Positions 1-51,105 of a DNA stretch of 51,105 nucleotides are shown here, one piece after another. The DNA comes from Octopus bimaculoides (Eukaryota): NCBI RefSeq assembly GCF_001194135.2, contig NC_068982.1, positions 184,068,557 to 184,119,661 of the forward strand. Reading direction: 5' to 3'. The notes below the pieces were generated by a model. It saw only the letters and a program-made list of their open reading frames with translations, did not search any database and had not been told where the DNA came from. The position numbers and the translations under genes were made by a program. Each line of letters starts with the position of its first letter. Position 1 is the stretch's first letter.

Positions 1-10586: not shown

Positions 10587-13500
10587 TGTGCATCTCCATT
10601 TGGAGAGGGCACTGCTCACCCGAAAGCCGGGGAGGTTCTAGAAAAGGTGAACCAAAAATTGCCTGTCTTTTTATATCTGGTCAGTTTAGCACGACTGATG
10701 GATGTCCACCCTGCGCTCAAAAAACAAAGAGACTTCTTTTTACAAAATCTGAATGGAACTTGAACATTTCATGCTGGAATGTGCGCACTCAATTGGATAA
10801 CAAGAGTGATTGTAGGCCTTAAAGACGTACTGCACTTGTTGCTCGCGAGCTGAACCGCTATAACATTGATATAGCTGCACTTTCAGAGACTCGTACAGAA
10901 GATGATGGTCAGCTTGAGGAAGTAGGAAGTGGATACACGTTTTTTTTTTTGGAAGGGAAGGCTGAAGAAGAAGCAAAGAGAGGCTGGTGTTGGCTTTGCA
11001 GTTCGATCTGATACCCTTAAGAAGTTGGAGGAGCTTCCTGTTCCTATAAATGAAGGTCTAATGACTCTACGATTGCACCTGAAAGGTGGGCGGTTTGCTA
11101 CTCTAATAAGTGCCTATGCACCTACTTTGACTAGTTGTGATGATAAAACTATTTTTTATATTCAGCTGAGAGCCATACTGAGAAAATCCCCAGTTCTGAT
11201 AAAGTCATTCTACTGGGGGATTTCAATGCCAGGGTTGGAACAGACTGACAGACATGGAACTCTATAAGACGTTTTGGTGTAGGAAAAATGAATAGCAACG
11301 GTCTCATGCTGCTGGAGCTTTGCGATGAACAGGGACTTTACATCGCAAGTACTCATTTTAAGCACAAATGTGATCACACAACAACATGGATGCATCCAAG
11401 GTCTAAAGTTTGGCACTTGCTGGATTATGTCATCATCTGCAAGCGTGTCATCTATGACAGTTGTAATGTCAAGTCCTTTCATGGATCGAAATGCTGGACA
11501 GACCACAGTCTGGTGCGAGCAAAGTTCCGGATGATGATTAGAGTGAAAGAGAGAAGAGAGCCAGTTGGCATTCTTCGTCGTCTGGAAGTCCACAAGATGT
11601 ATGATGCTGTGTTGAGGAAAGAGCTTCAGACTCGCTTGTCCAGCATTGAAAATACTACAGTATGAGAAAATTTTCGAAACCAGGTTCTTCAATGTGTTGC
11701 TGAAACACTGGGATATGCTACTGCCAGACACAGAGACTGGTTTGATGAAAATGATGCTGATGTTCAGCGACTATTTGCTGTAAAGCGCCATGCCCACAAT
11801 GTATTGTTGCACAGAGGACGTTCAGCTGTGCAGTGAAATCTAGCACTTGCCCACTATAACAGTATAAAATCGCTACTGCAGCGATCTCTCAGGAAGATTC
11901 AGAATACTTGGGGTGAGAGGATCTTGCTCGTGATGTTAAGACTGCTGTTGATGCAAATGACAGCAAGACGCTTTACCATCTTATGAAGTAAGTGTATGGG
12001 TTCCTTTGCTTTCCAAGAAGTTTTCTACTCTATTTAAATCAACAGAAATCACAGGTAGCTGGATTGAACATTTCTGAACCAGTTGTGGATGAAACAGTGA
12101 TCGATACTATGCAACAAAGACCTATCATTGGCTCCTTAAATTCCACGCCCTCAATAGATGAGGTAATAACAGCAATAAGTAAAGTGAACCTTGGTAGAGC
12201 GCCTGGAAGGGATGGAATTTGTGCTGGGGTCTTGTGATTTGGTGGTGATTACATCATACAGTCCCTTCATGAACTTATTAGTGTAGTATGGAGGGATGGT
12301 GCAATGCTTAAAGACTAGAAGGATGGAATTATTCTTCCTCTCTAAAGGAAAAGGAGCCAGAATAATGTGTGGAAACTACAGAGGTATTGCTCTGCTATCA
12401 GCTGCTGGCAATGTTCTGGCAAATATTCTTCTTACCCGCCTGAATGGGTGTCTCATAAATGATGTCCTATCTGAATCTCAATGTGGCTTCCGATCTGGTA
12501 GAGGGACAATGGATATGATTTTCACAGCAAGACAGATGCAGGAGAAGTGCTATGAGCAGAATATCGATCTTGTCCAGGTATTCATTGATTTAATCAAGGC
12601 CTTTGATGCTGTGAATAGGGCCTTGCTATAGAAAATACTTGGCAAACTTGGATGTCTGGATCACTTTATATCTATAATTAAATCATTTCATGATGGGATG
12701 GAAGCTTGGGTCAATGTTGGTGATGGCATGGCAGGACCCATTCCTGTAGAGAATGGTGTCAAGCAGGGTGACATCCTTGCCCCAACTCTCTTTTCTTTGT
12801 ACTTTGCTGCTGCTTTTACTCGTGCTTTTGCTAAAGTTAGCTCTCTGGGAATATATGCCAGGTATCGATCTTCTGGCCGCCTCTTTAATCTGCACCGATT
12901 TGCTGCCAATTCAAAAGTCTCTTATTCGTGACCCCCTTTATGTAGATGACTGTAACTTAGTCACTCATACAGTGGATGAATCGTATTTCTGCTTCTTGCA
13001 AGGCATTTGGACTCAGCATTAGCCTGGACAAGACTGTTGTAATGTTCCAGCCTGCACCAGGAAATCCATATGTAGAACCAGCTATCTTGGTTGAAGGTAC
13101 AATACTGAAAGTGGTAAACAAGTTTGTCTACCTGAGCAGCACGCTCAGCCGTTCTTGATCCCTGGATGAGGAAATTTCTTTCAGGCTGCAGAGAGCAACT
13201 GATTCCTTCCGGTCTCTTCACTCTCGTGTCTGGTTCCAGCAAGGCATCACAAGGCAAACAAAAATTGCTGTGTACCGCACATGTGTACTGACATCGCTCC
13301 TTCACTTATGTGAGACATGGATCCTTTACAAACGTCATGTAAAGGTCCTTGAACGCTTTCAACAGAGATGACTGAGACACATTCTGAATGTTGACTGGAC
13401 CTTAAAAACTCCACAGGTCCTGAAGAAAGCTGATATCTTGAGTATTGAGGAGAAGGTGCACAAGCACCAGTTACGTTGGACTGGGCACAGAATGAAGGAT

Positions 13501-13616
13501 AGCAGGATCCCTAGACTGATGCTATATGGGGAACTTGTTAGTGGAAAGAGACCCCAGCAGAAACCAAGGCTGCGATTTAAGGACTGTGTCAAAATTAAGG
13601 ATACATTGGATAAATA
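10587..13616 (+). mobile_element. RTE-clade (BovB-like) LINE, near full-length, inactivated by many stops and frameshifts
   Basis: APE motifs WNVRT, IDIAALSETR, SAYAPTL, GDFNARVG, TTWMHPRSKVWHLLDYVI and WTDH. RT motifs NYRGIALLS, ESQCGFRSGRGTMDMIF, FIDLIKAFD, GVKQGDILAPTLF and LYVDD. C-terminal RLRWTGH and PRLMLYGEL. Truncated by a MITE at 13617. Confidence 0.95.
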
Positions 13617-13971
13617 GGATCTTTTCTGTTTGGCTGCAGCTGTGGAAATTTCAAAGTTTATTGAAAATTTTGACATTGGTGTATTAATGTAGTTTTTTAA
13701 GCTCAATCTCAGGAGATATTTCATTTTTTCCAGAAAGATTTTTCCAAAAAGTTGTTAATGAGGTTTAAAATTTGATAATTTTCACCGAGTAAGAAAACAG
13801 GATTTGGAAGCTGTGATTTTGTGCGTCACGTGTTTTGATATGAAACTGTAAATAAATCAACTTCTGCTTTCATGCCATTAACATGTAAAACTACATCGTT
13901 ACATCGAATATGAAATCAATTCGATCAGAAATTGAAGAGATTGAAAATTGACAACCAAGCAGAAAACATCC
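13617..13971. mobile_element. Merlin-type MITE
   Basis: TIRs GGATCTTTTCTGTTTGGCT and AACCAAGCAGAAAACATCC. Flanks gataaata (13609-13616) and gatatgta (13972-13979) match 6/8, consistent with a decayed 8-bp TSD. Homologous to the ends of the element at 5119-6764. Confidence 0.75.
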
Positions 13972-14165
13972 GATATGTACATTACTGGGTATATTACATA
14001 TGGAAATAAGATAAGACAACAACAAACAAACAAACACTGTCGGTGGTAGAGGTGGGAACAGTTTAATTTAACTCTTTTCTGAATGTCAAGGACCTTTAGG
14101 GTCGATACACATCTTCGGTTCGTTGTTGCTGTGGTATGTTTACACTGTTGCTATGGTCTTTTTTC

Positions 14166-14232
<67 letters not shown>

Positions 14233-14346
14233 NNNNNNNNNNNNNNNNNNNNNNNNNNNNNNNNNNNNNNNNNNNNNNNNNNNNNNNNNNNNNNNNNNNN
14301 NNNNNNNNNNNNNNNNNNNNNNNNNNNNNNNNNNNNNNNNNNNNNC

Positions 14347-14464
14347 ATGGTTCTGGGTTCAGACCCACTGCGTGGCACCTTGAGCAAGTGTCTTCTACTT
14401 TGGTCTCGGGCCGACCAAAGCCTTGTGAGTGAATTTGAAAGACAGAAACTGAAAGAATCCCATC

Positions 14465-14505
<41 letters not shown>

Positions 14506-14765
14506 TGTGTGTGTGTGTGTGTGTGTGTATGCGTGCGTGCGTGTTTATATATGTGTCTTTGTGTCTGTCCCTAGTCGCTGCTACTTGATAATCGATGTTG
14601 GTGTGTTTACGTCCTCTCAACTTAGCGGTTTGGCAAAAGTATCCGATAGAATAAGTACTAGGCTTATAAAGAATAAGTTCTGAGGGCGATTTCTTCGACT
14701 AAAACCCTTTAAGGTGGTGCTCCAGCATGGCCATAGTCGAATGACTGCAACAAGAATAAAAGAAT
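14347..14765 (+). mobile_element. SINE family A (tRNA head, CORE-like block, internal (TG)n, AAAAGA-type tail)
   Basis: ggttcagacccactgcgtggcaccttgagcaagtgtcttctac...(TG)n...tgactgcaacaagaataaaaga. Head partly lost in the gap. Confidence 0.85.
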
Positions 14766-15117
14766 ATACATATGCTTGAAATGAAGAATAGATAGACAAC
14801 CGACAACTGATGAAGGGTCCTTTCTGTGTGTTTACTAGTCCTGTTTTGCATTTATCTACTCGATTTCCCCTCGTTTGTTTACGTATTTCATGTTATTTGC
14901 ACCGCTGGTGACATCCTGTNNNNNNNNNNNNNNNNNNNNNNNNNNNNNNNNNNNNNNNNNNNNNNNNNNNNNNNNNNNNNNNNNNNNNNNNNNNNNNNNN
15001 NNNNNNNNNNNNNNNNNNNNNNNNNNTATATATTATATATTATATACATATATACATAATATATTATTTATTATATACAATATATATTATATATTATTAA
15101 TATATATTATTTATTAA

Positions 15118-15660
15118 AAACATCTACTACATATGTGGAAAATCGGTGTGTGTTTGTTTGTGGCGTTGTTAGCTAAATCCTCCTACATCGTTTTATTGAT
15201 TTTGATGAAATTTGACACGTGAGTAGAACTCATGTCTGGAAACCTCGTGACATACTTAGATTGTTGAAAAAATCGATAAATCGGCCCCTGGAAGGGACCT
15301 TTATATCTACCTCATATAACTAATTTTTTTTAACACCTAAGGGAAATAACCCATTGGACCTATACAATATTTTTTAAACACTCAAGGGAAATAACCCATT
15401 TCATTGTTTATGTTTGATTACTTTGAATATTGATATTTTTTGTGTCCTATTTCTAATTTTTGCAGACAATATCACTCTTTTACTTTATTTGACACGGGAG
15501 TTGAACTCATGTCTTGAAACTTCGTGACATAGATTGTTGAAAAAAATCGATAATAGGGCCCTTCCAATGGATCCTTCTATCTAATACATATTACTAAAAT
15601 TTTATTGAAAAATCCCAAGGCAAATAACCCATACCACCTGCAGATTTTGGCGAAGCGATC
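15118..15660 (+). mobile_element. Probable non-autonomous Helitron/Helentron-like (DINE-1/HINE-like) element with internal tandem duplication
   Basis: Starts atctactacat...gtgtgtttgtttg...gattttgatgaaatttgacac, typical of such elements. An internal block is repeated at ~15213-15400 and ~15490-15635. gcgaagcg lies near the 3' end. Confidence 0.45.
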
Positions 15661-16018
15661 AATATTTGATTCTCACGATCAGCCGACCTAATTCTGCATT
15701 TCACTACTCACAGTTTTGAACTGCTAAGCATTATTATTGCACTTTCTTAATTTGAATCTTAAACATTATAGACTTCATTCATACATTTCTATACATACAT
15801 ACTTTCTTCAATGCCCATTACTCCAATAATTCTGCATTTTTACACTTTTCCCATGGCTGTAGATAAATTTTTCATTCCACAAAACGTATTTGTAGTAGCT
15901 TCATGCAGGCATGCTTTAAAAATAAGTACCGGGGTCGATTAATTCGACTAAAAAATTCAAGGCAGTGCCCCAGTATGGCCGCAGTCTAATGACCGAAACA
16001 AGTAAAAGATAAAAGATA

Positions 16019-16262
16019 GGCGCAAGCATGGGTGTTTGGTTAAGATCTCTTTATAACCATGTGATTTCTGGTTCAGTCCCACTGCGTGGCACCTTGGGCA
16101 AGTGTCTTCTACTATAGGTCCAGGCCGACCAATGCCTTGAGAATGAATTTCACAAGAACAGACAGTGCGTGGAAGCTAGTACTCAGATCGACTTGCTTGA
16201 CTAAACCCTTCGCGGTAGTGCCCCCAGCATGGCCGCTCTTCAATCAAACGCGTAAAAGATAG
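16019..16262 (+). mobile_element. SINE family A, internally deleted copy (preceded by another tail at ~15921-16018)
   Basis: Head ggcgcaagcatgggtgtttggttaag, core cactgcgtggcaccttgggcaagtgtcttctac, tail gtgccccagcatggccgc. Confidence 0.75.
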
Positions 16263-16502
16263 TTGTGCGTTTACGGTGTTGCTGGCGTTCTTGAGCCTCC
16301 AGGTCAAATCTGATCAACTAGACAGACCAATGGTAAAGGAAAAAAAAATACAATCGTGACCATTCCTGCTATTGTGCTTATACAGATACAGTGTATCTAA
16401 GACCACATTATCCAATGTCCTCTTCTCCATATTTGAAAATACGATATGGTGTAATTTTATGGAAATTTGGCTACTATTTCTAGCAGGTGGAGCTCCTTGT
16501 AG

Positions 16503-16920
16503 CGTTTACAATGTTGCTATTGCTGTGATGTTTACAATGTTGCTATTGCTGTGGTGTGTTTACAATGTTGCTATTGCTGTGGTGTGTTTACAATGTTACT
16601 ATTGCTGTGGTGTGTTTACAATGTTGCTATTGCTGTGGTGTGTTTACAATGTTGCTATTGCTGTAGTGTGTTTACAATATTGCTATTGCTGTGGTGCGTT
16701 TACAATGTTGCTATTGGTGTGTTTACAATGTTACTATTGCAGTAGTGTGTTTGCAATGTTGCTATTGCAATAGTGTGTTTACAAATTTACTATTGCAATG
16801 GTGTGTTTACAACGTTGCTATTGCTGTAGTGTGTTTACAATTTACTGTTGCGATGGTGTGTTCGCAATGTTGCTATTGCGACAGTGTGTTTACAATATTT
16901 CTACTGCTGTGGTGTGCTGT
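16503..16920. repeat. 28-bp minisatellite (TGTTTACAATGTTGCTATTGCTGTGGTG), about 15 units
   Basis: tttaca recurs at 16531, 16559, 16587 and 16615 (28-bp period) and decays rightwards. Confidence 0.95.
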
Positions 16921-18260
16921 TTACTCTGTTGCCGACCTCAGTCTATATGTCTCACTCTTTATTACTCTCCCATTTTCCTTTCCTCTGTCGCTCCTCGTCA
17001 CACTCAGCGAAATTTAACCTCCCCGTTTCCATACTTCACAATTACCCTCCTTCAGTCCTATTTTACTGCAGTCCCCATCTTAATATGATGGAAGCTGGAG
17101 ATCCAATGGAATGCGAAAGAATAAAAAGAAATCGATACGCCCTACCTCCCACTTTCCCTCTCGCTTCATCTGGATAGTCTTTCCGTCTATAAACAACTAG
17201 GTCAACGAAGTGTGACAAAGAATTAAGAAGAAACACCTCATTGAATATATATAGAAAACGCTTTTTAACTCACAAGTGGCTGTACTAATTTGCATAAAGT
17301 TCCTCAGATGCCCTAATTTGCATATTAGCTGAATAACTGTTCAGAACTTACTAATGAGCTCAATACGCATTAAAAAATGCTGCCATTGTTGGCGAATTGT
17401 CAGAATCGTTAATGCATCGGGTAAAGTATCTCTAAGTATTTAATCTGACATGTAAGAATTCGAACCCCAACCGCGAAATTACCAGTTTGCGATCATGAAC
17501 ATACCACTACAGTTTTCTGTGATTGGTCTAAAATTCGTCCAATCAGCGTGAAGCTGTGACATTGATAGCCTGTCGATTGTTCTAAAAATTCGCGCCCTTT
17601 TACCGTAGCCAAACAGTTTAGTGTTTAAATCATAGTGGACTGCTGTTAGCCTTCAAGACAAGTCACAGCAGACCACAACTAGCTTTCAAGCAAGACATCA
17701 CCATTCCCTTCCCAAAGCTTCAACAACGTGCCGTGGTATTTGTATCTGCATTTTTCTCTTCTAGATAACAAATGTCTAAGCCAACGCAGTAAAGCTATTC
17801 CTACTTACTATTCTGATAACCAGTGAATCTGTGATAATTTGCGTAATTTCTATGCACAGTCTTCTATTAATAAAATATGACTGAACGTTCGTGAGTTTGC
17901 TTTATAATAGATGCAGCCAGCTAGAACCCACGACATGGTGATTTATTTCCCTCTGAGTCAAAATCCTGCCGAGGCCAACCATTTTTATCCTTCCGGGGTC
18001 GATAAAAAAAACCCCCAATGCAAAGCGGTGAGTTGATGAAACTGCAAGAAAGTCGGATCGAGTTAGACCTTCACTGAATAGCTTTCATGAATCTCGGATA
18101 TACCAGCGGCTCAGAATGTTACATTACACACTCAAAATGGGCAATGGACCTGGACAGTAAGCTGAAACACTGCACGGTAAGCGAGAGATTGGACAGCCAA
18201 ATACGTTGCTGTTATAGAGTAGCTAAGATCGCGCTGACAAAACTGCATCTTACATGGGGT

Positions 18261-18307
<47 letters not shown>

Positions 18308-20339
18308 NNNNNNNNNNNNNNNNNNNNNNNNNNNNNNNNNNNNNNNNNNNNNNNNNNNNNNNNNNNNNNNNNNNNNNNNNNNNNNNNNNNNNNNNNNNNN
18401 NNNNNNNNNNNNNNNNNTAACTGGATCCTAATCCACCAAGGGAAGGTATGTCAGAAGAAAGTAATTCAACAACGCGGGTTGATGAACCGTAAGACGTGTG
18501 GCCAGAACCTCCTGGAAAATAACCATAGCGAGGGACATTCCACAGTTGGATTAGAACAGTCACAAACAGTGAAAGAAGACATGCACCCAACACCAGAGCT
18601 AAAGACACCTCCGAAAGGAGGGGCCCCGCCACGTCAAAACGGTAGAGGAGTAGGGGCCGAAACCGGACGTGGTTCCACCTGATGATGTCTTGAGCTAACT
18701 GGATCCTATAAAGGAGCTGTTGTGGTAGCAGACCACGAAACATGGTTGAAATTCCTCTGTGAGTCGAATCAGTTGGCTGTACCCACTTTCCTATAAATAT
18801 ATAACCATAAATAAATGTAGAATTCCTTTATTATCAGAAGATGGTAGTTGGTAGATTAGATAAAGTGGTGGACAATACTAATGGTACAGCACCGTCTTTC
18901 CGAATACTGATGGCTCGGAACCTCTTATAATCCACAGTAATTTACGAGTAGGAACTTCAATTTCCTGCGGCCACCAGACTAGTTTACTGGTACCTTAAGC
19001 AGATTAGTACCTTGTACAGCAAAATACTAATAAACTTGTATTATTTATATTAGTGTACAGGTACCTGTATTTCATTTAATAATTTATGTAAATTTAATGT
19101 TTGTTTAATTTAAGCCGGCAGAACCGTTAGCACGCCGGATGAAATGTTTAGTGGCATTCCGTCCGTCTTCATGTTCTGAGTTTAAATTCCGGGGTCGATG
19201 ACATAAGTACTAGTCGAGCACCAGGGGTCGATGTAATAAACTTACCCCCTCCCTCTTCCCCGAGATTCCTGGCCTTGTGCCAAAATATGAAACCAATAAT
19301 TGTTTAATTTAGAGTGTGGCCACCCTTGGTTCGGAAAAAGCAGTAATCTGGAATGGCGTTAGAACCAAAGGTTTCGGGAAATTGATGTTGTACTAGTATT
19401 TGTAGTGTTCAGCTATCGAAATTTGCATTCTGAGTTCAGATACCGTTACGGTTGGCATTACTTCTTATTCTCCTGCGGGGAAACTACTGTAGTAACGCCG
19501 TGCGCATGCGTAGTCTCACGCATGCGTGGAATTAAACAAGCAAGCTTTCCCGCTTAATTCTATCTCTTTCTTGCTGGCCAGCAATAGAGCATGGACGTGT
19601 CAAGCAGTGTCTCCAACACCCAACTCTGGAGACAGTCTCTTTACGTGTTTAGCTGTCACTCTCCATCTTTCGGACTTACACTCGACAGCTCGCTCACATC
19701 TACATACCCACGTCCCAACAACTATGCTCACACACAACAGAAGCTGTAACAACAAGAGCTAAAGATGTATATATTTACCACCTGAATAAATGTTGTTTAA
19801 GTTGATAGTCCGGAGTTCAGCGTTCCGTTATATTNNNNNNNNNNNNNNNNNNNNNNNNNNNNNNNNNNNNNNNNNNNNNNNNNNNNNNNNNNNNNNNNNN
19901 NNNNNNNNNNNNNNNNNNNNNNNNNNNNNNNNNNNNNNNNNNNNNNNNNNNNNNNNNNNNNNNNNNNNNNNNNNNNNNNNNNNNNNNNNNNNNNNNNNNN
20001 NNNNNNNNNNNNNNNNNNNNNNNNNNNNNNNNNNNNNNNNNNNNNNNNNNNNNNNNNNNNNNNNNNNNNNNNNNNNNNNNNNNNNNNNNNNNNNNNNNNN
20101 NNNNNNNNNNNNNNNNNNNNNNNNNNNNNNNNNNNNNNNNNNNNNNNNNNNNNNNNNNNNNNNNNNNNNNNNNNNNNNNNNNNNNNNNNNNNNNNNNNNN
20201 NNNNNNNNNNNNNNNNNNNNNNNNNNNNNNNNNNNNNNNNNNNNNNNNNNNNNNNNNNNNNNNNNNNNNNNNNNNNNNNNNNNNNNNNNNNNNNNNNNNN
20301 NNNNNNNNNNNNNNNNATACATTAAGTGCCGACTACATA

Positions 20340-20688
20340 AACAAACGATTCTGAAACAATTCTATCGGTGATAGGGTTAGAGTTAGGGTTAGGGTTAAAG
20401 CAAATTTAAAATGAAAAAAGCCGATAAAACGAAGGTATGGAGATTAAATACGCTTTACATCGCTTAATCAGCCAAAGGAGTAAATATAAACAACTGAATA
20501 CTTGTCAGTGATTGGTTGAAATTATCGAAATAAGACAATTTTTTACATGAAATAAATTCGAATACAAAAATATTTTTCTGTTCTATAACACAAAATAGAT
20601 AAGTATACGAAGTTTGAAAGTCTTTCGGTACCAAAAACACTACGTAAAACATTAATGAAAAATGTAGCCCCCGTTTTAAAAAAGATCC
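20340..20688. mobile_element. TTAGGG-containing DNA element, copy 2
   Basis: Homologous to 8552-8893. Ends CCCCGTTTTAAAAAAGATCC. TTAGGG tract at ~20372-20396. Confidence 0.65.
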
Positions 20689-20689
20689 G

Positions 20690-21110
20690 TCTTCTGTAGT
20701 GTTACAACAATGTAAGATATTGTAGAAGTGTTCTGAGCTATTCTAGTAATTTTCTATAGTGTTGCGATAATGTTCTAGGATATTGTAGAAGTATCTTGTA
20801 ATATTATAGTAGTATTCTGTAGTGTCCTAGGATATTGTAGTAGTATTCTGGGGGTGTTGTAGTAGTGTTCCGGGATGTCGTAGTAATATTTTGTAGTGTT
20901 GTAGAAGCGATTTGGTGGGCATTGCAGAAGTTGTAGTGTGTTGTAGATGTGTCTAAACCTGTGTGTGAGAAAGAGAGTGATAAGTGTTGTTAGGATCGTG
21001 TCACAGTAGTGTTGTGAGGGTGTCGTACATGTCTCGACCGAGTAAAGAGACAACATCTTTAGAATAGTGTCGTAGATATGTCTGAACAGGTTGGTGTTTA
21101 CTCTAGCAAC
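20690..21110. repeat. Degenerate TGTAG/TGTTG-rich simple-sequence repeat family
   Basis: Similar tracts in reverse complement at ~33050-33500, and at ~41430-41930 and 48760-48990. Confidence 0.55.
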
Positions 21111-21203
21111 AAACTGTTCTTCACTCGTGTCTAAGTGGATTTTAATTTTTAGTGAAACAACTGTGAAAAATGTGTCAGTGAAATGATCTGTTTATTAAGT
21201 ACA

Positions 21204-21430
21204 TACGAGGGGGTGCAGCAAACTTTCTGGCTTTAAAGGTGTCGCGAAAGGCCCGGTTGGAGGCCCAACCTTCCGAGTTCTTTTACAAGGCTTAGAAAAA
21301 ACTGAAGAACCGCTACAATAAGTGTGTGAATCTGATAGCGGAATATGTTGAAGAATAAAATCATAATTAACTGATCCTCTTATATTTTCTTTTACTCAAA
21401 GTCAGGAACTTTTCAGCACCCCCTCGAGTA
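21204..21430 (+). mobile_element. Internally deleted mariner element (MITE)
   Basis: TA plus TIR cgagggggtgcagcaaactttctggcttt and aaagtcaggaacttttcagcaccccctcg. It retains a mariner transposase C-terminus, KLKNRYNKCVNLIAEYVEE*. Confidence 0.85.
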
Positions 21431-23934
21431 CGGTAGGGTCTCAGATATGTAAATAAAAATTCTCTCTTGTGATGTTTCAAATCTAAAAGCAAGTGGTGGA
21501 TTCAGTTCCAAGATAAGCTAACCGCTTTATTATTTTTTTACTTGTATTAAAGACGATGTAATTGTGTGTTGATCGTGTTTTGTTTTCCAGAGATTCAGTT
21601 AACTGATCTTATTGGATTTATGTCCCTTGCTAGTCTTGCTTATTCTTAGATTTTTGATATTTTTGTTTCGTTATTTATGTTTTATGGGTGTGGTTTATGT
21701 CCCCCCCCCCCACACACTTTGCTCGCTGGTTTTTGCCTCGTACTTTTTCAACAACAATCTATGATCATAGATGTAGTTGTTTTGACCACTACCTTCCTCT
21801 ATGGCTCTTCCAGTATCCAGCGCTGGATTAGCAAATTAAGCACGTGCTTAGAGCATCAAGGGGAGTCGGGCACCACAGAAATGGCAGATGGTTTACGGCA
21901 CAAATGTTGGTTCCTATTCTGTCACCAACACGTCTGCATTCGACTGATTTGTATTCAATCACTAACGAAGACGGCGAGGTAGCAAAATCGTTAGTACGCT
22001 GGACAAAATGCTTAGTGGCATTTCGTCCGTCTTTACGTTTTAAATTCAAATTCCGCAGAAGTCGACGTTGCCTTTCATTCTTTCATGGTTGTTAAAATAA
22101 GTTCCAGTCAAGTACTGGGATCGATCTAATTGATTCATCCTCTCCCCTCCCCAAATTTCAGGCTTTGTGATTATAATAGAAAGGATTCAATCGCTAACGG
22201 AGTCGCTCCAACCTTTAGCCTACACACATGCTATTTCCTCTCTTTTTTTCGCGACTATAATGGCCTCTGTTCTTCACAGCTGGCTGGTTTCGTACTTTTA
22301 TCATTCAGATACCTCGACTTACTCTTTTCACCACCTCCCGTCAACCTTGTTTACCCCATCTGATCCTATACTAACCACTATGTCCAGTCCTTCCTACCCA
22401 GAATTTCTGGAAACTTCTCCTTGTTCATGTCCTTTCAGTAAGTTTTGATTTGAAGTAGTTTCGACTGAAGTTAATACCAAACTCACTGATCTCAGAAGAC
22501 TTTTAAAGGCCGTGGGCACTGCCCTTTCCTCCAAACTCAGCAAGTAAAAGAAAAAAGTAGGGGTAAGGTTAGTGGATAACGATAGAGCGCTAGATTTAAA
22601 TATCATAAAAGAAATTTTACAGAGTGGAATATATTACTATGTGGTAAGGAAATGGAGAAGTTAAACGTTTCGAGTTGAAACCTTTTGTCAGAGAAAGATG
22701 CAATGATCTCAGATAGTGCAGAATAATTCAGAACAATAAATAAATGATCTGAGATTGTGTAGAATGATTCAGAAAAATAAATAAATAAATGTTTACGTAC
22801 ATGATGGCTGAAACCTAGAATCGAGTATTGCCATCGATTGATCAAAACTTCCACACATGCGAAAGCTTCGACCAGCCATTTTTGTCATAGTTCTTCCTTT
22901 TTTTTTTTTTCAAGCGATGCCTGTGGATAATGATTTTTTTTTTTTTCAGTGGGGAAAGGATTTGCATAAATTTAATCCCACTCTCTGAACAGGGACAACA
23001 TAAACTCTAAAAGAAGAACTAGTCTACATCATCGAATATTTGTCAGTGTCACAGGTTTTCTCTCAGAGCTTTCCTCTCCTAGAGAGACGTTGTGACAACA
23101 ACAAAGGGGCCTTCCACTCCCAGTGAGTCAAGCGCGCATCTGGGCACCAACCAAGGTATTTCCATGTCCCCGCGCATACATATATGCTTACATACACATG
23201 GACACATATTGTTGAATGGCTGTTGACTGCTCATGAGCTCTTCCGCCCTTTGACAGATCTTATTTTTCGTCCTGCAGAGTGTCAAACAATCATCCTCATC
23301 ACCACATACATGCATGCATACATACATGCATACATACATGCATACATACATGCATACATACATGCATACATACATACATACAGACAGACAGCAAGCACAC
23401 ACACACATATAGTCATATTTATATACAGCATGACCGCAGCCACTTGGCTAAAACACATAAATAAATATATATAATATAATGTATGTTTGCCCCTCCCCCC
23501 CTCTCTCTCTCTCTATATATATATATATGTATGAATATGTATATATACGTACATTTATATATTGATAGATAGAGAGCTATATCCTTGTATCTATTTATTT
23601 ATCTATCTGTCATCTGTCTGTGTGTGCGCGCGTGCATGCATACATACATAGATACGTATCCACATGTATACATACCTACGAAATACCTAATGAATAAACA
23701 GCGACAGCGATACCTTTAAACTCCGAAGATGCAACAGCAAAGGTCGGTTACGGCACTCTTCTGCAGAGGACATAACACACATAATTATCAGCAACCCGAA
23801 AACGTCATCGAATACTTATCTGCTACTGCGACATGATATTGCGAAAACAATATACAGCGCCATCAACAGTGAAAGCTGCCCAAAGAGAAATATAAACAAT
23901 ACCTCGGCTATTGTATACATACATTTTAACACAA

Positions 23935-24120
23935 GGAATATTCCCATCAAAACTTTTACTAAGTAGAAGTTATAATCCGGGACAGAAAAGAGAAATCATA
24001 TTCATCGTCATAGAAGTCAGCTTTCCTGTAGATGTGAATATCTCTTCCAAAATCAGCAACAGAGAGAATAATTATGGATGGACAACTGCTTCGAACCTGA
24101 AATTGCTCTATTATACATAC
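23935..24120 (+). pseudogene. RLE-type LINE endonuclease fragment
   Basis: VIEVSFPVDVNISSKISNRENNYG...NLKLLY aligns with VVEISWPADVNIKL...NTYAELLRNLQLL of the copy at 9340-9632. Confidence 0.7.
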
Positions 24121-24159
24121 TTGTCTGATTATACATACATACATTGTTGGCACTTCGTC

Positions 24160-24510
24160 GCTTGCGACGTCGAGGGTTCCAGTTGATCCGATCAACGGAA
24201 CAGCCTGCTCGTGGCTGAGCACTCCACAGACACGTGTACCCTTAACGTAGTTTTCGGGGATATTCAGCGTGACACAGTGTGACAAGGCTGACCCTTTTGA
24301 ATTACAGGCACAACAGAAACAGGAAGTAAGAGTGAGAGAAAGTTGTGGTGTTAGAGTACAGCAGGGTTCGCCACCATCCCCTGCTGGAGCCTCATGGAGC
24401 TTTTTAGGTGTTTTTGCTCAATAAACACTCACAACGCCTGGTCTGGGAATCGAAACCACGATCCTATTACCGCGAGTCCGCTGCCCTAACCACTGGGCCA
24501 TTGCGCCGCC
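24160..24510 (-). mobile_element. tRNA-derived SINE family C (octopus OR-like)
   Basis: The reverse complement starts ggcgcaatggcccagtggttagggcagcggactcgcgg...ggtttcgattcccagacc (A and B boxes). Near-identical copy at 35480-36032. Confidence 0.85.
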
Positions 24511-24839
24511 ACTCTATTTTACATACATACGTACATACAAACAAACATTATATTATATTATTTATATATACCGATAATCATTGATGCACTTGGTTATGTT
24601 AGGAAATGTGTACGTGACAATACGGAAAAGTTAGGAATTGCAAGCGAAGAAACCGGCAATCACGCACTTTATAAATGCAATTTGTAAGTGGAACAATAAA
24701 AATACGCAAGACTTTCCTTAAGTTTAGCATATAAGAATTATCGTTGATGTCATCCAAATTTCAATAACTAAACTTTTTGTTTCTTGTTAGAAACAAACTT
24801 CCTCCTTCTGAGAAGAATTCTAATTAAAGAAAAGTGAAG

Positions 24840-25001
24840 GTTACCAACCACATGGTTTCGGGTTCAGTCTCATGGGCAAGTGCCTTCTACTATAGCCTCG
24901 GGCCGACCAAAGTTATGGAGACGTAAACACACCAGCATCAGTTGTCAAGCGATGTTGGGGGAACAAACACAGACACAAACATATACACATACATACATAT
25001 G

Positions 25002-25038
<37 letters not shown>

Positions 25039-25790
25039 NNNNNNNNNNNNNNNNNNNNNNNNNNNNNNNNNNNNNNNNNNNNNNNNNNNNNNNNNNNNNN
25101 NNNNNNNNNNNNNNNNNNNNNNNNNNNNNNNNNNNNNNNNNNNNNNNNNNNNNNNNNNNNNNNNNNNNNNNNNNNNNNNNNNNNNNNNNNNNNNNNNNNN
25201 NNNNNNNNNNNNNNNNNNNNNNNNNNNNNNNNNNNNNNNNNNNNNNNNNNNNNNNNNNNNNNNNNNNNNNNNNNNNNNNNNNNNNNNNNNNNNNNNNNNN
25301 NNNNNNNNNNNNNNNNNNNNNNNNNNNNNNNNNNNNNNNNNNNNNNNNNNNNNNNNNNNNNNNNNNNNNNNNNNNNNNNNNNNNNNNNNNNNNNNNNNNN
25401 NNNNNNNNNNNNNNNNNNNNNNNNNNNNNNNNNNNNNNNNNNNNNNNNNNNNNNNNNNNNNNNNNNNNNNNNNNNNNNNNNNNNNNNNNNNNNNNNNNNN
25501 NNNNNNNNNNNNNNNNNNNNNNNNNNNNNNNNNNNNNNNNNNNNNNNNNNNNNNNNNNNNNNNNNNNNNNNNNNNNNNNNNNNNNNNNNNNNNNNNNNNN
25601 NNNNNNNNNNNNNNNNNNNGCTGAATCCTTTTTTCTCCTATGGATCCCTTTGATTTCTACTTTACTCTACTGGACATATACAGCCATTCGATATTAAAAA
25701 AAAAATCCTACTGTTGTCTTCTATCGCCTCGGGCCGACCATAGTGAGTTTGGTAGACGGAAACTGAAAGAAGCCCGTCGTATATAATATA

Positions 25791-25825
<35 letters not shown>

Positions 25826-26075
25826 TGTAGGGATAAGCAAGTTAGCTCAATATACATAAAGTTTTACTATATTAATACATGAAATACAAAATGTGTGTGT
25901 GTGTATCTGTGTTTGTCCCTCGTCTGGTATTTACGTCTTTGTAACTTAGCGGTTCAGCAAAAGACACCAATAGAATAAGTAGTAGGCTTTCAAAATAATT
26001 CGCTTAAAAATTCTTCAAGGCAGTGCCCCAGCATGGCCACAGTGTAACGACTGAAACAAATGAAACATAAACGAT
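24840..26075 (+). mobile_element. SINE family A spanning an assembly gap (possibly two copies)
   Basis: Head and core at 24840-25000, (TA)n and gap, then ctcgggccgacc...tail at 25730-26075. Confidence 0.65.
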
Positions 26076-26281
26076 AAATTCCTTAACAACAAAATCTTAT
26101 ATGGGCCCCGGTTGCAAACCACTCGTTTTAAGTCCTTCGGAGTCGACAAAGATTTATTGCAATGATTCAATTTTTTTAAAAGTTCGCCCTTACTACTACT
26201 ACTACTACTACTACTATCATCATCAATGTCATTCATAAACAATTTTGCCTGTTGTGCGATTACACCTCTTTGTGTGTGTAT

Positions 26282-26319
<38 letters not shown>

Positions 26320-26639
26320 TGTAATCTACTACAACACCGAATCGTGTGTAATCCACGCTTATTCTATCCAATTACCCATGTTATTTCTAGAAATGTCTCC
26401 CCTTCCTCCTTCTCCCTTATATATTCAGCGAATATCCCTCATACTTCATCTCCTTTTTCATATATTCCCCTCTCTCCTGCTTTACTTTTCGATGATCCCC
26501 TCTTTTTCTCGTTTGCGTTCGCTTCTACCTCTACGTGCTAGAAATAGCAGTCAAATCTCCCTCAAATGGGATGTTCATAGCTCGACTGCTTTTTGACCAT
26601 AGATCTGCTCAATTAGAGCTGACCTGTGGCTAAACAACA

Positions 26640-27490
26640 ATATTCACATGTCTCTCCTGTTTTTACCTTTTTCTTTTTCACCTGTTCTCTCTCTCCGTAA
26701 CATCCCTTTTCTCACTGTCTCTCTCTCTCTCTACCTCACTCCCTCTCTCTTGCATCCTCTTCCAATATTTTGCCGTTGCATTATTACTCTTTTACTTTCA
26801 CTTACACTTTCTCTTTCTCTCTCTTCTTTTCATCCTCCCTTCCTCCCTTTACACGCAATACTTCTCTGGTCTGCAGTGTTGCTATGGCATCTGACTTCTC
26901 TCCCCACCTCAGCTGTTTTGGCTTCCTCCCATTCTCTCTTTAACTGCTTCTGTTCATTTACTCACTCTTTGTATTTTTATACTCTCTCGCTTCCTATTTC
27001 TCACTCTCACTCCCCCTCTACCTCTTTACTAACTGCTCTTTTATCCCCCTCTCTTATTCCGTAAATACCCTTTCTTTTTCTCCTACCCTATTCTCTTTCT
27101 TTGCTCTCTGTATCTCTCTCCTTCTGTATCATCTACCTTTCTCATTCCTCATTTACTCACTCTATCTAGTCGCATATATCTATCCCTTTCTATCTCTCAT
27201 TGTCGTCTTATTTCCCTCTCTATCTTCATCTACTTTTTCTCTGTCTCTCTCTCTCTCTCATTCATTTTTTTCCCACCCTCTCTGATTTTTCTCCTACTTT
27301 ATTCCTCTTTTCTTTTATCCCCCTCACTATACAAACTCTCTCTTTCACTTCACCTTCACGCTCACTTTCTATATCTCTCTTTTTTGCCTTTTACACTCCC
27401 TTGCCTCTCTCTCTCTCTCATATTACTTTATAGTATCTCCTCCCACTCTAGCTCTCTGTCTGCCTCCTCCTCCTCTCTTTTATCTCTCCC
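26640..27490. repeat. Long pyrimidine-rich (CT) low-complexity tract
   Basis: About 850 bp dominated by C/T on the + strand. Confidence 0.85.
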
Positions 27491-30187
27491 CACTATTCAT
27501 TCTCGTACATCAGCAGGAGCTGCAATGAACGACAGACGCCGATGATTCGAATGAGGAGGTAAGACAGTTTGTATCTGTTGTCTTCTTAACTGTTGCTGAC
27601 ATTATCACAATCATCATCATTAACATCGTCACCATTACGGGTATTCCTCATCATCATCACCGTCATCGTATGTATTGTACATCAGTCTGTGTTACTACGG
27701 CAGCTACCGTCGCCACCACCATCACTACCACCCCGCTACTATCAATCCACCTCCACCACCACCACCACATTGATTATCATTTCTACTACTGCCGCTACAC
27801 TATTTACCATCAATCACTGTTAGACATGAAATGACATTAGTACCAGTAATACAGTACGCTACATCTTGTAACTGAAGTCTCACTCCGCTCTCGGCTTAAA
27901 CCTGTTGGTCATTTTACCCTCTAAAATCATTCATTACCGTTACAATTACCCCCACCTCCACCGTCGTTATCATCGATATCATCACCACCACCACCGCCAC
28001 CACCACCATCATCATCAGCATCATTAACATTATCATTCATATCATCATCGTTGTCATCCTCAATATATTTTATGAAATCCCTAATTTATATCAATATGAA
28101 GAAGAAGAAGAAAAAAAAACGACAAATTAAATATAAATATTCTCATTATTGGCAGAATTGGTAGAGCGCCTGATAAATATCTTGCGGTACTTAAACGAGT
28201 CCCTTTACCGTGCGAGTTCAAGTGGTATCGAAGTCGACTTTCCCTTTCGATATCAATAAAATAAGTATCAATCTGAATCGATGTGATCGACTACAACCCT
28301 CCCCCCCTCTCCTTCCTTCCAAAGGTTACGGTTTTGTCAGAAATCATTACTGGAATTGGCAGAATCGTTAGAGCGTCGAAGAAAATATTTTGCGTTACTT
28401 AGTTTCGCTTTCCGGGGTTGATAAAATCAAGTAATAAAAACTACAGTCAATGTAATCGACAAGTCCCCTTTCCTCAAAATTGAAACTTAAGTGGGGTAGA
28501 TGGCAAAATTGGTACGACATAGGACCAAATACATAGTGGCATTTAGTTACGTACTTTTAAGGTCTTAAGTTCAAATCCCGTTGGTGACAGGTTGATGTCT
28601 TTCTTCTCGCCCGTCACTTTATTGTTATATCATGTTAAAGGTCCAGAAATCATGTTCAGTCATGTCCTAAGCTTATGCAGTAGTGGGGTTGTAAACAATG
28701 ATTGTCGTTTTAGGCCCGTGTCAGCTCTAATCGAGCAGACCTATGGATCAGTCAAACGAGCCGTGACCACCCTGTCTTTTTCCTGCGCTAGGAAGTAAGG
28801 ATCACATTAACGAACGTGTGCCCTTTTCATAAACGGTAGAGTGTTATTTGAGGGAGATTTGATTGCTATCTGTATCGAGTGGAGTTAACCATTTAGAGGT
28901 TGATCTCATACTCTGCCAGTGTGTGTCGCAGTGGGGGTTTAGTGCTGGTTGTCAAGGGTTATTATGACAAACCTACTACTCTGGCATCAGTAACTGGAAT
29001 ATATTGCTTTTGTGGCAGTTAATTTGGAAAATAATGAAGAATTTCAGAAAATAACTGCAATTATTAACTGGTGTTTAGAACATAAGTTAACATGTAATTT
29101 TGATGGAACGTTTTAGCTTAGATCACTTAAAAACGAAGTTTGTATCTGGAACCCGTGCAGGGCAGTTCGTATAAGAACGTTTAAGCCATCCCTGTACATA
29201 ATCGTTTTACAACTTCAAACTGTCATAGCGCCTTCTGGGTGGATATTATTAGACTTGAAAACAAATTACGGCCAGAATATACCATGAGACTGCAAGAATG
29301 TGCAACTCTCCTGAGAATTCAATCCCTACTTCCAGGTATTGGAGTCATCTTTAATCTACAGCTTCATCACCACCGCCACCATCAAAATATGTATCCTTAC
29401 ATCAAGACTTGTGACCACTATCAATTTGACAGTCACCGGACTAGGTGCTTCGCTGCATGTAAGATAACCAAACTGCAGTGCCGGATTTGCCATATCGCCG
29501 GCTTTCATTCCGCTATGGTCTATATAATAAATACCACTGATATCATCAGATTAAATTCTGTCAATAATAACCCCCTTCTCGGTATCATAATGCACTGCAT
29601 TCTAACTTTCCCTGTTTTTGTTGCCCCTGGGATATATAAAGTAATTCCCCACCTTACACCTGTATACGTGCGAGTTTGTTAGTTCATTCCTAAATGTATG
29701 TATATGTGCGAGTGTGGTTAAATTTGTATATGTATTAAAATACAAGAGTATTCACACCTGTATATTTGTGTACGCTTACAAATATGTGTATATGTGTGTG
29801 TGTATGTTATCTGCATGTCTGGTTAAGATTTTACTAATGTACATATATATGTGTGAGTGTGGTTATAATTTTATGTATCAATATGCGTATGTATGGGTGC
29901 GGCTACACCTGCATATTATACGCAAATATGTGCGAGTATGGCTATACCTCTCACCTTTCTGCGTGTTCGAATGTCATTACACTTGTGCGTTCATGCGCAA
30001 ATTTACTTACACTTGTATATGTGTATATGGTTACGTCTGTGTTGTGTCTAGTTTTGAGTGTGTGGTGTAATGTGTCTGTTCATGTTTTCTGTGGTATATG
30101 TATTATATATGTGTATTACTCGTATATATATATATATATATGTATATATATACGAGTAATACACATATATAATACATATACCACAGA

Positions 30188-30265
<78 letters not shown>

Positions 30266-30300
30266 NNNNNNNNNNCGTGTATGTATGTATGTATGTATGC

Positions 30301-30347
<47 letters not shown>

Positions 30348-30756
30348 CATCATATCATTTAACGTCCGTTTTTCCATGCTTGCATGGGTCAGATGGAATT
30401 TGTTGAGGCATATTTTCTATGGCAGGATGCTCTTCCTGTTGCTAATCCTTAACTGCTTCCAAGCAAGGTGGTATTCTCCCATAGCTAAACATGTTCTTCG
30501 CGGAAGACTGGAAACAAACAGCTTTGCTTATTCGATGATGATGATCGTTTACAACCATCACGTAATGTCTGCAGAAGGATACACACGCACGCACACACAC
30601 ACTCTCTCTCTTCCTTCCTCCCTCTCTCTCTCCCTCCCCTTCTCTCCTCTTTCTCACACACACGCGCGCACACATATTCTTTCAGTTTTCATCTGTCAGA
30701 TCTACTCACAAAGCTTCGGTCAGCCCGAGTCTGTAGTAGAAGACGCTTGCCCAAAG

Positions 30757-30933
30757 CACTAGCGTAGCTGAGGGGTGGGGGTAGGTCCACCCCGGGTGGC
30801 ACTTTTAAAGAGTCAGCACTTTTCAATCCTGTTGTAGGCTATTGCTGTAGGCAATATGTGCTTTTTGTAGGGTCCGGGGGAGAAGCTAACAGAAGGGCTG
30901 CTCCAGGTGGCACACACTCTAGCTACGCTAGTG
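30757..30933. mobile_element. hAT MITE inserted into the CORE block of a minus-strand SINE A
   Basis: 13-bp perfect TIR CACTAGCGTAGCT / AGCTACGCTAGTG. 8-bp TSD gcccaaag (30749-30756) and gcccaagg (30934-30941). The SINE continues on both sides (~30675-31010). Confidence 0.85.
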
Positions 30934-31324
30934 GCCCAAGGTGCCACACAGTAGGATTGAACCTGAGACCAAATGGTTGGAAAGCAGGTTTTTTAACCAC
31001 ACAGCCTCACCTCATAAATGATTCACCTGAAAAAGAAAACTATATTTAGACCAAGGAGATTAAATGAGATAGCATCTGTACTATTGGTTTCAGATTTTGG
31101 CACAAGGCCAGCAATTTCAGGGAAGGGGTAAGTTGATTACATTGATCCCAGTGCTCAGCTGATACTTATTTTGTCAACCCCTGAAAAGATGAAAGGCAAA
31201 GTGGACCTCGGCAGCATTTGAACTCGGACCCTTTTTTTTGATTTTTAAGACTGACTCAAATTTTATATTTTTACTAACACCATAGATCTGAATAGTTTGA
31301 AGTTTATATGTAACTGATAAAAGA

Positions 31325-31715
31325 AGTGCAGGCGTGGCTGTGTGGTAAGAAGTTTGCTTCCTAACCACATAGTTCCAGGTTCAATCCCACTACGAGGCAC
31401 CTTGGGCAAGTGCCTTCTATTATAGCCTTGTGCTGACCAAAGCCTTGTGAGTGGATTTGGCAGGCAGAAACTAAAAGAAGCCCATTGTGTATGTGTGTCA
31501 TTGTGCATGTGTTTGTTCCACCACCACCACTGCTTGACAACTGGTGTTGTGTTTATGTCCCTGTAACTTAGCGGTTCAGCAAAAGAAAACAATAGAATAA
31601 GTACCAAGCTTAGAAAAAGTACTGGGATCAAGTCAGTCGTCTAAAATCCTTCAAGGCAGTGCCCCAGCATGACCGCAATCTAATGACTGAAATAAGTGAA
31701 AGATAAAAAGTAAAA
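31325..31715 (+). mobile_element. SINE family A, full length
   Basis: Head gcaggcgtggctgtgtggtaagaagtttgcttcc, core gcaccttgggcaagtg, tail gactgaaataagtgaaagataaaaag. Confidence 0.85.
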
Positions 31716-31991
31716 GTTAAGTTAAAATTAAAAAAAAAAAACTAGATTTCGACAAATTAGAAATAAAACTATTCTCCCAAAAACTTATTATTTATTGCAA
31801 CATAGTACCGAATGTAGTGTAACGACACAACAAATGAACTAAAATAAAATATGACACAAATACTGTTAGTTTGTTCCTTAAAATAACTGAAATAATTTGG
31901 AACAAAATTTGGCATTTTCTTTCAGATAAACCTACATAACAATTAGTCATTAAGTATATATTTCAATTCAAAACAGTAAAGTCATTTACGA

Positions 31992-32024
<33 letters not shown>

Positions 32025-32140
32025 NNNNNNNNNNNNNNNNNNNNNNNNNNNNNNNNNNNNNNNNNNNNNNNNNNNNNNNNNNNNNNNNNNNNNNNNNNNN
32101 NNNNNNNNNNNNNNNNNNNNNNNNNNNNNNNNNNNNNNNN

Positions 32141-32173
<33 letters not shown>

Positions 32174-33499
32174 GTTGTATGTGTGTCTATTATCTCTTAT
32201 ATATTTGTGTATATTATTACTATTGTGTATGACTGTCTATTATCTCGAGTATTGTTCTATATCCTCTTTTGTATATGTGTATGTCGTTTGACTCGAGTGC
32301 AGTTGTTGATTGAACAGGTCTATACTGAACAGTATTCCGTCTATGACCAGTCCCTCTTGCTTTTAGATATTGGTCTATCTGACGTTACATTATCTAATGT
32401 GTTCCTCTTTGTTTAGGACAGTAGGGTGTGATTTGTGAGAGATTTAGCTGCTATTTCATAGATCACATAGATCTTCAGCTGCTCATATGTCTGTTAGTTC
32501 ACTTGTTATGTATGCCTATATGTATCTGGTTATGTAGGTGTGCAGTGCCTGTATTGTGTTTGTGTGTATGTGTTGTGAGTGTCTGCATCTATATCTATAG
32601 GATTACTGGATTAGTATTTCACACTGGATTTCACACACACACACACAATACATGTAATGTGTACACCATACATACATACACACACTTTAGAAATGCGTGC
32701 ACAAACACATGCAAATAATTCACACCCATTTACATATATGAAATGTGGGCACCATACATACATGTGCATCTCTCACACACACACACACATGTAAAGTATA
32801 CAATATTTATACATGTGTACCATATAAAAACAGATGTACACGTGCACATACATGCGTCAGACACACCATGTACAGATAACCTCCTGTGTGCCATACATAC
32901 AGAGCACTTGTAGAACTTGTGCCCAATCCTGCATGTAAACCATACCATAAACACACACACACACACACCACATGCAACACATACCAAATATACATCACAG
33001 CCCATACATACAGAGTACTCACACTCCAGACCACTTGTATAACCAGACATATCTACAACACCTCACAACACCATTTCATCAACCTCAAAGACAACAACTA
33101 CATCACATGGCTACAACATTCTGATAACACTTTCTCTTTCTATCCAGACATCTATAACACACAAGAACTAAACTACAACACCATCCAAACAATACCAACT
33201 CTTGCACAATTTAGACACATCTAAAAAAACTTCACAGTACCATTTTAACACACTTTTCTCCACTTCTCTACATCTAGAACACCACAGAACACAACAACAT
33301 TATCCTACCAATGTTGTGTCTCTCTCGCAGAGCCCAGGCACATCTACAACACCTTAGAAAATAACTCCAACACCATCTTAACAACACTATCCCCCACTCT
33401 GTCTAGACACAACATTAACACTTCACAACATTATTACAATATATTGTTAACAACAATGTTACACCCACTTAGTCTATGCACATCTGCAACATCATCTCA

Positions 33500-33992
33500 A
33501 CAACATTATGGAGGTCCATATAAGATTTTGTTGTTAAAATTTATATGCAATAAACTAGTTATGCTTCTACAATTCATAAAATATTTTAACAATATTTAAT
33601 TATAAAAATATAATAGGATTTCGTTTTGGGATTTGGTTTGCAAGATTCTTTATGTGAGTTCGTGTGTTGAAGCATATTCTGCTGTGTCTGGGGAGAGTCA
33701 TTTTCTTTTCGTGCCTTATTTAACACACGCACCGGTAAAATTTCCACTTATTCCTTATTTTTATATTTTTTAATTTTAATTTTTATATTTTTATAAAATA
33801 AACAAAAAAAAAAAAGGAATAAGTGGAAATTTTACTGGTGAGTGTGTTAAATGATAAGGCACGAAAAGAAAATGACTTTCCCCAGACACAACAGAATAAT
33901 AGGAATTTTTAAACATCAAATAGTTATGGGGATTTAGTGGCATAAAATAAGAATCAAAGAGTCCATATATAAAAAATGGTTAAGAACCCTTG
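33500..33992. mobile_element. hAT MITE (left end lost) containing a fold-back insertion
   Basis: ggtccatataagattttg... body and right TIR ggttaagaacccttg, followed by atctagac. Confidence 0.65.
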
Positions 33993-34000
33993 ATCTAGAC

Positions 34001-34335
34001 CAGTGGTTCTCAACCAGGGTCCATGTGGCCCCTGAGGGTCCATATAAGATTTTTGAGAGCCCATGCTGCAAAATAGTAACTTCAGGATCCACAATAATAT
34101 ATTATGTAACCTTGAAAAAATTTTGCTTTAGATGTATGTATTGGTATGTATTTCAAGCAAGAGCTAGGTTTCTTTCTCTAACATTTTACATAGTTCAACC
34201 TACACAAGTTAATGTGTGAAAAACAAAATGGGAATTTTGAAAGAAGTTTCTATGAAACTAGTTTTTAAACATCGAATAGCTGTGGGGATCTACCAGAATA
34301 AAATAGCAAACAAAGGGGTCTGTCAAGAACCCCTG
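34001..34335. mobile_element. hAT (Charlie/Buster-like) MITE, intact
   Basis: TIRs CAGTGGTTCTCAAC and tcaagaacccctg. Perfect 8-bp TSD ATCTAGAC (33993-34000 and 34336-34343), fitting the NTCTAGAN target preference known for this group. Confidence 0.9.
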
Positions 34336-35037
34336 ATCTAGACAAGCACATAAAAGCAACACTGGTCTTTGCATTACTCTAGCTATGTCCATTTTGATGC
34401 AAGCTTTCAGGCCAGGTCTCTACTAGCCTTGAGTGCCCTAACTGGAGTGATGATTGCTGCTTTTCCTACCTTGATTAAATAATAATATTATTCATAAAAA
34501 ATATTCTCACAAAAATAGCATTACTTCATCATCAACATCATTAAACCCAAGTAAGATCTGCAAAAACAAATGCAGAAGTTTGGCAACTATCCTGCAGTTA
34601 TTGAATCCATCTTGTTCACTTCTGCTGAATCTATAGAGCACAGACCTGGGGTTAAAATAACTGAAATCTCCCTCTGACCACACTTTTTAGTCTTGTGTAT
34701 TATTCACATACATACATACATATATGTATGAGCCAACATGGGAGAGCTTTATATGGTGGCCAGTCCTAGTGGAAACAATGGCTGAATCTCCCTCCATTTA
34801 TAAGCTACTGAAGGAGCTTATAAATGCATTGATGATAATATATACATGATAGCTAGAATTGATAGAAATAACTGCAAAATTCCCTTCAAGTCATACCCTG
34901 TTGTCTTATATATATATGTGTGTATATGAACCAACAAGGGAGACTTCTGTCTAATAGCCAGACAATCTTTCTAGAGCTGCTGCCAGAGACAGAGAGAGAG
35001 AGAGATGCAAAGTGTTGGAGAATGTCATTGTTAATGG

Positions 35038-35200
35038 TTATCTCGATTTCCTTAGAGATATTGGAAATAAGTGTAACGGGGCAATACTTGACAGAGTAAG
35101 GTAGGTGATCCTTCTTGGAGATAGGTCACACTGTAGTGTATTTTCAAAGATCAGGGTATATTCCTTGTAGAAAGGTAGAGATAGAAGAGTATAGGGAATA
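35038..35200 (-). pseudogene. CR1/Jockey-type LINE RT N-terminal fragment
   Basis: Minus strand STFLQGIYPDL*KYTTV*PISKKDH...KYCPVTLISNISKEIE resembles G.FP..WK.A.V.PI.KK....NYRPISL.S.ISK..E. Confidence 0.55.
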
Positions 35201-35479
35201 GCTCTTAAAATGCAATGTTTGAGTGCATGTGTATATACCCCTACTCCCAAACTGCAACTGAACCTTTAGATCCTTTGCCAAAAGAATATCCGACATTTAT
35301 ATACATCATCATCATCATCGTCGTCGTTGTTTAACATCTGCTTTCCATGCTGGCATGGGTTGGATGGTTTGACTAGGAACTGGCAAGATGGGAGGCTGTA
35401 TCAGGCTCTGATTTGATCTGGCAAGGTTTCTACAGCTGGATGCCCTTCCTAACGCCAACCACTCTGAGAATGTAGTGGT

Positions 35480-36032
35480 TGGCACTCCGTCGGTTACGAC
35501 GACGAGGGTTCCAGTTGATCCGATCAATGGAACAGCCTGCTCGTGAAATTAACGTGCAAGTGGCTGAGCACTCCACAGACACGTGTACCCTTAACGTAGT
35601 TCTCCGGGATATTCAGCGTGACACAGTGTGACAAGGCTGACCCTTTGAATTACAGGCACAACAGAAACAGGAAGTAAGTGTGAGAGAAAGTTGTGGTGAA
35701 AGAGTGCAGCAGGGTTCGNNNNNNNNNNGCAAGTGGCTGAGCACTCCACAGACACGTGTACCCTTAACGTAGTTCTCCGGGATATTCAGCGTGACACAGT
35801 GTGACAAGGCTGACCCTTTGAATTACAGGCACAACAGAAACAGGAAGTAAGTGTGAGAGAAAGTTGTGGTGAAAGAGTGCAGCAGGGTTCGCCACCATCC
35901 CCTGCCGGAGCCTTGTGGAGCTTTAGGTGTTTTCGCTCAATAAACACTCACAAAGCCCGGTCTGGGAATTGAAACCGCGATCTTATGACCGCGAGTCCGC
36001 TGCCCTAACCACTGGGCCATTGCACCTCCACT
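35480..36032 (-). mobile_element. tRNA-derived SINE family C (internal duplication across a 10-N gap is probably artefactual)
   Basis: Near-identical to 24160-24510. tRNA-like head at the right end. Confidence 0.85.
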
Positions 36033-36939
36033 AGAATGTAGTATACATTAAAATATGTGTGTGTGTGAGAGGCAACTTATAGAAAATGGACATCCAAGAA
36101 TACATGGGGAAGAGATGACAGTGGGTTGCAATGATTGGTGACAGACAGTACTGAAGAACTGCACCCCCCTCACCTCTACAGGCAAAGCAAATTGAACATT
36201 AAAATAGTAGTTGTGATGGAGACTGAGTACATTTGCATTTGGGTCTCTTGTTCAACGTATCCTTGTTGAGTCTACACCTGCTGTCTGACCCATTTTTTAA
36301 TACCTTCTCACCTCTGCATCATTCATCTCTATAACCCAGCTTCTGTTTATTTATCCTCTCTTCTATTCTCTATTCTAATCTGCTTATATTGAGTATACAA
36401 GGATGGCAATTGAGAAAAATACCGAATGAAACAAACAAAAAATAGATATGTATACATACATTTGTGTATGTGTGTGTGTGTGTGTGTATCATCATGATCA
36501 TTTAGCATCCGCTTTCCATACTGGCATGGGTTAGATGGCTTGACTGGAACTGGTAAGCCGGAGAGCTGCACCAGGCTCCAGTCTGATTTTGCATGGTTTC
36601 TATGGAAGATATTTGTAGACGAGAGATTAATCTTAAAACTAGGAAGTTCAATACTTGACAGTGGTCTGTGGTTTCATGCTGGACTGGGGAACCTCAGACT
36701 ATTCCTTTTGCTGGATTCAGTAATTGGATTGTAACAGTCCTAAAGCACTATCTTCAAGAGTTAAGTCAATTATATCAACACTAATATCTATCTACTTAGT
36801 TTGCTATCAATTTTATTGATCTATTTGTTGAACTGCTAAAAAATTACAGACCATGAGGGAGGACACACCATAATGGCAACAATGATGCATAGATGTACCC
36901 CACCCCATATACACTAACACACCTCATTTCCCCATCCTC

Positions 36940-36984
<45 letters not shown>

Positions 36985-36987
36985 ATG

Positions 36988-37025
<38 letters not shown>

Positions 37026-37056
37026 TACATATGTATATATATATATATGTATGTAT

Positions 37057-37202
37057 CTCTGAGTGGTTGGCGTTAGGAAGGGCATCCAGCTGTAGAAACT
37101 CTGCCAAATTTAGATTGGAGCCTGGTGTTGCCATCCGGTTTCACCAGTCCTCAGTCAAATCGTCCAACCCATGCTAGCATGGAAAGCGGACGTTAAACGA
37201 TG

Positions 37203-37208
<6 letters not shown>
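37057..37208 (+). mobile_element. (GAT)n-tailed short retroposon (LINE-tail-like family D)
   Basis: gagtggttggcgttaggaagggcatccagctgtagaaact...gaaagcggacgttaaacgatgatgatg. Other copies at ~30350-30520 (-), 35308-35470 (-), 36488-36600 (-), 39449-39660 (+), 42608-43045 (-) and 45436-45700 (+). Confidence 0.8.
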
Positions 37209-37256
<48 letters not shown>

Positions 37257-37327
37257 ATTATGTATAGGTACATGCAATTAGGATATAGTCATAGAATAAT
37301 TTTTTTTGCCATGTCTGCCCTTATTGT

Positions 37328-37341
37328 GTTGCTATGGATAC
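37328..37341. promoter_or_regulatory. RFX X-box-like site GTTGCTATGGATAC
   Basis: 14-bp quasi-palindrome with one perfect half-site (rc AGCAAC) and AT spacer, in non-repetitive DNA about 1.3 kb upstream of the C7orf57-like coding exon. Confidence 0.5.
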
Positions 37342-38622
37342 TACAAACAACGACTTCTCTCTTTCATTGTTATTGTTATTGTTGTTATTTTTTTTTTACA
37401 TCTTTTCTTTAGTCATATTTGTCTTGCACAAAGGACAGTAATCAATATTATTGTTAGAAATCAATACATATTCTATGACCAATCTTACTTTGGTGACGTC
37501 GGTGATGAGAGGTGTGATTCTATAACATTCTGTCCGTACGTTTATAGACTGCTCCCTAGAGCGATTTATTCAACTATATTATAACAGGCTAAGTGACTAC
37601 TTCAAAACTTCCTTGATGACTCTCTCACACACACACTCATTAACAATAACATATTAACAAGCTGTTTTACTGCTTTCTTCCTTCTTTTATCACCTGCTGC
37701 TGTTACAGTGTCTTGCTGAAACTTCTCCAAGTTTTCTGACCATTAAACGGTTGAGAGAACTCTTTGCCCCGCTATAGAATTTCAATCAATCATATGATGT
37801 CTCTTCCTGTAATTTGAACTCGGTACTTCATGCTAACAAAAGTAATCATATACTGGATTACTTCACAATCTTTTTATTAATTCAACATTTCACAATGTCT
37901 CTCTACCTGAGGCGTTTCGAGTCATTAATACTTTAACGATGAAAGTAAACAAAGTTTTTTTTGTTTTTTTTTTTAGAAGCGTTGAGATGTATTGTAAGCT
38001 ACAGAAATAAATTCATTTCTCAAACGCGTGATAATGCTATAAATAGCATGATCAGGACAAATTATCCATATATTGCAGAAAAATACGTTACTGGCCAGCC
38101 ATGAGACTTAAACTCACATCTCTGTGATTACATGTCAAGTGTTTTACCATTAAACCAAATTGCCCAGCAACAAATTCTTCAGCAATTTTAGAACTTATAA
38201 ATTTAGCTTCATAAGACGCTATGAGTTCGAGTCTCATGGCTGGCCAGTAACGTATTTTTCTGCATTATATGGATGATTTATTCTGATCACGCGTTTGAGA
38301 AATAAATTTATTTCTGTATTAATAATACTTTAGATGAAATCAGAGTTTCTTTGAGAAAATCTGTTGCCCAAAACATTAGTTGTTCTCTCTCCCCACAACA
38401 TGTCAACTTGTATGTTGCCAACACGGACTACCACCACAATCATACCCATACCAACTTCACCTTGACTCTTGGCTATGAATGAGTATGTTGTTTTCATTCA
38501 GTGGGGATAAATTTGTCACTGGGAAGGACAGGTAACCTTATAATGAATAATTTATTAAATAACATGTATAAACTAAGTTATTTTCAATAAATAAAAAAAA
38601 CTCTATTATTTTTCCTTTTCAG

Positions 38623-38802
38623 TTGCAGCCTGGTTTTATCATTCACCATTCCAAAAATCTAATCTAGAAAAAATCACCTGTAAATTTACCAAATGTCTCA
38701 AGTACCTGGAATGAACGTGTATGATGGAAAACCATCAAGGCCATATTTTAAAGACACAGATTCAAAATATGTTCGGCTTGCTAAGGAACGTGGAGTGAAA
38801 GG
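38623..38802 (+). CDS. C7orf57: C7orf57-like protein, first recognisable coding exon (frame-disrupted in this sequence; continuous ORF only from ATG 38721/38724)
   Basis: Acceptor tttccttttcag (38622) and donor G|GTTACA (38803). Blocks AWFYHSP, SQVPG and KDTDSKYVRLAKERG match recalled human DWYYHVP, SQIPG and KETDSEYVKLAKQGG, but SQVPG is in a different frame and a TGA lies at 38712-38714. Confidence 0.85.
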
Positions 38803-39797
38803 TTACAAGTTCAATCCATTTTTCAACTACCTATTCTAATATTCTATGCTGTTTTCCCTTTAATTTTTCTCATTCTGTTATTGTCACACATTGTCTTCAC
38901 CTTGGTTCTCTAATTCTGATAATGTCATGCACTACCTTCACTTTGGTTCCCTGGTTTTGATAATATTATACACTGCTTCCTCCATGGTCCCCTGGTTTTG
39001 ATAGTATTATGGACTGTCTTAAGGCAAATGAGCTGGCAGAACTGTTAGCATACTGGACAAAATACCAGCATTTCGTTTGTCTTTATATTCTGTGTTCAAA
39101 TTCTGCCAACCCTATGGAGTTGTTAAAACAAGTCCCAGTTCATCACTGGGGTTGATATAATCAACTTACCCACTCCTCTGAAATTGCTGGCTTTGTGCTA
39201 AAATTTGAAACGTATATCACATACTGTCTTCACCTTTGTTTCTTGATTCTGATAATATCTTCTCCTTGGTTCTCTAATTGTGATAATGTCACAGAAAGTC
39301 CCCACCTTGGTTCTCTGATTTTGATAAAGGTTTTGAAGTCTACACTAGAACAATGTATTTATGTTGTGTTTTTAGTTGGATTTTATTATCATTTCACATC
39401 TGGTTTCCATGCTGGCAGGCGTTAGACCTGGATTCTATTATTTTATTTGTTGCCAGTACCGTGTGACTGGCCCTTGTGCCGGTGGCACGTAAAAGCACCC
39501 ACTACACTCTCTGAGTGGTTGGCGTTAGGAAGGGCATCCAGCTGTAGAAACTCTGATCAGATTGGAGCCTGGTGCAGCCTTCTGGCTTGCTAGTCCTCAG
39601 TCAGATCGTCCAACCCATGCTAGCATGGAAAGCGGACGTTAAACGATGATGATGATGATGACCATGTTAGAGTCCTTTATTACATTTCTTTTAATAAATT
39701 GAAACTGTATTGTAAGATCCCTTGGGTTGTAGATTCAATTTATTACCAAGTTTGAAACTGTCACCTGGTCTTTGGATGCTTTTCGCAGAGTCTACAT

Positions 39798-40560
<763 letters not shown>

Positions 40561-40921
40561 GCTACACTGAAGCACATATACCAGGTTTCTAGTCTGAAGA
40601 GTTTTTTCCTCCAATCCCTCCCTCCAGTCTCAAAGACCCCGTAAATGGTCATGGACACTGCCTGTCTTCTTCTATGCAAATCAGAGAGAGAATACAAAAA
40701 CAAAGAAAATAAACAGTTGTTTGATAGAATCTGTAGAGCAACGAAAGCCATGTCTTATGCTATCTTGTTCTTTTTTTATATTTTGATTTCCAATCCTGCC
40801 CAGATTGATTTCTTGTTCCCCTTCCTGGACCACCGGTCATATTTTGGAGGCTGATGTAAGTGACAGTTTCTTCCAAACCAAATTTGCGACCTTGTGGACA
40901 ATATCGGAAATTATTATTATG

Positions 40922-40962
<41 letters not shown>

Positions 40963-41026
40963 CATTCTTCTTCTTCTTCTTCTTATTATTATTATCATTA
41001 TTATTATTATCATCATCATCATCATC

Positions 41027-41368
41027 GTTTTACTTCTCAGAGTGCTTGGTCTCTTGTTTGTTCTGGTTGATTCTGTGAGAGCGGATACCAGTCTGTTGTC
41101 GGAGATCTCACAGGGTCTCTTTCCGCACATTATAAGCTTTGATACTTGGTTGTTAATTATTGTGGCAGACATTCAACAACTAAGTACCAATCTCAAAATC
41201 CTAGCTGTTCCCAGCAGAGCAGTTTTGGGGGCTTGCTCTGCTCTCATGTCAATCCTGCTTTCTATGACATATTTCTTGAACTTGGCTGTTAGTGCTCCGA
41301 GTGCCCCTATAACTACTGGGATAACAGACACTCTCCTCATAGTTCACATTCTTGCAACTTCGTCTTTT
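41027..41368 (-). mobile_element. 5'-truncated R4/Dong-like LINE 3' end inserted in (TAA)n
   Basis: Minus strand KDEVARM*TMRRVSVIPVVIGALGAL...KTALLGTARILRLVLSC* plus 3'UTR. (ATT)n on both sides (40910-41025 and 41369-41404). Confidence 0.8.
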
Positions 41369-41931
41369 ATTATTATTATTATTTATTATTAATATTATTA
41401 TTATTTGTAGAGTTAAAAAATGAAATTTCATGTTTGTGTCTGATGTAGTGTTACGGTTGTTGTTTTAGTGTTGATGAAGTGTTGTCATATTATTATAATT
41501 ATGTTGTGTTTGTTGTATTATAATGTTGATCTAGTGCTTATGTAATGTGTTATTATAGGATTCTTACAATGTTGTTACTGTGTTGTTGTTGTTGCAGAGC
41601 TGTTGTATTATGTAGTGTTGTAGGTAAAATTCCATCAAGGCCAACTTTGACTTTCATCTTTTTGGGGTTGATAAAATAAGTACCGGATGGACACTGGGGT
41701 CAATGTAATTGACTTACTCCCTCCCCCAGAATTGCTGGCCTTGTACCCAAATTTGAAACCATTAGGTAGTGTTGTAACACTATTGTGGTGTTTTTTGTGG
41801 TGCTGTGTTGTAGTGGTATTATAGTGTTACTGTAGTGTTGTAACATTGTTGTTGTTGTGTTGATGTATTGCTATTATGATGTTGTAATGTTCTAATTGTC
41901 TTTACTGTTGTTATTGTTGTTGTTGTTTTAG

Positions 41932-42046
41932 ATTTGTTAAAACATGAAGAAACTGCTGGGAAACCAAATGCTGTACCTTATAATCGAGTAAATTGGTTTT
42001 ATTTGGAGGATAATGCTGCAGAAGATGCCCAGAAGAGGAAGAGTGT
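41932..42046 (+). CDS. C7orf57: C7orf57-like protein, exon 2
   Basis: ttttag|AT...GT|gtaagt. The phase-1 join gives DLLKHEETAGKPNAVPYNRVNWFYLEDNAAEDAQKRKS (recalled human DLLKHF...VAYSLPDWY). Confidence 0.9.
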
Positions 42047-44242
42047 GTAAGTGCTTTATCGTTGTTGTTAACTCTGTCTGTGAGAACACCTACAACCATG
42101 GGTGTTCCAGTGATGGCCATCCTATCTTTTTATGCTTCAAGGACATTGTCTGATGTGTCCTTGTTTATGTAACACATAAGGTGTAGTGTGTAATTTGAGG
42201 GAGGTTTGACTGCCATTTATAGCAGTTCAACAAGTGAGTATATAGAGTCTCTCTTGGCTGTGTTTGTTGTTTTTATTGAGGAAGGACAAATTTGTGACTA
42301 AGATGAAGGGTGAGTAGCTCATTACAGATTATCAGATTTACGTAGACACTAGCTCATTATAGTAACAGTGATGTTGCTACAGAATGGCCACACATCTAAA
42401 CGGATGCATTAATTAATATATACTTTACTGATTAATTTGTTTTCTAGGCTTCATTTCTGTTGAGTTAGAAAACAGAGATGTCTTCAAGCTTTGTATTGTT
42501 GGAACACAACTTTGTCTTCGTAAACTGGTTGAAAGGAATATACACAGCTGTAGACTGATGTAATCTTTAGCCAAGCCCTTGGAAGGATTTGAACTGAAAG
42601 CTAGTGAATCATCATCATCATCATCATTGTTTAACGTCCGCTTTTCATGCTAGCATGGGTTGGACGATTTGACTGAGGACTGGTGGACCAGGTGGCTACA
42701 CCAGGCTCCAATCTGATTTGGCAGAGTTTCTACAGCTGGATGCCCTTCCTAACTCCAACCACTTTGAGAGTGTAGTGGGTGCTTTTACGTGCCACTGGAA
42801 CGAAGGCCAGTCAGGTGGGTACTGGCAACAGCCACGCTCAAATGATGTTTTTTATATGCCACCTGCACAGGAGCCAGTCCAGCGGTACTGGCAACGATCT
42901 CGCTCGAATGTCTTTTCATGTGCCACTGGCACAAGTGGCAGTAAGGCGACGTTGGTCACGATCACACTCAAATGGTGCTATATACATGCCACCGGCACGA
43001 AAGCCAGACAGCTGGTGCTCTGGCAACGATCACGCTCGGACAGTGCATCAATTGTGTATCTTCATAAGGTGACCAGGTAGCAGAATTGTTAGCACACTGG
43101 GTAAAATGCTTAGTGGCATTTTGTCTGTCTTTATGTTCTGAGTTCAAATTCTGCCAAGGTGACTCTGCTTTCATCCTTTCGGGATCAGTAAAATAAGTAC
43201 CAGTTGAACATTGGGGTCAATGTAATTGACTTACCCTTTCCCTCAAAATTGCTGACCTTGTGCCAGCATATGAAACTAATAATGTATCTTCATGTGATTC
43301 ACTGATTTGTACCACTAAGGGTCGCATATCATTTCTAATAGAGACACCTTACAGCAAAAAAACCCCTGTTCTTTGTAGCAGTAGGGTGATATCATTTCAT
43401 TTCAACAAACTATGTCTGTACCAGTTACATAACAGAATTAGTTCAAATGATTTTCTCTTATTCTTAAAAGATGTCATATTATGATAGTGGAGATGTTTTG
43501 TAGTATTTGACTCAATGTGTCTGAAGAGTACTTATGGCATTGTGCAATGACAATATGTTCAGCAATTTGAACAGCTCTCAGTGACAAAATTTGGTATTAG
43601 TCCTTTCAAGACATGTAGATTGCTGTATATTTTTTTTTTCCATTCTTGTCTCAGAGAATAGTATCTTAAAAGTGCTGACCTCTCCCAATTGCTGCATAGA
43701 GTCAATGCTTGTAATAAAAGAAAGTTGGATTATCTCCAGTTTAGTTGTGTGCTTTATAAGTCAACTATAATCAGGCTTGGATGTCCAGCTCAATGAGAAT
43801 AACTCTTCCACAGAGCCAACTTCTGTTTTTGCTTCTTTTTTTTTCCAAATTTTCTCCAAAACTATCCTGCCAGTCAACAGGACACTGTTTCCATCTTAGT
43901 AAAATATGCAACATTGTTGTTATTATTTGACCAAGATGGTTTATTTGTTGTAACTAATAATTATATTCACCGGGGGATGTGCCCTTCTTATCACTAATTA
44001 TTCATCTAAAGTAGGAAGTGACCAAGCTTATTTCTGCTCACTCAGGCACATTGTAACAAGCAGAGTTAAGTGACTTGCTCAGAAGCTCAACACTATGACC
44101 CTAGTACAATTTGAACTTATGACCGTGTGATTAGTATTGTAGCACCCTAACCTTGTAGTTACTACATCTTGTATACATAAATGTTATGCATTTTTTATTA
44201 TCTTTTACTTAATTTTTATGTATTATGTATTATCTATTGAAG

Positions 44243-44623
44243 CAATTGGACGTTTGGTGCCCCAGAATATATGAGTAATGTTTCCTCACCCAAGTCAGAG
44301 TCTAGTGAGACCAAAGAAGACTATGAGGTTTCAAGCCCCAAGGAGTGTGAAGTCAAACCTGTGAAAACTGAACCAGCTGGGCTCAATAGAAAACTTGAAA
44401 GCTATGATCACCCATTTATTCACGGTTATTACTCTCCAACTGAGCCTAAGGAGAACAGAAATGAAGAGAGAGAAGAAGAAGAGGAAAGTGTAAGTGATCA
44501 GTTGTCAGAGAAGAATGATTTTGAAAATGTGATGGCTGAACCATTACCAGTGACACAGCAGATCAAGAAAGCCACAGCACATCCACAGCAATGGAAAAAC
44601 CCAATCACACAGACTGAAATAAG
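44243..44623 (+). CDS. C7orf57: C7orf57-like protein, exon 3
   Basis: The phase-2 join gives VNWTFGAPEYMSNVSSPK...TQTEI (recalled human MPDYM). Open 381-nt frame, donor AG|GTTTGT. Confidence 0.85.
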
Positions 44624-44649
44624 GTTTGTGACCACTGTGTTCAATTATC

Positions 44650-45100
44650 ATCTACCCTTCGTAAACACTGTTTCTTCATGTTAAACTTGTGTTCCCCCAT
44701 TGTGTCCCCATGTCATCTCTGTCTCCACTGTGTCTTCATGTCAACTTTGTGTCTCCACTGTCATCTTAATTCAACTACATCTCCACTGTTTTGTCAGCAG
44801 CTCTTGTTTCTTCACTGTCCTCTCTGTCTCCTCATTTTCAATTCTGTGTCTCCTCTATCTCCTCTTGACAACTTTCACTCTCTATTGCCTCCTGATGTCA
44901 ACACAAGACTCATATTGTTGCCTCCTGTTAACTTTATGTTCCCACTGTCTCCTCACATCAACTGTGCTGCCTAACTGTCTCCTTGTGTCAACTATTTCCT
45001 CATATCAGCCGTGTCCCTACTATTTCCTCATATCAATACCGTGGCTCTACTCTCTCTCCTCATGTGATTTAAGACTATGTTTTATCTATCTGTCACACTG
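44650..45100. repeat. Degenerate (tgtgtctccactgtc-like) tandem repeat in intron 3
   Basis: Recurrent tgtgtctcc/cactgtc units, C/T-rich. Confidence 0.6.
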
Positions 45101-46116
45101 TTCATTCATACATTTGTTACATCAAACTGTGTCAAGTGCCTGTAACCAGGTAGAGATGTCTTGCATTAAAGGAGATACATGGCTACCTTGGTAGGAGAGA
45201 AAATGGAGAAAATCTGATGGTGGGTTTGTACACTCAAGTTACTGGGTGGTGTATATAAGTGAAGTGGAACCAAGGGTTGGCTAAAGTGTATATATGTATT
45301 GGGAGTATTTGTGTATTCTTTCTGAGTGTCTCCTGTTCACCTGATATATGTTGGAGTGTTACCAAGTTAATTGCCCAGATCATTTAGATCCCCATTACTT
45401 TGTGTGTGTGTGTGTGTATCAATGATGATGGTGATGATTGGCTCCTGTGCAGGTGGCACGTAAAATACACCATTTTGAGCGTGGCCGTTGCCAGTACCTC
45501 CTGACTGGCCTCCGTGCCAGTGGCACGTAAAAGCACCCACTACACTCTCAGAGTGGTTGGCGTTAGGAAGGGCATTCAGATGTAGAAACTCTGCCAGATC
45601 AGATTGGAGCCTGGTGTAGTCATCTGGTTCACCAGTCCTCAGTCAAATCGTCCAACCCATGCTAGCATGGAAAGCGGACGTTAAACGATGATGATGATGA
45701 GAGAGAGTGGGAGAAAGACAAACTCACCTAGGCTTTTGAGATAAAGATAGCATGTATTTCATCAACTGTACCACACTCCCTCAATGAATTGTGTACTCGA
45801 GTCAAGAAGTTTGCCTTACAAGGAATTGCTGCCAAATCTTCTGAATTCATGACTGTCACCTTAAGGGACATACATGTTAGATAATGTAGCTCTAGGTTTC
45901 ACTAAAATACAAGATAGTGATGATGGCATTTGATTACAGAACAAGAACTGCAAGCTATTGAGTTACTGACCATAATGTTCTGACAAACCGACTTAGAATT
46001 TTTTGCCACATTATAACTGTCTCGACTTGTTGCATGTCCTTTAGTGTAGACATTTTGAAAAGCTATTTTTACAGACCTAATTGTCCATAACTAAGTAATC
46101 TTCTTTTCACTTTCAG

Positions 46117-46273
46117 TGGTGATGCTCCTATGAAGGGAAGTGGAAAGAAATGTTGTCCAAGGGAAAATGCTTGTACATCAATGTCAAAACTCTTGTCATT
46201 TGGCTATGCACAAGATTGGCATTCCAAGAAGGATGGATCAGGAGAATCGAACAGCCCCAATGAGAACCCATAA
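46117..46273 (+). CDS. C7orf57: C7orf57-like protein, last coding exon
   Basis: Strong acceptor ttcttttcactttcag. The phase-2 join gives SGDAPMKG...TSMSKLLSFGYAQDWH...ENP* (recalled human TNFSKLISNGYKDEW). The spliced ORF from 38721 is 735 nt (244 aa plus stop). Confidence 0.9.
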
Positions 46274-46706
46274 AAGTTTTATATATATATAAATGCATGT
46301 ATGTATGTGTACTTATATGTAGATATAAATTAATAAATTAATAATAATTACCTAATTACAATCTTGGAGAAATTTGCACATTCCACAATATATATTGCGT
46401 GATACAATTTGCAGAATGCACATTATATAATATGTGATGTAATGCAAGTAATAATGTTTTACATCATCCACTATAAAACATACCTGATGTGTGTGTGTGT
46501 GTGTGTGAACATACCTGATATGTATGTGTATGTATATATGTATACATACAAACTAACATTTGTTTTTATAAGTGTCAAAATGTGTATAGAATGATACAAA
46601 TTAGATGATATTTTTTTGAATGCAGAATTGCCATTAGAACAGCAAAAATACTGGGTAAATTACTCTTACAAAGTGGAAAAATTTGTGTGTATGTGTATAT
46701 ATGTAT

Positions 46707-46777
<71 letters not shown>

Positions 46778-47049
46778 ATATTTGCCAGCATATAAGATGT
46801 GCTTTTTTTTTCTTAATGCATCCAAAAATTGCCTCTGCATCTAATACAGCTGTTTTACAGGTGGGAGACTGAGCATCATATGCTAAAGAGCTGAATATAA
46901 GCATAATTCCCGTAGGCACAATAATTGTTAATACTAATAAAATATTGAAAGTAAGCCAAATTATCACAGATTGATAACAAAAACTTACTAAAAAATTGCT
47001 TAGAGTATGGCAGTTATGTAGGGACATCAGATCATCTCTAAATTTTTTT

Positions 47050-47292
47050 TACATTATTTACATTGGTTGTGTATTTGAATAAATAATAATAATAATAATA
47101 ATAATAATATCAGCAAAAAAATACCTTAGGAATGAGAATCTAGGGTTGGGTTCAAAATTTTACTAGGACACCTGATGAAGGCTGGAGAGTACATCTGCCG
47201 AAATGTTGTGGTAACAACAAATAAGATGAGGACACATATCCATCCAATGTAAATAACGTGCAGAATTCCTCATCTCTAAAATACAGGACAGT
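47050..47292 (+). mobile_element. Penelope-like element terminal-repeat (pLTR) remnant
   Basis: Contains gacac-CTGATGA-aggctg...ctgcc-GAAA-tgtt-gtg, the minimal hammerhead arrangement typical of PLE pLTRs, and an (AAT)n tract. Confidence 0.6.
47166..47213 (+). ncRNA. Minimal type-I hammerhead ribozyme motif (degenerate copy)
   Basis: Core CUGAUGA (47172-47178) and GAAA (47200-47203). Helix II ggc/gcc, helix I gacac/gtggt, helix III AAUGUU where a palindromic AACGUU is expected. Confidence 0.55.
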
Positions 47293-47392
47293 ATCACGTC
47301 ATCTCATTATACATCCTAATCCATATCTGTTAAATGGCGTACATTATTCAATGGCACTGTTACCTTTAAGAAACAATTGTTTATCACCTGAT

Positions 47393-47671
47393 CAGTGGGT
47401 TCCAAAGTGGGTAGTACTGCCCTTTGGGGGTGGGGTGTTGAAGAATAATGGGGTGCTAATGGGGTGGCCAAAAGGGGGCAATATGACATTAAAAAAACCC
47501 CCAAAATATTGGGTTGATTAGGTTGAGTTTTATTTGTAAAATATAGTTTTGAATTTGATGCAGAAAGTGGGTTTATGTTTGTGGTGGTGATGGGATGGGT
47601 AGGGTGGGTGGCTAGGAGTATGGCATGGGTACCAAGGCAGGTGGCAACCTGAAAAAGTGCAGGTACCACTG
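47393..47671. mobile_element. hAT-like MITE, old
   Basis: cagtgggttccaaagtggg ... ggtaccactg terminal inverted similarity. TSD not recognisable. Confidence 0.45.
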
Positions 47672-47904
47672 ATCTAAATAAAATGAAAAGAAAAATCTCC
47701 TAGAAAGATGAAAGAAATGTTAAATTTTCATCCATTTGCTAGCGATTTGCAGCAAGTGGATAACTATAAAGCCATAGTGCTGTTGCACCACCCTAGTGGC
47801 CTGTTGTGGTTACATAAACCATCAAGGTAACAAGCTGACAAAATCATTCCAACCCCAGGAAAAATGCTTAGTGGTATTTTATCTGTGTTTATACTTGTGT
47901 GGTG

Positions 47905-48150
47905 GCATGTAGCTTAGTGGTTAGGGTGTTGCACTCATGATTGTAAGATTGCGGTTTCAGTTCCTGGACCAGGCAACATGTTGTGTTCTTGAGCAAAACA
48001 CTTCATGTTATTCCAGTCCACTCAGCAGGCAAAAATGAATTATCTTGCAACAGACCAGTGTCCCATCCAGGTGGGGAATATATATATGCCATGAAATTAG
48101 GAAACTGGCCCTTGTGAGTCAGTATGACTTGAAAAGGTAACTTTATCTTT
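47905..48150 (+). mobile_element. tRNA-derived CORE-type SINE
   Basis: A box tagcttagtggttag, core ttgtgttcttgagcaaaacacttc, downstream gtgtcccatccaggtgggg. Confidence 0.7.
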
Positions 48151-49030
48151 TTGTTGCATAAGCCATCACAGCCAGGAACATGAGCTTCACATCCTGTATG
48201 GCATTTCTCTACCAAAATACAAACAACAATACCATTGATCTGAAAGAACATAAATTGAAATATAGGACTCTTATAACGTAGTATATTTATGATAAATTTA
48301 GGGTTTCATACTTCATTCCAGTATACTGTCATAATGTATTTACATGCATAGAATCATGCATTTTCCTCTACAAAACCACATTAAATATCTTTCAGTAAGT
48401 GTATGGCCAAACATACTAAATTTCTTTTTTTTTATGCACAAAATCTCCTTGAAAATAGAAAGCATCTTATATGCTAGCAAATACATACATATGTAACCTT
48501 TGTGTAGCATTTAAAATGTACTAATTCTCTACTTAAGTTTCATGGTTAAGCTACAGTTTGAATTCTCACAAAGCACAAATATGCCTCAAGCAAAACTAAA
48601 ATGGCTGCTGATGAAGAAAGCAAGAAGGAATAGGAAAGAATATGATGAAGGGCCACAACTCGTTTTTATTAGTCAAGTTTTGCTCCATGTATTAACTATT
48701 TTCAAGAGAAATATAATTAGAGAAGGTTAGAAAGGGATATTGTTAGACAATTAGATATGTATAAGAAAAGTTTTGTATTAAAGTTGTGATAAATTGTGCA
48801 AGTGTATGAGAGGGGAACTTGTGGTGGTCAGTGTGAAAGAGATTTTGTTTTGTTGTCAGTTATGTTTGAAGGTAGTATCTTGTTAGTGCAAGTTGTATGT
48901 GTATTGTGCTAAAGAGATATTTGAAGTGTCAAGTGTATTAAATAACAAATATCTAGTGATATATACAGTTGTATTGCAAGTGTTCATCTGTATTGTGTGC
49001 ACTCCAGGGTATTAGCCTTGATGGGCTTTA

Positions 49031-49405
49031 CTAATGAGTTAGTATGAATTTATCAATGTGTGGGCACCTAATAAAAAGTTTGGTCCTGTTATTTACACAG
49101 TTTCCAGAGTTTTATTACTTACCCCATTATGTACATGTTCTCCACTCAAGAAAGTTAATGTTTCGTTGCCTCATTGGTTTATAGTCTGCACCATTCAAAA
49201 ATTCTCTGTCACCTAATTTCATAATCCACGTTGAGTTCTATTACTTCCCAAAAAGCAGTTAGCCAGTGTTGTGAAAGTTCACTTGTCAAGATATCTACAG
49301 GACGAGTTATGCTTTAAAAGCCTTTTCTTGAATTTACCTTCAATTATGCCTATGTAATTCTTCTTTCCAACTAGCTTATATGATGTATTTGAGATAACTT
49401 CAATG
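49031..49405 (-). pseudogene. Penelope-like element GIY-YIG endonuclease fragment
   Basis: Minus strand KNYIGIIEGKFKKRLLKHNSS...FWEVIELNVDYEIR...VNNRTKLFIRCPHIDKFIL* matches the Y.G.TE..FK.R...H.SSF / IW.LK....Y.I.W / LN.RSEL..KCRH..KF.L pattern. Frameshifts and stops present. Confidence 0.75.
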
Positions 49406-51105
49406 CCTGACCATGAAACATGAGTAGCAAATTTTTACATCATAGGTACTGTATAAAATTCATACCTGTATTGAGTTCTCTCTACTTGTTGAATGTTCAC
49501 TCAGACACGAGTGTGCGTGTGTGTGTGTGTGTGTGTGTGTACACATACACACTGAAGTGAACCACAATTAAGTGAATTGAATTAGTACTCAGTACTATTA
49601 GGTTGAATGAAATAATATTTATTCAAAGCTAAAGCTGTGAGTCATTACTTAATAACTTAGAATTTTTTGATTTTGTTGCTGAGTCACCCAACAATATGAA
49701 TATTGTTTGTATAATGTTCATAAATTTATAAATATTGCATAGTATTGGATATCATGCATATATGACATTCATTATATTATTACATAAATATATATTTATT
49801 TATCATGACGTACATTACATGACATATACTGCATAATGTATTAAATAGCATATATTACACAACATACATCTGAAGATGCATGGCAGGTATATTCCTCACA
49901 CCACATTACACAGTAAATTGCTTGGAGCAAATTGCACAACATTCATTGTATGATTAGATTATGTATATGTCCTGTCAGTAATACCACAACACATTATAAA
50001 ATATAAACTTCACAATAAAGCACTTTGCAACACACATTACATGCTGCATCTTGGGCAAATATCTTCTACTATATTCCAGGACCAACCTAAGCATTGTGAG
50101 TGGGTTTGATAAATAGGCTAAAAGAATCCTGTCATACATAATAATATAATATACATACTTATGTGTTGTGTGTTTGTTGCCTTGTCTTGACATGGCATGA
50201 TAGTTGTAAGCAGGAGTCACTGTCATACAAGAGGTGTCGTTTATTTTTAATCTTCTATCATGGGGAAATATTACTTTGCTTGGAAACAGGTGAACAGGAA
50301 GAAGAGCATCCAATTGTAGCAAAATCAACTGTAATGAATGCCCTCCGACTTATGTAAGCATCTTGGAAAAGTGGACATTAAACATGATAATGATGAGAAT
50401 TACAAAAAGTACTTCACAACGCACGTTGCACAAAGTGCTTTCTACACATGTATTACACAGCAAATATTACACATCACACATTGCAAAATATGTATTTCAT
50501 GCATCTGTTATGCATATGTGTGTGTGTATGTGTATGTGAGTATGCATATATATGTGTGTGTATATATATATGTGTGTGTGTGTGTGTATACGTGTGCATG
50601 TGTGTATCTATATTTATATACACACACACTTATATAATCATTGTTTTAATATAGACTTTTCTCTGCTTGCATGGGTCATATGAGACTGTTGAGGAAGATT
50701 CTCTATGGCCGTATGCTGTTCTTGTTGCTAACGCTCACCTGTTTCCAAGCAAGTAATAATTACCCCAGTCTTTCAAACAATAAACAGGCCAGCCATGCTT
50801 TTGTGGTGAACTGCAAATAAATGATGGCTTTTACATGAACCAGGACACTTGGTTTATGACCAATGCACACATATTTGGACAAAGGGAATATGAACACACA
50901 CTCACACACACACATACATGTATGTACATGTACACTCACACATATACACACGACAGGTTTCTTCAAGTTTTTACTGCTATAGTATAGTACACCAGCCCAA
51001 CAGTGTTCACTCTGGAAATGAACCCCCAATTTATGAGGTTCTGATGCACACTTCATAACTACACACCCAAGTCAAGCCTATATATATATATATATATATA
51101 TATAT

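Follow-up and report, generated by a model that had tools for sequence, protein, structure and literature searches.

Proteins of the C7orf57 family are uncharacterised, and in mammals they are tied to motile ciliated cells (bioRxiv 10.1101/2025.03.18.643967; 10.1101/2023.03.31.535034). The human protein and the corresponding Pfam family (PF17662, DUF5524) run collinear with an octopus relative through the motifs SQ[IV]PG, DTDSxYVRLAKxGGR.DLL, WFYLEDN, PEYM and MSKLLSxGY, whereas the octopus protein is without the N-terminal segment of approximately 30 residues that carries GW[FYM]YH, and its C-terminal half is shorter and has diverged. In RefSeq, the octopus protein is represented by XP_014790517.1, which has the same 253 residues and the same start codon (ATG 38693) as the gene model presented here, but the record is silent on the coding relic that lies out of frame in the leader.

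The short isoform of decapod cephalopods (P0003 and P0008 with 322 aa, P0014 with 290 aa, from the cluster that includes Acanthosepion pharaonis proteins) shares with the octopus both the MSQ[IV]PG start and the downstream protein. In decapods, however, it exists beside a long isoform and the WFYH leader stands in frame, whereas the long option is destroyed in octopods. With antizyme-type +1 frameshifting, the locus has only one feature in common, namely a conserved protein segment that is found in two frames; in the octopus gene, neither a shift site nor an offset is conserved and an upstream initiator is lacking, and sister species have a stop in place of W. Genes are known to evolve by losing an N-terminal isoform to frameshift or nonsense mutation while a pre-existing downstream start is kept, and the present locus is a new and tidy case.

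We have analysed a stretch of 51,105 nucleotides of Octopus bimaculoides DNA (the window). An earlier reading of this stretch (the original prediction) described a conserved C7orf57-like exon that is broken across reading frames at three short A-runs while the rest of the gene is intact. Our analysis points to a different situation: positions 38629-38801 are very probably the first coding exon of the intact gene LOC106883890, whose first 64 nt, ahead of the start codon, are a relic of a long isoform, such that the octopods sampled have kept the short form only.

Results

An intact four-exon gene

The gene model (Table 1) has four exons with canonical AG/GT splice sites in phases 1, 2 and 2, and an open reading frame of 762 nt, that is, 253 codons and a stop. 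Exons 2-4 were found by tblastn with a human sequence, which served as a lead only, and were then checked by their splice phases and by identity to RefSeq. In an exact-sequence look-up, the 253-aa translation equalled XP_014790517.1 (uncharacterized protein LOC106883890, O. bimaculoides) over all residues. The public annotation has the same start and the same exons as the present model, and the gene is intact and correctly annotated. Exons 2-4 are free of lesions, as had been predicted, and the assignment to a C7orf57-like family was borne out by a match to Pfam DUF5524 above the gathering score (score 38.9 bits, cutoff 35.6 bits; E = 8.9e-10), in which protein residues 14-86 lie on profile positions 58-128. 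A profile search of 1.84 billion representatives gave 229 relatives at E <= 0.001, and a sequence search of the PDB with the family profile returned no solved structure with detectable sequence similarity.

Homologues retrieved with the 253-aa protein as query included P0001 from O. vulgaris and O. sinensis (251 aa, start MSQVPG, 90% identity to O. bimaculoides), P0002 from Argonauta hians (239 aa, start MSQVPK, 57% identity), P0003 from RNA-seq assemblies, which groups with cuttlefish sequences (322 aa, start MSQIPG), P0004, which clusters with proteins of the cuttlefish Acanthosepion pharaonis (321 aa, N-terminus MPARINQEESAWFYHTPFESSKSDKPTPKPLMSQIPG), and P0005 from the freshwater mussel Sinanodonta woodiana (358 aa, N-terminus MAVNKNINEAGWFYHAP...PAMSQIPG). 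In the alignment, the core motifs SQ[IV]PG, DTDSKYVRLAK.GG/R..DLL, NWFYLEDNA, PEYM and MSKLLS.GY are collinear, and their columns are invariant in all five of the five mollusc proteins. Over their whole length, the four exons are 90-95% identical in nucleotide sequence to those of O. sinensis and O. vulgaris, and the coding part of exon 1 matches that of O. vulgaris without gaps at 95.4%. Exon structure and start codon agree with those of the annotated octopod genes (LOC106883890 / LOC115228949). By the Nei-Gojobori method, the divergence of O. bimaculoides from O. vulgaris amounts to dN 0.048 and dS 0.22, with a dN/dS ratio of 0.22. The short protein thus shows the mark of purifying selection, which excludes a null allele. 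None of the Logan transcript contigs carried a protein identical to that of either species. In Argonauta hians, the next gene called downstream of the orthologue (L012:24255-24386) encodes an Integrator subunit 5 protein (INTS5_N/INTS5_C).

Table 1. Features of the window, numbered from its first letter
Feature	Positions	Strand	Remarks
3' end of upstream intron	38609..38628	+	pyrimidine tract with tandem acceptors cag 38620-38622 and cag 38626-38628, of which the latter is conserved
5' leader of first coding exon, out-of-frame relic of long-isoform N-terminus	38629..38692	+	W codon 38631-38633; WFYHSPFQKSNLEK in frame of 38622
A6 run in leader	38668..38673	+	O. sinensis and O. vulgaris 1 nt shorter at the run or directly beside it (alignment)
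Coding part of exon 1	38693..38801	+	MSQVPGMNVYDGKPSRPYFKDTDSKYVRLAKERGVK and first base of Asp codon (phase 1); donor AAG/GTTACA at 38801/38802
TGA closing relic (WFYH) frame	38712..38714	+	19 nt downstream of start of real ATG
Exon 2	41932..42046	+	(D)LLKHEETAGKPNAVPYNRVNWFYLEDNAAEDAQKRKS; acceptor ttttag/, donor GT/GTAAGT; ends phase 2
Exon 3	44243..44623	+	(V)NWTFGAPEYM...NPITQTEI; acceptor ttgaag/, donor AAG/GTTTGT; ends phase 2
Exon 4	46117..46273	+	(S)GDAPMKGSGKKCC...MSKLLSFGYAQDWHSKKDGSGESNSPNENP; stop TAA 46271-46273
SINE-like repeat copy	30346-30389	-	
SINE-like repeat copy	35303-35481	-	
SINE-like repeat copy	36488-36587	-	
SINE-like repeat copy	37056-37208	+	
SINE-like repeat copy	39449-39667	+	
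SINE-like repeat copy	42612-42830	-	
SINE-like repeat copy	45487-45700	+	
N run	4430-4528		
N run	8039-8551		
N run	10314-10586		
N run	14233-14345		
N run	14920-15026		
N run	18308-18417		
N run	19835-20316		
N run	25039-25619		
N run	30266-30275		
N run	32025-32140		
N run	35719-35728		

Reading frames of the start exon

Translation of the three forward frames of 38620-38812 shows a single unbroken frame from ATG 38693 to the splice donor; the frame of 38621 reads ...L*IYQ MSQVPGMNVYDGKPSRPYFKDTDSKYVRLAKERGVKGYK without interruption. On the 5' side of this ATG, its own frame has stops at TAG 38657-38659 and TAA 38681-38683. Hence, the main open reading frame cannot extend upstream, whatever 5' exon adjoins it. 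The frame of 38622, in contrast, reads VAAWFYHSPFQKSNLEKITCKFTKCLKYLE before it ends in a stop, and contains the WFYH motif. The observation that WFYHSP begins at TGG 38631 in a frame closed by TGA 38712-38714, and that ATG 38693 opens MSQVPG in a separate frame, is thus confirmed. The view that the exon is broken across frames holds insofar as these two frames differ, but the coding exon itself is one intact frame.

The remaining discrepancies come down to a single letter. One A had been overcounted in TTTTAAAGAC, and this gave rise to a false third lesion, a false stop and a false shift site. The lysine of KDTDS is AAA 38750-38752, followed by GAC, such that the supposed third A-run at 38750-38753 consists of AAA and then G, and its shortening, far from repairing anything, would break the intact reading frame. 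Likewise, KDTDSKYVRLAK begins at 38750 rather than at 38751, and it lies in the MSQVPG frame rather than in the WFYHSP frame. The stop that had been assigned to the MSQVPG frame at 38783-38785 is AAG, the lysine of LAK; the adjacent TAA 38782-38784 sits in the third frame. KDTDSKYVRLAKERGVK is read in the frame of MSQVPG, which continues in phase across the splice junction to exon 2.

The original prediction had furthermore envisaged a stepwise erosion of the N-terminus, with a frameshift at 38750, a new start at ATG 38724 giving MENHQGHIL and a demotion of the MSQVPG frame to an overlapping uORF, or alternatively a recent null allele. This ATG is indeed present in the context described (A at -3, G at +4). 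However, its frame, MENHQGHILKTQIQNMFGLLRNVE, is a dead end that meets TGA 38796-38798 before the splice donor, while the MSQVPG frame is the main open reading frame and yields a protein identical to XP_014790517.1. With reading frame and splice sites intact, identity to RefSeq and the dN/dS value given above, neither version retains any real credibility. What stands of the proposal is erosion upstream of the start: in place of three lesions within the coding exon, the sequence has no more than two surplus nucleotides, which both precede the ATG. The working start is the conserved methionine of MSQVPG, and the methionine of MSQ[VI]PG is common to the cephalopod proteins and the freshwater mussel relative. 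Initiation at this codon would yield a peptide (M)SQVPGMNVYDGK.

A relic of the family N-terminus in the leader

WFYHSPFQKS (38631-38660) is the N-terminal motif of the family, in the right position and order but in the wrong frame. The two A-runs upstream of the coding sequence are as had been described, six A at 38668-38673 and three at 38691-38693, the third A of the latter being the A of the ATG. In silico deletion of one base from each of them gives WFYHSPFQKSNLEKSPVNLPMSQVPG, and with the N-terminus restored in this way, the match to DUF5524 gains in score, from 38.9 to 50.8 bits, and reaches back to profile position 19 instead of 58. Among 90 full-length family representatives, 55 carry W[FYM]YH at 19-23 residues before SQ[IV]P, including a primate C7orf57 sequence (P0083). 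The collinearity of WFYH together with this family-wide spacing argues that the match is not due to chance. In the 253-aa octopus protein, the N-terminal W[FYM]YH motif is missing, and it exists as out-of-frame DNA only.

The leader 38629-38692 contains no ATG. Of the two tandem acceptors at its 5' border, Argonauta has kept only the second AG (TTAATTGCAG/CCTGG), and in decapod transcripts the 5' exons join directly to CCTGG. Both observations argue for an exon start at 38629 rather than at 38623. Since the middle of the leader has diverged too far from decapods for alignment at the level of single bases, the extra nucleotides are not assignable to the A-runs, though the net lengths are firm.

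The leader in other octopods and in decapods

We compared assemblies of O. sinensis, O. vulgaris and Argonauta hians, such that the octopods sampled comprise three lineages. In three decapod transcripts, W codon and ATG lie 60 nt apart and in frame. In O. bimaculoides, where the W codon is TGG, the distance is 62 nt (net +2 nt). It is 61 nt (net +1 nt) in O. sinensis and O. vulgaris, whose assemblies are identical across the leader and have TGA in place of TGG, and the difference between 62 and 61 nt is explained by the 1-nt length change at or beside the A6 run. In Argonauta, the distance is 71 nt (net +11 nt), and the YHxP part has decayed (AAWFKLEQLL...). Alignment with octopod and decapod orthologues, a check that had been suggested along with the prediction, thus shows a relic that is shared and a frame state that differs from lineage to lineage. 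Judging by these sequences, the out-of-frame leader is real and present in every octopod examined, though the way in which it is out of frame differs; it does not stem from an error of assembly, nor does it mark a recoding site or a null allele.

The TGA that replaces the relic Trp codon lies at L001:2940-2942 in O. sinensis and at L002:2940-2942 in O. vulgaris (homologous to window positions 38631-38633). In principle, A-to-I editing could turn it into a Trp codon, but since these species would remain 1 nt out of frame in the leader, the long form cannot be brought back by editing.

The comparison bears on the suggestion that the long reading frame is truly continuous and is interrupted only by homopolymer indels in the assembly of O. 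bimaculoides. For this speaks that one extra nucleotide lies in or beside the A6 run, which is one base shorter in O. vulgaris, and that the window, with its eleven N runs, comes from a gapped scaffold assembly. Yet two separate errors would be required, and the leader is likewise out of frame in the assemblies of three further species, in each case differently, with an additional TGA in O. vulgaris and O. sinensis. Furthermore, the RefSeq and O. vulgaris annotations both begin with MSQVPG, and the third indel at 38750 is nonexistent. We therefore consider an artefact very unlikely.

Programmed ribosomal frameshifting that joins the WFYH and MSQVPG frames, or acts at TTT-AAA-AGA as had been proposed, deserves even less credit. 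A-rich runs do lie between the two frames, but TTT-AAA-AGA is a misreading of TTT AAA GAC. To connect the frames, two +1 shifts would be needed, and one -1 shift at the A6 run would hit TAA 38681-38683. No canonical X XXY YYZ heptamer is found in the zero frame, the offset is 62, 61 or 71 nt depending on the species, the W codon of O. vulgaris is a stop, and no initiator was found for the upstream frame.

Decapod isoforms and the history of the leader

The clusters of P0003 and P0004 each hold long and short proteins (353, 350, 321 and 319 aa versus 322 and 290 aa). P0004, P0007 and P0009-11 are long forms and P0003, P0008 and P0014 are short forms, and both kinds come from the same species clusters. 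The long form reads M..AR.N..(E/A)AW(F/Y)YH...PLMSQIPG, and the short form starts at the internal methionine. At the level of transcript contigs, all decapod variants are identical in content from CCTGGTATTATCAT onward and differ upstream of it. In one short variant, AWYYH is directly preceded by an in-frame stop that stems from another 5' exon, which ends in ...TCTAAG; a second short variant is spliced from the donor ...TTTTTAC/GTAAGT, and the long variant reads past that donor into a segment with ATGACCGCTCGAAATAATCCGGATGAGGCAG, which is the source of its start codon. A comparison of two decapod transcripts (L013:150-232 and L007:190-314) shows that this alternative donor, AC/GTAAGT, lies inside the 5' exon and sets the isoform in this decapod, and that reading through it adds a 31-nt segment bearing the ATG.

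The existence of long and short transcripts in decapods suggests that the ancestral cephalopod gene already had two N-termini, the methionine of MSQ[IV]PG being the second start. The 64 nt before the octopus ATG would once have encoded the WFYHxP segment of a long isoform that began on an upstream exon. Octopods would then have lost the long option by frameshift or nonsense mutation, once or several times; the leader would have been free to drift, and the short isoform alone would have been kept. As in decapods, the octopus leader is presumably transcribed from an upstream exon, though probably with no ATG-bearing upstream exon left. When every ATG with its following 10 codons was scored by BLOSUM against decapod and bivalve N-termini, no convincing candidate for the ancestral ATG-bearing exon emerged in the window, and when 10 kb from upstream of the Argonauta gene were compared with the window by blastn, the matches were to repeats only.

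These searches also bear on the idea that the upstream exon of O. bimaculoides keeps the ancestral ATG, and that an overlapping uORF or micropeptide, M...AAWFYHSPFQKSNLEKITCKFTKCLKYLE followed by a stop, represses the main open reading frame or is co-expressed with it. No stop interrupts the W frame between the acceptor and its TGA beyond the main ATG, the W codon is intact in this species, and the decapod ATG sits on an upstream exon segment, all of which speaks for such a uORF. Against it stand the failure of motif scoring and of Argonauta conservation to reveal a candidate ATG exon upstream in the window, the TGA at W and the other offset in O. vulgaris and O. sinensis, and the loss of the motif in Argonauta, such that no such reading frame is conserved. 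On balance, we regard a uORF as improbable, and prefer the reading that the leader is a relic and now probably acts as untranslated sequence in the octopods sampled.

For sequence that is presumed to be non-coding, the WFYHSPF relic is strikingly well kept in Octopus as compared to Argonauta. The Octopus species differ at about 4-5 of the 64 leader positions, a sample too small for a test of neutrality. The good preservation may reflect a recent loss in Octopus that was independent of Argonauta, or residual constraint, be it on splicing near the acceptor or on translational control.

Surroundings of the gene

Within the window, a SINE-like repeat of approximately 210 bp occurs in at least seven copies in both orientations, 80-90% identical to each other, with one copy each in introns 1, 2 and 3; its translation gives recurring strings of the kind ...EGHPAVETL...SPQSDRPTHASMESGR. 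TA, TG and CA microsatellites are abundant across the whole window, and the 2-kb bin 26001-28000 has a GC skew of -0.50 and an AT skew of -0.29, probably reflecting a C/T-rich simple-sequence tract.

Some 3 kb past the stop of the gene, at 49154-49414, tblastn gave three weak matches (SLPHWFI, HHSK and SMPDH) that are collinear with human SLPDWYIHHSK...SMPDY and unlike octopus exon 2. With E-values of 26-68 and mixed frames with stops, they are in all probability due to chance, though they might conceivably stem from a decayed gene fragment.

Discussion

The locus matters mainly as a correction, since it makes no case for recoding, for a null allele or for an assembly error. At the same time, it provides a small, clean example of gene decay at the level of an isoform, with a coding fossil that can still be read in the 5' leader.

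In the octopods sampled, GWFYHxP, the most conserved N-terminal motif of this metazoan-wide family of motile-cilia proteins, would be lost at the isoform level, by frameshift or nonsense decay of a segment whose use in decapods is regulated by alternative 5' splicing. There is a slim chance that its relic keeps a non-coding role, as an element of translational control or as an overlapping uORF. Should O. bimaculoides still translate the relic reading frame, beginning at an ATG further upstream, the gene would be split into a micropeptide and a truncated protein. The loss of the long form hints that C7orf57-family proteins can, in at least one setting, do without the WFYH segment, and this could guide the dissection of their domains.
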